Assembly (NCBI GenBank): GCA_938024995.1
Contig: CALJDU010000038.1
Coordinates: 43,509-107,508, forward strand
Direction: 5' to 3'
Length of the DNA: 64,000 nt
Source: an uncultured bacterium
Lineage (GTDB): Bacteria > Myxococcota_A > Polyangia > Polyangiales > Houyiibacteriaceae
The notes under the pieces are model-generated. The model saw only the letters and a program-made list of their open reading frames with translations. It ran no database searches and was not told the origin of the DNA. Below are positions 1 to 64,000 of the stretch, in pieces. Numbering within the stretch: position 1 is the stretch's first letter; each line of letters begins with the position of its first letter. The translations under genes and the position numbers were made by a program.

Positions 1-1107
1 AGCAAAGCATCGGTGGTCGCGAAGGACATCGCGGTCGAGGTTGTGCGCGCGGGGCGACGTGAGCGAAAGGTGCTCATCCCGCGCGGCACGGGTCTCCCGG
101 TCGAGGTGCAGCATCGCTTCTACACCGCGGACCGAAGCGGCGCCGTCGTGCTCCGCCTGCTGCAGAACCGTCTCCCGGTTCGAACGCTCGTGATCAACGT
201 TCCCTCAGAGCTCGACGTGGGTGCCTCCGTGGATCTGACGCTGACGTGCGATGAAGCGATGCGACTTGAGGCGCGCGCGGTCGTCGCGGATCAAGAACTG
301 TGGGCGCAAATCGAGCCTGCCCGGCTTGAGCCGCCGCCGTCCGCCGACGAGGTCGACAAGCTCCTCGCTGACGCCGAGGAGGTCTCGCGAAAGCTCTGGG
401 GACGCGAGGCGACGCGGTTCACGCGTGACTTCGCGCCCATCGCCGCTTCGCTCCGCGAGGTGGTCGCGACCGATCCGGACAAGGCCGCCGCGCTCGCCTC
501 AAAGCTGCGGTTGTTGGTCGATGACTTCCGCGGCGGCAGCGGCGACGTACTGACGCCGCCGATGCACCGATTCAAGCTCACCCTCGATTCGCTCCGCCGC
601 GTCGTCTATCGGTCCGCCGAAGACAAGATGGTGGGGATGACGCGCGCGGAGTGGGAGGAGCGGATCGCGACCCTGGACCATCGAGGTCAAGCCGCCTGGG
701 ACCGCGGCGACGCGAACGAGTGGCAGCGGGTCTACAACGAGACGCAGGCCTTGCTGGAGACCGCGACCGAGCGTGAGTTCGCCGGTCGCAGCGTCAATGA
801 CCCGGAGCAGCTCAAGCGGCGGCTCTCCAACATCATCTATTGGTACGACCGACTCGCGGCCGCGCTGACTGACTTTGAGGTCTCCACGAACACGGAGGTC
901 GGCGCGCTCCAAGAAGCAGAGCGCGCGCGCCTTCTCTCGATCCTCGGCGAGCGCGTCGGCAAGCCGCTCGACTCGCTCCCGGCGGACGGGTCGGCCTCCG
1001 ACCTGCGCCGCGTCCTCGACCAAGCGCGCGCCGAGCTGGAGCGAACGGAGATCGCGCTCGAGCGCCTTCCGCAGATCGGCGTCGTGAGCGAGCGCGGCGG
1101 CGGATGA
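1..1107 (+). CDS. Hsp70/DnaK-like protein, C-terminal part (5'-truncated by window)
   Basis: Frame open from base 1. VLIPRGTGLP...FYTAD...VDLTLTCDEAMRLEARA resembles the Hsp70 substrate-binding domain, followed by a long helical tail. Confidence 0.6.
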   Translation, partial: SKASVVAKDIAVEVVRAGRRERKVLIPRGTGLPVEVQHRFYTADRSGAVVLRLLQNRLPVRTLVINVPSELDVGASVDLTLTCDEAMRLEARAVVADQELWAQIEPARLEPPPSADEVDKLLADAEEVSRKLWGREATRFTRDFAPIAASLREVVATDPDKAAALASKLRLLVDDFRGGSGDVLTPPMHRFKLTLDSLRRVVYRSAEDKMVGMTRAEWEERIATLDHRGQAAWDRGDANEWQRVYNETQALLETATEREFAGRSVNDPEQLKRRLSNIIYWYDRLAAALTDFEVSTNTEVGALQEAERARLLSILGERVGKPLDSLPADGSASDLRRVLDQARAELERTEIALERLPQIGVVSERGGG

Positions 1108-2441
1108 CCCTTGTCGATCGCATGACCGTGGCCGCGGCGGAACAGGTCGGAGAGACGATGGGTCCGCGCGCGGGTCTGACGGCTCTCTTGCCGCTGGTCA
1201 CCAAGCTCGAGTCAAAAGCGGAAGCGTGTCGCGCGCTCTTCGCCGCGCTGAGTCACGCGATCGCGCTCTCCGATCGGGACGCGGCGCAGCGCTTGATCGA
1301 CCTCTTCCCGATCGCCTCGAGCGGCGCCCGCTTCCCGGACGTGGTCGCGGCGTGTCACGCGCTCCGCGGCTGGCCCGAGCTCGCGGTCGAGCTGGCGACC
1401 GAGGAGACGACTCGGACTCGCTCGGCGCGGGCCTTTTATCTCCGTGGACGGCTGCTCTGCGATCTCGGAGCGCGTGAGCGCGCCGCGGACGATTTTCTCT
1501 CCGCCCACGCCCACGCGACGACCAAGCACCTCCCGCTCGTCGCGAACGTCGCCGCCGCCCAGGCCTTCTGCTTGGGTCGACACACCATGCGGCGCGAGGT
1601 CGACCCCGTCGCGCTGCCCCCTCCGCTCGCGCTTCGCTTCGCCGAAACAGCGCTGTCTGGAAAAGGCCGCTACGCCCGAGTCGCGGGCCTCGACCTGTTG
1701 CTTCGCCTCGCGACCGGGGACGACGGCGCGACCGCGCAGCACGCGCGACGCATCGCCGCGCGCTACGCTGACGCGACGCTCAGCGCGCTCACCGAGATTG
1801 AGCGAGACCGACTCCGCTCCATCTTCGGGACCGAGCCGGAGATGACGCGACGCGCAGCGCTGCTCAAGCGATGGGAAATGATCGAAGACGTGATTCAGAC
1901 CGGCTCCGCGGCCAACTCGCTTCGCGCTTCTCCCCACCGCCGCCGGATCGACGCGGTTCTGTCTGCGCGAACCGCGGGACCGCGACCGCCCGGCCCGGCC
2001 GCGACTTGGCTCTCGTTAGAGCTCTGCGCGCGCCTCGCGCCTCCTCGTTCCAGCGGAGACCTGTCCGGCGCCAACGCCTTGATCCACGAGCTCCGAGAAC
2101 TGTTGCCATCGCTCACCGCGGTGTCCCGCGCGCTCTACACGGCCGCGACCTTGGCGCTCGAAGAACCGGCGACCCGTGAAGCCGGCGCCGCCCTCGCGCG
2201 CGTCGTTTTGGAGCGCGACGATCACCGCCCCGAGAATGGATGGCGGCGACTCGCGACGGCCCTCCGAACCGCCGGCGAGCCCGCGCTCGCCAACCAGGCC
2301 CTGCTCATCGGCGCGCAGAAGCGGGAAGCCGGAGCGCGCGACGACTACCGCGTCGCGCTCGCCATCGAGGCCCGCGCTGCGTACGACCGTGGTGACCCCG
2401 AGGCCGCCCTGCGAGCGCTCTCTCTGCGCGACGCGATCTAG
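1104..2441 (+). CDS. Ala/Arg-rich helical (TPR-like) hypothetical protein
   Basis: 445-aa ORF with ATGA overlap to the upstream gene; TPR-like segment ARAFYLRGRLLCDLGARERAADDF. Confidence 0.6.
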   Translation: MTLVDRMTVAAAEQVGETMGPRAGLTALLPLVTKLESKAEACRALFAALSHAIALSDRDAAQRLIDLFPIASSGARFPDVVAACHALRGWPELAVELATEETTRTRSARAFYLRGRLLCDLGARERAADDFLSAHAHATTKHLPLVANVAAAQAFCLGRHTMRREVDPVALPPPLALRFAETALSGKGRYARVAGLDLLLRLATGDDGATAQHARRIAARYADATLSALTEIERDRLRSIFGTEPEMTRRAALLKRWEMIEDVIQTGSAANSLRASPHRRRIDAVLSARTAGPRPPGPAATWLSLELCARLAPPRSSGDLSGANALIHELRELLPSLTAVSRALYTAATLALEEPATREAGAALARVVLERDDHRPENGWRRLATALRTAGEPALANQALLIGAQKREAGARDDYRVALAIEARAAYDRGDPEAALRALSLRDAI

Positions 2442-2518
2442 CTAGCGAGACGTCTATCGGCGGGGTTCACCTCCGAGCCTCCGCGTGACGGCGCGTCCAA
2501 GTGACGACGATCGGCGTG

Positions 2519-3580
2519 CTATCGCGCGAGCCAGCGACGCGCGACGCGCGACGCGGGGATCGCGCCGCTGGGCGGGAGCGGCGCCGTAGACTTCGTCGAC
2601 CAAAAGAGCGCGGGTCCCGAGCGGCGACGCGCGAGAAACGAAGCCGCCGACTTCGCGCTGTAGGTCGGGTCGAGCTTGAGCGCGTGGTCCGCGAACCTCG
2701 CGATCGCGTTCGCTCCTTCGTCGGTCGCGTGTCCATAGCCCCGCCCGAGCTGACTTCCGTCAACGCGGAGACCACCCAGCGCTTCCCGATGCGAGAGGAC
2801 GAAGCGCGCGTCCCCGGTCTCTTCGCTCAGCCGTCGCGAGGTCTGCACGGCGAGACGCGCGATCCGAACCGCGCTCGTGACCGGCCACGGCGTGACGCGG
2901 ACCGCGACGACCCGAGGCGCGCGCGCGAGGATCCCGAGCCGCTCCGCGACCGCGAACCCTACGACGAGCCCCGCGCTGGTACAGGTCGAACCCACACCAA
3001 CGAACACGTGCGTGAACAGCGGAGCGTCGCCCCGCGCGATCTGATCGGCGACCTCGAGCCCCGCCGACACGTAACCCAGCGCGCCGAGCGGCGTCGCGCC
3101 TCCGGGCGGCATCAAGTACGTCCGCGGGGCCCGCGCGCTCCACATCCCGAGCGGGAGCGTCGACCAATGAAGGAGCGTTTTCGAGCGCGCGGCGGTCAAC
3201 CGAAAGTTCTGCTTCGCGCTCTCGCTCGTCGGCTGCGGGAAGAGCAAGGCGAGCGGCGTGAGGCCTGCTCTTGGCGCGTGCATCTGCGCGGCGAGCGCGT
3301 GATTGGATCCGTACGCGCCGGTCGAGACAATGATCTTGGCCTCGCGCGCGAGCGCTTCCGCGAAGAGCACCTCGAGCGTTCGAACCTTGTTCCCGCCATA
3401 GAGAGAAGACGACAGGTCGTCCCGCTTCACGTAGCCGTCCCCGTCGTTGATCGTGTCGAGCGATTCGATCGGGGTCGGAAACTCGCCTAATCCGAGGAAC
3501 GGGGCGCGCACCGGGAGCTGAAAGATCGCGCGCTCCTCGGTCAACACAGCGGGAGACTTCGCCACCCGCGCGGTCGTCAC
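2519..3580 (-). CDS. PLP-dependent ACC deaminase / D-cysteine desulfhydrase family enzyme
   Basis: PTPIE, VKRDDL..YGGNKVR, GAYGSNH, GVGSTCTSAGL and LDPTYSAK motifs; GTG start at 3580 overlaps the upstream stop (GTGA). Confidence 0.85.
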   Translation of the reverse strand: MTTARVAKSPAVLTEERAIFQLPVRAPFLGLGEFPTPIESLDTINDGDGYVKRDDLSSSLYGGNKVRTLEVLFAEALAREAKIIVSTGAYGSNHALAAQMHAPRAGLTPLALLFPQPTSESAKQNFRLTAARSKTLLHWSTLPLGMWSARAPRTYLMPPGGATPLGALGYVSAGLEVADQIARGDAPLFTHVFVGVGSTCTSAGLVVGFAVAERLGILARAPRVVAVRVTPWPVTSAVRIARLAVQTSRRLSEETGDARFVLSHREALGGLRVDGSQLGRGYGHATDEGANAIARFADHALKLDPTYSAKSAASFLARRRSGPALFWSTKSTAPLPPSGAIPASRVARRWLAR

Positions 3581-4365
3581 GCGAGCTTGCTCCTGAGCAA
3601 CTTCTTCAGGTTCGCCCGCTCCCACGCGAGCGCCCGTTCGTGCTCGGCGAAGACCGCTTCGAGCCGCCGAAACTCCTTCGTGTGAAAGCGGTGCCGCCCG
3701 TTGCTCACGGTCGCGGGCAAAACGTGGTGCAGCATCTCGTGGTAGACGACCGACGCGACGAAGTACTCGGGCACCCACTCTTGATCGAGCAGCGGGTGGA
3801 TGCGGATGAGCTTCTCGTCAGGGACGTAGGTCCCGAGCTGAATGGAGCGCTGACCACGACGCGGCGTCACGCGCCGCCCCCAGGTGATCTCCGCGGTGAC
3901 AAGCTCAACGAAGTACTCGGCCTCAAGGCGCTGAAAAATCGCGCGGAGATCGAAGTGCTTGCCTTGTGCGACCCGTGGCGTGGTTCGGCGCTCTTTGCGG
4001 ATGCTCTTTTTGTGGCGCGCGATGAAATCATCGAGCGTCTTCGACGCGACCCGAACGTGTCGATCGCGGAGATACGCGGCGAGCGCGACGAGCACGATCT
4101 CGTCGGCGTAGAGGAACATTCGATGCAAACGGAGCTCGAGCCTACCGACGGAACGCTTCGCGCTGATCATCGTGCGGCGATTATCTGTCAGCGTCACGAC
4201 GACCTCTTGCCCTAAGCGATCGCTGAGCGCTTCGGCGATGGCGAACTCATTGCTCGGCTCGTCGCGATCGGCGTTTCCCGCGAGAGGCTCAGGCGCGACC
4301 GAAGAGAGCGCCGCGAGATCGCGCCGCGCGGCGTCGAAATCGAAAGCGAGCTGGGGACGGTCCAC
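3577..4365 (-). CDS. SprT/M48-like zinc metallopeptidase domain protein
   Basis: IRIHPLLD...VVYHEMLH...HTKEFR (HExxH plus downstream His). Confidence 0.8.
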   Translation of the reverse strand: MDRPQLAFDFDAARRDLAALSSVAPEPLAGNADRDEPSNEFAIAEALSDRLGQEVVVTLTDNRRTMISAKRSVGRLELRLHRMFLYADEIVLVALAAYLRDRHVRVASKTLDDFIARHKKSIRKERRTTPRVAQGKHFDLRAIFQRLEAEYFVELVTAEITWGRRVTPRRGQRSIQLGTYVPDEKLIRIHPLLDQEWVPEYFVASVVYHEMLHHVLPATVSNGRHRFHTKEFRRLEAVFAEHERALAWERANLKKLLRSKLA

Positions 4366-4458
4366 CGGTTAGTCGTAAAGGCGTCCTGATCGAGCGTCAA
4401 CAAACGATGAGAGACGCGATGACTCACGTCCGATCCGTTTCGCCGTTCTTGCGTTCGC

Positions 4459-6066
4459 TCAGGGTGAGTAGCCAAGCGCTTCACACGCTCGGTTTTGCCC
4501 GTTCTGAGGGAAGCGCCGCGCCAGCTCTCCGCAGGCCGAACGCGCGCGGCTCTCGTTGTTCGCGCCGCGCGCGCACTGCATCTCCCACATCAAGATCCGC
4601 GGCGTGCGACGAGCGCGCGGCATCCGGCGCGCTTCACGAAGACAACCCGCGTGATCTCCGTTGGAGAAGAGCTCACCGAGGGAAACGCTGGCCACGAACT
4701 CCTCTTGCTGCATGGCGGTCAACATCGGCGTGGCGGCGGACGGCGTGGCGGCGGGCGGCGTGGCGGCGGGCGTCATCGCGGAAGGCGGTGGGCTCCCGGA
4801 TGAGGTCATGCGGGACGACATGCCTCCTCGACGGGTTCGTCTCATGGGCGTGGGAGCGCCCGTCCTTGGCGAGTCGGGGGACGCTGCGGATGGCGGCTCA
4901 AGCACGAGGGCGGCGCTCTCAGCATCGTGGGTCTCAGCGTCGTCGGTCTCTGGCACTGGGTTCGCCTCGCGCATCGCGGTTTCGGACGGCACGGGATCCG
5001 CGCGTTCCAAGGCGCGCGTCTCGCCCGACTCGAGAACGGGTTCTGGCTTCTCGGCGATGTCTGGCCCCGCGCGTCCAAAGAAGATCAGCGCCGCGAGACC
5101 GAGCGCCGCGATCCCCATCAAGACGCCGAGGCCTGCCAAGAGCCATGCGCGGCCCGTCGAGTTCCGTTTCTGAGGGGCCCGTATGACGGAGTCGATCGCG
5201 GGCGCGGCTCGCGTCTCTGCCAACGCGATCTCAACAACATCGCTCGGGGCTTGGCTCGTGCGGGTGAGGCGCGCAGCGAACTCGCGCGCAGAGGGCGGTC
5301 GCGCGTCCGGATCCTTGGCGAGCGCGGAGAGAACCAACGCGTCGACATGCGGGCTCACTTCGGGTCGAACCGACGACGGCGCAGGCGCGGGATCGGTCAG
5401 CGCGCGCGCCATCATCGCCGTCGGCGTGGGCGCGGGAAACGGAACCGTGCCGGTGATCATTTCGAAGAAGAGCGCGCCCAAGGCGTACACGTCCGCGCGC
5501 TCGTCGAGGGGGAGCGCGCGCGCTTGTTCGGGCGCCATGTAGGCTGGCGTCCCGAGCGCCATTCCGGTCGCGGTGAGTCGAGTGAGGTCGGCGCGCAGCT
5601 TCGCGATCCCGAAATCGAGGAGCACCGGCCGAGTTCCCGCGCCCTCGCGACGCGCCATGAAGACGTTGCTCGGCTTGAGGTCGCGATGAAGAACGCCGCG
5701 CTCGTGCGCGTAGCTGACCGCGTCGCAGAGCTCAGCCATGATGCCGATCGCGACGTCAGGTTCCATGGGCCCGCGCGACAGCACCTCGTCGAGCGGTTCC
5801 CCCTCAAGGTGCTCCATGACGAGAAAGGGCGCGCCGCGTTCGTCCTCGTCGAAGTCGAGCACCGAGACAATGCCGACGTGGGCGAGCGAGGCGACCGTTT
5901 CGGCTTCTCGGCGAAAGCGCTCAACGAGATCCGGCGCGTCGCCGAGGAGCACCTTGATCGCACACACACGTCCGGTTCGCCGATGACGGCCGAGAAAAAC
6001 CTCGCCCATCCCACCGCGCCCGAGCATCTCGCCGGCCTCATATCGTTCGTGCGAAAACGCTGACAT
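4459..6066 (-). CDS. Membrane-anchored Ser/Thr protein kinase
   Basis: LGRGGMG, AIK, HRDLKPSN, DFG, GTPAYMAPE; one TM segment and a Pro/Ala-rich C-terminal region. Confidence 0.95.
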   Translation of the reverse strand: MSAFSHERYEAGEMLGRGGMGEVFLGRHRRTGRVCAIKVLLGDAPDLVERFRREAETVASLAHVGIVSVLDFDEDERGAPFLVMEHLEGEPLDEVLSRGPMEPDVAIGIMAELCDAVSYAHERGVLHRDLKPSNVFMARREGAGTRPVLLDFGIAKLRADLTRLTATGMALGTPAYMAPEQARALPLDERADVYALGALFFEMITGTVPFPAPTPTAMMARALTDPAPAPSSVRPEVSPHVDALVLSALAKDPDARPPSAREFAARLTRTSQAPSDVVEIALAETRAAPAIDSVIRAPQKRNSTGRAWLLAGLGVLMGIAALGLAALIFFGRAGPDIAEKPEPVLESGETRALERADPVPSETAMREANPVPETDDAETHDAESAALVLEPPSAASPDSPRTGAPTPMRRTRRGGMSSRMTSSGSPPPSAMTPAATPPAATPSAATPMLTAMQQEEFVASVSLGELFSNGDHAGCLREARRMPRARRTPRILMWEMQCARGANNESRARSACGELARRFPQNGQNRACEALGYSP

Positions 6067-6149
6067 CCCAACGAGAGTAAACGACGCCCGTTTGGGGGGT
6101 TGCCAATCGACGGTCGCGACCCACGATGAAAGAGTGTCGAAGGACGCTT

Positions 6150-6187
6150 AAAAGGGAGCTGGGCCGACGCAAACGCGCCGACCCAGC
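6150..6187 (-). terminator. Intrinsic terminator (minus strand)
   Basis: Minus strand GCTGGGTCGGCGC-GTTT-GCGTCGGCCCAGC-TCCCTTTT: 13-bp stem with two G-U pairs that only pair in this orientation, then a U-tract. Confidence 0.8.
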
Positions 6188-6508
6188 GACCGAATCGATG
6201 CTAGTCATGCGGGCTTGAGCTAGGGACTCGAGCCAGCGATCAAACCAAGGTCAACGAAACAACGAATCCTGGGCGGAACCGAGGAGTCGCAAGTTAAGGG
6301 GCTGCAAACACAGCCGAGTGAAGCAAGCGGAGAACAAGACGCGACTCTCAAGAGCCTGGCCCGAGGGCCATATGCGCCAATAAGTAAGCTCAAATCTGCA
6401 AGTTCAAGAACAAACCGGATGACCGATTTGTTGGGTTACTAAGCGAAGCAGAGTTTCAAGGCAAGGATGACGAGCACAAATGCCGGGCAGGGCAGTCAGC
6501 AACGTCAC
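6150..6508 (-). ncRNA. Putative ~360-nt sigma54-dependent structured ncRNA with repeated CUU motifs (no family recognised)
   Basis: Bounded by a sigma54 promoter and a terminator; no long ORF; multiple hairpins; low GC (56/120 in 6361-6480 by hand count); 15 CUU motifs. Confidence 0.65.
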
Positions 6509-6518
6509 CTAGAGGGTT

Positions 6519-6534
6519 TGCAACTCGGGTGCCA
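6519..6534 (-). promoter_or_regulatory. Sigma54 (RpoN) -24/-12 promoter
   Basis: Minus strand TGGCACCCGAGTTGCA = TGGCAC-N5-TTGCA with correct GG-N10-GC spacing; predicted +1 near 6508. Confidence 0.8.
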
Positions 6535-6562
6535 CTTTGTCAGCGAATCGTAAGCTCTTTCG

Positions 6563-6575
6563 TAAACCACTGAAA
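6563..6575 (-). promoter_or_regulatory. IHF-like binding site
   Basis: TTTCAGTGGTTTA vs consensus WATCARNNNNTTR (1 mismatch), about -55 to -67 from the predicted sigma54 start. Confidence 0.45.
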
Positions 6576-6788
6576 TGCTGTCGTTTTTCGCATTCGACGC
6601 GTGAGTCTGTGTTCTGGAGGTAGCTGACCAGGTCGACATGAGCGCCCCGTCGAGCCGGGATCCACGACATCCATGTCAGGGCACCGACCTCCGGATGACA
6701 GATCTCGTCGCATTGTCTCATCGGTCTTGCCGCCGCGGCTCTCGTTGGCGTCGCTTTCCACTCCGCTTTGAGGCAACGTTTGACGGCC

Positions 6789-7184
6789 ATGCCGCATCCA
6801 CCCCACCGATCGACGCTGTTTCTGGCGTTCGGAATCGCGATGTTGGCGGCATGCGGAACGCTTGGGGACGATCTCCGGCGCGCGCAGGCCAACTATGACG
6901 AGGCTCGCTATGAGAACGCCTCCGTCTGGCTGGACGTCATCACAGACCAAGAAGGACGCCTAAACGAAGCACAGCGCGCGCGGTTCTACTTTCTCCGAGG
7001 AATGACCGCCTATCGACTCGATCAGCGAGACGAAGCGTTCTACTTCCTGCGGCTCACACAGGCAGCTGCCGGCGAAAACGCGACAGGATTGACCGGTCCA
7101 CAGACGGAAGCGATGCGCCGCGCGTTGACCGACCTCACACCGACGACCGCGACACATCGCGCACGTCCGCCCGACGCGTTCTAG
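6789..7184 (+). CDS. Small TPR-like lipoprotein
   Basis: Signal peptide with lipobox LAAC; TPR-like RFYFLRGMTAYRLDQRDEA. Confidence 0.75.
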   Translation: MPHPPHRSTLFLAFGIAMLAACGTLGDDLRRAQANYDEARYENASVWLDVITDQEGRLNEAQRARFYFLRGMTAYRLDQRDEAFYFLRLTQAAAGENATGLTGPQTEAMRRALTDLTPTTATHRARPPDAF

Positions 7185-7226
7185 CGACGCCATCCACCTC
7201 GGTCGCGATCAGAACCCTTAAGTGAG

Positions 7227-7251
7227 AAAAGCGCCCTTTTGAGGCGCTCTT
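7227..7251 (-). terminator. Intrinsic terminator after the YdcH-like gene (possibly bidirectional)
   Basis: Minus strand AGCGCC-TCAAAAG-GGCGCT-TTT between convergent genes. Confidence 0.6.
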
Positions 7252-7265
7252 CGAGATTCAGCCGA

Positions 7266-7475
7266 TTAGGCCGGCGGAGGCTCACTGTCACGACGAGCTC
7301 GCTGTAGCTCGTCTTTCGTGTGGAGTTTCCGTTTCTTCAGCTCGGCCCGCTCGGTTTGTTCTTCAGACGTTAGGAACGTTCGAGAGTCGAGATTGGACAC
7401 TTGCTCTTTCAGAGCGGCGTGCTTCTTCTCAAGATGGTTGATCTGCTTCTCGATTTTGAGCGACGAGCGAGCCAT
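7266..7475 (-). CDS. YdcH/DUF465 family small coiled-coil protein
   Basis: LEKKHAALKEQV...LKKRKLHTKDEL pattern; GGAGG SD just upstream of ATG 7475. Confidence 0.8.
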   Translation of the reverse strand: MARSSLKIEKQINHLEKKHAALKEQVSNLDSRTFLTSEEQTERAELKKRKLHTKDELQRARRDSEPPPA

Positions 7476-7802
7476 GGCACCTCCCAAGCGGGATTTTGGA
7501 TGAGTTGTCAGTCTTGTCTAAGCCGGCGTTGAACGGGATCTAAGGTGGTCAGAGACCACGCGGAAATTTCCGCGCTTCGTTAATAATAGGGCAGATCGCC
7601 CTCTCTGATCAATCCCACGGCCCCAATTCACCTATTTTTTCAACAGGTTCGAGAGCGCGAGACACAGGCTAAGGTCTTATGAGACAATGCGCGCGCGCTA
7701 CGTTGGGAACCTTCCATCGTGGCGTTTTTGCGACATGAATAGACGACCCTCGCGGCGCGTTTCATATCTGTCGCCCGCTTGAGTGGGCCCTTCGGAGCAA
7801 TC

Positions 7803-8555
7803 ATGACCTCGCGCACTTTCCTGGCATCCCTAGCAGCGCTGCTCGTCGCAGTGAGCACCACGCTCGTCGCCTCAGCACAAAACGAGGGCGACAACGCGAC
7901 CTCCATGACCGGGCAACCTGCCGCGCCGCCGCCAACTCGCAACGCACGCGAGGTCGCCGCGCTCGTCCAGTCCTTTTACGACCAGACCACCTCGTTCCGC
8001 GCGAACTTCCATCAAACGCAGTTCACGAAGCTCTACAACCGTTACGAGCGCGCTCGTGGCGAGGTCGTGTTCAAGAAGCCCGGCAAGATGCGCTTCGACT
8101 ACGACCGTCCCAACGGACAGGTCTTCGTCAGCGATGGTGAGCGTCTCACGATCTATCAGCCGCCGGACGAGGGCGAGCAAAACGGTCAACTGATCGAGCG
8201 TGAGATCAGCGAAGACCAGCTCCCGCTCGCGTTCTCGTTTCTGACCGGGACCGGTCGGCTCGATCGTGACTTTCAGTTGCGGCTCCTCGACCCACAGCGC
8301 GAAGGATTCGAAGACGGTTACGTCCTTGAGCTGCGCCCGCGCGAAGCGACGCCGCAGTACGACCGCGTGGTCTTCTTTGTTCGCGTGGTCTCTCGTGGTG
8401 GCCGCAACGCTGGCGTCATCCAGCGCGTCCTCATCGTCGACTCGCAAGGGAACCGCAACCGCTTCGACTTCCGGAACATGCAGTTCAATCGCGACGTCGC
8501 GGACGACCGCTTCCGTTTCCGAGCGCCCGAAGGCTCGCGGCGCGTTAGGCCGTAA
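7803..8555 (+). CDS. lolA: Outer-membrane lipoprotein carrier LolA
   Basis: Signal peptide; FRANFHQ, GEVVFKKPGKMRFDY, FVSDG, DSQGNRNRFDF and F.F..PEG C-terminal motif. Confidence 0.85.
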   Translation: MTSRTFLASLAALLVAVSTTLVASAQNEGDNATSMTGQPAAPPPTRNAREVAALVQSFYDQTTSFRANFHQTQFTKLYNRYERARGEVVFKKPGKMRFDYDRPNGQVFVSDGERLTIYQPPDEGEQNGQLIEREISEDQLPLAFSFLTGTGRLDRDFQLRLLDPQREGFEDGYVLELRPREATPQYDRVVFFVRVVSRGGRNAGVIQRVLIVDSQGNRNRFDFRNMQFNRDVADDRFRFRAPEGSRRVRP

Positions 8556-8594
8556 AGGCTGGCGCCTCGGCGACCTCCCGAGTACACGTTGCTC

Positions 8595-9329
8595 ATGCGC
8601 AAACAGGCGCACATCGCGGTCATCGTCCCCGCGTTCAACGAACGGAACCTCATTGCGCAGACGCTCGCGCAGGTTCCCTCGCGCGTGGACCGCATTGTGG
8701 TCGTGGACGACGGGAGCTCGGACGACACCGCAGCGGTCGCGCGGACGGTGGACGATCCGCGTGTCATCGTCGTGCAACATGAAGAGAACCGCGGCGTGGG
8801 AGCCGCGCTGACGACCGGATACCGAGCGTGCTTCGAGGCAGGCGCTGAGGTCGCGGTCGTGATGGCGGGCGACGGACAGATGCACCCCGACGACTTCGAC
8901 GCGCTGGTCTCACCGGTCCTCTCCGGCGAGGTCGACTACGCGAAGGGCGATCGCTTGAGCTGGCCCGGCGCTCGCGACGTGATGCCGCCCATGCGCTGGC
9001 TCGGGAACCACGTGCTCTCTTCACTCACCCGGCTGGCGTTGGGTTCGCCGGTGCGAGACTCGCAGTGCGGATACACCGCGCTCCGCCGAAGCGCCGCCGC
9101 GCGAATCGATCTCGACGCGCTCTGGCCACGGTACGGCTATCCGAACGACCTCATCGCGCGGCTCCTCGAGCGCGGTTGCCGCGTTCGGGACGTCGCCGTG
9201 CGGCCCGTCTACGCAGAAGAGAAGAGCGGGATCGGCTGGCGCCACGCGCTCGTCGTGATCCCGTTCGTCCTGACGCGCGCGCTCGCTCGCCGCGCCAAGC
9301 GTCCGCTGCGCGACCCCGCGCGCGTCTAA
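8595..9329 (+). CDS. Glycosyltransferase family 2 (DPM1-like)
   Basis: IVPAFNE, VVDDGSSD, NRGVG, GDGQM, DSQCGY. Confidence 0.9.
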   Translation: MRKQAHIAVIVPAFNERNLIAQTLAQVPSRVDRIVVVDDGSSDDTAAVARTVDDPRVIVVQHEENRGVGAALTTGYRACFEAGAEVAVVMAGDGQMHPDDFDALVSPVLSGEVDYAKGDRLSWPGARDVMPPMRWLGNHVLSSLTRLALGSPVRDSQCGYTALRRSAAARIDLDALWPRYGYPNDLIARLLERGCRVRDVAVRPVYAEEKSGIGWRHALVVIPFVLTRALARRAKRPLRDPARV

Positions 9330-9335
9330 GCCACC

Positions 9336-10434
9336 GTGCGAGTCCTGATGCTCAGCACGGGGTTCCCGGTGAACGAAGCCGATCACTGTGCCTCTTTCGT
9401 GCGCGGAAGCGCAAAAGCCCTCATCAAGCGTGGACACCTCGTTCACGTGGTCGCGCCTTCCCGGCGGGCGCGTGACGAGCTCTCCATCCCGATCACGCGG
9501 GTGCGCTACGCCCCCCGCTCCTTGGAGCGCACGTTTCATGGGGCCGGCGTCCCCGACAACGTCCGTGATCCTCGCGCTTGGCTCGGCCTCGGCACCTTTC
9601 CGCTCGCCCTCTCCCGCGCCGCCCGCGACGTCGCAGCGCGCTTCCGACCGGAAGTGGTCGTCAGTCACTTCGGGGTCCCCTGCGCCCTCGCCGCTCCCCG
9701 CGGCGTCCGCCAGCTCGTGGTCTGGCACTCCGCGGACGTCCACCTCGCTTCGCGCTTCCCCGCGCTCGCCGAGAGAGCACTCCGCGCGGGGGACCGCCAC
9801 TGGTTCGTGAGCGAGGATAAGCGCGCGCTCCTCGGGAGGCGCGAGGACGACGTGGTCTGCCCGATGGGCTTCGCGCCCGTGCCGCGCTTGGATCGAGCCG
9901 AGGCCAAGCGCGCCTTGAGGGTATCGAAATTCTGCGCGCTGACCCTCTCCCGGCTCGTGCCGATCAAGAACGTTGGCCTCGCGATCGACGCCGTCGCGAA
10001 GAGCGGTCACACCCTCTTGGTCGCGGGAGACGGAACCGAGCGCGCGCACCTCGAGAAGCGCGCCTTGGCGAGGTGCGCCGACGTACGCTTCCTCGGACAC
10101 GTCTCAGGTCATCGCAAAGCGCTCGCGCTCTCCGCGGCCGATGCGTTAGTGCTCCCGTCGAAAGAGGTGCGGGGCCGCGCAGAGGGGGCCCCGATCGCGC
10201 TCCTGGAAGCGATGAGCGCTGCGCTCCCGGCCGTGTTTACGGGCTACGGCGGAGACGATGCGCTCGCGGTGGGGATCCGCGCGCGCACGGCGAACGAAAT
10301 CGCGCGCGCGCTAAAGCGGCTGGAGCGAGACGAAGGCGAAAGAACAACCCTCGGCCAACACGCGCGCCTGACTTCCGGCAGGTACACCTGGGACGTGGTC
10401 GGTGAACGGATGTCGGCCTTGATTCGCGCGCTCG

Positions 10435-10448
<14 letters not shown>
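9336..10448 (+). CDS. Glycosyltransferase family 4
   Basis: SRLVPIKN, AGDG, VLPS...EGAPIALLEAM, YTW C-terminus. Confidence 0.9.
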
Positions 10449-12258
<1,810 letters not shown>

Positions 12259-12464
12259 GGTCTATTTCCTAAGGTCTCGGCCCCGTCGCGAGTCGCCCGG
12301 TGGCGTCGATCGACGATAGCACCGCGCGGCAGTCGGAACCCGTGGGAGCGCGCCGCTGTTCCCAGAACCACCTCGAAGGACGAATGCCACCTCGGTTTGA
12401 TGCCGAAAGGCGGACAGACGTTCAAGCGCTTGGAACAGACCGCGTCCGGGTCGGCGAGAAGCCC

Positions 12465-13076
12465 CTAAATGTTCTTCCGGCCATCGAGCGCGCGACCCAG
12501 GGTGACCTGATCCGTGAACTCAAGCTCGCCCCCATGCGGCACGCCGCTCGCGATCCGCGTGACCTTGAGGCCGTCCACGTCGCGCAGGATCTCCGAGATG
12601 TAGAGCGCGGTCGCCTCCCCCTCTACGTTGAGCGGGGTGGCCACGATCACCTCTTCCATGCCGTCGAGACAGCGCGACTTGAGGAGATCAAAGGGGAGCG
12701 AGTCCGGGCCCACGCCATCGAGCGGCGCGATCAAGCCATGCAAGACGTGATAGCGACCGCGGTAACCCGAGCGCTCGAGCGCGACGAGATCCGGGACACG
12801 CGCGACCACGCAGAGCGAGCGTGGATCTCGCTTTAGGTCGAGGCACACCGCGCACTTTTCTTTCGCGCCGAAGTTGCCGCACACTGAGCACCGCTTCACG
12901 CGCTCATGGATCGTCTCGAGCGATTTCCCGAGCGCGACCGCGAAGTGAGGCTCCTTCGCGAGGACAAAGAACGCGAGCCGCGCAGCCGTACGCTCGCCGA
13001 TGCCAGGCAGCCGCGCGAAGAGCTCGATGAGCTCGGCGATCGGGTCCTTCTCGGCGCCGCGATCACCGAGCAGCAC
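12465..13076 (-). CDS. recR: Recombination mediator RecR
   Basis: LPGIGERTAARL, C4 zinc finger, YHVLHG, EGEATA, TRIASG; GTG 13076 follows a GGAGG SD. Confidence 0.97.
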   Translation of the reverse strand: MLLGDRGAEKDPIAELIELFARLPGIGERTAARLAFFVLAKEPHFAVALGKSLETIHERVKRCSVCGNFGAKEKCAVCLDLKRDPRSLCVVARVPDLVALERSGYRGRYHVLHGLIAPLDGVGPDSLPFDLLKSRCLDGMEEVIVATPLNVEGEATALYISEILRDVDGLKVTRIASGVPHGGELEFTDQVTLGRALDGRKNI

Positions 13077-13109
13077 GACGGCTCCTCCGAGCACAGGTCG
13101 GCATCGTGA

Positions 13110-13433
13110 TCAGGTCAGGCCTGGGATCTTCAAGCCGCCGGTCACGGACTCAAGCTCACCGTCGACGTGCTCACGCGCTTGCTTGAGCGCCGCGTTGGTC
13201 GCCGCGACGACCATGTCTTGCACCATCTCCAGGCCCTCGCTCTCGAGGAACTCCTTGTCGATCGTGACGGCGAGGAGCTCGGCTCCCCCGTTGACCTTGA
13301 CCATGACCTTGTCATTGCCGGCGCCCGCCTCGAACTCTTCAGTCTCGAGCTCCTTGCGGCGCTTCTCGATCTTGCGCTGCATCCGGCTCGCTTGCCGCAT
13401 GAGCTCAGCCATTCCTCCGCGAAACTTTGCCAT
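13110..13433 (-). CDS. ybaB: YbaB/EbfC nucleoid-associated protein
   Basis: LMRQA..MQ, QDMVVAATNAAL, TGGLKIPG; conserved dnaX-ybaB-recR order. Confidence 0.93.
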   Translation of the reverse strand: MAKFRGGMAELMRQASRMQRKIEKRRKELETEEFEAGAGNDKVMVKVNGGAELLAVTIDKEFLESEGLEMVQDMVVAATNAALKQAREHVDGELESVTGGLKIPGLT

Positions 13434-13437
13434 TCTC

Positions 13438-15375
13438 TCAGTCTCCTTCGATCCGAACGTCCACGTTTCCGCGGGCTTCGGGGAACACGTCCATCGCCTC
13501 TAACACGCGCGGGTGCTCAAGGGCGGCTTTCTTCTTTTCACGATCACGATGCTCGCGGCGAGTCGCCTCCACAGACGCGACCGTGCGCTTCTCGTCCCCA
13601 TCGACATCATCGCGAACCTCGTAGGGCGGCCGCGCGTTAAAGATCGTCTCGGCGGCGTCGAGGATCGCGCGCTCCGCTTCTGGCGCGCGAGCTTGGCGCG
13701 CGTAGAACGAGCCCCGCTTGAACGAGAGGATGATCTTCTCCACCGAGACGACCCGCGGGACGCCATGCTCCAACACCGCGGCCAAGGCCGGTCGACCTGC
13801 GCGCAGATGCTCGATGATTCGCTCCCATTCCTGCATCGCGTTGCGGCGCAAGTGTGTGCCGGCGGACGCAGACGCTGCGGGGGCCGAAGCTGGAGCTGGA
13901 GCTGGAGCTGAAGCTGGCGCTGGAGCAGAAGCTGGAGCTGAAGCTGAAGCTGAAGCTGACGCTGGCACAGGAGCGGGCGCCGCCGAAGCAGGCGCGGCCG
14001 TGTTTGCGGAAGTCGCCGACGATCGGGACGGCGAGGACACATCACGTGACGAAGACTGGGGGGACGGCGCGGACGCCGCAGGAGGCTCGGGCGAGCGAGC
14101 TTGTTGCTCCTTGGGCGGCGACCGGAACGAACGCGCATCAGCGACGGCAGCCGCCGCAGAGGGAACAGGATCGACCGGCAAGGTCGCGCGTCGCGCGGGA
14201 GCACGTGGGGTCTCGCGTCGCGATCCGCCTTGACCGCGCAGGGACTTCTCGAGCCGACCGACCCGCGCCAGGAGCTCGGCGAGATCACGCAGCGGGGGAC
14301 GCGTCGCGATCCGCGCGAGACCCATCTCGAGGACCATCTTCGGGGCGCTCGCGCGGCCAACCTCGTCGGCCAGTTTGCCGAGCATCGCGAACGCCCGCTG
14401 CAGCTCCAGTGGGTCGTGGTCGTCCGCGAGCTTCTTCGCGGTCACGCGCTCTTCCTCCGCGAGCTCCACCAGCGCGCCGTCGGTCAACCGCAGGACGACG
14501 AGGTCGCGGGTGACCTGCAAGAGCTGCCGGTTGAGGTGCAAGGGGTCGACCCCCTGTCCACAGAGCTGATCGACCGCCGCGATACACGCCGCCGGGTCGC
14601 CGCTGAGCAAGGCGTGCGCGGTGCTCACGACGCCGTTGCGCGCCGCGATCCCGAGCGTCTTGGCGACCTCCTCGCCGACCAAGTGCGTCCCGCCGAAGGC
14701 GACGAGTTGATCGAGGAGCGTGAGCGCGTCGCGCATCGACCCGGCCGACTCACGCGCCACGATCGAGACCGCTTGCTCATCGGCGGTGACCTCCTCGGCC
14801 GCGAGGATCTCTTTGACGCGCTTCGAAACGACCGCCTGCGGAATCAAGCGGAAGTCGTAGCGCTGGCAACGCGACCGAATCGTGATGGGGACCTTGTGGA
14901 TCTCCGTCGTCGCGAAGATGAACTTCACGTGAGGCGGGGGCTCCTCGAGGGTCTTGAGGAAGGCGTTGAACGCGCCCGTCGAGAGCATGTGAACCTCATC
15001 GACGATCACGACCTTGAAGCGATCCCGCGAAGGCCGAAACGGCAACGTCTCCTGGAGCCGGCGAACGTCGTCAACGCTGTTGTTCGACGCGCCGTCCATC
15101 TCGAGGACGTCCATGTCGACGCCGGCGGTAATGTCGCGACACGGATCACACTCATTGCAGGGCGCGCGTGTCGGTCCGTTCTGACAGTTCAGCGCCTTGG
15201 CGAGGAGCCGCGCGGTCGTCGTTTTTCCAACACCGCGAACGCCTGTGAAGAGAAAGGCGTGCGCTACCCGCTTCGAATCGATGGCGTTGCCGAGCGTCCG
15301 CGCGACGTGCTCCTGCCCGACCAGCTCATCAAACGTCTGGGGACGGTATTTACGCGCGAAGACGGTGTACGCCAT
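13438..15375 (-). CDS. dnaX: DNA polymerase III subunit gamma/tau
   Basis: ARKYRPQTF, GVRGVGKTT, DEVHML, LKTLEEPP, SRCQ, GSMRDAL. Confidence 0.98.
   Translation of the reverse strand: MAYTVFARKYRPQTFDELVGQEHVARTLGNAIDSKRVAHAFLFTGVRGVGKTTTARLLAKALNCQNGPTRAPCNECDPCRDITAGVDMDVLEMDGASNNSVDDVRRLQETLPFRPSRDRFKVVIVDEVHMLSTGAFNAFLKTLEEPPPHVKFIFATTEIHKVPITIRSRCQRYDFRLIPQAVVSKRVKEILAAEEVTADEQAVSIVARESAGSMRDALTLLDQLVAFGGTHLVGEEVAKTLGIAARNGVVSTAHALLSGDPAACIAAVDQLCGQGVDPLHLNRQLLQVTRDLVVLRLTDGALVELAEEERVTAKKLADDHDPLELQRAFAMLGKLADEVGRASAPKMVLEMGLARIATRPPLRDLAELLARVGRLEKSLRGQGGSRRETPRAPARRATLPVDPVPSAAAAVADARSFRSPPKEQQARSPEPPAASAPSPQSSSRDVSSPSRSSATSANTAAPASAAPAPVPASASASASAPASAPAPASAPAPAPASAPAASASAGTHLRRNAMQEWERIIEHLRAGRPALAAVLEHGVPRVVSVEKIILSFKRGSFYARQARAPEAERAILDAAETIFNARPPYEVRDDVDGDEKRTVASVEATRREHRDREKKKAALEHPRVLEAMDVFPEARGNVDVRIEGD
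13889..13965. repeat. Imperfect 6-bp tandem repeat (GCTGGA/GCTGAA) encoding the Ala/Pro/Ser linker of DnaX
   Basis: gctggagctggagctggagctgaagctggcgctggagcagaagctggagctgaagctgaagctgaagctgac visible directly. Confidence 0.75.
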
Positions 15376-15457
15376 GAGCGCGGGAGACTAAACGATCCGG
15401 AAGGAAATGCGATCGGTCGCTTCTTGCTTCGGGGATTTTTCGATCCCCCTCTCCAGC

Positions 15458-16084
15458 TCACGCGCCGGTCATCCGAGAGTAGAACGCGCGGAAACGCGAG
15501 CGCGTCGCGGTCCAGAGCACGATCGCGGCGACCAAATAGCCCCACGCGAAGAGATCGCCCCAGTACGGACCCATCGCGTTGAGGCGAAATCGGATGATCG
15601 CGAAGTCAAAGCGACCCATTGCGAGGGACAGCAACGGATAGAGCGCGAGGTGAAGGACCAACACCAAGCGCGCGAGCTCGACCCGCGCCAGGTTCATCGC
15701 GTCGCCCATCGGACGTCGATGCGCCCACACGAGGAGCGCGACCCCAACGGCGATCGAGACGAGGTTCCCGGACGCCGCGATCGCCACGTCCTCGATCGGC
15801 GCGAGGGGAGGTTCGCGGGTCGGCGTGACGAAGCCCCAGTAGACAAAGAAGTGCCACTCCGCCACCCGCGCGCCCACCGCACAAATGATCGCGAGGTGAC
15901 CGAGCTCGTGGAGCGCGACCGTGATCGGGAGCAACAAGAAGAACGCGGCGCGGCCGACGAGGACCCGCGCGTCTTCGGAAAGCGCACCGCGAAGGTTCTG
16001 TCGTTGACGCCACACCCGCGACCCGAGCGCGAGCGCGAACAGGAAGTAAGCAAGCGCGATCAGGTCAGCAACGCGATCCATCAC
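15458..16084 (-). CDS. M50/site-2-protease-like membrane metallopeptidase
   Basis: LHELGH in a TM context, IAASGNLV (usually AGP), downstream Asp (RFD); several TM helices. Confidence 0.7.
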   Translation of the reverse strand: MMDRVADLIALAYFLFALALGSRVWRQRQNLRGALSEDARVLVGRAAFFLLLPITVALHELGHLAIICAVGARVAEWHFFVYWGFVTPTREPPLAPIEDVAIAASGNLVSIAVGVALLVWAHRRPMGDAMNLARVELARLVLVLHLALYPLLSLAMGRFDFAIIRFRLNAMGPYWGDLFAWGYLVAAIVLWTATRSRFRAFYSRMTGA

Positions 16085-16256
16085 TCATCCAGTGCGCACC
16101 ATCTACGGCAGACTCGCACAAGCAGGGGAGACGAACGCGGGAGCATCTCGGCGAGGCACAACAGCAGCGTACAAAGACACGAATCCATCGCGAACACGTG
16201 AGGCAATCCGTTTGAGCCAATGTCCAAACACTGAGATAGTAGCGCCGAGGTATCCG

Positions 16257-17933
16257 ATGCGTCTGCTACGTGCTCAGGTCTGTTCTCTCGCTCTCTTGTT
16301 GACCGTCTCGGCGTGTGGGTCAGACCCCGGCGAACCCGACCCGGTCGACCTTTCCTTCGACGCGCCCCAAGCGCCACCGACCGTCTTGCGCCCGACCTTG
16401 CGTCTCGGCGACGCCACGGTTCGGATCGCGGATCCGAAGCTGCCAGGCTTTGAAGAGTGGGCGCTGTTCTTTGATGGGGAGAACCTCGCGTCGGCCGACT
16501 CCTGTGTGGTCAAGATCGAGCGCGGCGGCGACCTCATCCGCGAGCTCGAAGGCACGTTGACCGCGACCAGCTGCGCCGCGACCTGGGACGGACTCGCTGA
16601 GGGCGGCGACTACGTAGACCCGGGAATGGTCGACGCGCGCGCTGAGCTCCTCATCGGCACCCGCGCCGTGGCCAACGCCGCGACCACCCTCGCCGTCGCC
16701 CGTGTCGGCGTTCGTCAGATTCAGCTCCAAGCGTTGACTCGTCGCGCGCGGCAACCGCTCTTGTACCGCGCGATGGACGGAGTTCGTTTCGGCTACTACG
16801 AGGTCGAGGCCAACCGCCCGCCCTGGCGCATCGCTCCCGACTTCGCTGAGCGCTCGAGCGCCTCGTTCTTGGATCTCGCCGACGGCACGCCGCGCGACCT
16901 CCCGGAGATCTGGACCGACGTCGACTCGCCGCCCCTCGACGACACATCGCCCGATGGCGCCGAGCGCGACAGCTACAACTTGCCGACCGCGTGGGCGGCG
17001 GGCTCCGAGATGTCGATCGTCGCGACCTTCAGCACCGAGGCCGCAAATGGCGCGACCTTTGTGGAAGACAACGTCGAGCTCCGTGTTGTGCCGCCAGAAG
17101 GAACGAACGCTGATGGGTCCCTTGAGGTCACCAACGCCGGGACGGTGACCTTGGTGACGAACGGCTCGCTTGTTCCGAACGTCGGTCGCTACGACGTTGC
17201 GCTGGATTGGCGCTTTGAGGCGCGGTTGGAAGGCGGCGAGTGGATGGAGCTTCCAGGGTCGGTCACCACGACGCACCGTTTCTACGGGACCGCGGCGGCG
17301 CCTCGCTTTGACTACAGCGACTCGCTTCACGTGCCCTGGGTCGATGTCGTGGATCAGGTCGCTCAGTGGGTCGACGGCGAGACCAGCGATCCGGACGAGG
17401 TCGGCTCCATGATCGTCGAGGGCGTCTACTTCGAGCTCGGGCTTCGCTACGATCGCGAGCGCGGCGCGTCGTTCTACACGAGCTACCCCGGCCGCACTTG
17501 GGAAGGCGCGAACTTTGATCTCACGCGGTTCCAGGAGCGCGTCAACGGCGACGTGATCAACTGCTCCGACGCGGCCTCCATCGTCTCGACGTACGCGAAC
17601 ATGGTCGGGCTCGACTTCCGCTACCACATCCTGCAGCACCGCACAGAGCGCGGGTTCGACCTCAACTACCTACGCGCCATTGGCGGCGCGGAGTTCGCGT
17701 TCGCGCCCTTCACGTCGGGTCGCAACGCGTTCAGCTATCACGCGGTCACCGGTCCCGCAGACGGCGATTTCTTCGACGCGACGCTCGCGCTCGACGGGGA
17801 CGACGACCCGTCTTCGGCTCCGCACGAGCTCTGGCTCGTCCAGGAGATTCCACCGATGGACTACCTCAACGCGCTCTCCCCCGAGGGCTCTCAAATCGGC
17901 GTTCGCGTCGACGAACAGGTGCGGATCCGATGA
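16257..17933 (+). CDS. Lipoprotein with C-terminal transglutaminase-like (Cys-His-Asp) domain
   Basis: Lipobox VSAC; FlgD-like Ig segment (ATWDG...PG); INCSDAA...FSYHAV...FFDAT. Confidence 0.65.
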   Translation: MRLLRAQVCSLALLLTVSACGSDPGEPDPVDLSFDAPQAPPTVLRPTLRLGDATVRIADPKLPGFEEWALFFDGENLASADSCVVKIERGGDLIRELEGTLTATSCAATWDGLAEGGDYVDPGMVDARAELLIGTRAVANAATTLAVARVGVRQIQLQALTRRARQPLLYRAMDGVRFGYYEVEANRPPWRIAPDFAERSSASFLDLADGTPRDLPEIWTDVDSPPLDDTSPDGAERDSYNLPTAWAAGSEMSIVATFSTEAANGATFVEDNVELRVVPPEGTNADGSLEVTNAGTVTLVTNGSLVPNVGRYDVALDWRFEARLEGGEWMELPGSVTTTHRFYGTAAAPRFDYSDSLHVPWVDVVDQVAQWVDGETSDPDEVGSMIVEGVYFELGLRYDRERGASFYTSYPGRTWEGANFDLTRFQERVNGDVINCSDAASIVSTYANMVGLDFRYHILQHRTERGFDLNYLRAIGGAEFAFAPFTSGRNAFSYHAVTGPADGDFFDATLALDGDDDPSSAPHELWLVQEIPPMDYLNALSPEGSQIGVRVDEQVRIR

Positions 17934-18625
17934 GGAACAATCAAATGAACACGCTCTCCAAGATTTCGTTTGTGGCTACGCTCATCATCGCGAGCTGCCT
18001 GGCCTCCACCGTCGATGCGCAGACGCGCCGGGGCATCTCGCTCGACGCGCTCACGCCTGCTGGGATGCAGCGAGTCGACGTCGCGCTGCCCTTCCACGAA
18101 GATGGAACCACCGCGCTCGGCTTCGCCACCCAAGGCGAGGAGCGCCCCACTCTTTTCATCGAGCTCTTGGTCGCCAGCAGCGCGTCGAACGCGACTGAAG
18201 CGATGGACGCGCGGATCACGACCATCAGCGGTCAGGTCGCGGAGCTCGAAGGCATCGGCGAGCGCGCGGTCGGGGACGCCCAGTACGTCCTCTTCACCCG
18301 CGACAACCTCTTCTTCGTGGTCCGCGGCGCGAACGCGACGGAGGTCTCACGGAGCGTTGATCAGCTGGCCGCCCGCGCTCCGGTCGGGCGACCGGTCGTC
18401 CGCTCGATCTCGGTTGCGCGCCCCGCCCAGCTCCCCACTGGAACGGCCATTCCCCTTGAGGTCGTTGGCGCCGAGTCAGCCCGCATCACGGCTGACGGGG
18501 GTGCGCTCTGCCGCGCGACCCGCGCTGGATACGTGCTTCAGCGACGTGAGGGACAGCCCGAGGCGTACTCGCTCTCGATCGTCTGGGTCGATGCGCTTGG
18601 CCGGGTCGGACGCACCACCCGCTGA
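17930..18625 (+). CDS. Secreted hypothetical protein
   Basis: Signal peptide (..STVDA-Q); ATGA overlap with the upstream gene; followed by a terminator. Confidence 0.7.
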   Translation: MRNNQMNTLSKISFVATLIIASCLASTVDAQTRRGISLDALTPAGMQRVDVALPFHEDGTTALGFATQGEERPTLFIELLVASSASNATEAMDARITTISGQVAELEGIGERAVGDAQYVLFTRDNLFFVVRGANATEVSRSVDQLAARAPVGRPVVRSISVARPAQLPTGTAIPLEVVGAESARITADGGALCRATRAGYVLQRREGQPEAYSLSIVWVDALGRVGRTTR

Positions 18626-18646
18626 CCACTGACGCTCGATAGTTCG

Positions 18647-18675
18647 GAAAAACGCCGGATCACCGGCGTTTTTTC
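18647..18675 (+). terminator. Intrinsic terminator
   Basis: GAAAAACGCCGG-ATCA-CCGGCGTTTTTT. Confidence 0.85.
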
Positions 18676-18713
18676 GTTAAGACCCCGAAAAACATCGTCC
18701 GTGAGCGCATAGT

Positions 18714-18730
18714 GTCAAGTGCCACTTGAC
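18714..18730. promoter_or_regulatory. Perfect palindromic operator overlapping a TTGACG -35-like box
   Basis: GTCAAGTG-C-CACTTGAC 30 bp upstream of the reductase start. Confidence 0.6.
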
Positions 18731-18760
18731 GCTTTATGACAGTGGCTTCAGACTGTTGCT

Positions 18761-20086
18761 ATGCCGCATCCGGTCGACCTTGCTGCTCGTGTCCTCGCAG
18801 ATGTCGCGCCGCGGCGTTTCACCCCGCGGATCGACCAAGTGCGCCTCGACGCGCGTGCCGTCCTTGGGAGACTGGGGGGTCGCGAGGCCGAACCTCTGGT
18901 CACGGCGGATCCCAATGTGCCTCCCCTTGAGGAGGTCGCGCTCTTGGATGTGCTGCCGCGCGGAATCGCGAATCGGGTTCGCGGAGTGGGCCGGGATCTC
19001 ACGATGGTCGCGCGTCAGCTGCGGGGGCGTCGTCCTCAACACTTGGTCACGCGGCAAGAGCGCGCTCCCGCGGCTCCTCGGCCACCAAAGCGTGCTCATG
19101 CGGACGAGAACCGCGCGACGATCACGCGCCGTGTTCAGGAAACGTCGCGCGCGGTCAGCCTCTATCTCGAGGGGGCGCTCCTCGACGCGACGCCACCTCG
19201 CGCGGGACAGTTTCTGACCGTTGAAGCGGAGCTAGGTGGTCGCGTGGTCAGGCGTTGCTACTCGTTCGCGAGCGCAGAAGGAGACGCTCCGTTCATCACG
19301 ATCAAGCGCGTGAACGACGGAGCCATGAGCACCTTCCTCACCACCCAGGTGACCGAAGGCGCGAGGCTCAAGGTCCTCCCGGCGGGAGGCTTCTTCACCC
19401 TCGACGCCGTCGCCGAGAGCCTGGTGTTCATCGCCGGCGGGAGCGGCATCACGCCGATCGTCTCGCTCATCGAGACCGCGCTGCGCGAAGGCCACCCGCG
19501 CGTCCATCTGATCTACGGCAACCACAGCCAGGAAGACACGATCTTTCGGGAGCGGATCACCGCGCTGTCGGAGACCCACCGTGAGCGCTTCACCGTCACG
19601 TGGTTCGTCGAAAACGGCGCCAGCGGAAACGCGCGCGAAGGGCGCCCGACCGAAGCCGCGCTGACCCGAGAGCTCAACGCGCTCGCGCTTGAACCGAGCA
19701 CCGCCTTCATCTGCGGCCCCGACCCCATGCGCGAAGCCGCAGAGCGCGCGCTCGCCGCCGCCGGGGTTCATGACGTTCGCACAGAGCGCTTCGCCATCGC
19801 GGAGGCCGGCCGAGTGGTCGCGACGGACGCCGTGGTCACCTTCGATGTCGGCGGCCGGGAGGTCATCGCGGAGAGCGCTGGCGAGACGCTCCTCGAGATC
19901 GGTGAGCGCGCTGGCCTCACGCTCCCCTTCTCGTGCGCCATGGGCGGCTGCGGGACGTGCCGGCTCAAGGTCGAAGGAGACGTGGTCATGGATGAGCCAA
20001 ACGCTTTGACCGACGAAGAGCGACGCGAGGGCTACGTGCTCACCTGCGTATCTCGCGCCTGCGGGCCTGTCCGGGTGAAGCTGTGA
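18761..20086 (+). CDS. FAD/NAD(P)-binding ferredoxin reductase with C-terminal 2Fe-2S domain (PaaE/KshB-like)
   Basis: AGQFLT, RCYS, GAMS, AGGSGITP, ICGP..M, SCAMGGCGTC...LTC. Confidence 0.92.
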   Translation: MPHPVDLAARVLADVAPRRFTPRIDQVRLDARAVLGRLGGREAEPLVTADPNVPPLEEVALLDVLPRGIANRVRGVGRDLTMVARQLRGRRPQHLVTRQERAPAAPRPPKRAHADENRATITRRVQETSRAVSLYLEGALLDATPPRAGQFLTVEAELGGRVVRRCYSFASAEGDAPFITIKRVNDGAMSTFLTTQVTEGARLKVLPAGGFFTLDAVAESLVFIAGGSGITPIVSLIETALREGHPRVHLIYGNHSQEDTIFRERITALSETHRERFTVTWFVENGASGNAREGRPTEAALTRELNALALEPSTAFICGPDPMREAAERALAAAGVHDVRTERFAIAEAGRVVATDAVVTFDVGGREVIAESAGETLLEIGERAGLTLPFSCAMGGCGTCRLKVEGDVVMDEPNALTDEERREGYVLTCVSRACGPVRVKL

Positions 20087-20838
20087 CCACGACTGACCCG
20101 TCCACCAACGCGAACGGCAGCAGCGAGGAGTGGCGCTTTCGAATGCGCGACCTGTGCGAGGAGTCGGGTTTCTCGCGCCAAGCGATCCACTTCTACATCA
20201 AAGAAGGCCTGCTCCCGCCAGGACGAAAGACCGGTCGCAACATGGCCTGGTACTCGGCGAAGCACGTCGAGCGCCTCTCGATCATTAAGAAGCTCCAGGA
20301 CGAACGCTTCCTGCCGCTCCGCGCGATCAAGGCGCTCCTCGACGGAGGCGACGAAGACTTTTCGTCCGCCCAGCAGCGCTTCTTGGGTCAGGTGAAGACG
20401 CGACTCGGCGCGGCGGTGGCTCCACGCGCGACCGGTCCCGTCAAGCTCTCGCCGCTCCTCGCGCGCTCGCCCCACGTCGACCAGCAAGACATCGACGAAG
20501 CGATCGCGCTCGACCTGATCGGCACACGAGACGTCGACGGAGAAACCGTCGTGTCCGAAGAAGACGCCTGGATGGTCGAGCAGTTCGGCCAGATGCGCGA
20601 GCTCGGCTTCACCCGCGAGCTCGGCTTCACCCTCGCCGACGTCGCGTTCTATCAAGAGGCGATGGATCAACTCGTACAGCGCGAGGTGATGTTGCTGTCG
20701 TCGCGGCTCGCCGGGGTCGGCGCAGAACGCGCCGCGACCATGATCGAGAAGGCGCTCCCGGTGATTCACGATTTTCTGATCCGCATCCATGAGAAGCGGG
20801 TCCGCGACTTCTTCGAAGCGGTTCAAACACCCACCTGA
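20083..20838 (+). CDS. MerR-family transcriptional regulator
   Basis: MRDLCEESGFSRQAIHFYIKEGLLPP...Y...LPLRAIK. Confidence 0.9.
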   Translation: MTTTDPSTNANGSSEEWRFRMRDLCEESGFSRQAIHFYIKEGLLPPGRKTGRNMAWYSAKHVERLSIIKKLQDERFLPLRAIKALLDGGDEDFSSAQQRFLGQVKTRLGAAVAPRATGPVKLSPLLARSPHVDQQDIDEAIALDLIGTRDVDGETVVSEEDAWMVEQFGQMRELGFTRELGFTLADVAFYQEAMDQLVQREVMLLSSRLAGVGAERAATMIEKALPVIHDFLIRIHEKRVRDFFEAVQTPT

Positions 20839-20887
20839 TCGGGCGCTCCACCGAGCGATCGAAAACGAGAACAACGAGAACAGACGC

Positions 20888-22075
<1,188 letters not shown>

Positions 22076-22098
22076 CCCTCGGCGATCCGTCGCAAGAC

Positions 22099-22359
22099 TC
22101 AGGCTTCATGTGGCGCGGCGGCCTGCTGCGCCTTCTTGGCGTTCGTGTAGAGCACCAGCCCCACGACCACCGCGAGCAGCCCCATGACGGAGCAACAGCA
22201 CGGCCCGCCGAGCGCTGGGTAGGCTTCGTCGGGGGACGCGCGGCCGTCTGTGAGGATCGGGAGGAGCCCGATGATCACGGCGGAGACGACGCTCAGGATC
22301 AGGATCAACCCTCCGCATCCGGAGAGCATCATCGCTTGCTTGGCTTTGGCTTCTGTCAT
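22099..22359 (-). CDS. Small two-TM membrane protein
   Basis: 86 aa, two hydrophobic helices, AG-rich SD. Confidence 0.65.
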   Translation of the reverse strand: MTEAKAKQAMMLSGCGGLILILSVVSAVIIGLLPILTDGRASPDEAYPALGGPCCCSVMGLLAVVVGLVLYTNAKKAQQAAAPHEA

Positions 22360-22372
22360 GGTCTCTCTCGCT

Positions 22373-23035
22373 CTACAGCGGCGTGATCACGAGGTTGTCG
22401 AACCAGAGATCCGACTCCCAGTTGTTGAACGCGAAGTGGTCGTGCCCGCGGCCCTCAAGCGCGTGGGGGTCGTCCATCTTCACGAGTTCCTCGCCGTCCA
22501 CGAACACCGTGATGACGCTGCCGACGCGCTCGACCTTGAACTGGTACTCGCGCCCGAGCTCGACGCGCTGCCGTCGGCCCACGACGCGATCGGCGCCGTG
22601 CTCGTTGAGCCGCGCGATGATGTTGCTGCTGTTATCCCAGCCGCCCATGATGACCACGTAGCTCGTCGCCGTGTAGCGCTCTCCCTCCGCGCGAGACACA
22701 CCGTCGCCGAAGATCTCAAACTTGATGTCGCCCTCTTCCGACATGCTCTTCGCGGTGAACTCGATCCGGACGTCGCGAGGGAGGACACGGCGGAGCCAGA
22801 GCGGGCGGTTGCGCGCTCCGCGGACGTGAAGCGCGCCTTCCCGGATCTCCCAGGGGCCGCCGGTGTTCTTCCAGAGCTCTCCGACGGAAGACCGTTCAAA
22901 GTCGTCCGAGAGCCCCGCGCTGCCGACCGCGGGATCGCCCTGCGGCGTGCAGGCGAGCGCGAGGGTCGTCGCGAAGACTGTGAGCGCCGCGCGCGAACGA
23001 GCGAGCTGAGCTTGGCCGTCAAAAAGCAGGGTCAC
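22373..23035 (-). CDS. Lipoprotein with ConA-like lectin / DUF1080-type beta-sandwich
   Basis: Lipobox ALAC; SDDFER start, FDNLVITPL end. Confidence 0.7.
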   Translation of the reverse strand: MTLLFDGQAQLARSRAALTVFATTLALACTPQGDPAVGSAGLSDDFERSSVGELWKNTGGPWEIREGALHVRGARNRPLWLRRVLPRDVRIEFTAKSMSEEGDIKFEIFGDGVSRAEGERYTATSYVVIMGGWDNSSNIIARLNEHGADRVVGRRQRVELGREYQFKVERVGSVITVFVDGEELVKMDDPHALEGRGHDHFAFNNWESDLWFDNLVITPL

Positions 23036-23108
23036 GGCCCGGACCCTACCAGGCTCGCGGCAAACGTGAAGCGCTCTGACAAGCGCTCGAGCGAGACACG
23101 AGGCGCGC

Positions 23109-24035
23109 TTAGCGCTGACGTCGCCGACGACGGGTTCGGCGCTGGGTTCGCGCCACAGACGTTCGGCTCACGTCCGCTGCTTGGAGGGCCGAGTAGGCGT
23201 CCGCCGTGGCGCTTCGAACGGCGCCTGTGATCGCGCGGCCACACAATCGCTCATGCTGAGCGTCCGCTGCGCCGCGCCGCGACTCTCCGCTCCCCGCCGC
23301 GCCCGTTAGCGTCCCCTTGAGCGACTCTCCGTCACCGACCAGCAAGAGCGCGACCCGAGCGCGCGCGAGGCGATCCCTTCCGTCTTCGAGCGTCATCTCT
23401 TCGATGACACCGTCGAGCCGGTACGAGACCAGCCCATGTTCCTCGATCCGCTCACGGACGCGCTCGTCGATCTCGTCGACCACCGCGACGTGATCAATCC
23501 GAGAGAGTGAGTCCCGGAGCGCGTCACGGAAACCGGTCAGGTTCGCGTCGCTCACATGCCCCGAGGCGTCGCGGAGCGTACCGAGCACGATGACGTAGCG
23601 AACGGTCGGCCAACGGACCGGCGCGGGTCGGTCCGCTCGCGATCGCGCCGGCGCGCCGGGAGGCTCACTCGAGAGAGACTGAATGGTGCGCTCCACCGCC
23701 AAGCGAACCGAGACGCTCTCGTCACGCCGCGCCCGCCGTAGCGCTCGCAGGGACCTCGGATCCGCCACCCTTCGAAGCGCGGTCGCCGCGGCGGAGCGAA
23801 CGGCGGGGTTGTCATCTCGAAGCGCTCGCTCGAGGACGCGGCGGTGAGATGGGGAAGCTCCGAGCGCGAAGGCGGCGCGTACGCGAGCCCGAAAGTCGCG
23901 ACCGCTCCGGACGATCCGCGCGAGCTCACTGAAGTCTTGTGCAGCGGCTTGGCTAGGAACCGCAATGGAGCCGATCGCGGTCACAGCGAGGAAGATTGCA
24001 AGCGAGACCACGCGCACCCGATTGAAGCGATTCAT
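23109..24035 (-). CDS. Secreted HEAT-repeat protein
   Basis: Signal peptide from ATG 24035; RVRAAFALG, LRDDNPAVRSAAATAL, DESVSVR repeats. Confidence 0.75.
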   Translation of the reverse strand: MNRFNRVRVVSLAIFLAVTAIGSIAVPSQAAAQDFSELARIVRSGRDFRARVRAAFALGASPSHRRVLERALRDDNPAVRSAAATALRRVADPRSLRALRRARRDESVSVRLAVERTIQSLSSEPPGAPARSRADRPAPVRWPTVRYVIVLGTLRDASGHVSDANLTGFRDALRDSLSRIDHVAVVDEIDERVRERIEEHGLVSYRLDGVIEEMTLEDGRDRLARARVALLLVGDGESLKGTLTGAAGSGESRRGAADAQHERLCGRAITGAVRSATADAYSALQAADVSRTSVARTQRRTRRRRRQR

Positions 24036-24301
24036 CAACAGCGCGATTGTACGATGGCGCCGGCGCACCCGCAGACAAGATCGCGAACGCGTGGAAAAAT
24101 TCTCGCGTACGGAGCGGGGCGGCGATTCGTAGAGGAGGTGAGCATCGGTTCCGCGTCTGTTGTTTCGCCCGCAAGGACGAGTCGGGGACTCATTGGGGCG
24201 ACCATCCGCGCCCATACAGACGAGCGTTGTGACCTTCGATTCAATCCCGCTTTGGGGGGTACCCCGATCACCGCTAGGTTGGACCTGGAGACGTGGATCG
24301 G

Positions 24302-24946
24302 ATGAACAACCGTAGAAACAGCCGCTCACTTGACCAGCAGTTGATCACGGCTCTGGAGGACGCTGTCTCCCCGCGGGAAGCGCAGAAGATCGTCTCGTCG
24401 GCGCTCCAGATCGCGGGACACGATCGGGTCCCCCCCGAGAACCTCGACTGGTTCGTCGACGAACCCCTGAGGGTCGCTCTGTGGCATTTCCTGGACACCA
24501 CCGGGGTTCGCCGAGCGCTCGAAGCGGTCAGCGAGGCGGTCGACGCACGTCGCGAGACCCAGCCTCCGCCGATGACGTGGCCCGAAGAGAAGATCGTTCT
24601 GGTCGCGTCTCGTGATGTCGGGAGCGTCCGTTCGCTCCGCGCGCGTCTCCAATCTGCCGCGACGGTCGTCGCGATCACGACCGTGGGCGACCTCGCGGAG
24701 TCTCTCAACTTCCCTTCCGATCGCTACGTCGTGGTCCTCGACGCATGCGCGAAAGTCTTCGACGCGGACGAGGCGGCAAACGTGATCGAGCAGTGCAGCT
24801 CGCACCCGCGCGTCATCATCTGGGGCGAACAGCGCCCTAGCTCGCCGGATTGGATGAGCCTTGACTCGACGACCAGCGCGGACGGCGTCGCGGACCTGGT
24901 CACGACGCTGTTCTCGAGCCCACCGCTCGCTGCCTCGACAAAGTAG
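24302..24946 (+). CDS. Hypothetical protein, possible degenerate receiver-like C-terminal domain
   Basis: IVLVAS...YVVVLD...PRVIIWG alternating beta/alpha pattern. Confidence 0.55.
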   Translation: MNNRRNSRSLDQQLITALEDAVSPREAQKIVSSALQIAGHDRVPPENLDWFVDEPLRVALWHFLDTTGVRRALEAVSEAVDARRETQPPPMTWPEEKIVLVASRDVGSVRSLRARLQSAATVVAITTVGDLAESLNFPSDRYVVVLDACAKVFDADEAANVIEQCSSHPRVIIWGEQRPSSPDWMSLDSTTSADGVADLVTTLFSSPPLAASTK

Positions 24947-25038
24947 GCGCGATCCGGTGATCGGGAATCGCCGGACGCAAAAACAGCGTTGACCCCTCAT
25001 GAATCCGGTTATCCTTTGAACGTGGCCCCGGTGGATCG

Positions 25039-25791
25039 ATGAACTCCAGAGAGTTTGAGCAGCACCTCAAGAGTCTTGAGGTTCGCCTCGACCGGCTGAA
25101 GTCCCTCTACGAACAATACTTCCAAGGCTTCGAGCGCATCCCGCCGGTCAAGCAGCGCGACATGTTCGAGCGTGACTTCCGCGAGCTTCGGCGACAGCTC
25201 CCGAACAACACGGCGCTTCGCTTTCGCTACAACACGTTGCGGCAGCGAATCGCGACCTTGCGGACACACTGGAACCGCGTGGTCCGGCAGATTGAAGAGG
25301 GGACCTACCGCCGTCACATTCAAAAGGCGAAGCGTCGTCAGCAGAGCCAAGACCGCGCCGTCACCGCGGCGAACGCACCCGTGGTCTCGCTCGACGTCGA
25401 CATCGACAACATGGAGATCGATGCCGCGCTCGCCGCGCTGGACGCGAACGCCTCGTCGTCGAAGAGCGCGAGCGCCACGTTCGGGAAGCCCTCTCGGAAA
25501 CCGCCTCCGCCGCCACCTCCTGGGGCCCGACGCGCTGCCAGCAAGCCTCCTCCGCTTCCAGGGCGCGGAGGTGGCAACCTGGGTGACGCGCAGATGAAGC
25601 GCATCTATCGCGAGTACGTCGAGGCGCGTCGGCGTAATAACCAAAGCGTCGACTCCGTGAAGATGGAGTCGCTCGAGCGCAGCATTCGCAAAATGATGCC
25701 AAAGCTGAAGCAGAAGCACGCTGGCAAGAAGATCGACTTCGAGGTCGTCGTGAAGAACGGACGTGTTGGGCTAAAGCCCGTCCCAAAGTAG
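25039..25791 (+). CDS. MXAN_5187 C-terminal domain-containing protein
   Basis: LKSLYEQYFQGFERIPP N-terminus; IDFEVVVKNGRVGLKP C-terminus typical of this myxobacterial family. Confidence 0.75.
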   Translation: MNSREFEQHLKSLEVRLDRLKSLYEQYFQGFERIPPVKQRDMFERDFRELRRQLPNNTALRFRYNTLRQRIATLRTHWNRVVRQIEEGTYRRHIQKAKRRQQSQDRAVTAANAPVVSLDVDIDNMEIDAALAALDANASSSKSASATFGKPSRKPPPPPPPGARRAASKPPPLPGRGGGNLGDAQMKRIYREYVEARRRNNQSVDSVKMESLERSIRKMMPKLKQKHAGKKIDFEVVVKNGRVGLKPVPK

Positions 25792-25801
25792 CCTCCGCGC
25801 G

Positions 25802-27109
25802 TTGAGCCTCTTCGAACACGCCGAAAAGAAGCGCGGCCCGCTCGCCGATCGCATGCGACCGCGAACGCTCGGCGAGGTCGTCGGTCAGCGTCACCTCGTC
25901 GGCCCGGGCAAGCTCCTGCGAAGGATCATCGCCGGTGACTCACTGAGCTCGATGATCTTGTGGGGCCCCCCAGGCACGGGGAAGACGACCCTTGCCAACG
26001 TCATCGCGAACGAGACGAAGGCGCGCTTCGTTCACTTCAGCGCGGTGCTCGGGGGGGTCGCCGAGCTACGTAAAATCGTCGCCGCGGCGCGAGAACAACG
26101 CGCGATGTACTCCCGACCCACGCTGCTCTTCGTCGACGAGATCCATCGCTTCAACAAGTCGCAACAGGACGCCCTGCTCCCGCACGTCGAAGACGGAACC
26201 GTGACCTTAATCGGCGCGACCACCGAGAACCCTTCCTTCGCGGTCAACGCGGCGCTGCTCAGCCGGGCGCGCGTCTTTCGACTGGAGTCACTCACCGCAG
26301 AAGATCTCGTCGTGGTGCTGAAGCACGCTCTGAGCGATCCTCGTGGCTTGGGCGACGCGCCGCGGGTCGCGGAAGAAGGTGCGCTCGAGACCATCGCGGA
26401 AGCCGCACGGGGAGACGCTCGCCAAGCGCTCGGCGTACTCGAGCTCGTCGCGTCACAGTCCGGGCCGACCCTGCGCCTGGAAGACGTCGCCGCGGCCAGC
26501 GCGGAGCGACCGCTGCTCTACGACAAGAGCGGGGAAGAGCACTTCAACGTCATCAGCGCGCTGATCAAGTCAATGCGCGGCAGCGACCCCGACGCCGCCA
26601 TCTACTGGATGATGCGAATGGTCGAGGCGGGCGACGACCCGCGCTACGTCTTGCGCCGCATGATCATTTTCGCGAGCGAGGACATCGGGAACGCAGACCC
26701 GCGCGCCCTGCAGCTCGCGATGTCTGCTGATCAAGCGTTCCATCGGCTCGGGATGCCCGAAGCGCTCTTCGCGATGGCCCAGTGCTGCGTTTATCTCTCA
26801 TGCGCGCCAAAATCCAACGCGAGCTATCGCGCGTTCACTCAGGCGCGCGAGGCGATTCGGGAGCACGGCGCGCTCCCCGTCCCGATGCACCTTCGCAACG
26901 CGCCGGTCGCCGCGATGAAAGAATGGGGGTACGGCGCCGGCTACCGCTACCCGCATGACGAAGGCGGTTTTGCGGCAGGCGCGTCCTATCTTCCGGAGCG
27001 CTTGGGCAAGAAGCGGTTCTATATCCCCACGGACAACGGGTTGGAGTCCCGCATCAAGACCTGGATGGAACGTGTGCGAGAGAAGCCGACATCTTCGGAA
27101 TCGGAGTAG
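25802..27109 (+). CDS. rarA: Replication-associated recombination protein A (RarA/MgsA)
   Basis: PLADRMRP, GPPGTGKTT, DEIHRFNKSQQD, GATTENP, KSMRGSDPDAA, SEDIGNADP. Confidence 0.97.
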   Translation: MSLFEHAEKKRGPLADRMRPRTLGEVVGQRHLVGPGKLLRRIIAGDSLSSMILWGPPGTGKTTLANVIANETKARFVHFSAVLGGVAELRKIVAAAREQRAMYSRPTLLFVDEIHRFNKSQQDALLPHVEDGTVTLIGATTENPSFAVNAALLSRARVFRLESLTAEDLVVVLKHALSDPRGLGDAPRVAEEGALETIAEAARGDARQALGVLELVASQSGPTLRLEDVAAASAERPLLYDKSGEEHFNVISALIKSMRGSDPDAAIYWMMRMVEAGDDPRYVLRRMIIFASEDIGNADPRALQLAMSADQAFHRLGMPEALFAMAQCCVYLSCAPKSNASYRAFTQAREAIREHGALPVPMHLRNAPVAAMKEWGYGAGYRYPHDEGGFAAGASYLPERLGKKRFYIPTDNGLESRIKTWMERVREKPTSSESE

Positions 27110-27179
27110 ATGTATGCCAATGGGGTGACGTGCTCGAACTGTCACCTGACAGGTTGATGTGTTCCGTTATCCTCGCGCG

Positions 27180-27515
27180 GTGAATGGTTGGGAGACAGTC
27201 CTCGCGGCGATCGGTGGAACGATGCTCGGCTTCGGCTTGGGCTTGGTCGTTTCCGCGCGTCGTGAGTCCAGCCTGCGGCGTCACGTCACCAAGCTTCACG
27301 CTCAAGTACGCGACGTCGTCCTCCCTGTTCTCGAACGACAAGTTGATGACTCCGGGCTCCGCTTCTCGGAGCGCCCTAAGACCAAAGACGCGATTCAGCG
27401 CGCGGTCGCTCTCGCGGAGGCGCTGCTCAAGCAGAGCGAACGCGAAGCCTTGGGGTTCTCTGAAACGATCGACATCGCGAGCGACGAGCTCGTCACCCAC
27501 AAAGAACGAACGTGA
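27180..27515 (+). CDS. Small membrane-anchored hypothetical protein
   Basis: N-terminal TM helix; GTGA coupling to the downstream gene. Confidence 0.6.
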   Translation: MNGWETVLAAIGGTMLGFGLGLVVSARRESSLRRHVTKLHAQVRDVVLPVLERQVDDSGLRFSERPKTKDAIQRAVALAEALLKQSEREALGFSETIDIASDELVTHKERT

Positions 27516-28174
27516 CTGAGAGAAACGTGACTGAGCGAATGATCGAGAAAGAAGCGGTAGGTCGATTCCTGGGCGGGCTTGTTCACGACCTGCGAAACCC
27601 GGCCGCGACGATGCGCGCGAATGTCGACTTCCTGCGCGACGTAGAGCCCACCGACGAAGACGTGCCAGAGGCGCTCTCGGATATCGACTTCGCGATCAAC
27701 GAGCTCGCTCGTGGGCTCGAGCGCGTCGACTGGATCGCGCGCTGGCTGTGCGGTCAGCCGGTGCTGAAGTCAGAGAACGGGAGCGTGCGTCAGTCGCTCG
27801 AAGAAGAGTCCATCGAGGCGACGTACCTCGACGACGCGACTCATGCGGTTGGCGGTCGCGCGGTCGGCGCGATCGCGCGACTCTTTGTCGACGCCGCGAA
27901 GATCTACGGAGAGGTCAAGGTCACGGTCGCGAACGTCGATGGCCACGTCGAGATCCGAATCGCGGACACTGGGCCCGCGGTCGCCGCGAAGTTCTTGGCC
28001 GAGTTCTTCACGATGCAGGGCCAGTACAAAATGAAGGGGTCACCGGGAGGTCGCTACGCGCGGTACGGAGCGTTCGTCGCCGCCTACGCCGCGGCAGACT
28101 CCATCGGAGCAGAGCTCGTCGTACATGCGGATCGCGCCGAGGTCGTGATCAAGCTTCAGTCCATGCCGAGCTAG
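27512..28174 (+). CDS. Sensorless, degenerate histidine-kinase-like protein
   Basis: H-box HDLRNP, G1 ADTGP, F-box FFT; N and G2 boxes degenerate. Confidence 0.75.
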   Translation: MTERNVTERMIEKEAVGRFLGGLVHDLRNPAATMRANVDFLRDVEPTDEDVPEALSDIDFAINELARGLERVDWIARWLCGQPVLKSENGSVRQSLEEESIEATYLDDATHAVGGRAVGAIARLFVDAAKIYGEVKVTVANVDGHVEIRIADTGPAVAAKFLAEFFTMQGQYKMKGSPGGRYARYGAFVAAYAAADSIGAELVVHADRAEVVIKLQSMPS

Positions 28175-28189
28175 CTCACCCGCTGGTGA

Positions 28190-28402
28190 TCACTTGAGCA
28201 GCTTGTAGCTCGTGACCGTGATCGCGTCGCCGACCATTCCAACCGTCACGTCCGCATCGTCGCGACGACCCTCTACCTCGACCTCGGCGCCGTCCTTTCG
28301 GAGCGCGTCTGGGCAGTCGATCAGCTCCACGGTGCGCCCGTCTGTCGTGATGAGGGCCCACAGGCCACCTTCGAGACCCAGCTTTCGGATTGTTCCTCGC
28401 AT
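28190..28402 (-). CDS. Small beta-barrel hypothetical protein
   Basis: 70 aa GTIRKLGLEGGLWAL...VEVEG...MVG; host-like codon usage. Confidence 0.65.
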   Translation of the reverse strand: MRGTIRKLGLEGGLWALITTDGRTVELIDCPDALRKDGAEVEVEGRRDDADVTVGMVGDAITVTSYKLLK

Positions 28403-28483
28403 GTTTGCACTGTGTGGCCGGTACGCGCGAATGACAATCTCTCGGCCGATCGGCTGATTCTTGGGCTCGTCGGCACGGAGCGA

Positions 28484-28924
28484 ATGACACGCGTGCGTTT
28501 GACAACACCACGCCCCTCAACAAGAACGGCGCTCGTGGATGTGGGAGAGCTCAAGGGCTTTTTAAAGCGGCTGAAGTGGAAACACGAGCCGCATGGAAAC
28601 GAGACGCTGCGCTCTGTGCACGACACGGAGCAGGGCCCCGTCAACGTCTACCTCCGGCTCACGGAGAACTGGCTGATCGCTTCGGTCGTCCCGTTCCTCG
28701 ATTCCCTCGACGGCGACAACTCGTTTGAGCTGTCCCGCTGGCTGCTCCGCATGAACCGCGACATGCGGCAGACGAAGTTCGCGTATGACGAGGACGGCGA
28801 CGTCGTGCTCAGCGTTGAGCTCCCGACCGAGTCGCTCGACTACAGCGAAGTGGAGGCCGCGCTTCGAGCGCTCCTCGACGACACGATTGACCACCGAAGC
28901 ACGCTCGGGAGAGGCACGCGATGA
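28484..28924 (+). CDS. YbjN/CesT-like chaperone-fold protein
   Basis: LLRMN....KFAYDEDGDVVLSVELP. Confidence 0.7.
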   Translation: MTRVRLTTPRPSTRTALVDVGELKGFLKRLKWKHEPHGNETLRSVHDTEQGPVNVYLRLTENWLIASVVPFLDSLDGDNSFELSRWLLRMNRDMRQTKFAYDEDGDVVLSVELPTESLDYSEVEAALRALLDDTIDHRSTLGRGTR

Positions 28925-29451
28925 GGATCGAGACAGATGCCGTGATCCCGTTCCCGCGCGCCGAGGTGTACCGCGCGTACCGCGATGAGATTCAGGACTT
29001 CGTGGAGTACTTCCCGAACATCCGGCAGATCGACGTGGAGGCTCGCAAAGAAGAAGGGCCACGCGTCGACCTGACCAACGTCTGGATCGGCGGCGGCGAC
29101 ATCCCGGAGCCGATCGTCAAGGTCATCGGCGAGAGCGCGCTCTCATGGCACGACTACGCGGTCTGGCGACAGGACGACTGGACCTGCGACTGGCGAATCG
29201 AGACGCACTCGTTCACGGAAGCCGTCCGCTGCGAAGGCAAGAACCGCTTCGTCGATATCGGGGCGCGCACCCGGCTCGAGATCTGCGGCGAGATCGGCAT
29301 CGACCTCAAGCGCGTCAAAGGCGTCCCTGGGCTCGTCGCGGGCTCGCTTGGACGAACCGTCGAGAAGTTCCTCGTGCGTCAGATCACCGCGAACCTGAAC
29401 ACGGTCAGCGAGGCCCTCACGCAGTACCTCCACTCGCGCGTCGAAGAGTAG
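28921..29451 (+). CDS. START/SRPBCC-like (DUF2505-type) protein
   Basis: IPFPRAEVY..YRD N-terminus, TRLEICGEI, C-terminal helix; ATGA overlap. Confidence 0.65.
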   Translation: MRIETDAVIPFPRAEVYRAYRDEIQDFVEYFPNIRQIDVEARKEEGPRVDLTNVWIGGGDIPEPIVKVIGESALSWHDYAVWRQDDWTCDWRIETHSFTEAVRCEGKNRFVDIGARTRLEICGEIGIDLKRVKGVPGLVAGSLGRTVEKFLVRQITANLNTVSEALTQYLHSRVEE

Positions 29452-29461
29452 TCCGCGCGCG

Positions 29462-30271
29462 ATGTCGCAACCGGATCGCTACGCCTTTCCTCTCTCGATG
29501 CCGCGGCACGCCTTCAACGCGAGAGACGCGGCGCGTGCCGGAGATGTCTGGCGGGCCTTCCAAGAGGTCGCGGTCGAAGCGTCCAGCCGCGCGGGTTGGC
29601 CGCCGAGCCGATATCGACGAGAGCGCTGCGCGTTTGTCGTCCGCGCGATGACGGTCGTGCATCACCTTGAGGCCGGGTACGGCGAGCCGCTCACCGCCTC
29701 GAGCTGGGTCAGTCGCTTCCGTCGCGAGATGCTCTCGACCCGTGAGGTCCGGCTCGAGAGCGCGCGCGGACCGATCGCGTCCGGGACTCAAGAGTGGGCC
29801 CACGTCAACGCCGCCATGAAGCCAACCCGCGGGAGCGCCGCGCTGCTCGAGGCGTTCCCGGTCCGCGACGACCCCTCCACGATCACGTTGCCCGCCTTTG
29901 ACCCCCATCCAGGCGGGACGCGCACCCTCGCCTTTCAGCCGTGGCATGTCCGAATGGATCCGCTCGCCCACGCCAACCACCCGGCGTACATCGATTGGTG
30001 TGACGAGAACGTCTCGCGCGCCCTCGTCGCGCAGGGGGTCGATCCCGTGAAGCTGGTCTCGATCGCGGAGACCGTCTCCTATCGCGGAGGCGTCTGCGCC
30101 GGTGAAGACGTTGAGGTCCGCTCTCGTCTCGCCGGACGCGCCGAGCACGGATGGGTCTTCGAGCACGAGATCACGGTCGCGGGTACGCGCCGCGCGACCG
30201 CCGTGACCATTCGCGATTTGCCCGGGAAGCGGGACGTCCTCGCGGGCGCGTTTGACGCTCCTGAAGCGTGA
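29462..30271 (+). CDS. Double-hotdog acyl-ACP/acyl-CoA thioesterase
   Basis: FQEVA in the first domain; MDPLAHANHPAYIDWCDE in the second. Confidence 0.85.
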   Translation: MSQPDRYAFPLSMPRHAFNARDAARAGDVWRAFQEVAVEASSRAGWPPSRYRRERCAFVVRAMTVVHHLEAGYGEPLTASSWVSRFRREMLSTREVRLESARGPIASGTQEWAHVNAAMKPTRGSAALLEAFPVRDDPSTITLPAFDPHPGGTRTLAFQPWHVRMDPLAHANHPAYIDWCDENVSRALVAQGVDPVKLVSIAETVSYRGGVCAGEDVEVRSRLAGRAEHGWVFEHEITVAGTRRATAVTIRDLPGKRDVLAGAFDAPEA

Positions 30272-30287
30272 CGATAGAGCGGCCCTC

Positions 30288-32036
30288 ATGCCGTACCTCT
30301 CTCCTCCGGCGCGCTCCTCCTTCGATCTGGGCGTGACGCAAACGCGCGCGCTCCTCTTCGCCTTCACCGCCGCGGCGAGCTGGCTTGGCTGCGGCGGCCC
30401 GACCGCGCTCCCGACCTGTCCCGAGCCGCCGAAGACGGTCACGATCTCGATCGTTGGCACCAACGACCTACACGGGCGTCTGTCGGCGACTCCGATCCTC
30501 GGCGGTTACTTGAACAACCTGCGCGCCGCGCGAACAGCGGACGGTGGCGGGGTGGTGCTCGTGGACGGCGGTGACATGTGGCAAGGCACGATCGAGTCCA
30601 ACCTCGGGGAAGGCGCGGCCGGCGTCGCGGCTTACAACGCGCTCGGCTACTCCGCCGCGACCATCGGGAACCACGAGTTCGACTACGGTCCGGTGGGTCC
30701 ACGGGCGACCCCGGCCGGTGACGAGGACCCGCGCGGAGCGCTCCTCGCGCGGGTTCAAGAAGCGACGTTTCCGATCTTGTCGGCCAACCTCTTCGACGCC
30801 ACGCGGAACGAGCGCGTCGACTGGCCCGGCGTGAGCCCCACCGCGCTCGTCCAAGCGGGCCCGGTCTCGGTCGGCATCATCGGCGTGACGACCGAGGAGA
30901 CCCTCGGCACCACGATCGCCGCCAACGTCGCCGGTCTCGCGATGGCGAGCGTGGCCGAGACAATTCAAGCGCACGCGCTCACGCTTCGGGAGCGCGGCGC
31001 GGCGCTGATCGTGGTCGCGGCGCACGCGGGCGGGAAGTGCTCACGCTTTGACGATCCCGATGACCTGGAGCACTGCGAAGAGGACGAAGAGATCTTCGAA
31101 GTCGCGCGCGCGCTGCCAACCGGTCTTGTTGACGTCATCGTCGGTGGACACACCCACGCCGGCGTCGCGCACCGCGTGAACGGCATCGCGATCATCGAGT
31201 CGTTCGCGAACGGCTACGCCTTTGGCCGAGTCGACGTCGTGGTGCGCGGTTCCGAGGTCCGCGACGTGCGGATCTTTGCGCCGCGTCCCCTGTGCGAAAA
31301 CAACGCGCGAGATGATGGCGGGTGCCTCCTCGGCCGGTATGAAGGGCGCGCGGTCGTGCCCGATGACGCGATCCTCGCGCTCATCCACGACGCCGTCAGC
31401 CAAGCGGAAGTGGAGCGCGCGCGCTCTCTGGAGGTCACGCTCTCGGCTCCCTTCCGGCGCAGCTACGACCACGAGAGCGTGCTCGGAAACTTCCTCACGG
31501 AGATGATGCTTCACGCGCGCCCCGACGCGGACATCGCGCTCCTGAACGGCGGCGGGCTCCGCGCCTCGCTCGACGAGGGGCCGCTCACCTACGGCGCGCT
31601 CTACGAAGCCTTCCCCTTCGACAATCGATTCGCTTCGGTGCGCATCACCGGGGCCGAGCTCACGGAGATGTTCATTCGCAACTTGGCGAGCGACCGCGGT
31701 GTCCTGATCGTCGCGGGGGTCAGCGTCGAGGCGAGCTGCGGCGCCGGCGGCATGACGGTCGTCCTTCGCGATCGACAGGGCGAAGTGATCCCGCGCGACG
31801 CGGAGCTGACCGTGTCCACCAGCGACTACCTCGCGACCAGCGGCACGTTTGCACAGGTTCGTGAAGCGCGCCCCGACGCCGTTTCCATCGAAGACGGAGA
31901 CGCGATGCGCGATGTTCTCGCGGAGCACATCGCGAAGCTAGAGGGCACGCTTGACCCAGAGGCCTTCCTCTCCGCGGACAACACCAGGGTCCGGCTCTCC
32001 GAACCGCGCCCTCTTCGCTGCGACTCGATCAACTAG
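30288..32036 (+). CDS. 5'-nucleotidase / bifunctional metallophosphatase lipoprotein
   Basis: NDLHG, DGGD, GNHEFD, GGHTH, NGGGLR, PFDN. Confidence 0.93.
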   Translation: MPYLSPPARSSFDLGVTQTRALLFAFTAAASWLGCGGPTALPTCPEPPKTVTISIVGTNDLHGRLSATPILGGYLNNLRAARTADGGGVVLVDGGDMWQGTIESNLGEGAAGVAAYNALGYSAATIGNHEFDYGPVGPRATPAGDEDPRGALLARVQEATFPILSANLFDATRNERVDWPGVSPTALVQAGPVSVGIIGVTTEETLGTTIAANVAGLAMASVAETIQAHALTLRERGAALIVVAAHAGGKCSRFDDPDDLEHCEEDEEIFEVARALPTGLVDVIVGGHTHAGVAHRVNGIAIIESFANGYAFGRVDVVVRGSEVRDVRIFAPRPLCENNARDDGGCLLGRYEGRAVVPDDAILALIHDAVSQAEVERARSLEVTLSAPFRRSYDHESVLGNFLTEMMLHARPDADIALLNGGGLRASLDEGPLTYGALYEAFPFDNRFASVRITGAELTEMFIRNLASDRGVLIVAGVSVEASCGAGGMTVVLRDRQGEVIPRDAELTVSTSDYLATSGTFAQVREARPDAVSIEDGDAMRDVLAEHIAKLEGTLDPEAFLSADNTRVRLSEPRPLRCDSIN

Positions 32037-32071
32037 ATGGAACGAAGCGCGCCGATGGAGTATCGACGAGC

Positions 32072-33331
32072 GTGAACCACGCCGAGCCACAGGAACGTCT
32101 CGGGTCGACCATCGGCGGCTACCTATTGGAGTCGATCGTTGGCGTCGGCGCGACCGGTGTCGTCTTCGAGGCGACGCGGGACGGTCTACCTGATCCGGTC
32201 GCGCTAAAGGTCCTCTCACGCGGCTTCGGTGAGATCAGTGGTCTCAAGGAGCGGTTCGTCCGAGAAGCGCGCGCCCTTCGGCGGCTGCGACACGAGAACG
32301 TCGTTGAGGTGATCGACTACGGCGTCGACGGCGACGACACGTTTATCGCGATGGAGCTCCTCGAAGGGGAGAGCTTGGAGGACGAGCTCGCCGGAAACGC
32401 GCTGGACCCCAAGCGCGCGGTCGCCATCGTCAAGGACGTGCTCCGCGGGCTGGCCGAAGCGCACGCTCAAGGGCTGGTCCACCGCGACCTCAAGCCCGCG
32501 AATGTCTTCCTCTCCATCGGCGCAGTGGCGGAGACGGTCAAGCTGCTCGACTTCGGCTTGGTCAAGTTCCTCTCGTCCGACATCTTCGAGGAGGAACACG
32601 AAGAGGGCGAAGAGGACGTCACGCTGACGCGTCGCGGGCGCGTCGTGGGCACGCCCGCGTACATGGCTCCCGAACAGGTCACCGGCACGCGCGTTGACGT
32701 CCGCGCCGATGTGTACGCCGCAGGTGTCTTGCTTTTCGAGCTGCTCGCCGACCGGCGCCCGTTCGACTACGACAGTCGCGACCGCGTCATGCGCGCGCAT
32801 CTGTTCGAGTCTCCACCCGGCATGATGGAATCGCGGCCGGGGCTGTGGGTCACGCCAGAGCTCGAGCTCACCGTCGCCCAAGCGCTCGCGAAGGATCCGC
32901 GGCATCGCTTCGCGAACGCGGAGGAGATGCTCAACGCGCTTCTCGCCTTGCCTGAAGACGCGACGCGGGTCGACGAAGCAGCAGACGTCGAGCGGCGCCG
33001 CGAACGAGAGCGCCCCGCGCCCGAGGTCATCACGGAGGAAGCGCGCCGTACGCTCGCGTCGCGCCGGCCCGCGACGCCACGCTCACCAGACGAAGACGGA
33101 GTCGGGACGGTGGATCTCACCGCGACGGACTCCACGGGAGAGGGCGCGCCCATTCACGACGCCGCGATCCTGGACGGCCTCGCGCGCGCGGCCGGTGACC
33201 CCGCAGATGGCGACCGCTACCCCGCCATGAAACAGAGCCCGCGCTGGCTGAGCGCGCTGGTCTGGTGCCTCGGCTTCGGCCTCTTGCTGGCGATCGTCGG
33301 CGCGGTCGGCTGGTCCACTCAGCTGCGCTAA
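32072..33331 (+). CDS. Ser/Thr protein kinase with C-terminal TM
   Basis: GVGATG, ALK, HRDLKPAN, DFG, GTPAYMAPE. Confidence 0.95.
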   Translation: MNHAEPQERLGSTIGGYLLESIVGVGATGVVFEATRDGLPDPVALKVLSRGFGEISGLKERFVREARALRRLRHENVVEVIDYGVDGDDTFIAMELLEGESLEDELAGNALDPKRAVAIVKDVLRGLAEAHAQGLVHRDLKPANVFLSIGAVAETVKLLDFGLVKFLSSDIFEEEHEEGEEDVTLTRRGRVVGTPAYMAPEQVTGTRVDVRADVYAAGVLLFELLADRRPFDYDSRDRVMRAHLFESPPGMMESRPGLWVTPELELTVAQALAKDPRHRFANAEEMLNALLALPEDATRVDEAADVERRRERERPAPEVITEEARRTLASRRPATPRSPDEDGVGTVDLTATDSTGEGAPIHDAAILDGLARAAGDPADGDRYPAMKQSPRWLSALVWCLGFGLLLAIVGAVGWSTQLR

Positions 33332-33420
33332 CCCCCTTCTGGTGCCGCCAGCCTCAGGGCTCGACGTCGCCGTCGAGGTCGCGCTCGACGTCCGCGCTTG
33401 ACTGAGTATGCTCGCCGCCC

Positions 33421-34845
33421 GTGTCCCGACTCGCTCAGCTCCGGCAACGCGCCGCGCTCCCCGCGCTGATCTTCGTCATCGCGTCGAGCGTCTACGTCGG
33501 CACCTCCGCGAAACGCGTCACGCATCCCCTCGAGGACAACCACTTCGTTCACCTCGCGAACTCGTTTCTTCATGGACGCCTCCACCAAGAGGGTCCCCCT
33601 CCTGGGCAGAACGACTGGGCGTGCTTCGACACGGTCGACCAAGACACGTGCCCAAACAACCGGTGGGCGTTCCCCGATCCCGAGCGGTATCGCTTCTACG
33701 TCTCGTTCCCTCCCTTTCCCGCGGTCGTCATCGCGCCCGCGGTCGCGCTCTTTGGGACCGGGCTCTACGATGGGCTCTTCTGGGCGATCCTCGCCGGCTT
33801 CGCGCCCGCGATCCTCTACATCCTCTTGCGGCACTTACGCGAGAGCGGTCGCTCGAAGCGTCGACGGCGCGATGACCTGTTGTTGGTCGCGCTCTTCGCG
33901 GTGGGCTCGGTCTACTACTTCACCGCGGTTCAAGGCGCGGTGTGGTTCAGCGCGCACGTCGTCGCGTGCTCTTTGCTCTTCCTCTATTTGCTCTTCGGGA
34001 TCGACGCGCGGCGCCCCGTGCTCGCCGGGCTGATGCTCGGGCTCTGCTTCATGACGCGGCCAACGACCGCCTTCCTCGCGATCTTTTTTGGAATCGAGGC
34101 GCTCCGCGTCTCCCGGCGGAAGGTCGCGCGCTCAAGCGAGACGTCTGAGGAAGACGAAGCGAGCGAGGATGACGATCGTGCGGACGAAGACGAGAGCGAA
34201 GAGACCAACCTCAACCTCGTCGCGTTCCTCCGCGCGGTTGACGTCCGCGCCGCGCTCGCGCTGATCATGAAGTTCAGCGCGCCGATCCTCGTTATCGGTG
34301 GCATCGCGATGTGGATGAACCAGGCGCGCTTCGCGGATCCCTTCGAGTTCGGGCACACCTACCTGCAGATCCGTTGGCGACCACGGATCGAGCGCTGGGG
34401 TCTGTTCAACTACCACTACTTCAGCAAGAACCTCGCGGTCTTCGCCGCGTCGCTTCCCTGGCTCAGCTCCGCGCGCCCCTTCATCAAGATCAGTCGTCAC
34501 GGCCTCGCGCTTTGGTTCACCACCCCGAACCTCCTCGCGGTCCTCTGGCCGAAGCGCGTCAGCTGGACGATGGTCGCGCTCTTCGTCGCCATCATCCCCG
34601 TCGCCTTGATGAACCTGATGTACCAGAACAGCGGGTGGATCCAGTTCGGCTACCGCTTCTCCCTGGACTATCTCCCGCTCGTCTTCGTGGCGATCGCCCT
34701 CTCGCGGCAGCGCTTCGGAAAACTCTTCTGGGCGCTCGCGATCTTCTCCATCGTGGTGAACACATTTGGCGCGATCACGTTCAACCGCGCGGGTGAGTTT
34801 TATGACGGCGATGGCTCGCAGAACGTTCTCTTTCAACCCGACTGA
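33421..34845 (+). CDS. Multi-pass membrane protein, GT-C-type glycosyltransferase-like
   Basis: Many TM helices; YVSFPPFPA loop, MTRP, NQARFADPFEFG, FGYRFSLD. Confidence 0.6.
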   Translation: MSRLAQLRQRAALPALIFVIASSVYVGTSAKRVTHPLEDNHFVHLANSFLHGRLHQEGPPPGQNDWACFDTVDQDTCPNNRWAFPDPERYRFYVSFPPFPAVVIAPAVALFGTGLYDGLFWAILAGFAPAILYILLRHLRESGRSKRRRRDDLLLVALFAVGSVYYFTAVQGAVWFSAHVVACSLLFLYLLFGIDARRPVLAGLMLGLCFMTRPTTAFLAIFFGIEALRVSRRKVARSSETSEEDEASEDDDRADEDESEETNLNLVAFLRAVDVRAALALIMKFSAPILVIGGIAMWMNQARFADPFEFGHTYLQIRWRPRIERWGLFNYHYFSKNLAVFAASLPWLSSARPFIKISRHGLALWFTTPNLLAVLWPKRVSWTMVALFVAIIPVALMNLMYQNSGWIQFGYRFSLDYLPLVFVAIALSRQRFGKLFWALAIFSIVVNTFGAITFNRAGEFYDGDGSQNVLFQPD

Positions 34846-34929
34846 GGGAGCGTTTCGGTTCCGCTAGATGTGAGCGAGACCGCCCAAGGGGTCGTTGCCA
34901 ACGCGCGCGATGCGACCCACCTTTAATCT

Positions 34930-35283
34930 ATGGCGAGTCGGAAGTTCACGATGCCCCGCGACCCGACGTTGCTCCCGCCGAGCGCGAGCCGAGAGCGACC
35001 GCTGGTCCCCGTCACCGATGCACGTGACGCTGCGGTCGAGAGCTTGACGAGCGCGCTCACCGCCGGAGGTCGACCCGCGCCGGGACGTTCTGTGGAACGC
35101 GTCGTCCGGAAGAAGCTCGAGATCATCGGCCAGTCTTTTGAGAACTGCACGATCGAAGCGCTCGCGAAGGCGCTCACCGAAACCGAGAAGATGTTCGGGC
35201 TGCAGTACTTGTCTCAAGCCGTCCAGCGGAACTACCGCGAGACGCGCGATCTCTTCCTTCAGAGCGCAGCCGCTGACAGCTAG
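34930..35283 (+). CDS. Hypothetical protein
   Basis: 117-aa ORF with host-like codon usage filling the gap. Confidence 0.55.
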   Translation: MASRKFTMPRDPTLLPPSASRERPLVPVTDARDAAVESLTSALTAGGRPAPGRSVERVVRKKLEIIGQSFENCTIEALAKALTETEKMFGLQYLSQAVQRNYRETRDLFLQSAAADS

Positions 35284-35448
35284 CGCAGCGCGCGATCGAA
35301 GTGAGAGACAGGTCTCGAAAGAGACCGCCAAAAAGAATGAACATCCCGTGACTCTCGGGCGACGTACTTGTGCGCCGTTTCCGCGCACTGACCCACTCTG
35401 ACCCAGGACTCTGTGACCTCATTCTTCGTAGAACGCGATCGATCAACG

Positions 35449-35464
35449 TGGCACGGAACTCGCT
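35449..35464 (+). promoter_or_regulatory. Possible sigma54 promoter
   Basis: TGGCACGGAACTCGCT: GG-N10-GC spacing, one mismatch (TCGC vs TTGC), just upstream of ATG 35479. Confidence 0.4.
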
Positions 35465-35478
35465 ACTCCAACCACTCG

Positions 35479-36321
35479 ATGCACGGGCGTCCAAACCTCT
35501 CTCTCCTCTCCTTGCTCGCCGTCATGTTGATGTCTGCGTGTGCGCCAGCCGGTCTCCTGCAGCCCGCGCGTCAGGTCCCCGAAGGTCGTCTCCAGGTCAC
35601 CACGCAAGCGAGCGTCACCCTCCCTTCCGGACTCGCGCGCGAGACGGTCGACGAGGCGCGCGCGGCAGACGAAAACATCAGCGGCACGTTGAACCGAAGC
35701 GAGCTGACGGAGCTCACCAACGCGATGAGCGGCTTGCTCTTGCACCCACCTGGCGGTGACGCGCAGCTCTCCCTCGCGTACGGCGCGAGCAAGCGAGTCG
35801 AGATCGGCGCGCGGGTCGGCGGCATGGGCGGCGGCGCGTGGGCGCGCTTTCAGTTTCTCCGGATGCGTCCCGGCATTTACGGCTCGTTCGGCATCAGCAC
35901 CCACTTCGCGTTCGCGGCCACCCCTATCGACCGCTTCACAGAAGACATCGAGGTCGGTCACGCGCGTCGTCAAGAACTCTCGTTCCCGCTCACGCTTGGC
36001 TACAGCCGACGCCACGTCCACCTGTGGGTAGGCGCGAGGGTGTCGCTCGCGCGTCACGACGCCGCGGCGACCGCTTGCGTCAGCGGTGACTGTGCGGAGC
36101 GAGCTGACATCGACCTAGACGCGCGGACGGCCTACTTCGGCGGCGAGCTGGGCGCGGCCTTTGGAACGGGCCGCTTCTGGTTCTCCTTCGGCCTGAGCGT
36201 CGGACAGATGCGGTCGCGTGCTCAGATCGATGCGGAGATGCTCGGCCGTCGCATGGAAGAGGAGATCAACCGACGCGGGCTGCTGCTTACGCCGTCGCTG
36301 GGTCTCATCTTCTGGATGTAG
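35479..36321 (+). CDS. Lipoprotein with outer-membrane beta-barrel-like domain
   Basis: Lipobox MSAC; alternating Gly/aromatic beta strands; aromatic-rich C-terminus. Confidence 0.65.
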   Translation: MHGRPNLSLLSLLAVMLMSACAPAGLLQPARQVPEGRLQVTTQASVTLPSGLARETVDEARAADENISGTLNRSELTELTNAMSGLLLHPPGGDAQLSLAYGASKRVEIGARVGGMGGGAWARFQFLRMRPGIYGSFGISTHFAFAATPIDRFTEDIEVGHARRQELSFPLTLGYSRRHVHLWVGARVSLARHDAAATACVSGDCAERADIDLDARTAYFGGELGAAFGTGRFWFSFGLSVGQMRSRAQIDAEMLGRRMEEEINRRGLLLTPSLGLIFWM

Positions 36322-36431
36322 CTGAGCGCGTTTGGAGCTCCAGAGCCGCGCGAAGCGCCTCCAGAAACAGCTCTGTCACGTTGGCCAAGCGTCGGATGGA
36401 CGTGAGCCCAAATGCGGAATAGACCGCCGGC

Positions 36432-38009
36432 ATGCGGCCCGCGCTCGCCCAAATCTGCCTCGCCTTCGCGCTTTGCGTTTCCGTGCTCGCCATGAGCGGC
36501 TTGAGCGGCTGCGCGGAGGGAAGCAACGGTACCCCTGACACCGGAGCGGTCGACACTGGCCCCTGGGACTCCGGGAACGACGAGGACACCAACGAGCCCT
36601 GCCGACCGCGAAACTGCGACGGGATGTGCGGCGTGATCGATGACAGCTGCGGCGGCGAGCTCGAGTGCACTTGTGACGCGCCAGAGACCTGCGGCGGCGC
36701 GGGCGTCGAAGGCGTCTGCGGATGCCCCGCGGCGACCTGCGAAGAGGACTCGTGCGGGACCGTGCCGGATGGGTGCGGGTTGCTGCTGAGCTGCGGTAGC
36801 TGTCCCGTCGGCACCTGCATCGACAACGTCTGCGTCTGTGAACCCGCGACCTGTCGTCCCGACCAATGTGGAACGCTCGATGACGGATGTGGCGGCATGA
36901 TCGAATGCGGCGGTTGCCTCGCGCCCGCGACCTGTGGCGGAGACGGCGAAGAGAACGTCTGCGGATGCACCCCGACGACCTGCGTCGCCGCGGGCGCCGG
37001 ATGCGGCGCGGTCGACGACACCTGCGGCGGGATGCTTGATTGCGGAGGCTGTGAAGCGCCGCTCACGTGCGGCGGCGCGGGAACCCCCAACGTCTGTGGA
37101 TGTCCGCGGAGCTCTTGTGAGGACCTAGGCGCGACGTGCGGAATGGTGCCGGACGGCTGCGGCGGCGAGATGTCGTGCGGCGTTTGCGCGGCGCCCGAGA
37201 CCTGCGGCGGCGCGGGCGTCCCGAACGACTGTGGCTGCACGCCGCGCACCTGCGCATCGCTCGGCGCGAACTGCGGCATCGTCGGCAACGGCTGCGGCGG
37301 CACGCTCTCTTGCGGCACCTGCGCCTCTCCTCAGACCTGCGGTGGCGGCGGGACCCCTCGCGTCTGTGGCTGCACGCCGCGTACCTGCGCGGACATCGGC
37401 GCGACCTGCGGCGCGCTGTCGGACGGCTGCGGCGGCTCGCTCTTCTGTGGCGCTTGCGTCGCGCCCGAGACCTGCGGCGGCGGCGCGCTCCCCAACGGCT
37501 GCGGTGCTCCCACGCCGGGCTCCGGCGACCTTGTCATCACGGAGATCTTGCGCGACCCGCTCGCGGTCAGCGACAGCGCAGGCGAGTGGTTCGAGCTCTT
37601 TAACGCGGCGGCAACCGGGCTCGACCTCGAGGGCTGCGTGATCACGGACCTGGGGCGCGATACCCACACCGTCACCGGGAGCCTCCTGGTCGAGCGCCGC
37701 GGTCGGCTCGTCCTCGCGCGAAACGCCGACGTCGCGATCAACGGTGGGGTCGACGTCGACTACCGCGTGAACGGTACGACGCTCGGCAATGGTGAAGACG
37801 AGATCATCATCACGTGCCGCGGCGTCGAGATCGACCGCGTCGTCTGGGACGCCACCTTCCCGGCTCCTTCGGGCGCGTCGATGACCCTGCGCACCGGAGC
37901 GCGCTCCGCTTCCGCGAACGACGACGCCGCGAACTGGTGCGCCGCCACCACCGTCTTCGGCGCCGGTGATCGCGGAACCCCAGGCGACCGCAACGACGCC
38001 TGTCCCTGA
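36432..38009 (+). CDS. Cys-rich repeat lipoprotein with C-terminal lamin-tail (LTD) domain
   Basis: Lipobox LSGC; seven ~45-aa 8-Cys repeats (C.P.TC...CG...DGCGG...CG.C..P.TCGG.G..N.CG); LVITEI..DP....D..GEWFELFN. Confidence 0.85.
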   Translation: MRPALAQICLAFALCVSVLAMSGLSGCAEGSNGTPDTGAVDTGPWDSGNDEDTNEPCRPRNCDGMCGVIDDSCGGELECTCDAPETCGGAGVEGVCGCPAATCEEDSCGTVPDGCGLLLSCGSCPVGTCIDNVCVCEPATCRPDQCGTLDDGCGGMIECGGCLAPATCGGDGEENVCGCTPTTCVAAGAGCGAVDDTCGGMLDCGGCEAPLTCGGAGTPNVCGCPRSSCEDLGATCGMVPDGCGGEMSCGVCAAPETCGGAGVPNDCGCTPRTCASLGANCGIVGNGCGGTLSCGTCASPQTCGGGGTPRVCGCTPRTCADIGATCGALSDGCGGSLFCGACVAPETCGGGALPNGCGAPTPGSGDLVITEILRDPLAVSDSAGEWFELFNAAATGLDLEGCVITDLGRDTHTVTGSLLVERRGRLVLARNADVAINGGVDVDYRVNGTTLGNGEDEIIITCRGVEIDRVVWDATFPAPSGASMTLRTGARSASANDDAANWCAATTVFGAGDRGTPGDRNDACP

Positions 38010-38041
38010 ACAAGGCGACCTAGCCGCCCTTCTCGTTCGCG

Positions 38042-39823
38042 CTAGCTCTCGTCGGGCGGACGAATCACGCTCGACCGCGCGGTGAGCGGGACCGACATGT
38101 CGGTACGGGACTCTTCCACTCCAGGCCTTGGGCCCGCGCGCGGGACCGTGACGACGAACGCCGCGCCGCCGCTCTTCGCGTCTTCCACAACGATCGTTCC
38201 GCCGTGGTCGTCGACAATACGGTGAACAACCGCGAGCCCGAGCCCGGTCCCGGTGGACTTGGTCGTAAAGTAGGGCTCGAAGATCCGCTCACGATCCGCC
38301 ATCGAGACGCCCGGGCCGTTGTCTTCGATGCGCACCTCGACGCGTTCGTTTTCGAGATCGCGCGCGCTCACGACCACCTCGGCACCGCGCCCGCCGTGCA
38401 CCGCGAGCGCCGCGTCTTGCGCGTTCTGGACGAGGTTCACGAGCACCTGAGTCAGCTGCTCACGGTCCGCGCGAATCGAGCCCGTGACCGCGAGGTCGGT
38501 CTTCAAAGAGACCTCCGGGTTCTGGTGAAGCGCCGCGACGTGACCGACCAGCTCGTCCACCGAGATGTCCCTCACCTTTGGCCGCGGGAGACGCGCGAAC
38601 TGGCTGAACTCGCTCACCAAGACCTTCATACGTTGCACCTCTTCGAGGATCGCGACGGTCGACTCCTCAAAGATCTCATCGAAGTCAGGGTGCTGCTTCG
38701 CGTAGGTCTTGCGCATCGTCTCGATGGAGACTTGGATCGGCGAGAGCGGGTTCTTGATCTCGTGCGCGACGAGCCGGCCGACGTCCCGCCAGGCCGCGAT
38801 CCGCTCCGCCCGGAGCGCGCGCTTCTGCTCTTTGGCGACGTGGTCCTTCGCGACCCCGAGCTTCCGCGCCATTGAGTTCAGCTCGCGCTGCAGTCGCCCC
38901 ATCTCGTCCCCGCGATGCTCGGTCACGGTCGACTCGAGATCACCCCCGCCGATCTTTTTGGCGAACGCGATCATCGCGTCGACATCGCGGGTGACGCGTC
39001 CAGCGAGGAACCAGCCGAGCAGAAACGCGATGCAGAGCCCGACCCCACCCGCGACCAGGGCCGCCCGCGTGATGCTCTGGCGCTGCGCCCCGAGCGCGTC
39101 TTCGTCTTCCGCGCTGATGAGGTAGAGGGCCGCGGACCCGTCGACGTGGTCGAAGCGCTCGATCACTTGGGTCGGGCTTGGCGGGTTCTCGACCAGGGAC
39201 AAGGTCAGCCCCGCCTCGAGACCCGAGAAGAGCGTACCGTCCGTGGAGAGCGCGCGGCCTCCGAGGAGACCGATCTGGACACCGTCGCGTCTCGGCGTCA
39301 CGCAACCGGAGAGGAGCGATCGTTGATCGGTGATGCTCCCGCGACGCACCCGCACGTCTTTCACGAAGGCGCTCCCCGGCGCCTCGCGCTCCAGCGCGTC
39401 CGCGAGCGACGGATCCCGCGCGCCGACGTGATCCGGATGATGCCCGGCTCCGAGGATCCGCCCACGGTCACTCCCAGAGAGCTGCACGATAAAGAGGACG
39501 TCGAACCGATAGGCCGCCATCCAGCGCGGCACCCGTTCGTGCATCGCTTGCTCACGCGCGGGACCGAAGCGGTCCGTCGCGATCTCGAGCATCAGTTGAT
39601 CGATCCGATCATCGTCACGACAAAGGCTCGCGAGCACTTCGCGGTCGTCCTCGAGACGGCGCGCGAGCGCATCGCTGACCCCGGCGTGACGCTCCGAGAG
39701 CAAGCGCGCTGCTTGCTCGCGCGCCTGCTCCAGGAAGACGTTTTGCGCCCAGTAGACCATTCCCGCGATCGGCACGAGCGCCGTGACGACGAGCGCGAAG
39801 AGCACTCTCCAGCGTAACCTCAT
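38042..39823 (-). CDS. NtrY-like HAMP sensor histidine kinase
   Basis: Two TMs, HAMP (DEMGRL..ELNSM), AHEIKNPL, NLVQNA, DNGPG, FTTK..GTGLGL. Confidence 0.93.
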   Translation of the reverse strand: MRLRWRVLFALVVTALVPIAGMVYWAQNVFLEQAREQAARLLSERHAGVSDALARRLEDDREVLASLCRDDDRIDQLMLEIATDRFGPAREQAMHERVPRWMAAYRFDVLFIVQLSGSDRGRILGAGHHPDHVGARDPSLADALEREAPGSAFVKDVRVRRGSITDQRSLLSGCVTPRRDGVQIGLLGGRALSTDGTLFSGLEAGLTLSLVENPPSPTQVIERFDHVDGSAALYLISAEDEDALGAQRQSITRAALVAGGVGLCIAFLLGWFLAGRVTRDVDAMIAFAKKIGGGDLESTVTEHRGDEMGRLQRELNSMARKLGVAKDHVAKEQKRALRAERIAAWRDVGRLVAHEIKNPLSPIQVSIETMRKTYAKQHPDFDEIFEESTVAILEEVQRMKVLVSEFSQFARLPRPKVRDISVDELVGHVAALHQNPEVSLKTDLAVTGSIRADREQLTQVLVNLVQNAQDAALAVHGGRGAEVVVSARDLENERVEVRIEDNGPGVSMADRERIFEPYFTTKSTGTGLGLAVVHRIVDDHGGTIVVEDAKSGGAAFVVTVPRAGPRPGVEESRTDMSVPLTARSSVIRPPDES

Positions 39824-41136
39824 CGCGATTCCCCGCTCGCGCTCCGGGAGACGTGAATCTCGCGCATCAACACGTGGTCGTGGTCGTCGCGACGAACCGC
39901 GCGCGCACGGCGATAGTGAAGGGTCTCCTGCCGAACGCCCAAGACCAGCGCGGACAGGCTCGAGGCACGTCGCGCCGCGTGACCCGTGCCGGCGAGGTTT
40001 CCACTCGCCAACGCTTCTGCCGCGCCTCGATCGCCCGCGAGGTCAAACGCGGTCGCGAGCAGCGCGACGTTCCCCGGGAGGCCCGGGACCACCGAGACCA
40101 ACGAGACGTCCGCCCGAGACGCCGGCCCGACCCGAAGGCGTACGCCCCGTTCATCGAGCTGCGCGCGGAGCGCCTCGACCACCCGCGCCATGAGCGGGTC
40201 ACCACGGTCGATCGCGATCACGATGGTCGCCGCGCCGGTCGCGCTCGTGCCGCCGAGCCCTGGGGGCGGGAGCTCGGGCGCCAATCGGTCCGTCGGAGCG
40301 AGACCCACGCGAGCCAAGCGGCGACGGTCGACCGACCGCGCGAGGATCGCGAGCGCGGGCCCTGACCGCTTCGCGACGATCATCAACGGCGCGCGCGTCA
40401 CCGTGACGCTCTCCGTCGTCTCCTCTTCGCCGCCGTACAAACGCGCGCCGAACCACGATCCGTCGATGCGCTGCAGCTCAAACTCACGCAGCGCGTCGCC
40501 CCGCGCCCTCGGTGCCGTCAGCAACACGCGATCAAGGTACGGTGCCCCGCGGGCCGCTCCACGAAAACCGCGAAGCTCGAGCTTCCCCTCGCGCATCCGC
40601 GCGCGAAACGAGCCAGTGCCGGCGGAGCCGAGCCGAATCGAGAGCGGGGTCGCGGCGAGGACGCGCGAGGGACGCGTGGTCCGGCTCGCCCCGATGCTCA
40701 AGGTCCGTGGCCCGGTAGCCTCGATGTCGAGGGAGCCGTCCGGGCGGCGAAGACCCGCCAACCAAAAGCTCGTCGACGTCTCTAGCGCCTCGAGCACGCG
40801 CTGCGCGGTGAGCGGTCGGCGGTCATGAAGCGTGAGCCCCTCGCGCAGGCGCACGGTGAAGCGCTCGCCTTCTCGTGCAGGGAGCGACTCGGCGAGAACC
40901 GGGACCGGGCGGAGCGACTCGTCCACATCGTAGAGCCCGTCGAAAATCGAGCGCGCGAGCGCCGCTTCAAAGGCGGTCCTCGGCGCGCGCGTATCCGGAA
41001 TTCGAAGCGCGGTGGACGCGGGCCAGCGAACCACGCCGCCATAGCCAACCGGGAGCGCCGCGCTCCCCTCGTCCACCGCGAGGAGCGGGACCACCGTCAC
41101 GACGATCGCTAGCGCAGCGATGAAGCGCGTCTTCAT
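39820..41136 (-). CDS. Family-5 (peptide/nickel) solute-binding-like protein
   Basis: Signal peptide, YGG, IFDGLY, PVLAES, LREG..LHD..PLTA, GTGSF, PYLDRV. Confidence 0.7.
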   Translation of the reverse strand: MKTRFIAALAIVVTVVPLLAVDEGSAALPVGYGGVVRWPASTALRIPDTRAPRTAFEAALARSIFDGLYDVDESLRPVPVLAESLPAREGERFTVRLREGLTLHDRRPLTAQRVLEALETSTSFWLAGLRRPDGSLDIEATGPRTLSIGASRTTRPSRVLAATPLSIRLGSAGTGSFRARMREGKLELRGFRGAARGAPYLDRVLLTAPRARGDALREFELQRIDGSWFGARLYGGEEETTESVTVTRAPLMIVAKRSGPALAILARSVDRRRLARVGLAPTDRLAPELPPPGLGGTSATGAATIVIAIDRGDPLMARVVEALRAQLDERGVRLRVGPASRADVSLVSVVPGLPGNVALLATAFDLAGDRGAAEALASGNLAGTGHAARRASSLSALVLGVRQETLHYRRARAVRRDDHDHVLMREIHVSRSASGESR

Positions 41137-42440
41137 TCGCGCGACTCACAACAAGAGACCACCCAGGCCCGCGCGCGTCCGCCGCCGCGGGGCTCCTCGA
41201 TCGCGACGAACGCCGCCGCACCGTCACCGTCCAGATCTCCCGCGTCCGCGAGAAGTACCGAACCTCCAACACCACCCGAGCGCCACACGGAGAGGATCAC
41301 TCCGTCCCTCCGGGCTCGCGTGATCATCAAGTGGTCGCCCTGCCCTTGTTCCGCGGCGGAGCTCGTGAGGATCTCTGCCCCGCCGTCGCGGTCCAGATCC
41401 GCGAGCGCGAGCGCCGCGCCGTGCCCCATCACGCCGGAGGGACGCTCGCCGACCACCACCGCCAAGCGACCGTGCGGCGTTACGATCGCTTCGACCGCCA
41501 CGCGATCCTCGGCGGCGCCGAACTCGCCGTGACGGCGTTGGTAAAACGACCCTTGCGCGCGCCTCGGCGCCGCGGCGCCTTCCCGCGGTTCCAGCGTCGA
41601 AGCGAAGTAGTCACGTCCATCGACCGGTCGCGCGCAAACATCGCCGAGCAGATGCGCCCCAGGCGGGCAGTCGGTCTCGTCCATGCGGAGCTCGAGCGCG
41701 CCTTCGTCCATTTGCGCCAAGAACGAAAAGGGACGTGATGAGAGCTCGATGATCAACCCGTTTGGGTGCGGAGCGGTCGTGCCGAAGATCCTCCGCCGAG
41801 GAACCGCGCGAGGCGTCGCTGGGAGCTCGCGGCGGGCGACACGCGCCAGTCGGTTCCCGGTCTTTCGATAAACCTCAACGTGCGCGCCTTCGTCGACCAG
41901 GACGAGCTCGTCTCGTCCGTCTCCATCGAGGTCACGAAGCCCGATGGCGACGTAGCCGCGGGAGCGCAGACGCATGGCGCGCGCGGTGACGTTGGTGTCG
42001 CTGATCAAGATGAGCGGGGTCGCCGGGCTCCGAGGCCTGCTCGGTTCCGTGTCGCCGTTCTCGACCTCTTCAGCGGGGGTTGCCGGCGAGCCCAACCCCA
42101 CGACCTGATGCTGCGTCACCCCCTCCACGCGCCACCGAGGAAGAAACGGCGCGTACCACCGAGGCGTCAATCGCTCCTCGGTGACCGTGACACGTGCGCC
42201 ATCACAGATGAGCGAGGCGCGCCGCGCGCCGATCGCCGCACGCGGCCCTTCGACTGACGCGAGTCCCGTACACGCCTCGGCGTCGATCGCCGTGAACTGA
42301 GCCCCGAGGTACCCACGAAACGCTTGGACGGAGTCATGCGAAACCGCGGGCTGACCCTGTGTGAGCCCCGTGGACACCAGCCCGGCACAGAGGAAAAGCG
42401 AAACGCCGAGCGCGCGCACCTTCGGCGTCTTCGCGCTCAT
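41133..42440 (-). CDS. Secreted FG-GAP/VCBS repeat protein
   Basis: Signal peptide; DLDGDGRDEL, DLDRDGGAEI, GDLDGDG. Confidence 0.75.
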   Translation of the reverse strand: MSAKTPKVRALGVSLFLCAGLVSTGLTQGQPAVSHDSVQAFRGYLGAQFTAIDAEACTGLASVEGPRAAIGARRASLICDGARVTVTEERLTPRWYAPFLPRWRVEGVTQHQVVGLGSPATPAEEVENGDTEPSRPRSPATPLILISDTNVTARAMRLRSRGYVAIGLRDLDGDGRDELVLVDEGAHVEVYRKTGNRLARVARRELPATPRAVPRRRIFGTTAPHPNGLIIELSSRPFSFLAQMDEGALELRMDETDCPPGAHLLGDVCARPVDGRDYFASTLEPREGAAAPRRAQGSFYQRRHGEFGAAEDRVAVEAIVTPHGRLAVVVGERPSGVMGHGAALALADLDRDGGAEILTSSAAEQGQGDHLMITRARRDGVILSVWRSGGVGGSVLLADAGDLDGDGAAAFVAIEEPRGGGRARAWVVSCCESRE

Positions 42441-44800
42441 GGTGGCGCTGCAGATCCGAACTGCTCCATCAGGAACGTGGTCGGGTCCGCGACATCGGGG
42501 GGCCGCGCTTGCTCGGTCGGCTCCGTTCCGTCCAGGAAGTACTCCTCGATCGCCCCTTCGAGCCCTTCGTACGCCAAGAGCCCGCTCTCCGGATCGATGC
42601 GCGCCGTCACGACTCCGCTGGGGACCGGGAAATCGACGATGGGGGATTCCCCGACCGCGGCTTTCACCATATCGATCCAAATCGGGAGCGCGGAGCGTCC
42701 ACCGCTCTCTCTTCTCCCGAGCGGTCGACGATCATCGAAACCAACCCACACCCCTGCGACCACGTTGGGCGTGTAGCCAACGAACCAGGCGTCGCGCGCG
42801 TCGTTGCTGGTGCCCGTCTTGCCCGCCGCCGGTCGCCCTCCAAGGGCCCGTCCGGCGCGCCTCGCGGTGCCGCTCCGGACGACGCTGCGCAACAAGCTCG
42901 TGATCATGAACGCCTCGGCCGGCGTCATCACGTCACGTGGCGGATCCGGCGCGGGGAGCTCGACGTCTCCGTCCGGCCCTTCGATTCGCGTGATCAAGCG
43001 AGGCGCCGCCCAGCGTCCCCCCGCGGCAAAGGTCGCGTAGGCGTTGACCATCTCGATCGGTCGCACGCCGCTGGAGCCGAGCGCGAGCGAGAGCGTGGCC
43101 TCGAGCTCGCTCTCGATCCCGAGCTGATGCGCAAAGGTCACGACGTGCTCCGGACCGACGTCATCCATGACGCGGATCGCGACCAGGTTGACCGAGTTGG
43201 CGAGCGCCTCCCGAATGCGAATCGGACCGCGGTGTCGCCAGGTCTCGTAGTTGTTCGGGTTCCACTCGTCGTAAACGGCGGGCGCATCGATCACGAGCGT
43301 GGCGGGCGTGAACTCGCGGGTCCGGATCCCGACCCCGTACACCAGCGGCTTGAAAGTGCTCCCGGGCTGACGCACCGCTTGGGTCACGCGGTTGAAGCCG
43401 GAGGTCCGCGCGTAGCCACCGATCATCGCGAGGATGTCGCGGGTCCGCGGATCGATCACGAGCGCGGCGCCCTGCGGACCGAGCTCGATCTGCGCCTCTG
43501 CCTTCTCGCCGTCCCCGTCCACGCGCAAGATGGAGGCGCGCACCTTCGCGCCGTTGAACGCCGCGTCTCGCGCCGACAAGCCGTTGGGGTTGTGCCGCGC
43601 GAGCGATCGAAGATCGACGATCGCCTCGTGTCCGCCCACGTCGAGCGAGATGGTCGCGTCGGTGTTGCTGGTGCCGACGACCACCGCGTCATAGGTACCG
43701 CCGACCCGGAGCCGGTCGACGTCATCGATGGTAGGGGCGCGACGCGCACGCGTGATGGGGACCTGAAAGTTCTGACGATCATCGAGCGCGCGAAGACCGC
43801 TCTGCACCGCCTCGCGCGCGGCGTTTTGGAGCTCAAGGTCGAGCGTGGTGTGAACCGTAAACCCGCCCCGCTGGAACGCCTCTTCGCCGACTTCTTCACG
43901 GAGCCGGCGACGCGCGATGGTCATGACCTCGGGCGCGTTCTGATGCCGCGCGCTGCGATCGGTCAGGAGGACGTTGGTGTCCCGCGCTTCTTCGATCTCG
44001 CTTGCGAGAAGATCCGGCCAGCGCTCCTCACGCTTCGCCTCGAGCTGACGCAGGACGAACGACTGGCGACGCGCGGCCGCTTCGGGATGCGAACGCGGAG
44101 AGAGACGCGCGGGCGCCTGCGGGACGCCAGCGATCAGCGACGACTCGGCCAGCGACAGCTCCTCGGCGTCTTTGCCAAAGTAGTAGCGCGCCGCTTCTTG
44201 AACGCCGTAGCGCGCGTGGCCGAAGTTGATGTGGTTAATGTAGAGATGCAGGATCTCATCTTTGCTCAGCTCGTTCTCGAGACGACGCGCCAAGATCAGC
44301 TCGCGAACCTTTCGGCGGATGGTCCGCTCGGGCGTCAGCAACATGAGCTTCACGACCTGCTGCGTAATCGTCGACGCGCCCTGCGCCTTCCGGCCTTGGA
44401 TGATGTCGAACACCACCGCGCGCGCGATGCCGGGATAATCGAGGCCCTTGTGCTGATAGAAGTCGGCGTCCTCCGCCGCGAGTACGGAGAGAACAAAGTT
44501 ACGCGGGACGCGCGCCATCGGGATGACGGTTCGCCGCTCCGAAAAAATTTCGCCGAGCGTCTGGCCGTTGCGGTCCACCACGCGCGTCGTCTGAGGCGGC
44601 TCGTAGTGATGAAGCGTCGAGACCTCGGGGAGATCTTGGCCGTAGTACCAAAACATGCCCATCAACCCGAGGAGACCGAGCAGACCCAGGAGGAACGCGA
44701 GCTGGAGCAAACGCCACAGCCAGCGCGTGAGTCCGCCGCGCTTGCGGGGCTTGCGTACCTTCCCGAGTGACTTGCGGGCTTTGAGGGTTTTTCGGGCCAT
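42437..44800 (-). CDS. mrcA: Penicillin-binding protein 1A (transglycosylase/transpeptidase)
   Basis: AAEDADFYQHKG, GASTITQQ, RKVRE, QPGSTFKP (SxxK), SVN, GKTGT. Confidence 0.95.
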   Translation of the reverse strand: MARKTLKARKSLGKVRKPRKRGGLTRWLWRLLQLAFLLGLLGLLGLMGMFWYYGQDLPEVSTLHHYEPPQTTRVVDRNGQTLGEIFSERRTVIPMARVPRNFVLSVLAAEDADFYQHKGLDYPGIARAVVFDIIQGRKAQGASTITQQVVKLMLLTPERTIRRKVRELILARRLENELSKDEILHLYINHINFGHARYGVQEAARYYFGKDAEELSLAESSLIAGVPQAPARLSPRSHPEAAARRQSFVLRQLEAKREERWPDLLASEIEEARDTNVLLTDRSARHQNAPEVMTIARRRLREEVGEEAFQRGGFTVHTTLDLELQNAAREAVQSGLRALDDRQNFQVPITRARRAPTIDDVDRLRVGGTYDAVVVGTSNTDATISLDVGGHEAIVDLRSLARHNPNGLSARDAAFNGAKVRASILRVDGDGEKAEAQIELGPQGAALVIDPRTRDILAMIGGYARTSGFNRVTQAVRQPGSTFKPLVYGVGIRTREFTPATLVIDAPAVYDEWNPNNYETWRHRGPIRIREALANSVNLVAIRVMDDVGPEHVVTFAHQLGIESELEATLSLALGSSGVRPIEMVNAYATFAAGGRWAAPRLITRIEGPDGDVELPAPDPPRDVMTPAEAFMITSLLRSVVRSGTARRAGRALGGRPAAGKTGTSNDARDAWFVGYTPNVVAGVWVGFDDRRPLGRRESGGRSALPIWIDMVKAAVGESPIVDFPVPSGVVTARIDPESGLLAYEGLEGAIEEYFLDGTEPTEQARPPDVADPTTFLMEQFGSAAPP

Positions 44801-44976
44801 CAGCTGGGTACCGACGACGAACGCAAATGCGGGGCCGTCCTGGAGCGCTGGATTCTATAGAGAAATCGGAGCAGCGGGCACGCGATGTGTCCGTTTTGAC
44901 CCGCTGCTGTGTCAGGGCGGCCCGTTCATGGTCTTCGGCTCACGGATCCCCATCACGAACGCGATCGATTGGCGTC

Positions 44977-45669
44977 TCAAGCGGTCGTGACTTGATCGCG
45001 GAGGATTTGGTCGGCGTTGCGGACCGTCGCCATCAAGTAGCGCGCGGCGAGCACTTCGCGCTCTTCGGCCGAGAGGTTTCCGCGCCGCCCTTGGGTCGCG
45101 CAGAAGAGCGTGATCGCGGCCGCCACGCTGACGTTCAAAGACTCCACGAAACCCACCATAGGAACCGCGAACACTCCGTCAGCGAAATCGCGCATCGTCT
45201 TTGACGGGCCGCGATGCTCGTTCCCGAAGACGATCGCGGGACGCGGGACATCCGCGAGATCGGACGGACTGAGATCGCCATCCATCGACGCCACGATGAT
45301 CTGGCGCCCTTCCTTCTTAAGCGCTTCCGCGCATTCTTCTGCGCTCTCGTGCGCGACGACGTCGAGCCAGCGATGGGTCCCGCGCGAGATCTTGTGCGTC
45401 ACCTGAAAACCCCAGGAGCCAGGCACCGCGTGGACCTGTTGCACACCAAAGGCATCACAGCTTCGAAGCACGGCCGAGGTGTTGTGCGGATCGCTCACGT
45501 CTTCCAAGACCGGAACCACGTCGAAGGTCCTCGACTCAGCGACTTGTCGGATCCGCGAGAGTCGCTTCTCTGTGCAAAAAGGAGCGAGCGCGGCGAACAC
45601 CTCGCGGGGACTCGCAGGGAGCACGGGGGGACCCGAGATCCGGATCAATGACGGGTCGGTGCGGCGCAC
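44977..45669 (-). CDS. trmH: TrmH/SpoU family RNA 2'-O-methyltransferase
   Basis: DPHNTSAVLRSCDAFG, FGNEHRG, PMVGFVESLNVSVA; start uncertain. Confidence 0.88.
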   Translation of the reverse strand: MRRTDPSLIRISGPPVLPASPREVFAALAPFCTEKRLSRIRQVAESRTFDVVPVLEDVSDPHNTSAVLRSCDAFGVQQVHAVPGSWGFQVTHKISRGTHRWLDVVAHESAEECAEALKKEGRQIIVASMDGDLSPSDLADVPRPAIVFGNEHRGPSKTMRDFADGVFAVPMVGFVESLNVSVAAAITLFCATQGRRGNLSAEEREVLAARYLMATVRNADQILRDQVTTA

Positions 45670-45970
45670 GGGAGCGGTGTAGCAGTCCCGCCCACGAGCC
45701 GGCGAGGCGAAGTTCAACTGGGACGTCTATTCGGAGTGGAGCCTCCTTCGCTCGATCGTTCACGGGCCGCTACCTCCGCTTCGTGGCCAGATGCATAACA
45801 ACCTGCTGCTCCCGATCGCACAGGCGTTTGGCGTGGAGACCTCGAGCTTCGGGAGCTACAGCTCCGGTCCGCTCACGCGCGTGTTGGCGTAAACTCTTGC
45901 TCAAGCTTTCGGCCGACCGGCCGGTTACCGCGGGTTTGCTCTCTCTGAGTGATCGCGGTACGCCATCGAC

Positions 45971-47023
45971 GTGCTTCGTTACCGCGCTGACATCCGAACG
46001 CTCTCCTTCAACGGCCTCTACTTCTCGCTGCTCGCGCTGGCGTTTGTGCTGCGGCCGCTCGACGCGAGCACGGTGGACCTCTCGCGCTTCGTCGCTGGCG
46101 CGCCCGAGGTAAACAGCTGGCTCATCGGATCGATCCTGTTCGCGATGATCTGCTTGACCGCTTTTCAAGGCGCCATCTCGACGCACAACTCGGTTCACGC
46201 GCCGATGTTCAAGCGGCGCTGGATGAACAAGATCTATCAGTGCGTGCTCACGATGACGTACGGCCACCCCGTCAGCAGCTACGTCCCGGGCCACAACCTC
46301 AGCCACCACAAGCACACGCAGACGCGACGCGACGTCATGCGGACGTCAAAGGCGCGGTTCCGCTGGAACTTCCTCAACCTCGTGTTCTTCCTCGCGAGCA
46401 TCGCCCCGTCGATCATGCGGGCAGACTCAACCTACGCGGCGCGAATGCGGACGCGTCACCCGCGCTGGTTCAAGCAGCTGGTCGCTGAGTTCGTCGCCCT
46501 GTGGGTCGTTCAGATCGCGCTCTTCGTCTTGGACTGGCGCCTCGCCCTGGTCTTCTGGCTCATCCCGCACCTCTACGCGCAGTGGGGCATCGTGACGATG
46601 AACCTCCTGCAGCACGACGGCTGCGACGAGACAAGCGAGTACAACCACTCTCGGAACTTCGTCGGCAAGCTCGTGAACTGGGTGACGTTGAACAACGGCT
46701 ACCACACGATCCATCACGTCACGCCTGGCCTTCACTGGAGCCTGCTCCCGGCCGCGCATGCGGAGAAGATCGCGCCGCACATTCACCCCAACCTCGACCA
46801 GCCTTCGCTCCTGCTCTACGTCCTCAAGGCCTTCGTCTTTGGGCAGCGCAAGGACTACCTCGGCAACCTCTTGGTCCTGCCGGAAGAGGGCCCCGACGAG
46901 GAGTGGATCCCGGACCCGCGCACGACGCTCGCGGACCTCGGCGCCGAGTCCATGGACAGCGAAACGGGTGGCCTCGCGTCCTACGTTGCGCACCGTCCCG
47001 CCTCGACTCAGCCCGCTCCCTGA
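45971..47023 (+). CDS. Membrane fatty-acid desaturase family protein
   Basis: His boxes HNSVH, HNLSHH, QH, HTIHH; TM helices. Confidence 0.88.
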   Translation: MLRYRADIRTLSFNGLYFSLLALAFVLRPLDASTVDLSRFVAGAPEVNSWLIGSILFAMICLTAFQGAISTHNSVHAPMFKRRWMNKIYQCVLTMTYGHPVSSYVPGHNLSHHKHTQTRRDVMRTSKARFRWNFLNLVFFLASIAPSIMRADSTYAARMRTRHPRWFKQLVAEFVALWVVQIALFVLDWRLALVFWLIPHLYAQWGIVTMNLLQHDGCDETSEYNHSRNFVGKLVNWVTLNNGYHTIHHVTPGLHWSLLPAAHAEKIAPHIHPNLDQPSLLLYVLKAFVFGQRKDYLGNLLVLPEEGPDEEWIPDPRTTLADLGAESMDSETGGLASYVAHRPASTQPAP

Positions 47024-47059
47024 GCGAGCGCACTCACCGCCCTCGCGAGAGCAGCAAAG

Positions 47060-49645
47060 TCAGCTTGGGCGCATCCGCTTTAGCTCGACCCGCACGCGAC
47101 CCAGCTCGATCTCCATGTCGTTCCAGCGGCGGAGCAGCTCGGCTTGCTCGAGGTCTTCCGTCTTGCGCTCGATGCGCGCGAGCATCGACGCCAGTCGCTC
47201 GATCCCGAGGTTCGCGGCGCCGCCCTTAAGCGCGTGCGCCACAAAGGAAATGCGCTCGTGGTCGCTCGACTCGATCGCTTCATGGAGCGTCCGCAGCTGA
47301 GACTTGGCTTGCGCGAGGAAGCCGTCAAAGAGCTCCCCGATGAGCTCCGGCTTCCCGGTCTCGATCGCGAACGCGCGGAGATCCTCAAGACGCTTGGGAT
47401 CAATGGTCCGAGCGCGCGGTGTGATGCTGGGCGGCCGGCTGTTGATCGGCCTTGGCTTCCCCTCGCCGAGCCAGTCCTCAAGCGCGTGCCGCAGCTCGGA
47501 CTCGTCCACCGGCTTGCTGATGAAGTCGTTCATGCCCGCTGCCTGACACTTCTCGCGGACCTCATCGGCGGCGTGCGCGGTCATCGCGATCACGATCGGA
47601 CCGTCGTCTCCGAGCCGCTCGCGGATCCGGCGGGTCGCCTCGTACCCATCCATGACGGGCATCTGACAGTCCATGAAGATCAAGTTGTAGTGCGTCCGCG
47701 CCATCGCCTCGAGCGCCTCTTCGCCGTTCATGACGCCGTCGACCGAGAAGCCCATTCGCTCGACGAGCGCGATCGCGAGCTTGAGGTTGATCGCGTTGTC
47801 CTCCACGACGAGCAAGCGGACGTCCTTACGCCGCCGCACGAGCGGAGCGGTCGTAGTGGTCTGTCGCCGCGGTCGGACCGCGCGGACCTTCATCGAAGAG
47901 AGCGCCATGAGACAGTCGAAGAGCTGCGTATCTCGAATCGGACGCGACAGCGCGACCGCGGCGCCGGCCTCGTCGAGCTGCGCCGCGCGCATCTCCCGAC
48001 CCACGGGAATGAACACGACGGTTGGGGGGCGACCTGTCGTCGGATCCGCTTGGATCTGACGCGAGGTCTCAAGCCCGCCGTTCTCACCGCCGAAGTCGAT
48101 GTCGACCAAGACCGCTTCCACGGGGTTCCCCTCGGACACGCGCCGACGCAGATGCGTGAGCAACGCGCCCCGCTTCCCAAAACTCGCGGGCGTGGCGCGC
48201 CACTGTTCGAGACGCTCGGCGAGCGCGTGCCGTCGGTCATCGCTGGCGTCACCGATCACGACGTGCATGCCGCGGATCTCTGCGCGCATCCGGCGCTGCT
48301 CCGTCTCCGCGCTGACCCGGCCGAACTGCGCGCCGAACGCCAGGATGGACCCAACCCCGACCCGGCTCTCGACCGAGAGCTCTCCGCCCATGCGCTCGAC
48401 GAGCTGTCGTGAAATCGCGAGGCCGAGCCCGGTCCCGCCGAAGCGCCGCGTCGTCGAACCGTCCGCTTGAACGAACGGCTCAAAGATCCGGTCGAGCACC
48501 TCTTCTTCGATCCCGATGCCGGAGTCTTCGACCTCGAAGCGCAGCATGCACCGATCGCCGAGGTCCTCGGCGAGATCCACCCGCACGACGACGCTCCCCT
48601 TGTTGGTGAACTTGATCGCGTTGCTCACAAGGTTGGTCAGCACCTGGCGCAGGCGGCCGGGATCTCCGCGAACCTCGACCGGTACGTTCCGCGGGATCAG
48701 AGCGGTCAACTCGAGCTTCTTCTTTTCCGCCTCAAGCGCGAGGAGCTCCAAGACGTCGTCGACCGTCGAGCGCACGTCAAAGACGATCTCCTCAAAGACC
48801 AGCTTCCCAGCTTCCATCTTCGAGAAGTCGAGGATGTCGTTGACGATGTCGAGCAACGTGGTCGCGCTCCGGCGCGCGGTCTGCGCATACTCGCGCTCCA
48901 CGTCGCCCAGCTCCCGGTCGAGCAAGAGCCCGAGCATCCCGAGCACCCCGTTGAGCGGCGTCCGGATCTCGTGACTCATGTTCGCGAGGAACGCCGACTT
49001 CATGCGGTTGGACGCGAGCGCCTCGTCTCGCGCGGTCGCGAGCTGCTCTTCCATCACCTTTCGCGCGGTGATGTCTTTGACGAGGAACACGAGTCGTCGA
49101 TCGGTTCGCGACCGCGCGTGAAGCGCGCTCCCGGAGAGCGCGACGGTCACGCTGCCTGACGCGGTCAATAGCGTCGCCTCGACATCGCCGCGCTGTCCGT
49201 ATTGAACCTCTTTACGGATCGTGTCCCACTCCTCGATGAGGCTCGCCATGTCCCCGCCGACCAGCTCCCCGCGTTCCCGCTGCGCGAGCTCGTGGGCCGC
49301 GAGGTTGGCGCGCGCGATCCGTCCATCCGAAGAGACCACGATAAGGCCGTCCGGGAGCGACTCGATCACGTCATCGAAGAGGTCCTGCGCGATCACGTTC
49401 CCGATGCGCGCTTCGAGCTGAGCGACCCCATCCGCGACGCTCTCGATCGCCGACAGATCCGGATCCACCGTCGTCATGCCGCCGGTCGCGATCGCTCCCA
49501 GCTTGCTCGCGATCGCGCGGAGGGCCCACGCCTCTTCGCGCCTCTGATTCGCGATGCGATCATGGATCGCCTGCGCTTCCCGGAGGTCGGCCGTGCCGCT
49601 TTGGGCGCTCGCGAGCCACTTCGCGAGTTCCTTGAGAGGATCCAC
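47060..49645 (-). CDS. Cytoplasmic hybrid histidine kinase (PAS-HisKA-HATPase-pseudoREC-REC-Hpt)
   Basis: SHEIRTPLN, NAIKFT, GGTGLGL, MDCQMP, KP, HALKG. Confidence 0.95.
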   Translation of the reverse strand: MDPLKELAKWLASAQSGTADLREAQAIHDRIANQRREEAWALRAIASKLGAIATGGMTTVDPDLSAIESVADGVAQLEARIGNVIAQDLFDDVIESLPDGLIVVSSDGRIARANLAAHELAQRERGELVGGDMASLIEEWDTIRKEVQYGQRGDVEATLLTASGSVTVALSGSALHARSRTDRRLVFLVKDITARKVMEEQLATARDEALASNRMKSAFLANMSHEIRTPLNGVLGMLGLLLDRELGDVEREYAQTARRSATTLLDIVNDILDFSKMEAGKLVFEEIVFDVRSTVDDVLELLALEAEKKKLELTALIPRNVPVEVRGDPGRLRQVLTNLVSNAIKFTNKGSVVVRVDLAEDLGDRCMLRFEVEDSGIGIEEEVLDRIFEPFVQADGSTTRRFGGTGLGLAISRQLVERMGGELSVESRVGVGSILAFGAQFGRVSAETEQRRMRAEIRGMHVVIGDASDDRRHALAERLEQWRATPASFGKRGALLTHLRRRVSEGNPVEAVLVDIDFGGENGGLETSRQIQADPTTGRPPTVVFIPVGREMRAAQLDEAGAAVALSRPIRDTQLFDCLMALSSMKVRAVRPRRQTTTTAPLVRRRKDVRLLVVEDNAINLKLAIALVERMGFSVDGVMNGEEALEAMARTHYNLIFMDCQMPVMDGYEATRRIRERLGDDGPIVIAMTAHAADEVREKCQAAGMNDFISKPVDESELRHALEDWLGEGKPRPINSRPPSITPRARTIDPKRLEDLRAFAIETGKPELIGELFDGFLAQAKSQLRTLHEAIESSDHERISFVAHALKGGAANLGIERLASMLARIERKTEDLEQAELLRRWNDMEIELGRVRVELKRMRPS

Positions 49646-49727
49646 GTCGGCAGCATAACGAAATTGAACAGGACCGCACGGATAGTGACGGCGTATCTGA
49701 TAGCCTCGCTCCGAACGGAGGTGCGCG

Positions 49728-51287
49728 ATTCAGATCGGAGTTCTCAAGGAAACCCGTTCGGGGGAGCATCGGGTCGCGGTCGTCCCCGACACCATCCCAA
49801 AGCTCACCAAGCTTGGGTTCGAAGTCGTCGTCGAGGCGAACGCCGGTGAAGCGTCAGGGTTCGCGAACGCGGACTTCGAAGCCGCCGGAGCGACGATCGG
49901 GGACCCCTACACCTGTTCGCTGATTCTCAAGGTCGTTGATCCCTCGACCGACGAGATCAACAAGATGAGTGAGGGCGCGACGCTCATCTCCATGCTGGAG
50001 GGAGACGAAGCCCAGCGCGCCGCGCTCGCTGAGCGGAAGATCAACGCCATCTCGCTGCAACGTATCCCGCGGATCACCCGCGCGCAGAAGATGGACGTGC
50101 TCTCGAGCATGGCGAACATCGCGGGTTACCAAGCGGTCGTCGAAGCCGCCGCCGTCTACCAGGGCTTCTTCGGCGGACAGGTAACGGCCGCCGGGTCCAC
50201 CCGTCCTGCAAAGGTGCTGATCATCGGAGCGGGCGTCGCTGGTCTCGCCGCGATCGGCGCCGCGCGTTCCCTCGGCGCGGAGGTCCGCGCGTTCGATGTG
50301 CGCCCCGCGACCAAGGAACAAGTCGAGAGCATGGGCGCGACGTTCCTCATGCTCGAGTTCGACGAGAGCGGCGAAGGCGAAGGCGGCTACGCGAAGATCA
50401 TGAGCGACGAGTTCATCGACGCGGAGATGGCGCTCTTCCGCGAACAAGCGGATGAGGTCGACATCATCATTACGACCGCGCTGATCCCCGGCCGCCCCGC
50501 GCCGAAGTTGATCCTCGAGGACATGGTCGACCGAATGAAGACCGGCTCGGTGATCGTGGACCTCGCATCGTCACGCGGCGGCAACTGCGAGCTCACCGTT
50601 CCGGGCGAAGCGGTCGTAGCGCGCGGGGTGCACATCCTCGGCTTCACCGATCTCCCGAGCCGAAAGGCGGCGACCGCGAGCAAGTTCTTCGGCGGAAACA
50701 TCGCGCACCTGCTCGATGACATGATGAGCGACGGCGAATTCGTGTTCGACCTGGAAGATGAGGTGGTCCGCGCCGCGACGATCGTATTCGAAGGCGAACC
50801 GCTCGCGCCTCCGCCCCGTAAACCGAAGCCCGCACCGAAGCCGGTCGAGACCCGCAGCGCGGTCGATCCGCCCGCGGCGATCAAGCGCGAGAAGAAGCGC
50901 TCTCATGGGCACGGGCAACCCGCCGAACCGCCGAGCGCGATGAAGACCGTGACGGTCGGAGCGGTCCTGATCGCGCTGACCGCGCTCCTCGGCACCTACG
51001 CCCCCGCTGAGTTCGTGCAGCACTTCACCGTCTTCGTCCTCGCCTGCTTCATCGGTTGGCAGGTCGTCTGGTCTGTGACCGCGGCGCTTCACACTCCGCT
51101 CATGAGCGTCACCAACGCGATCAGCGGGATCATCATCGTGGGCGGCATGCTGCAGGCCGGGAGCGGGAGCACTGGCTTGGCCGCGATCCTCGGCGCGGTC
51201 GCGATCTTGTTCGCGAGCATCAACATCGCCGGAGGCTTCCTCGTGACCCAACGGATGCTCAAGATGTTCCAGCGAGGTCCGTCATGA
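49728..51287 (+). CDS. pntA: NAD(P) transhydrogenase alpha subunit; apparent ATT start
   Basis: Frame extends 79 codons upstream of the track's ATG 49965 as (I/M)QIGVLKE...RVAVVP; [33 protein letters not shown]. Confidence 0.93.
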
Positions 51288-52684
51288 GCGAGACCCAGCT
51301 CACCGTTGCGTACCTCACCGCGGGCGTGCTCTTCGTCCTCAGCCTCGGTGGGCTCTCGCGACAAGAGACCGCGGGCCGCGGGAACATCTTCGGCATCCTC
51401 GGGATGGTGATCGCGATCGTCGCGACCGCGCTCCATCCGCGCGTCGCCGACTTCAAGTGGATCGCAGGAGCGGTCCTGATCGGCGGAACGGTCGGCGCGG
51501 TTCTCGCGAAGCGCGTCGTGATGACCGCGATGCCGCAGCTGGTCGCGCTGCTCCACAGCTTCGTCGGGCTCGCCGCGGTCTTGGTGGGGCTGTCGACCTA
51601 CGCCGATCCGGCGGAAGAGCTCTCCGGCGTCGCGCACACCATTCACTTGATCGAGGTCTGGATCGGGGTCGGCGTCGGGGCCATCACCTTCACCGGCTCG
51701 GTCATCGCGTGGGCCAAGCTCCGCGGGAGCATGAGCGGGAAGCCGCTCTTGCTACCCGGGCGACACTTGATCAACCTCGTGTTGGTCGGGGCGACGGTCT
51801 ACCTCGCGATCCCGTTCATCGGCGCGGAGACGGTCGACGAGGGCTTGCGCTTCGCGCTTATCATGACCGCGATCACCGCGGTCCTCGGCGCCCACTTGGT
51901 GATGGCGATCGGCGGCGCGGACATGCCCGTCGTGGTCAGCCTCCTCAACAGTTACTCGGGCTGGGCCGCGGCGGCGATGGGCTTTGTCCTGAGCAACGAT
52001 CTCTTGATCACGACCGGCGCGCTCGTCGGAGCGAGCGGCGCGATCTTGTCGATCATCATGTGCCGCGCGATGAACCGCTCCATCCTGAACGTCGTCTTCG
52101 GTGGGTTCGGCACCGCCGATCAGAAAAAGAGCAGCGGCGGTCCGGAGCGGAGCGCTGACGACGTCTCGGAGACCAACGCCAGCGATCTCGTCGTCGCCCT
52201 CAAGGGAGCACAGAACGTCATCATCGTTCCGGGCTACGGGATGGCGGTCGCCCGCGCTCAGCACCCGGTGAAAGAGATGACCGAGCTGCTCCAGCGCGGT
52301 GGGTGTACCGTACGCTTCGCGATTCACCCTGTCGCTGGGCGCCTCCCTGGACACATGAACGTGCTCTTGGCCGAAGCCGGGGTTCCGTATGACGTCGTCC
52401 GCGAGATGGACGAGATCAACGACGACTTCGACGACACCGACGTGGTCCTCGTGATCGGCGCGAACGACATCGTGAACCCGAGCGCGCAGACCGACGAAGC
52501 GAGCCCGATCTACGGGATGCCGGTTCTCGAGGCGTGGCGCTCCAAGAAGACCGTCGTGTTCAAGCGCGGGATGTCTTCGGGCTACGCGGGGGTCGGCAAC
52601 CCGCTCTTCTTCATGGACAACACCGAGATGCTCTTCGGCGACGCGAAGAAGAGCGTCGACGACCTGATCTCTGAGCTGCGATGA
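51284..52684 (+). CDS. pntB: NAD(P) transhydrogenase beta subunit
   Basis: [49 protein letters not shown]. Confidence 0.97.
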
Positions 52685-52768
52685 GCACCGCAAACCGCGC
52701 GCGGCGCGAAGCCGGCAGGAAAGCGGTTTGCGCCAAATAGAGAGCGCCCCGAAGTGCCAAGGAGTCTT

Positions 52769-53239
52769 ATGAAGTTCGTCTCGACCGTTCTGCTCTCGCT
52801 CGCGTTCATCGCCGCTTGTGGTCCCAAGAGCCCGCCGCCCGTGCAGGCTCCCTTCAGCGGGACCATGCCGGATCCGACCGACGTCCACATCGTCGGCGAC
52901 CACATCACCATCGATGATCACCTCAACTTTGAGACCGACAGCGACGTAATTCTCGCCAGCAGCGACGAGCTCCTCGATCACATCGCGCAGGCGCTCGCGA
53001 ACCATCCCGAGATCACCCACCTGCAGATCATTGGGCACACCGATGCTGCGGGTGGTCACGAACACAACCAGGACCTCTCGGAACGTCGCGCCGCATCCGT
53101 GGTGCGCGCGCTTCAGGCCCGCGGGGTCACCGCGCGACTCGACGCGGCCGGGGTAGGAGAGCTGGAGCATCTCTGCCAAGAAGACACCGACGAGTGTCAC
53201 GCGACGAACCGGCGCGTGGAGTTCCGAATCGTTCAGTAG
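52769..53239 (+). CDS. OmpA-family peptidoglycan-binding lipoprotein
   Basis: Lipobox IAAC; GHTD, NQDLSERRA, NRRVEF. Confidence 0.92.
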   Translation: MKFVSTVLLSLAFIAACGPKSPPPVQAPFSGTMPDPTDVHIVGDHITIDDHLNFETDSDVILASSDELLDHIAQALANHPEITHLQIIGHTDAAGGHEHNQDLSERRAASVVRALQARGVTARLDAAGVGELEHLCQEDTDECHATNRRVEFRIVQ

Positions 53240-53272
53240 TTCGCGCTCCCTCGCGGTAGGGGGTAGTGGCCC

Positions 53273-54799
53273 CTAGCTCTTCTTTCGGAAGAACCGGGAC
53301 ATCAAGCCTTCGTCTTCCTTCTTCGAGGCGCCCGGTCCGCCGCTCGCGCGCATGTCGGCGATGCGAACGAAGCGCACGGCTTCTATGTTCTTCGGGTTCC
53401 GCGACGCGACCTCGCGGTAGATCTTGGTCGCCTTCGCGTCCGCGCCCGTCTTCGTGAAGAGCTCCGCGCGGACCATCAAGGCATCCTCGTGGTCGTCTTG
53501 AAGCGCGAGCGCCTTCTCGACGTCGTCGATCACCAACTGCTTCTCAAGCTGAATCTTCATGTTCTTGGTGTTGAGCCTGATCTTCGCGCGCATCGCGAAG
53601 AAGTCAGGCTCTTCTGCCAGCTCGATCGCGCGCTCCACCACGCGCATCGCCTCGTCCCAGTTCTTGCGCTGCACAAAGACGTGCACCTTCTGGAACTCCA
53701 TCGCGGCGGTGACGATCGCGTTCACCTTGCGCTCCGCGGCCGGCGTGCCTCCGCCGCCCTGTACGTTCTTAATGTATGCCGCGCGCTCCTCGAGGCTCTC
53801 CAGCGCTTGCTCCGCGTTGGTGTAGTAGCCAAAGACCCGATCGACGATCGGCTTGAGCTCCGCGAGCTCCGGCGGCAGGCGGTCGGGATGCCAGATCTTC
53901 GCTTTCTCGAAGTAGGCATCTTTGACGGCCTCCGCGGTCGCCCCGCGGTCGACCCCGAGCATCTCGAAGAAGTTCTGCTCTTCGATCTCCACCGACGTCT
54001 CGGTGATCAGCTTCCAGCGCTCGCGGTGCTCCTTACTGAGGCCCTCGGGCGGCGGCGGCAAGTCGTTCGACTTCTCTTCGACCACGGCGAATTTCGGCTT
54101 GCTCTCCTTTCGCTTGGCTTTCGGTTTCCCTTGGGTCTTTGGCGGCGCCTCGTTGTCCCCGTCGATCGGATCGTGGGGTCCGCTCTCCCGAATGCGCTCG
54201 GACACCGTGCGCCGCTGGTGCACCGTGCCTTCGAACGGAGCCAGTCCACCCACCAACGACAAGAGGTACAGCACGCGCTTGGCGGTCTTGGGGTCGGGCG
54301 CGACCGCGATCAGATCCGGTGCGCTCGACGGGTCGGCGCGAAGCAAGTCGAGAAAGGCGTTCTCTCGCGCGATGAAGGAGAACACCGAGAGGTCGGTGCC
54401 GGGCTTGATGCGAACGGGTTGGTGACCGAGCTGATCGAGCGTCCGTTCGATGAACCCTTCGCGGACACCGCCCCGCAGAGACGCGGCCGCGATCGCCATC
54501 GCGCTCATCGTGGTCATCAAGGGATCGAACTGCGAAACGAGATCGACGTTGTAGAACGCGTAGGCGCCGCGGCGCCGGAAAAGCGGGAGCAGGCCCCGGT
54601 CAAGCGAACCGACCTCTTCCAGGAGCTTGCCTGAAACCGGTCGCCCTTTCTGGAAGAGCACGCGGTCCTGTCCTTTGCGATCCTCGTCTGGCCACACCGC
54701 CAAGGTCCCAGACAGTCCCTTCTTCACGATGGAGAGGTAGACATGGATCAGCGGTGTCTGCTCAAGCGAGCCTTTCGCAACCGGCGCGGGGATGCCCAT
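53273..54799 (-). CDS. J-domain protein with N-terminal DUF4388-like and C-terminal TPR regions
   Basis: NFFEMLGV...AY...WHPD; KGSL...LSGTL N-terminus; TPR-like helices. Confidence 0.85.
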   Translation of the reverse strand: MGIPAPVAKGSLEQTPLIHVYLSIVKKGLSGTLAVWPDEDRKGQDRVLFQKGRPVSGKLLEEVGSLDRGLLPLFRRRGAYAFYNVDLVSQFDPLMTTMSAMAIAAASLRGGVREGFIERTLDQLGHQPVRIKPGTDLSVFSFIARENAFLDLLRADPSSAPDLIAVAPDPKTAKRVLYLLSLVGGLAPFEGTVHQRRTVSERIRESGPHDPIDGDNEAPPKTQGKPKAKRKESKPKFAVVEEKSNDLPPPPEGLSKEHRERWKLITETSVEIEEQNFFEMLGVDRGATAEAVKDAYFEKAKIWHPDRLPPELAELKPIVDRVFGYYTNAEQALESLEERAAYIKNVQGGGGTPAAERKVNAIVTAAMEFQKVHVFVQRKNWDEAMRVVERAIELAEEPDFFAMRAKIRLNTKNMKIQLEKQLVIDDVEKALALQDDHEDALMVRAELFTKTGADAKATKIYREVASRNPKNIEAVRFVRIADMRASGGPGASKKEDEGLMSRFFRKKS

Positions 54800-54840
54800 A
54801 GGAAGAGCATGCTAGCGGATCGAACTGCGACCGCGCACGT

Positions 54841-56103
54841 TTACGGAGCGGCGGCCTGAAGCGCGTAGAGGCGCATGTCGTCGCTGCCGACCAAGAGGGC
54901 ACCTTGCGCGGTGAGCGTGGGGTTCGCGTCGACGTCCCCCGCGGTCTGAAACACCCAGCGGAGCTGCCCGTTCGGGTTGAGCGCGTAGAGGTAGTCGTCG
55001 TGAGCGCCGAAGTAGATGTTTCCGTCCCGGTCGACCAGCGGCCCCGAAGAGACCCCGATCTCCGTCGACTCCGCGACGGTAACGGGAAAGAACCACCGCG
55101 TGTCGCCGCCCGGGTCAATGCAGACCACCCGCGGACGAGGACCAAACACGCCCGCCAACACGGCTCCGTCTTGCGTCAGTCCGATGGGCGCCCGGACCAT
55201 TCCCTCAAGGTCCTTGGACCACTTGAGGGCGCCGTCACGACTCAGCGCGTAGACGTGATGATCATCGGAGCCGAAGTAAATCGTGCCGTCGTCCCCGATG
55301 ACAGGACTGCTGTCATTGTCGCCGCCGGTCCGGTACGACCATCGCTCGCGACCGTCGCTCGCGATCGCGTAGAGCTGATCGTCTTGCGAACCGATGTAGA
55401 TCGTGCCGTCATCGTCGACGGCCGGGGTCGTGAAGATCTTCGCGCGGGCTTCGAAGCGCCACTTCACGGTTCCGCTCGGTTCAATGGCGTAGAGGTGCAC
55501 CCCCGCCGCGAAGTGGATGGTGCCGTCAGGGGCCGCGACCGCGCCGGTGTCGGCGTCGCTCTCGGTAGGCAAGCGCCATTTGATGTTGCCCTCATCGTCG
55601 AGCGCGAAGAACGCGCCGGAGTCCGACCCCACGTAGACGTTTCCAGAACCGTCGACGTACGGCGTCGAGTACACGAAGCCGCCGAGGTCGCGTTTCCACA
55701 CTTGCGTCCCGAACTCGGTCAGGGCGTAGATGAAGTGATCATGCGACGCGACATAGATCCGGTTGTCCGCGCCCACGACGGGCTGCGCGGTGATCCGACC
55801 GTGCGTCTCAAAGGTCCACGCGACGTTGCTCGCGCTCGGTCCGAGGTACGCGCTTCGACCGGTGTGGCGACGATCCCCACGAAACGTGGATGACGGGCCC
55901 TCTGGAACACGCGCGACCTCCAGGTGCTCGCGAGACTCACTGGGCGCGTCCGCCTCCGGTTCTCCCGACACGTACACCGGGGCGCCCGGGGTCTCGAGAT
56001 CCGGCGCGGGAGCCTCCGCGGCGTCGCGTCGAAAGACGACCACCAAGATCGCCACCAAAGCGGCGACCCACATGCCGACGATGAGCCAGGTGTTTCGTTC
56101 CAC
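54841..56103 (-). CDS. Membrane-anchored PQQ-like beta-propeller protein
   Basis: FRGDRRHTG; repeated P....DGTIY.GS.D..LYA....G..KW blades. Confidence 0.9.
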   Translation of the reverse strand: MERNTWLIVGMWVAALVAILVVVFRRDAAEAPAPDLETPGAPVYVSGEPEADAPSESREHLEVARVPEGPSSTFRGDRRHTGRSAYLGPSASNVAWTFETHGRITAQPVVGADNRIYVASHDHFIYALTEFGTQVWKRDLGGFVYSTPYVDGSGNVYVGSDSGAFFALDDEGNIKWRLPTESDADTGAVAAPDGTIHFAAGVHLYAIEPSGTVKWRFEARAKIFTTPAVDDDGTIYIGSQDDQLYAIASDGRERWSYRTGGDNDSSPVIGDDGTIYFGSDDHHVYALSRDGALKWSKDLEGMVRAPIGLTQDGAVLAGVFGPRPRVVCIDPGGDTRWFFPVTVAESTEIGVSSGPLVDRDGNIYFGAHDDYLYALNPNGQLRWVFQTAGDVDANPTLTAQGALLVGSDDMRLYALQAAAP

Positions 56104-56190
56104 AGCGCGCGATATCCCATTTCGAGCCGCACCGCCATCCACACCACGATCGGTGACCCGCAGTTTCAGGGGCTCGACTATGATCATCGC

Positions 56191-57384
56191 GTGACCGGTG
56201 CTGACGAGCCGCCCGACGAGGAGCGCGAAGACGAGACGCTCGACAAGCTCCGAGGGCTGCTGTCTCACCCCGACGCAGCGGTGCGCGGGCAAGCGATCCA
56301 GCTGATCCAGACCCTCGGCCTGACATCGGAGTTCGTGCGCGTAGACGCGGGTCGACTGATCCCGCCAACGTCGGGGATGACGGTCGGCGCGCTTGAGCTC
56401 GCGCTCCACGCGTTTCCGGGAACGGTCGAGGAGATCCCCGCGGTCGCGGTCCATGAAGAGGCAACGCTCGAAGCGCTCGGCGAAGGTGCACCGAACCTCC
56501 GTCGCGCGAGGATCTATTGGTCGGGTCCAGCGCACGATGCGGAGCCACTCGGCGCGCTCTCCTCGCTTGAGCACCTCGCGCTCCACGGCGTCACCGAGGC
56601 GTCCTGGCTCCCGCGCCTCCGCGCGCTCCGTCGCCTCGAGATTGAGAGCAACGCGGCTCTCCCTGAGACCCGCGCGGCGCTAACACATCTCACCGTTCAT
56701 CAAGCGCAGTCGAAGCTGATCGCAGGCGCCGCGCTGACGCTCCGCTCGCTCACGTTGCGGGGACACGCGGACGCCACGACGGTCGGAAGGCTCGCGTACT
56801 TGAGTCACCTCGAGCTGCCCGGCCGGCACCTCAAGGCGGCGCGTCACGGTCATCGCTATCCGTCACTCACGATTCACGGTCTCGGCGACCACGTCGAGCA
56901 GGTCCCGATCCATGGAGCGCGCGTCACGGTCAGGCGATGCGCGCCCACGCCGCACGTGCTCGCGCTCAAGCCGCGTTGGGTGGAGTGCGAAGCGGACGCC
57001 TTTCCTGAGTTCGCCCACGCCGGCGTTCGTGTTGTCGACCTCGACCCGCACGCCGCCGTTCCGGATACCGTGGAACTGCCGGAGGACACCTTGCCTGGGC
57101 CGCGCCTGATGCGTCTCGCGGCGCGGTCGCGGGTCATCCTCGCGAACGAAGCCGAGCACGCGGGTCGTTGGGTGGCGCGCGGCCATCGTCATCAGGTCCG
57201 CGTTAGCTCGCCCCCGATCGTGCCGCTCGCGAACGGAACGCTCGGCGCGGACCCTTTCGTGGATCCGCTCGGACGCGTCGCGCGAGACGTCATCGTCTGC
57301 CTCACGAAGCCGCAGGCGGAGCGCCTTCAGCTGATCCTGAATCGAGCCGGCGCGATGACCACGCTGGAGCGCTGGACACCGTAA
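56191..57384 (+). CDS. Hypothetical protein with HEAT- and LRR-like segments
   Basis: LLSHPDAAVRGQAI; L..L..L.L repeats (LSSLEHLALH, LRALRRLEIE); start uncertain. Confidence 0.55.
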   Translation: MTGADEPPDEEREDETLDKLRGLLSHPDAAVRGQAIQLIQTLGLTSEFVRVDAGRLIPPTSGMTVGALELALHAFPGTVEEIPAVAVHEEATLEALGEGAPNLRRARIYWSGPAHDAEPLGALSSLEHLALHGVTEASWLPRLRALRRLEIESNAALPETRAALTHLTVHQAQSKLIAGAALTLRSLTLRGHADATTVGRLAYLSHLELPGRHLKAARHGHRYPSLTIHGLGDHVEQVPIHGARVTVRRCAPTPHVLALKPRWVECEADAFPEFAHAGVRVVDLDPHAAVPDTVELPEDTLPGPRLMRLAARSRVILANEAEHAGRWVARGHRHQVRVSSPPIVPLANGTLGADPFVDPLGRVARDVIVCLTKPQAERLQLILNRAGAMTTLERWTP

Positions 57385-57399
57385 CGCGCGTGCACGCGG

Positions 57400-58764
57400 C
57401 TACTTGCCGGCGATCGTCATCCCGCTGACCCGGAAGGTCGGCGCCGCCGTCGCGGTTCGCATGTCGAGGTCATTGGCGACCGCGTCAATGCGCAAGAGCA
57501 GCTCGTTCAAGTTGAGCGAGATCGTGACCTCGTTGACCGGCTGCGTGAACTCGCCGTTCTCGACCAAGAAGCCGGCGGCGCCGCGGCTGAAATCGCCGGT
57601 CACGCCGTTGAAGCCAAAGCCCATCATCTCGGTGACGTAGAGCGCGCGCGGGGTGCTCTTGAGTAAGTCTTCGGGCGTCTGCGTGCCGGGCTGCAAAACG
57701 AAGTTGCTGGTGCCCGCGCCGACCCCGCCGCTGCTCCCGCGAGACGCGCTCGCGGTGCTCTCCATGTTCAGCTTCCGCGCCGCGTAGCTCCCCATCAGGT
57801 AGGTCTTGAGCACGCCCTTCTCCACGACCATGTTCCGTCGCGAGAGGAGCCCCTCACCGTCGAACGCCCGCGAGCCGGGCGCCTTCGGGATCAGCGGGTC
57901 GTCGATGATCGTGCAGAGCTCACTGGCGACCGGCGTCTCGAGCCGATCGACGAGGTAGCTCGACTTTCGCCAAATCGCGCCGCCGCCGATGCAGCCACCG
58001 AGCAGCCCAAGGATCGAGCGCGCCGTATCGGGATCGAAGATAACGGGCATCTCGCAGGTCGCGATCTTTGCCGCGCCGAGCTTCCGCAACGTACGGCGCG
58101 CGGCTTCCTTGCCGACCGTGATCGGATCGTCGAGCTCGCCCAAGTGGCGCTTCGCGGACCAGTGGTGGCCGCGTCGCTTCGTTCCGTCTTCGTCATCCGC
58201 GAGCGGGCTGATCACGAGCGAGGCGTAGGTCCCGCGAGTCGCGCCGCGGAAGCCGCCCGAGGTCACCAGGACCGTGCCGCCGGCCGCGCGCGAGAAGGAC
58301 GCGCCGTCGCTGTTCTTGATCCGCTCATCGGCATCGAGCGCCGCCTTCTCTCCAGCGACGCATCGGCGGAGACCTTCCGCCGCGTCCAGCGCGCTCATCG
58401 CGGGATCGAACGTGTCGAGGTCGACGTGTTGATCGGCGGTCGAGAGGAGGGATGGATCAGGCGGACCCGCGAACTCGTCGGGTTGGCTCAACTTCGCCAG
58501 CTCAAGCGCGTCGCTCACGAGCATGGCGCGGCCGCGCGGGCTGAGATCGCTGGTGTAGGTTACCGCGACCCGCTGACCCACCATGACGCGCAAGCCAAGT
58601 GAGCGGGAGCCGGCTTCTTCGACGAGCTCGGGCTCGCCGAGGCGGACCTTCGTCGACAGATGTTGCCCTTCGCGGACCACTGCTTCAGCGACCGTCGCGC
58701 CGGCTTTCTGAGCGGCCGCGACGACGTCATCGGCGATCGAGAGGAGTTCGGTCTGTTGGTCCAT
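57400..58764 (-). CDS. pmbA: TldE/PmbA family protein
   Basis: LGLRV, FDGEG, TGDFSRGAAGFLVENG, TIAG C-terminus; lacks HExxxH. Confidence 0.93.
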   Translation of the reverse strand: MDQQTELLSIADDVVAAAQKAGATVAEAVVREGQHLSTKVRLGEPELVEEAGSRSLGLRVMVGQRVAVTYTSDLSPRGRAMLVSDALELAKLSQPDEFAGPPDPSLLSTADQHVDLDTFDPAMSALDAAEGLRRCVAGEKAALDADERIKNSDGASFSRAAGGTVLVTSGGFRGATRGTYASLVISPLADDEDGTKRRGHHWSAKRHLGELDDPITVGKEAARRTLRKLGAAKIATCEMPVIFDPDTARSILGLLGGCIGGGAIWRKSSYLVDRLETPVASELCTIIDDPLIPKAPGSRAFDGEGLLSRRNMVVEKGVLKTYLMGSYAARKLNMESTASASRGSSGGVGAGTSNFVLQPGTQTPEDLLKSTPRALYVTEMMGFGFNGVTGDFSRGAAGFLVENGEFTQPVNEVTISLNLNELLLRIDAVANDLDMRTATAAPTFRVSGMTIAGK

Positions 58765-58766
58765 GC

Positions 58767-58846
58767 CTATCTCCCGGCTGACGTTTGTGTGCGGTTGTGG
58801 GTGCGGTTGTGGGTGCGGTTGTGGAGCGAGTCGTTCATCAGCGCGT

Positions 58847-58850
<4 letters not shown>
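58767..58850 (-). CDS. Putative 27-aa mini-ORF MNALMNDSLHNRTHNRTHNRTQTSAGR
   Basis: ATG overlaps the tldD stop (ATGA); TAG lies 2 nt before the tldE ATG. Confidence 0.3.
58789..58824. repeat. Perfect 12-bp tandem repeat x3 (GTGCGGTTGTGG)
   Basis: Read directly between tldD and tldE. Confidence 0.9.
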
Positions 58851-60283
<1,433 letters not shown>

Positions 60284-60441
60284 CGGCGTAAATGTAGGGG
60301 AAAGCATGCAGCGCGTCAGTCTTTCTCAGGCCCTTTGTCTGGAACGCGCGCTGAATGCGTCGGCGCGAGAGTCAGCTCGTCCTTTTGGGGGGCGGTCTTG
60401 GCTGGGCTTGCCGTGCTACGGTCTCGCCGCAGGAGGAGCCG

Positions 60442-60828
60442 ATGCAGGACTGGCAAGAAGCAACGATCAAATCACTAGTGGCCGTGGCGTGGGCCGACGG
60501 ACGATTGGACTCCGGCGAGTCCGAGGTCGTCGAGGCGCTCATCGACGCGTTCGGGATCAGCGAGGCCGACGCGAGCGGTCTTCGAGAGTTCGCCGCGACG
60601 GAGCAGAAGCTCGACGACATCAACGTCTCTGACCTCTCCGCCCACGACCGCCGAATGCTGCTCCAGCACGCGGTCGTCATCACGTTCATTGACGGCGCGC
60701 AGTCGGACAAAGAAAAGGATGTGCTGATGGCGCTCATCAAGAAGCTCAACATCCCGGGTCCGGAAGCGCTCCGCTTGTTGGCGGCCTCCGAGAGCCGAGC
60801 CAAGAAGCTGCTCGCGAAGCTCAACTGA
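60442..60828 (+). CDS. TerB-like (tellurite-resistance/DUF533-type) protein
   Basis: VAWADG....E and IDG....E motifs; AGGAGG SD. Confidence 0.8.
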   Translation: MQDWQEATIKSLVAVAWADGRLDSGESEVVEALIDAFGISEADASGLREFAATEQKLDDINVSDLSAHDRRMLLQHAVVITFIDGAQSDKEKDVLMALIKKLNIPGPEALRLLAASESRAKKLLAKLN

Positions 60829-60848
60829 GCGGCGCCTGAGGCGAACAG

Positions 60849-60880
60849 AAAGACCGCTGGTTTGCGCCGGCGGTCTTTTT
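60849..60880 (+). terminator. Intrinsic terminator
   Basis: AAAGACCGCTGG-TTTGCG-CCGGCGGTCTTTTT. Confidence 0.85.
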
Positions 60881-61036
60881 CGTTTGACTGGTCCCGCCAC
60901 GCACCTGCGGCTCGCGGCCCCGCGCTTCGGTCAATCGAACGAAGGTGTAACGCACCGACCGACCATCGAACTGGGCCTGTTGGCGTTCGTGAGCCTGGAT
61001 CTGGTCTGGGTCACGCGAGTGAGTCAATCTCCCCAC

Positions 61037-61924
61037 ATGAAGCCGATGCGACTGCTCACGTCCACCTTACTCGGCCTCCTGCTGCTCGCGTGCGGAGCGG
61101 ATCGGGAGAGCGCGCTCGACGCCGACACGACAACCCAGGACGTTGGCGCGGACTCGATTGACTCCGGCGAACCGGACAGCGACCAACCAGACACCGGACG
61201 GGACACTGGCGCGACAGACACTGGCGCGATGGACACTGGCGCGATGGACACTGGCGCGATGGACACCGGCGCGATGGACACCGGACGACCGGACACTGGC
61301 GTAACGGATACTGGCGCGATGGACTCCGGACGACCCGACACTGGCGCGATGGACACTGGACGACCCGACACCGGACGACCCGACACCGGACGACCCGACA
61401 CCGGACGACCCGACACCGGACGACCGGACACCGGCTCGGCATCGGTTCCTTGCGCAGGCGGACCTGGACGCGTCCTGTGGCGCATCACGTGGCCAGAGCG
61501 ACGGGCGGGCTACGCCACCGTCGAAGAGTGGGAGGCGGCGTGCGAGTACTCGCTCGCGGACATGGCGTGTTCTCTCTCCGGCGAGCCCCACGACTACGCG
61601 CGCTGGGGACCGGGCGTGGTCTTCGACACCTCGCGCGACTACTTCCGCGTTCGCTTTAGCGTTGAGGGAATGTCGTTCTCCAGCGCGACCCTCTACATGT
61701 CTGCGCATGCGGACGGCAGCGGACTGCCTCTCGCGCAGCTCGAGACTCCGCTCCACGGCAACCTCGAGTTTGCGCTCGAGGTCCCGATCAGCCGGCACCG
61801 AACCTACGCGATCGACTGGAGCGACTACCTCACGCCGAGCGATCGACCGGCGTTGACCGCGGTGACCGTACGCTCGCGACCCACCGGCCTCGCGGTGTCC
61901 GAGCTCGAGCTCTGTGTGGACTAG
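61037..61924 (+). CDS. Lipoprotein with DTG pentapeptide-repeat linker and small beta-rich C-terminal domain
   Basis: Lipobox LLAC; ~17 D[TS]Gxx repeats. Confidence 0.8.
   Translation: MKPMRLLTSTLLGLLLLACGADRESALDADTTTQDVGADSIDSGEPDSDQPDTGRDTGATDTGAMDTGAMDTGAMDTGAMDTGRPDTGVTDTGAMDSGRPDTGAMDTGRPDTGRPDTGRPDTGRPDTGRPDTGSASVPCAGGPGRVLWRITWPERRAGYATVEEWEAACEYSLADMACSLSGEPHDYARWGPGVVFDTSRDYFRVRFSVEGMSFSSATLYMSAHADGSGLPLAQLETPLHGNLEFALEVPISRHRTYAIDWSDYLTPSDRPALTAVTVRSRPTGLAVSELELCVD
61190..61435 (+). repeat. 15-bp coding tandem repeat (GACACYGGCGCGATG / GACACCGGACGACCC)
   Basis: Read directly; encodes DTGAM/DTGRP. Confidence 0.9.
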
Positions 61925-61984
61925 CGAGCATCCCGTAAGCGACGACGAATGAACGATGCCGTCGCGACTTGCGACAAGTGGGGT

Positions 61985-64000
61985 ATGCGCTCTTCCTTAT
62001 TCCGCACCTCCGCTCTGCGACGAGCTGCCTCCACGCGACCTACGGCGCGCCCGCTGTATTCGTCGCTCTTGTCCGCGTTCCTGCTGCTCACCGCGTGCGA
62101 TCCCGACCCAGATGTGACAGCGGATACCGACGTCGTGGACGGCGGGGTGACGAATACGGCGACAAGCGGCGATGGCGGCATCGACACCGACGTGGACTCC
62201 GGGACCATGGATGCCGACGTCGACTCCGGGAGCGAAGACACCGGCGGAACTGACACCGGCGTGGATGGCGGTCCTCCGGACAGCGCAACAGACGCCGGAA
62301 CAGGAGCCGAGCGCTGCGGAGATGGCGTGGACAACGATGGCGACGGACTGACCGACTGCGATGATCCCGACTGCGACGACCGTCCGCGCTGCCGCCCCGT
62401 CGATGAGGTCTGCGACAACGATCGCGACGACGACGGCGACGACTTGGTCGACTGCGCGGCCCCCGACTGCGAAGAGGACGCCAGCTGCATCTCCACGGAG
62501 GTCTGCAACAACATGCGCGATGATGACCGAGACGGGCTCATCGACTGTGACGACCCGGACTGCGACGACCGCCCTCGCTGCCTCGCCGCGGAGTCATGCG
62601 ACAACGGCCGTGACGACGATGGGGACGGCTTGGTCGACTGTGCGGATCCCGACTGTGAAATCGACGCGAGCTGCGGGACCGAGGAGCGCTGCGACAACGC
62701 GCGAGACGACGACCGCGACGGCTTGGTCGATTGTGCAGATCCCGATTGCGCCCGCGATCCGCGCTGCGACGCCGAAGGCGAGCTCTGCAACAACCGCGTC
62801 GACGACGATGGGGACGGCCTGGTCGATTGTGACGACCCGGAGTGCGCCGATCGTCCGCGTTGTACACCGGCGGAGTCCTGCAACAACATGCGCGACGACG
62901 ACGGCGATGGCTTGGTCGACTGCGACGACCCCGACTGCGCCGCGCGGGCTCGTTGCTTGCCCGAAATGGAGTGCCGCGACGGACTCGATGATGATGATGA
63001 CGGGCTCGTCGATTGTGCGGACCCGGACTGCGCGGCGATCTGCATCGAATCGTGCCGAAACGGTACCGATGACGACGGCGACGGTCTCGCAGACTGCGCG
63101 GACCCGGACTGCGAAGACGAGTGCGCCACAGAACTGTGCGCCAACGGAACGGACGACGACGGCGACGGTCTCGCAGACTGCGCGGACCCGGACTGCACGT
63201 CCGTGTGCTCTAGCGACTTCGAGGACTGCGACGATGGACGCGACAACGACGGCGACGGCCTGGTCGATTGCGAGGACCTCGTCGACTGCTTGAGCGCACC
63301 GGAGTGTTGCTCGGGACCGAGCTGCGGCGAGACGAGCGACCTCCTGTGGGACGACGACTGCAGAAACGGTCGCGATGATGACAGCGATGGCTTGCGTGAC
63401 TGTGATGACCCTGACTGCGCGCGTCATTGCGGTCCGGACCTCGTGCCAGGCTTCACGCCGGTCACGGAACGAACGAATCCACCGAACGTTCTCCCTGGAC
63501 TCACGACGGAGTCGTTCGGGACGACCTGCATCCCCGCGTCCGATCTCTTCGGCTCGCTGCGCGGGATGGCGCACCACAACTCGTTCTACCGCGAGTACCC
63601 GGTGTCGGGCCGCGGACCGCTCCTCTGGAGCCAAGACACATCACGCGACTTTCACTGCGTCGCGCACCTCGAGCGCTTTCAAGCGCCGCGGGCCGGTCGC
63701 TATCTCGCGTCGGGCTTCTCGCACTTCTATCGCGAGGTCGACGGCTGCTACCGGGCCGCCCGCGCCAGCTCAGACACGACCACCCGTGTCTTCGACGCCG
63801 CGGAGGGCGAGGTCGTCTACCTCGGTCGCGGGTACGACTGTAGCGGAAGCGATGACATCGCCTATGACGAGACCATCCGCCGCGTCGACGCGACCGAGGA
63901 CTGCAGCGACCGCGTCGACAACGATGGTGACCGTCTCGCCGACTGCATCGATCCCGAGTGCGCGACCTCCGCCGCCTGCACTTCGCGTTCGGTCGTCCCG
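61985..64000 (+). CDS. Large Cys/Asp-rich repeat lipoprotein (3'-truncated; absent from the ORF track)
   Basis: Frame reads open to the window end; lipobox LTAC; 13 repeats of E.C.[ND]..D[DN]D.DGL.DC.DP[DE]C. Confidence 0.85.
   Translation, partial: MRSSLFRTSALRRAASTRPTARPLYSSLLSAFLLLTACDPDPDVTADTDVVDGGVTNTATSGDGGIDTDVDSGTMDADVDSGSEDTGGTDTGVDGGPPDSATDAGTGAERCGDGVDNDGDGLTDCDDPDCDDRPRCRPVDEVCDNDRDDDGDDLVDCAAPDCEEDASCISTEVCNNMRDDDRDGLIDCDDPDCDDRPRCLAAESCDNGRDDDGDGLVDCADPDCEIDASCGTEERCDNARDDDRDGLVDCADPDCARDPRCDAEGELCNNRVDDDGDGLVDCDDPECADRPRCTPAESCNNMRDDDGDGLVDCDDPDCAARARCLPEMECRDGLDDDDDGLVDCADPDCAAICIESCRNGTDDDGDGLADCADPDCEDECATELCANGTDDDGDGLADCADPDCTSVCSSDFEDCDDGRDNDGDGLVDCEDLVDCLSAPECCSGPSCGETSDLLWDDDCRNGRDDDSDGLRDCDDPDCARHCGPDLVPGFTPVTERTNPPNVLPGLTTESFGTTCIPASDLFGSLRGMAHHNSFYREYPVSGRGPLLWSQDTSRDFHCVAHLERFQAPRAGRYLASGFSHFYREVDGCYRAARASSDTTTRVFDAAEGEVVYLGRGYDCSGSDDIAYDETIRRVDATEDCSDRVDNDGDRLADCIDPECATSAACTSRSVVP

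What the first reader, a model, noticed from the sequence alone, without database searches (positions are those of the whole stretch)
6150..6534. Candidate undescribed sigma54-driven ~360-nt structured ncRNA (protein-sponge-like)
Seen: the gap between the kinase and the TPR lipoprotein has no credible CDS but carries a full minus-strand unit. It has a near-consensus sigma54 promoter TGGCACCCGAGTTGCA (6534-6519) and a 13-bp terminator plus U-tract (6187-6150). The predicted +1 (~6508) coincides with the first base of a stem (GGUGACG/CGUCAUC). The RNA between is a chain of hairpins: UGCC/GGCA, AACAAAUCGG-UCAU-CCGGUUUGUU, UGGCCC/GGGCCA, GAGUCGC/GCGACUC enclosing GGCUG/CAGCC, and GGCUCGAG/CUCAAGCC. 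G-U pairs favour the minus strand, and GC is far below the flanks (56/120 in 6361-6480). It lacks tmRNA, RNase P and SRP hallmarks and is about twice the size of 6S RNA. Known: Pseudomonas CrcZ is a sigma54/CbrB-driven ~400-nt sponge with repeated motifs, and Myxococcus Pxr is a shorter sigma54-type sRNA. Inference: this is a new regulatory RNA with CrcZ/CsrB-like logic in Polyangia-type myxobacteria.
Basis: partly seen in the sequence, partly recalled or inferred. Interest (0 to 1): 0.88.

Follow-up and report, generated by a model that had tools for sequence, protein, structure and literature searches.

The report
Conserved sigma54-promoter non-coding RNA candidate
Upstream of a protein kinase gene in an uncultured marine myxobacterium-like genome lies a conserved, non-coding stretch with a perfect sigma54 promoter and a strong terminator, most likely making a roughly 355-base regulatory RNA, but nothing shows it acts as a protein sponge.

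Summary
The minus strand carries an exact TGGCAC-N5-TTGCA sigma54 element at 6534-6519. It is the only one in the window, and 0 of 100 shuffles contain one. The hairpin at 6187-6158 (13 bp, then UCCCUUUU) is the longest terminator-like stem among 47 sites in bases 1-60000. No Rfam family matches and no ORF is credible.

New evidence comes from short contigs of relatives in three other metagenome runs. In X3 the kinase gene differs at 7-9% of sites, with 10 of 12 listed changes at third codon positions. The RNA stretch 6356-6482 has 2 substitutions in 127 nt.

Structure is only moderately supported. The whole RNA gives z = -3.6 to -4.0, against a minimum of -2.32 in 41 background windows. Without the terminator z is -2.0.

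The sponge idea is unsupported: one GGA, no A-rich motifs, and a CUUG excess that fails multiple-testing correction.

Best reading (0.4): a sigma54-driven leader RNA with a leaky terminator upstream of the Ser/Thr kinase. A stand-alone sRNA is nearly as likely (0.3). Expression, rpoN presence and covariation could not be tested.

The parts
6519..6534 (-). Sigma54-type -24/-12 promoter element TGGCAC-CCGAG-TTGCA (GG at 6533-6532, GC at 6521-6520)
   Evidence: Read. It is the only exact match in the window, and 0 of 100 shuffles have one. X5 contig 6381-6531 reaches into it, but the positions of its 7 differences were not listed.
6467..6509 (-). Predicted transcript start (about 6509-6508, 12 nt after the -12 GC) and 5' stem-loop GUGACG...CGUCAU enclosing UGCC/GGCA
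   Evidence: MFE and centroid folds. Pair probabilities 0.91 and 0.97. The start is inferred from promoter geometry only.
6375..6466 (-). Best conserved core: two U/C-rich stretches predicted single-stranded (6466-6433 and 6408-6375, each with a CUUG pair) flanking the perfect 10-bp hairpin AACAAAUCGG-UCAU-CCGGUUUGUU (6432-6409)
   Evidence: Hairpin probability 0.98. X4 has 0 substitutions in 6375-6462 and one 1-nt insertion behind 6432. X3 has 2 substitutions in 6356-6482.
6338..6374 (-). Variable linker with two small hairpins (UGGCC/GGCCA 6370-6357, GGCUC/GAGUC 6356-6343)
   Evidence: Indels occur here in both X3 (6371, 6373) and X4 (6342-6355 loses 11 nt; +1 behind 6370).
6194..6337 (-). 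3' domain with hairpins GGCUGU/GCAGCC (6315-6300), GCGA-UCCU-GGU.../...UCGU (6290-6262) and GGCU-GAGU/GCUC-AGCC (6234-6212)
   Evidence: In X4 the two substitutions in the stem 6315-6300 keep pairing (U.G to C-G, C-G to U.G), and an insertion falls at the 3' edge of the loop, next to the first stem base.
6150..6191 (-). Intrinsic-terminator-like hairpin (13 bp, 6187-6175/6170-6158, loop GUUU) with optional GG/CC extension, then UUUU (6153-6150)
   Evidence: pair probability 1.00; local fold -28.7 kcal/mol. The 2 X3 changes listed inside the hairpin (6171, 6174) are both in the loop and none is in the stem. 3 of that contig's 10 differences were not listed.
6067..6149 (-). Poorly conserved spacer between terminator and kinase start codon
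   Evidence: 5 of the 7 listed X3 differences of contig 6083-6264 fall in 6114-6142, and 2 of them break predicted spacer pairs. No sigma70-like site was found.
4459..6066 (-). Ser/Thr protein kinase gene (535 aa), co-oriented and immediately downstream
   Evidence: Pkinase PF00069, E 4e-44, residues 9-258. In X3, 10 of 12 listed differences are at third codon positions.

Best explanation
A sigma54-dependent transcription unit starts near 6508 on the minus strand. It makes a conserved, non-coding, moderately structured RNA of about 355 nt that ends at the hairpin/U4 terminator (6187-6150).

The unit sits directly upstream of, and co-oriented with, a Ser/Thr kinase gene. Only an 84-nt unconstrained spacer separates them, and no other recognisable promoter is present. 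I therefore read it as the kinase's long leader with a leaky intrinsic terminator. The short RNA would be the default product. Read-through would give the kinase mRNA, so an enhancer-binding-protein signal would control both.

Shown: the promoter consensus, the terminator hairpin, the absence of a CDS, and purifying selection on the stretch.

Inferred: use of sigma54, the start and end of the RNA, partial read-through, and any regulatory role of the leader.
For: - Promoter: exact and unique, with 0 of 100 shuffles matching.
- Terminator: the longest stem of 47 terminator-like sites in 60 kb.
- Fold: the whole unit folds better than all 41 background windows. z is -3.97 or -3.58 against a minimum of -2.32. 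The minus strand folds better than the plus strand.
- Conservation in relatives from three other runs and studies. X3 has 2 substitutions in 127 nt at 6356-6482. Its kinase CDS pieces show 32 differences in 388 nt, and at least 10 of 68 third positions differ. Fisher P is 0.0066 and 0.00057 respectively. X4 has 0 substitutions in 6375-6462. X5 has 7 differences in 151 nt at 6381-6531, its most conserved piece.
- Terminator in X3: the 2 changes listed inside the hairpin are both in the loop and none is in the stem.
- Not coding: indels in X4 and X3 disrupt the 57-aa and 34-aa ORFs. Substitutions in the 57-aa ORF show no third-position bias (4/2/5 by codon position, counted by hand). There is no Pfam hit. 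A search of 1.84 billion representative proteins gave no full-length relative.
- Leader reading: same strand as the kinase. X3 contig 6083-6264 bridges the RNA 3' end and the spacer. The spacer carries 5 of the 7 listed X3 differences. No sigma70-like site lies upstream of the kinase in 5900-7900.
Against: - No expression data exist. No listed run is RNA.
- rpoN and enhancer-binding proteins could not be checked. None is in the window and no genome is held.
- No enhancer-like palindrome was found upstream.
- The hairpin chain without the terminator is only modestly better than chance (z -1.99).
- No specific antiterminator was found. The terminator's 5' arm can pair with the RNA 5' end at -21.8 kcal/mol. 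However, 14% of shuffles and 33% of random genomic 30-mers do as well.
- A 13-bp G+C-rich hairpin might terminate efficiently, which would favour a free-standing sRNA.
- The sigma70 scan finds promoters only at chance level in this genome. Its silence upstream of the kinase therefore means little.
- Conservation rests on short low-depth contigs (depth 2-3.4) that were laid only if at least 80% alike. Unconserved parts would be invisible, and 19 differences were not listed.
Confidence: 0.4

Rival explanations
1. A free-standing, trans-acting sRNA gene. The roughly 355-nt RNA terminates efficiently at 6150. The kinase has its own unrecognised promoter. The conserved single-stranded stretches (6466-6433 and 6408-6375) pair with mRNAs or bind a protein elsewhere in the genome.
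For: The unit has the classic layout of an orphan promoter plus a strong terminator in an intergenic region. The most conserved part is predicted single-stranded and flanks a perfect hairpin. Sigma54-driven sRNAs exist in Myxococcus: Pxr, from passages of PMC5568312. The terminator stem is intact in X3 at all listed positions.
Against: There is no expression evidence. No target could be sought without the genome. Duplex predictions against the start regions of five neighbouring genes (two candidate starts tried for the lipoprotein) were all weaker than the median of random segments. No second copy exists in the window. The 84-nt spacer, which would have to hold the kinase promoter, is the least conserved part.
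Confidence: 0.3
2. A protein sponge in the manner of CrcZ or CsrB. Repeated short motifs on the RNA would titrate a global RNA-binding protein.
For: The size (about 355 nt) and the sigma54 promoter resemble CrcZ, whose promoters depend on CbrB and RpoN (abstract and passages of PMC5113210). CUUG occurs 9 times against 3.7 expected, single-motif P 0.004. Four copies sit in the two conserved single-stranded stretches.
Against: The RNA has 1 GGA, 0 ANGGA and 0 AANAANAA, and only 13% A. In shuffles the commonest 4-mer reaches 7.6 on average and 10 at the 95th percentile, so 9 is not significant. Hairpin loops share no motif. No Rfam CrcZ, CsrB or RsmZ match appears even at E up to 10.
Confidence: 0.05
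3. Conserved regulatory DNA of the divergent kinase and lipoprotein genes. The conserved low-GC stretch would be bound by transcription factors. No discrete stable RNA with its own function would be made, and the hairpins would be incidental. The sigma54 site could be real or not.
For: Conservation alone cannot tell DNA sites from RNA function. The fold signal without the terminator is modest. No covariation could be tested.
Against: The conserved stretch lies downstream of the only promoter-like element and 285-390 bp from the lipoprotein start. The strand asymmetry points to a minus-strand RNA: z scores differ between strands, there are 19 G-U pairs, and the composition is U 31% against A 13%. 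The 13-bp hairpin with a variable loop in X3 fits an RNA structure.
Confidence: 0.15
4. A small protein gene is hidden in the gap: the 57-aa TTG ORF 6393-6220, or a leaderless 34-aa GTG ORF starting at 6508.
For: The ORFs exist. The neighbouring gap does hide a real small low-GC gene (DUF465). The GTG at 6508 coincides with the predicted start.
Against: X4 indels put the 57-aa frame out of phase between 6370 and 6305, and a +1 insertion behind 6432 shifts the 34-aa frame. Substitutions fall 4/2/5 on codon positions 1/2/3, against 1/1/10 in the kinase (and hand count). There is no Pfam hit. The 57-aa ORF's only hit among 1.84 billion representatives is a 19-residue match to a 633-aa repeat protein. 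The other ORFs in the gap were not searched there.
Confidence: 0.03

Closest known systems
Pxr sRNA of Myxococcus xanthus and relatives
   Same: A non-coding RNA in Myxococcota, apparently transcribed from its own sigma54 promoter, folding into several stem-loops including a terminator (passages of PMC5568312).
   Different: Pxr is 108 nt with three stem-loops. It always lies between the sigma54-dependent regulator nla19 and an NADH dehydrogenase gene. This RNA is about 355 nt and lies between a kinase and a lipoprotein. No enhancer-binding-protein gene is in the 64-kb window. No Rfam family matched. I did not verify that a Pxr model is in Rfam.
CrcZ/CrcY of Pseudomonas (Hfq/Crc sponge)
   Same: A sigma54 (RpoN)-dependent promoter and a long sRNA. 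CrcZ can also arise by processing of a longer read-through transcript (abstract and passages of PMC5113210). The length of about 400 nt is recalled, not seen in a call.
   Different: CrcZ acts through several A-rich motifs and sits next to cbrB. This RNA has no AANAANAA motif and 13% A, and no adjacent activator gene. No Rfam match.
CsrB/RsmZ-type CsrA sponges
   Same: A chain of hairpins on a several-hundred-nt RNA.
   Different: These RNAs are defined by many GGA motifs in loops (recalled; GGA binding by CsrA appears in the abstract listing of PMC4894983). This RNA has a single GGA and no ANGGA. No Rfam match.
Leader or attenuator RNAs that also give short terminated transcripts (for example riboswitch- or attenuator-derived sRNAs; recalled, not looked up here)
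   Same: The layout is promoter, long structured leader, intrinsic terminator, short spacer and co-oriented gene.
   Different: No known aptamer or leader family matches. No leader peptide is evident. No antiterminator pairing beyond chance was found. A sigma54 promoter in front of such a leader is unusual as far as I recall.

Membership tests
Generic intergenic sRNA gene | Own promoter | tested here: met
   Exact sigma54 consensus, unique in the window, 0 of 100 shuffles. Consensus only; activity was not tested.
Generic intergenic sRNA gene | Intrinsic terminator at the 3' end | tested here: met
   13-bp hairpin plus UCCCUUUU, the longest stem of 47 sites in 60 kb. The U-tract is short (4 U).
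Generic intergenic sRNA gene | No protein-coding potential | tested here: met
   Indels in relatives break the frames.
Generic intergenic sRNA gene | Sequence conserved beyond the neutral rate | tested here: met
   X3 has 2 substitutions in 127 nt, against at least 10 of 68 third codon positions in the kinase. Only close relatives and short contigs were available.
Generic intergenic sRNA gene | Structure supported by compensatory changes | tested here: inconclusive
   The only usable data were 11 substitutions in X4 and the 7 listed of 10 in X3 contig 6083-6264. There are two pair-preserving one-sided changes in stem 6315-6300 and loop-only changes in the terminator. There is also one stem mismatch (6360) and one helix lost by deletion.
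Generic intergenic sRNA gene | Transcript detected | not testable with these tools
   No RNA run holds the stretch.
CrcZ/CrcY | Several A-rich (AANAANAA-type) Hfq/Crc binding motifs | tested here: not met
   0 motifs and 13% A.
CrcZ/CrcY | Sigma54 promoter activated by the adjacent cbrB | tested here: not met
   A sigma54 consensus is present. No GAFTGA or Walker-A enhancer-binding-protein signature appears in any frame of the window.
CrcZ/CrcY, CsrB/RsmZ, 6S, tmRNA, RNase P, SRP and all other Rfam 15 families | Match to the family covariance model | tested here: not met
   0 matches at gathering score in the window. At E up to 10 in 5900-6800 the only match is Scr6106 at 20 bits, against a 52.5 cut-off, on the terminator hairpin.
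CsrB/RsmZ | Many GGA/ANGGA motifs in hairpin loops | tested here: not met
   1 GGA and 0 ANGGA.
Pxr | About 108 nt, three stem-loops, located downstream of nla19 | tested here: not met
   Size and neighbours differ.
Transcription attenuator / regulatory leader | Terminator between the promoter and a co-oriented start codon | tested here: met
   Promoter at 6534-6519, terminator at 6187-6150, ATG at 6066.
Transcription attenuator / regulatory leader | Mutually exclusive antiterminator structure | tested here: inconclusive
   In the nascent RNA the terminator's 5' arm pairs with r3-24 (P 0.8-1.0). The -21.8 kcal/mol duplex is matched by 14% of shuffles and 33% of random genomic 30-mers.
Transcription attenuator / regulatory leader | Downstream gene lacks its own promoter | tested here: inconclusive
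   No sigma70-like site was found and the spacer is poorly conserved. The scan performs at chance level in this genome.

The most novel reading that the evidence does not exclude
This is the first member of an undescribed family of long (about 355 nt) sigma54-dependent regulatory RNAs in uncultured marine Myxococcota. Two strongly conserved single-stranded CUUG-bearing arms flank a perfect 10-bp hairpin and form the active site, binding mRNAs or an RNA-binding protein. The leaky terminator couples an enhancer-binding-protein signal to expression of a Ser/Thr kinase.
Probability: 0.25. Interest if true: 0.6.

Novelty: new member of a known kind. Interest (0 to 1): 0.42.

Why it matters
Very few regulatory RNAs are known in Myxococcota. 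Pxr was the only myxobacterial sRNA that surfaced in my searches. The phylum relies heavily on sigma54 with enhancer-binding proteins and on Ser/Thr kinases (established knowledge, recalled).

A conserved sigma54-driven RNA placed in front of a kinase gene would link these two signalling layers through RNA. It would also give a concrete, testable locus in an uncultured marine lineage.

If it is only a long leader, it still documents an unusual arrangement: a sigma54 promoter followed by an attenuator-like terminator. The present evidence makes it a well-founded candidate, not a demonstrated RNA.

Tried and rejected
- Relatives by protein. A genome-contig scan with the LolA-like neighbour gave 21 loci at 24-52% identity. 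All were alphaproteobacterial or 'Pseudomonadota' records.
- Relatives by DNA. A metagenome-contig scan with the 10-bp hairpin pattern gave 6 loci. blastn showed that nothing beyond the 24-36-nt palindrome matches, so these are chance hits.
- Whole-genome route. No genome is held for the window. 'of' does not take a taxon name. The only handles reachable were the genomes. A 31-genome sample of the phylum of one of them gave LolA matches at 22-34% identity only. No Myxococcota genome could be searched.
- Plasmid collection, blastn 'distant': no match.
- Second copy in the window: none. The best other hit is 25 nt, E 0.35. The 12-13-nt words shared with the gap 7185-7778 lie inside a DUF465 gene and are not collinear.
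- RNA holders: 'no RNA holder listed'. Parts of the stretch without contig cover in X3-X5 say nothing.
- Sponge motifs: not significant.
- Enhancer-like palindrome upstream of the promoter: only a 9-nt overlapping palindrome at 6629-6640.
- Enhancer-binding protein or RpoN signatures in the window: none.
- Antiterminator: not beyond chance.
- Target prediction by duplexfold against the start regions of five neighbouring genes (six candidate starts): all ranked in the weaker half of 400 random segments. The method also allows unrealistically large loops.
- Literature searches. These found no description of a comparable RNA, but they were not exhaustive. Supplementary files were not consulted.
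- The listing of cluster members could not be made because the shared database is switched off. I did not try search for homologous proteins.
Full report
CONTEXT

The window is a contig of a marine metagenome organism. The best DNA holders are two marine-metagenome runs of one study, and no RNA run is listed. No whole genome is held.

Genes around the finding:
- An SprT-like gene at 3577-4365 (-).
- A Ser/Thr kinase at 4459-6066 (-), Pkinase E 4e-44.
- A 700-bp gap at 6067-6767.
- A 138-aa lipoprotein at 6768-7184 (+).
- A LolA-like gene at 7779-8555 (+).

The lipoprotein's nearest ESM-Atlas clusters are commonest in Myxococcota. That is the only support here for the taxon, and it is weak.

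THE OBSERVATION

All listed features are in the sequence.

Promoter. The sigma54 element TGGCAC-CCGAG-TTGCA at 6534-6519 (-) is an exact consensus. It is the only one in 64 kb, and 0 of 100 shuffles contain one. One-mismatch versions of the shorter pattern occur at chance level: 3 seen, 2.77 expected.

Terminator. The hairpin at 6187-6158 has 13 bp (10 G-C), loop GUUU and tail UCCCUUUU. It has the longest stem of the 47 terminator-like sites in 1-60000. The next longest has 10 bp with 5 G-C. Site numbers overall are near the shuffle expectation, so this genome does not visibly rely on such terminators.

Hairpins. The exception is the long-range GAGUCGC/GCGACUC helix. It is not predicted, and its 5' arm is mostly deleted in relative X4.

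Composition. GC is 56/120 in 6361-6480. The RNA strand is A 13%, C 30%, G 25%, U 31%.

IS THE FOLDING MORE THAN CHANCE?

- The 359-nt minus-strand RNA has z = -3.97, or -3.58 in my own run.
- 41 other 359-nt windows of the contig give mean -0.02, sd 1.03 and minimum -2.32.
- The plus strand gives -2.32.
- Much of the signal is the terminator. Without it (6192-6508), the minus strand gives -1.99 (1 of 100 shuffles as good) and the plus strand -0.91.
- The 'chain of hairpins' is therefore real but only moderately unusual. The strand preference for minus is consistent, and there are 19 G-U pairs in the MFE by my hand sum of the counts.

CODING POTENTIAL

The gap contains only short ORFs.
- No Pfam family hits the 57-, 136-, 34- or 56-aa ORFs.
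- The 57-aa ORF has one hit among 1.84 billion representative proteins. It is a 19-residue match repeated in a 633-aa repeat protein, E 2e-5, and is not a relative.
- In relative X4 the 57-aa frame is thrown out of phase between 6370 and 6305 (+1, -11, +1). The 34-aa frame is shifted by a +1 insertion behind 6432.
- X4's 11 substitutions fall 4/2/5 on codon positions 1/2/3 (hand count). The kinase in X3 shows 1/1/10.

The stretch is non-coding.

RELATIVES

The two large DNA scans failed to give homologues. No Myxococcota genome could be reached.

Contigs of three other metagenome runs from three other studies do contain close relatives of the stretch.

- X3. The kinase CDS pieces differ at 13 of 184 and 19 of 204 positions. 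10 of the 12 listed differences are at third codon positions (binomial P 0.0005). This shows a genuine diverged orthologue with at least 15% change at third positions. In contrast, 6356-6482 has 2 substitutions in 127 nt plus a 3-nt deletion. Fisher P is 0.00057 against third positions and 0.0066 against the whole CDS pieces.
- X3 contig 6083-6264 has 10 differences, of which 7 were listed. Five of those lie in the spacer 6114-6142, two lie in the terminator loop (6171, 6174), and none lies in the terminator stem.
- X4 contig 6191-6462 has no substitution in 6375-6462. Its 11 substitutions and most of its indels lie between 6273 and 6374.
- X5 has 7 differences in 151 nt at 6381-6531, the most conserved of its pieces (the others are 5.3-12.7%).

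Caveats. The contigs are 151-264 nt long at depth 2-3.4. Only pieces at least 80% alike are laid, and 19 differences were not listed. Unconserved parts are therefore invisible, and the promoter's state in relatives is unknown.

Even so, a 127-nt stretch with 2 changes against at least 15% third-position divergence cannot be neutral (Poisson P about 1e-6).

Structure-specific evidence is thin:
- Stem 6315-6300 takes two pair-preserving changes and an insertion at the edge of its loop.
- The terminator changes only in its loop.
- 6360 creates a C-A mismatch in stem 6370-6357.
- The small hairpin 6356-6343 is largely deleted in X4.

The pattern is two conserved domains (6482-6375 and about 6337-6158) joined by a variable linker and followed by an unconstrained spacer.

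WHAT IT IS NOT

- No Rfam 15 family matches at gathering score. At E up to 10 the only match is a 20-bit hit of a Streptomyces sRNA model on the terminator hairpin.
- The sponge reading fails its tests: 1 GGA, no ANGGA, no AANAANAA.
- CUUG occurs 9 times against 3.7 expected. In shuffles the commonest 4-mer reaches 7.6 on average and 10 at the 95th percentile.
- The locus is not Pxr-like in size or in neighbours (passages of PMC5568312). It has no activator gene beside it, unlike crcZ (abstract and passages of PMC5113210).

LEADER OR FREE-STANDING sRNA?

For a leader:
- The unit has the same orientation as the kinase.
- Only 84 nt separate the U-tract from the ATG.
- That spacer is the least conserved part, and its predicted pairs are broken in X3. 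A conserved kinase promoter there is therefore unlikely.
- No sigma70-like site lies upstream of the kinase. This scan is at chance level genome-wide.
- The U-tract is short, which suggests incomplete termination.

For a free-standing sRNA:
- The terminator hairpin is very stable (-28.7 kcal/mol).
- No specific antiterminator exists. The 5' end can pair with the terminator's 5' arm, but no better than 14% of shuffles.

I therefore put 0.40 on a sigma54-driven leader with a leaky terminator, which also yields the short RNA. I put 0.30 on a stand-alone trans-acting sRNA, 0.05 on the sponge version, 0.15 on conserved regulatory DNA without a functional discrete RNA, and 0.03 on a small protein. 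The remaining 0.07 covers readings not listed, such as chance.

Shown: the consensus promoter, the hairpin, the lack of a CDS, and sequence constraint.

Inferred: sigma54 use, the RNA ends, read-through and function.

NOVELTY AND VERDICT

If real, this is a new RNA family of a known kind: a sigma54-dependent sRNA or structured leader. It sits in an uncultured marine Myxococcota-like lineage. It is a solid candidate with unexpectedly good conservation support. It lacks expression data, covariation and a mechanism, and its headline 'sponge' analogy is not supported. Interest 0.42.

Noticed in passing
window 7266-7475 (-), with flanks 7185-7778: The second low-GC 'gap' holds a 69-aa DUF465 gene (PF04325, E 1.9e-7). 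It has a GGGAGG ribosome-binding site, two sigma70-like sites upstream (7612-7583 and 7520-7493) and a terminator-like hairpin near 7243-7222. The region is conserved in X3 (7 differences in 196 nt) and X5.
   Followed up: partly
window 6714-6746: Relative X3 lacks these 33 nt, with one other letter in their place. The deletion is upstream of the lipoprotein start, so this side of the gap tolerates indels.
   Followed up: no
window 6244-6229 and 6194-6179 (-): The 5' arms of the last two hairpins form a 16-nt direct repeat (81% identical, 50 nt apart). This suggests a local duplication of a hairpin module.
   Followed up: no
window 6077-6068 (-) and 6739-6748 (+): The same 10-mer, CTCTCGTTGG, lies just upstream of the kinase start and about 20 nt upstream of the lipoprotein start. 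By my rough estimate, about 3 such 10-mer coincidences are expected by chance in 1.8 kb.
   Followed up: no
window 4459-5100 (-), kinase residues about 320-535: Beyond its kinase domain, the protein has a likely membrane segment and a Pro/Ala/Ser/Thr-rich C-terminal half with no Pfam domain.
   Followed up: no
window 1-60000: Sigma70-like promoter sites (3) and terminator-like sites (47) occur at about the shuffle expectation. E. coli-type consensus scans are close to uninformative in this genome.
   Followed up: partly

Follow-up and report, generated by a model that had tools for sequence, protein, structure and literature searches.

Paired CUUR words in a predicted sigma-54 promoter-to-terminator unit: a candidate decoy for an RNA-binding protein

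How should a short intergenic stretch be read when one of its strands spells the same trinucleotide again and again? We address this question for positions 6247-6466 of a 64,000-nt stretch of bacterial DNA (the window), whose minus strand had been proposed in an earlier note to be a non-coding RNA carrying multiple CUU sites for an RNA-binding protein. Since a Ser/Thr protein kinase gene on the minus strand and a small lipoprotein gene on the plus strand flank the stretch (Table 1), it lies within a divergent intergenic region of 722 nt. The Protein Atlas clusters nearest to the lipoprotein are named 'lipoprotein family protein' and are mostly from Myxococcota (score 0.98); a second Protein Atlas comparison scored no higher than 0.84 and gave no information.

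To describe the motif quantitatively, we counted CUU on the minus strand and found 15 in the 220 nt, every one at the site where it had been described. The number to be expected by chance is larger than the 3-4 given in the earlier note, a figure that is too low because it presumes equal base frequencies, whereas T predominates here (T 74, C 64, G 50, A 32). Because of this T-richness, base composition predicts 7.2 CUU; dinucleotide shuffles give 9.9. At least 15 CUU were reached in 5 of 5000 mononucleotide shuffles, and in 59 of 5000 dinucleotide shuffles in one run and 27 of 3000 in another. The enrichment of the trinucleotide alone is modest and would no longer stand once corrected for the testing of 64 trinucleotides, and UUG is more enriched than CUU in the same stretch (14 vs 7.4 expected). 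The signal is clearer when the following base is taken into account: CUUR occurs 12 times (3.24 expected) and CUUG 8 times (2.45 expected), counts that none of 3000 dinucleotide shuffles matched, while CUUU is absent where 3.99 would be expected (16 of 3000 shuffles as low), even though no base is commoner than U. CUUR (CUUG or CUUA) describes the motif better than CUU does, a refinement that was picked post hoc, with the data already inspected. The claimed enrichment holds against composition-matched shuffles, most clearly for CUUR, and is smaller than claimed for CUU.

The six tandem CUU pairs described earlier are present, with successive CUU 4-6 nt apart. Pairs at this spacing number 6 vs 1.27 expected (2 of 3000 shuffles), and random placement of the 15 sites gives P = 0.033 for the spacing. 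When both strands of the 64 kb were scanned in 220-nt segments on a 10-nt grid (12,758 segments), the flagged stretch proved to be the densest in CTT: the mean is 2.9 per segment and the maximum on the grid is 14, at this stretch, followed by 12, 11, 11 and 11. These numbers must be weighed against a plain alternative, namely that the region has no dedicated function and is a pyrimidine-rich spacer, its CUUR words a product of mutational or compositional history and the sigma-54 promoter match described below either a chance occurrence or a promoter for the kinase. A pattern chosen after inspection is what such a spacer could yield, and so is the modest enrichment of CUU alone. A tandem-repeat origin, however, finds no support: Tandem Repeats Finder returned 0 rows for an array beneath the CUU pattern over 6100-6600.

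Coding sequence must also be considered. One account traces the CUU richness to AAG-rich coding on the plus strand; we rejected it, since 6064-6637 contains no plus-strand ORF of at least 40 aa and CUU falls in all three phases. Elsewhere in the window, CUU richness does mirror AAG-rich coding on the opposite strand, for example where it faces the DUF465 gene. Another account is that the minus strand encodes a small protein, and short ORFs do exist there, at 6220-6393 (57 aa, TTG start), 6505-6639 (44 aa) and 6038-6208 (56 aa). Against it, Pfam gave no match for 6220-6393 and 6038-6208 (the two scanned), the short ORFs have no preceding Shine-Dalgarno sequence, the CUU sites occupy all three phases, the 56-aa ORF passes through the terminator hairpin described below, and GC by codon phase is flat over 6100-6550, unlike in the neighboring genes. 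We regard a small protein as very improbable, and rejected it on the missing Pfam matches and the flat codon-phase GC.

What, then, delimits the motif-rich stretch? Just upstream of it, and correctly oriented, we found a match to the sigma-54 consensus TGGCAC-N5-TTGCW (consensus and −24/−12 placement as given in the available portion of PMC12316311). This is the sole exact match in the window, where 0.02 would be expected; an exact match turns up in 2 of 100 shuffles. Tolerating a single mismatch raises the count to 2, vs 0.93 expected. Counting from the C of the −12 element at 6520, transcription would start near 6508. At the other end lies a predicted intrinsic terminator, whose core spans 6187-6158 with the tail TCCCTTTTAA; the two-pair extension of its stem comes from the fold. 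The sequence between these bounds is predicted to fold more stably than its shuffles, with a minimum free energy (MFE) of −131 kcal/mol for 6146-6508 (363 nt) vs −112.3 ± 4.9 (z −3.84; 0 of 100 shuffles as good), while the 220-nt stretch folded alone has z −2.37. An oriented −24 GG/−12 GC match, a terminator of its own and a lack of coding capacity, three of the marks of a sigma-54-dependent small RNA gene, are all found here. Against Rfam 15, the whole window gave 0 matches at the gathering score, and 5900-7900 gave 0 at E≤10.

The sigma-54 match, the terminator and the fold (z −3.8) together strengthen the premise that the stretch is part of a putative non-coding RNA. The main addition to the earlier observation is that the motif-rich stretch appears to belong to a well-delimited unit running from a predicted sigma-54 promoter to a predicted terminator, whose parts are listed in Table 1. 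Farther upstream, four candidate half-sites read from the sequence include a palindrome, GACAT-GG-ATGTC; the repeat search in this region returned the GTCGAC palindrome only. That the half-sites form an activator-binding region is something we infer from sequence only. Of 50 ORFs of the window whose translations were scanned, none scored above the cut-off as an enhancer-binding protein (Sigma54_activat).

Table 1. Coordinates of the predicted unit, its parts and the neighboring genes, as positions in the window.
Feature	Position	Strand	Details and basis
Ser/Thr protein kinase gene, downstream	4459..6066	-	Pfam Pkinase, E 4e-44
Predicted non-coding transcription unit, ~359 nt	6150..6508	-	bounded by predicted promoter and terminator
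Predicted intrinsic terminator	6150..6191	-	13-bp stem (10 G-C), loop GUUU, +2 bp, then UUUU; terminator scan and fold
Hairpins H6 and H7, short spacer	6204..6291	-	1 CUU at 6249; predicted fold
Linker L4 and border with H6	6287..6299	-	2 CUU (CCUUAACUUGC), the second straddling L4/H6; predicted fold
Hairpin H5	6300..6315	-	GGCUGU-GUUU-GCAGCC; predicted fold
Linker L3, 23 nt	6316..6338	-	3 CUU (CUUG ... GCUUGCUUC); predicted fold
Forked double hairpin H3-H4	6339..6378	-	one CUU across stem end and UUGA loop; predicted fold
Linker L2, 30 nt	6379..6408	-	4 CUU (CUUGAACUUG ... GCUUACUUA); predicted fold
Hairpin H2	6409..6432	-	10-bp stem, loop UCAU, no CUU; predicted pairing probability ~1
Linker L1, 34 nt	6433..6466	-	4 CUU (CCUUGCCUUG ... 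GCUUCGCUUA); predicted fold
5' terminal hairpin H1	6467..6508	-	no CUU; begins at putative start; MFE and centroid structures
Sigma-54 (−24/−12) promoter match	6519..6534	-	TGGCAC-N5-TTGCA, TGGCACCCGAGTTGCA; GG 6533-6532, GC 6521-6520
Candidate enhancer (activator-binding) region, −126 to −192	6632..6701	.	half-sites TGTCAT, TGACAT, ATGTCG, ATGTCG
Small lipoprotein gene, divergent	6789..7184	+	signal peptide with lipobox L-A-A-C; no Pfam match
DUF465 gene	7266-7478	-	Pfam
LolA gene	7779-8555	+	Pfam

To evaluate how the motifs are placed in the predicted structure, we calculated pairing probabilities for the 220-nt stretch from its partition function. The earlier note had most CUU in unpaired segments, and this is borne out by the prediction: 14 of the 15 have a mean P(unpaired) above 0.5, only modestly beyond what composition gives. 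The predicted mean P(unpaired) is 0.77 for CUU vs 0.37 for other bases; in dinucleotide shuffles CUU averages 0.65, with 22 of 300 shuffles reaching 0.77 and 5 of 300 reaching the observed difference between CUU and the rest. Composition accounts for part of the unpairedness of CUU. In the fold of the whole unit, stable hairpins (H1, H2, H3-H4, H5, H6, H7 and the terminator) are separated by U/C-rich linkers. The predicted linkers L1-L4, 95 nt in total, contain 12 CUU, with one more across the L4/H6 border, and the predicted hairpins, 231 nt in total, contain 2. Because the linkers differ in base composition, we also shuffled the linkers only, as a control: CUU stands at 12 vs 7.55 (21 of 5000 shuffles), CUUR at 10 vs 2.68 (1 of 5000) and CUUU at 0 vs 3.23 (17 of 5000 as low). 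CUUR is over-represented in segments predicted to be single-stranded, which is one general criterion for a protein-sponge RNA, and the persistence of its enrichment under linker-only shuffling argues against a spacer without function.

A further structural claim did not hold up. The earlier note had described a duplicated module, marked by the words GCAAGTTCAAG at 6398-6408 and GCAAGTTAAG at 6289-6298 (plus-strand coordinates). Both words are present, but the local alignment of the two halves of the stretch scores 15, where shuffles average 17.1 (889 of 1000 as good), and that of the two named modules scores 10 vs 10.0 (502 of 1000 as good). The repeats common to both halves are short words only, such as AACUUGC, at chance level for 220 nt. 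Taken as a whole, the earlier observation was correct in its counts, sites, pairs and quoted words; it overstated the enrichment, and its duplicated module is not supported.

The arrangement of the unit relative to the kinase gene raises another question: does the transcript end at the terminator, or is it the beginning of the kinase mRNA? In the latter case the region would be a sigma-54-dependent 5' leader of ~440 nt, the terminator would be an attenuator, and the CUUR words would be bound by a protein acting in termination or antitermination, or would have no role. The unit is oriented toward the kinase gene; 84 nt separate the terminator tail from the kinase ATG, which lacks a Shine-Dalgarno sequence. 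A scan of the minus strand from the terminator to this ATG, with a consensus of the E. coli type that host promoters may escape, revealed no sigma-70-like promoter; the kinase may thus rely on read-through, which favors a leader. In addition, 16 nt at 6244-6229 are 81% identical to the region of the terminator 5' arm (6194-6179) and might compete for the 3' arm. Two-copy short repeats, however, are often due to chance; no alternative pairing that we saw comes near the strength of the terminator hairpin (13 bp, 10 G-C); and H7 followed by the terminator resembles the 3' end of an ordinary sRNA. We consider a leader possible, if somewhat unlikely.

The reading that we prefer, with a probability of about 0.35, is that the stretch forms the central part of an orphan non-coding RNA gene, sigma-54-dependent and ~359 nt long, which runs on the minus strand from ~6508 to ~6150 and whose transcript serves as a CUUR decoy. 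We infer that the RNA is made, that it has these 5' and 3' ends, that it depends on sigma-54 and that it works as a sponge in the following way. RNA polymerase with sigma-54, activated by an enhancer-binding protein, would start ~12 nt downstream of the −12 GC. The transcript would open with a 5' hairpin, followed by five stable hairpin units rich in G+C, with U/C-rich single-stranded linkers between them. Transcription would halt at the strong intrinsic terminator, short of the kinase ATG. The four linkers would then present 12-13 CUUR, most of them in pairs spaced by 4-6 nt, as sites of multivalent contact in single-stranded RNA. The likeliest mechanism is that such a decoy (sponge) RNA would titrate a single-strand-specific RNA-binding protein for as long as the activator is on, on the model of CrcZ with Hfq/Crc and of CsrB/RsmZ with CsrA. 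A multivalent protein-binding role would be compatible with the hairpin-and-linker layout and with the precedent of CrcZ and CsrB.

A bolder form of this proposal is that CUUR, never CUUU, set out as close pairs of words in the linkers between hairpins, is the code of a new bacterial RNA-binding protein and that the RNA is its sigma-54-controlled sponge; so stated, we hold it to be unlikely. To our knowledge no bacterial protein recognizes CUUR, and a limited literature search found no described bacterial CUUR-binding protein, though one may exist in print.

Single-stranded CUUR words could also contact RNA rather than protein. The transcript would then be a base-pairing sRNA, its linkers offering multiple short seeds for YAAG sites, such as the UAAGG/AAGG of ribosome-binding sites or AAG-rich coding sequence. 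The predicted single-strandedness of the motifs suits this proposal, as do the 4 CCUU among the 15, which can pair with AAGG. The RNA at 6417-6406 is moreover perfectly complementary over 12 nt to the neighboring DUF465 mRNA (7363-7352), but hairpin H2, which is very stable, contains 8 of these 12 bases in its 3' arm. At least 12 copies of a 4-nt word would also be unusual for seeds, which in known sRNAs are longer and few in number. Base pairing as the role of the CUUR words strikes us as quite unlikely.

To look for signs of constraint, we searched for relatives of the locus. Searches with the kinase protein led to 4 loci at 24-41% identity in genome contigs and to 2 loci at 29-36% in metagenome contigs, none of them orthologous, and a distant blastn search of a plasmid collection gave no match. 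The GlmS protein matched full-length at 44-50% in three of four genomes and weakly, at 26%, in the fourth. In a sample of 121 genomes from the phylum of G003 (Acidobacteriota, as the L003 title indicates), the best GlmS match reached only 56%, and no close relative was found; the sample took in the unpublished genomes G028 (53%) and G053 (48%), on neither of which any claim is based.

The runs listed as containing the stretch, wholly or in part, are four DNA runs from 2 studies, with no RNA run among them. In one of the four (X1), the depth over bins 6092-7219 comes from a single spanning contig only, so that no extra copy at least 80% alike is seen there, a contig-based result that is not proof of absence. 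Another run (X4), from the second study, carries a near-strain with ~96-98% identity over the motif region, covering 8 of the 15 CUU at a contig depth of 2-3. Relative to this near-strain, the 127 nt of the 5' half at 6356-6482 carry 2 substitutions and 3 gaps, the interval 6083-6264 shows 10 differences in 182 nt, and three pieces of the kinase coding sequence show 44 differences in 491 nt. The 5' half differs from the kinase coding sequence with p = 0.002 (Fisher) when substitutions only are counted and with p = 0.066 when gaps are included. The differences listed in the terminator hairpin, at 6171 and 6174, both fall in its 4-nt loop. We take the comparison as a weak sign of possible constraint on the unit; it is silent on the motif itself.

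These results bear in both directions on the possibility that the region has no dedicated function. Conservation is seen in one near-strain only, and no relatives were found in genome or metagenome contigs, as would suit a spacer. On the other hand, the 5' half diverges less from the near-strain than does the adjacent coding sequence, and the sigma-54 consensus (0.02 expected), the terminator and a fold with z −3.84 are three independent signals that coincide in the right order and orientation. Weighing these points together with the motif statistics, we would bet against a functionless spacer, which we rate as unlikely.

What would follow if the decoy reading is right? If the RNA is made and CUUR is bound, a pyrimidine-based recognition code would be added to the short list of sponge-RNA systems known in bacteria. 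It would constitute a third titration system beside CsrA with GGA and Hfq/Crc with A-rich motifs, found in an uncultured marine bacterium (possibly of the Myxococcota) with a kinase gene immediately downstream, and it would tie the code to sigma-54/enhancer-binding-protein signaling in a lineage in which control after transcription has hardly been studied. The prediction specifies concrete elements: a promoter, a start site, an end and twelve to thirteen motif copies. Were the sponge reading false, the locus would still be a clean candidate for an orphan sigma-54-driven structured RNA.

It is instructive to compare the predicted unit with known systems. Like CrcZ, CrcY and CrcX of the Pseudomonadaceae, it would be a non-coding RNA of several hundred nt from an RpoN (sigma-54)-dependent promoter, and here too there is an intrinsic terminator. 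Unlike them, it carries CUUR rather than A-rich motifs, with 0 AANAANAA in 359 nt, it has no Rfam match, and no cbrB-like activator gene is adjacent. CsrB, RsmY and RsmZ are built as beads on a string, with many words of 3-4 nt in the loops and linkers between hairpins and a terminator at the end. The predicted layout here is also of this kind, terminator included, but the 359 nt contain 1 GGA and 0 ANGGA, the motifs lie in linkers and not in hairpin loops, and Rfam gives no match.

Within the Myxococcota, one of the lineages in which enhancer-binding proteins are most numerous (available portion of PMC12316311), the Pxr RNA of Myxococcus offers a further comparison. As described in the available portion of PMC5568312, Pxr is a multi-stem-loop sRNA of 108 nt with three stem-loops, apparently transcribed from a predicted sigma-54 promoter and located between nla19 and an NADH dehydrogenase gene. 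The present unit resembles it in its predicted sigma-54 promoter and predicted multi-stem-loop fold. It differs in its length of ~359 nt, in its position between lipoprotein and kinase genes, and in having no Rfam match. GlmY and Qrr1-4 are likewise terminator-ended sRNAs with a −24/−12 promoter and an upstream activator site; they are shorter and have known partners and targets, and no match to their sequence or structure is found here in Rfam.

The closest analogues of a leader are the attenuators in which a protein binds triplet repeats in RNA, namely TRAP (GAG/UAG repeats) and HutP (UAG repeats). As at the present locus, short words there recur at intervals of a few nt ahead of a terminator, with a gene beyond it. 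Here, however, the pairs are scattered over ~220 nt between hairpins and do not form a single regular array, and none of the 50 ORFs scanned in the window is a TRAP- or HutP-like gene. Together, these comparisons place the unit outside the CrcZ, CsrB/Rsm and Pxr families, although it may still work like them.

A perfect 13-nt inverted repeat, ATGAGACAATGCG, is found at 6709-6721 and 7679-7691, and its copies read in the same direction relative to the RNA unit (the predicted ~359-nt non-coding transcription unit, minus strand) and to LolA (plus strand). The first copy lies at about -201 to -213 from the inferred start of the RNA unit, and the second is located 88-100 nt upstream of the LolA start; a diverged direct copy of ATGAGACAATGCG is present at 7540-7562. 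Judged from the sequence, this repeat may be a regulator site common to the RNA unit and LolA, or it may have arisen by chance.

On the other side of the RNA unit, we examined the minus-strand interval that follows the terminator and leads to the kinase gene (6066-6150). Within this interval, no Shine-Dalgarno sequence precedes the kinase ATG, and our search there for a sigma-70-like promoter found none. Just upstream of the ATG, on the same strand, the hexamers TTGGCA and TTTACT are separated by 19 nt: if this candidate pair acts as a promoter, the kinase mRNA would be almost without a leader. A nearly leaderless transcript would also result from the window's second sigma-54-like site, TGGCACGGAACTCGCT, if real: it ends 15 nt upstream of an ATG at 35479 that begins a lipoprotein-like signal peptide, MHGRPNLSLLSLLAVMLMSAC, and the consensus scan with one mismatch is expected to yield 0.93 matches per window.

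Features discussed in this section
Feature	Position	Strand	Basis or description
DUF465 gene	7266-7478	-	70 aa; Pfam E 2e-07
Sigma-54-like site TGGCACGGAACTCGCT	35449-35464	+	One mismatch; consensus scan
dnaX-ybaB-recR cluster	12465-15375

The Rfam search of the whole 64-kb window returned zero families, tRNA included, and no SRP RNA match adjoining the dnaX-ybaB-recR cluster.

The DUF465 gene, which has the ribosome-binding site GGGAGG, neighbors the predicted RNA, and both are minus-strand transcription units. Segment 6406-6417 of the predicted RNA (CGGUUUGUUCUU) shows perfect 12-nt complementarity to the DUF465 mRNA coding region at 7352-7363. In the predicted fold, this segment may not be accessible for pairing, because most of it belongs to the 3' arm of H2, a stable hairpin. 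The strand opposite the DUF465 gene is rich in T and CTT because the coding sequence is rich in AAG and GAA, and its composition resembles that of the CUU-rich stretch of the predicted RNA (6247-6466).
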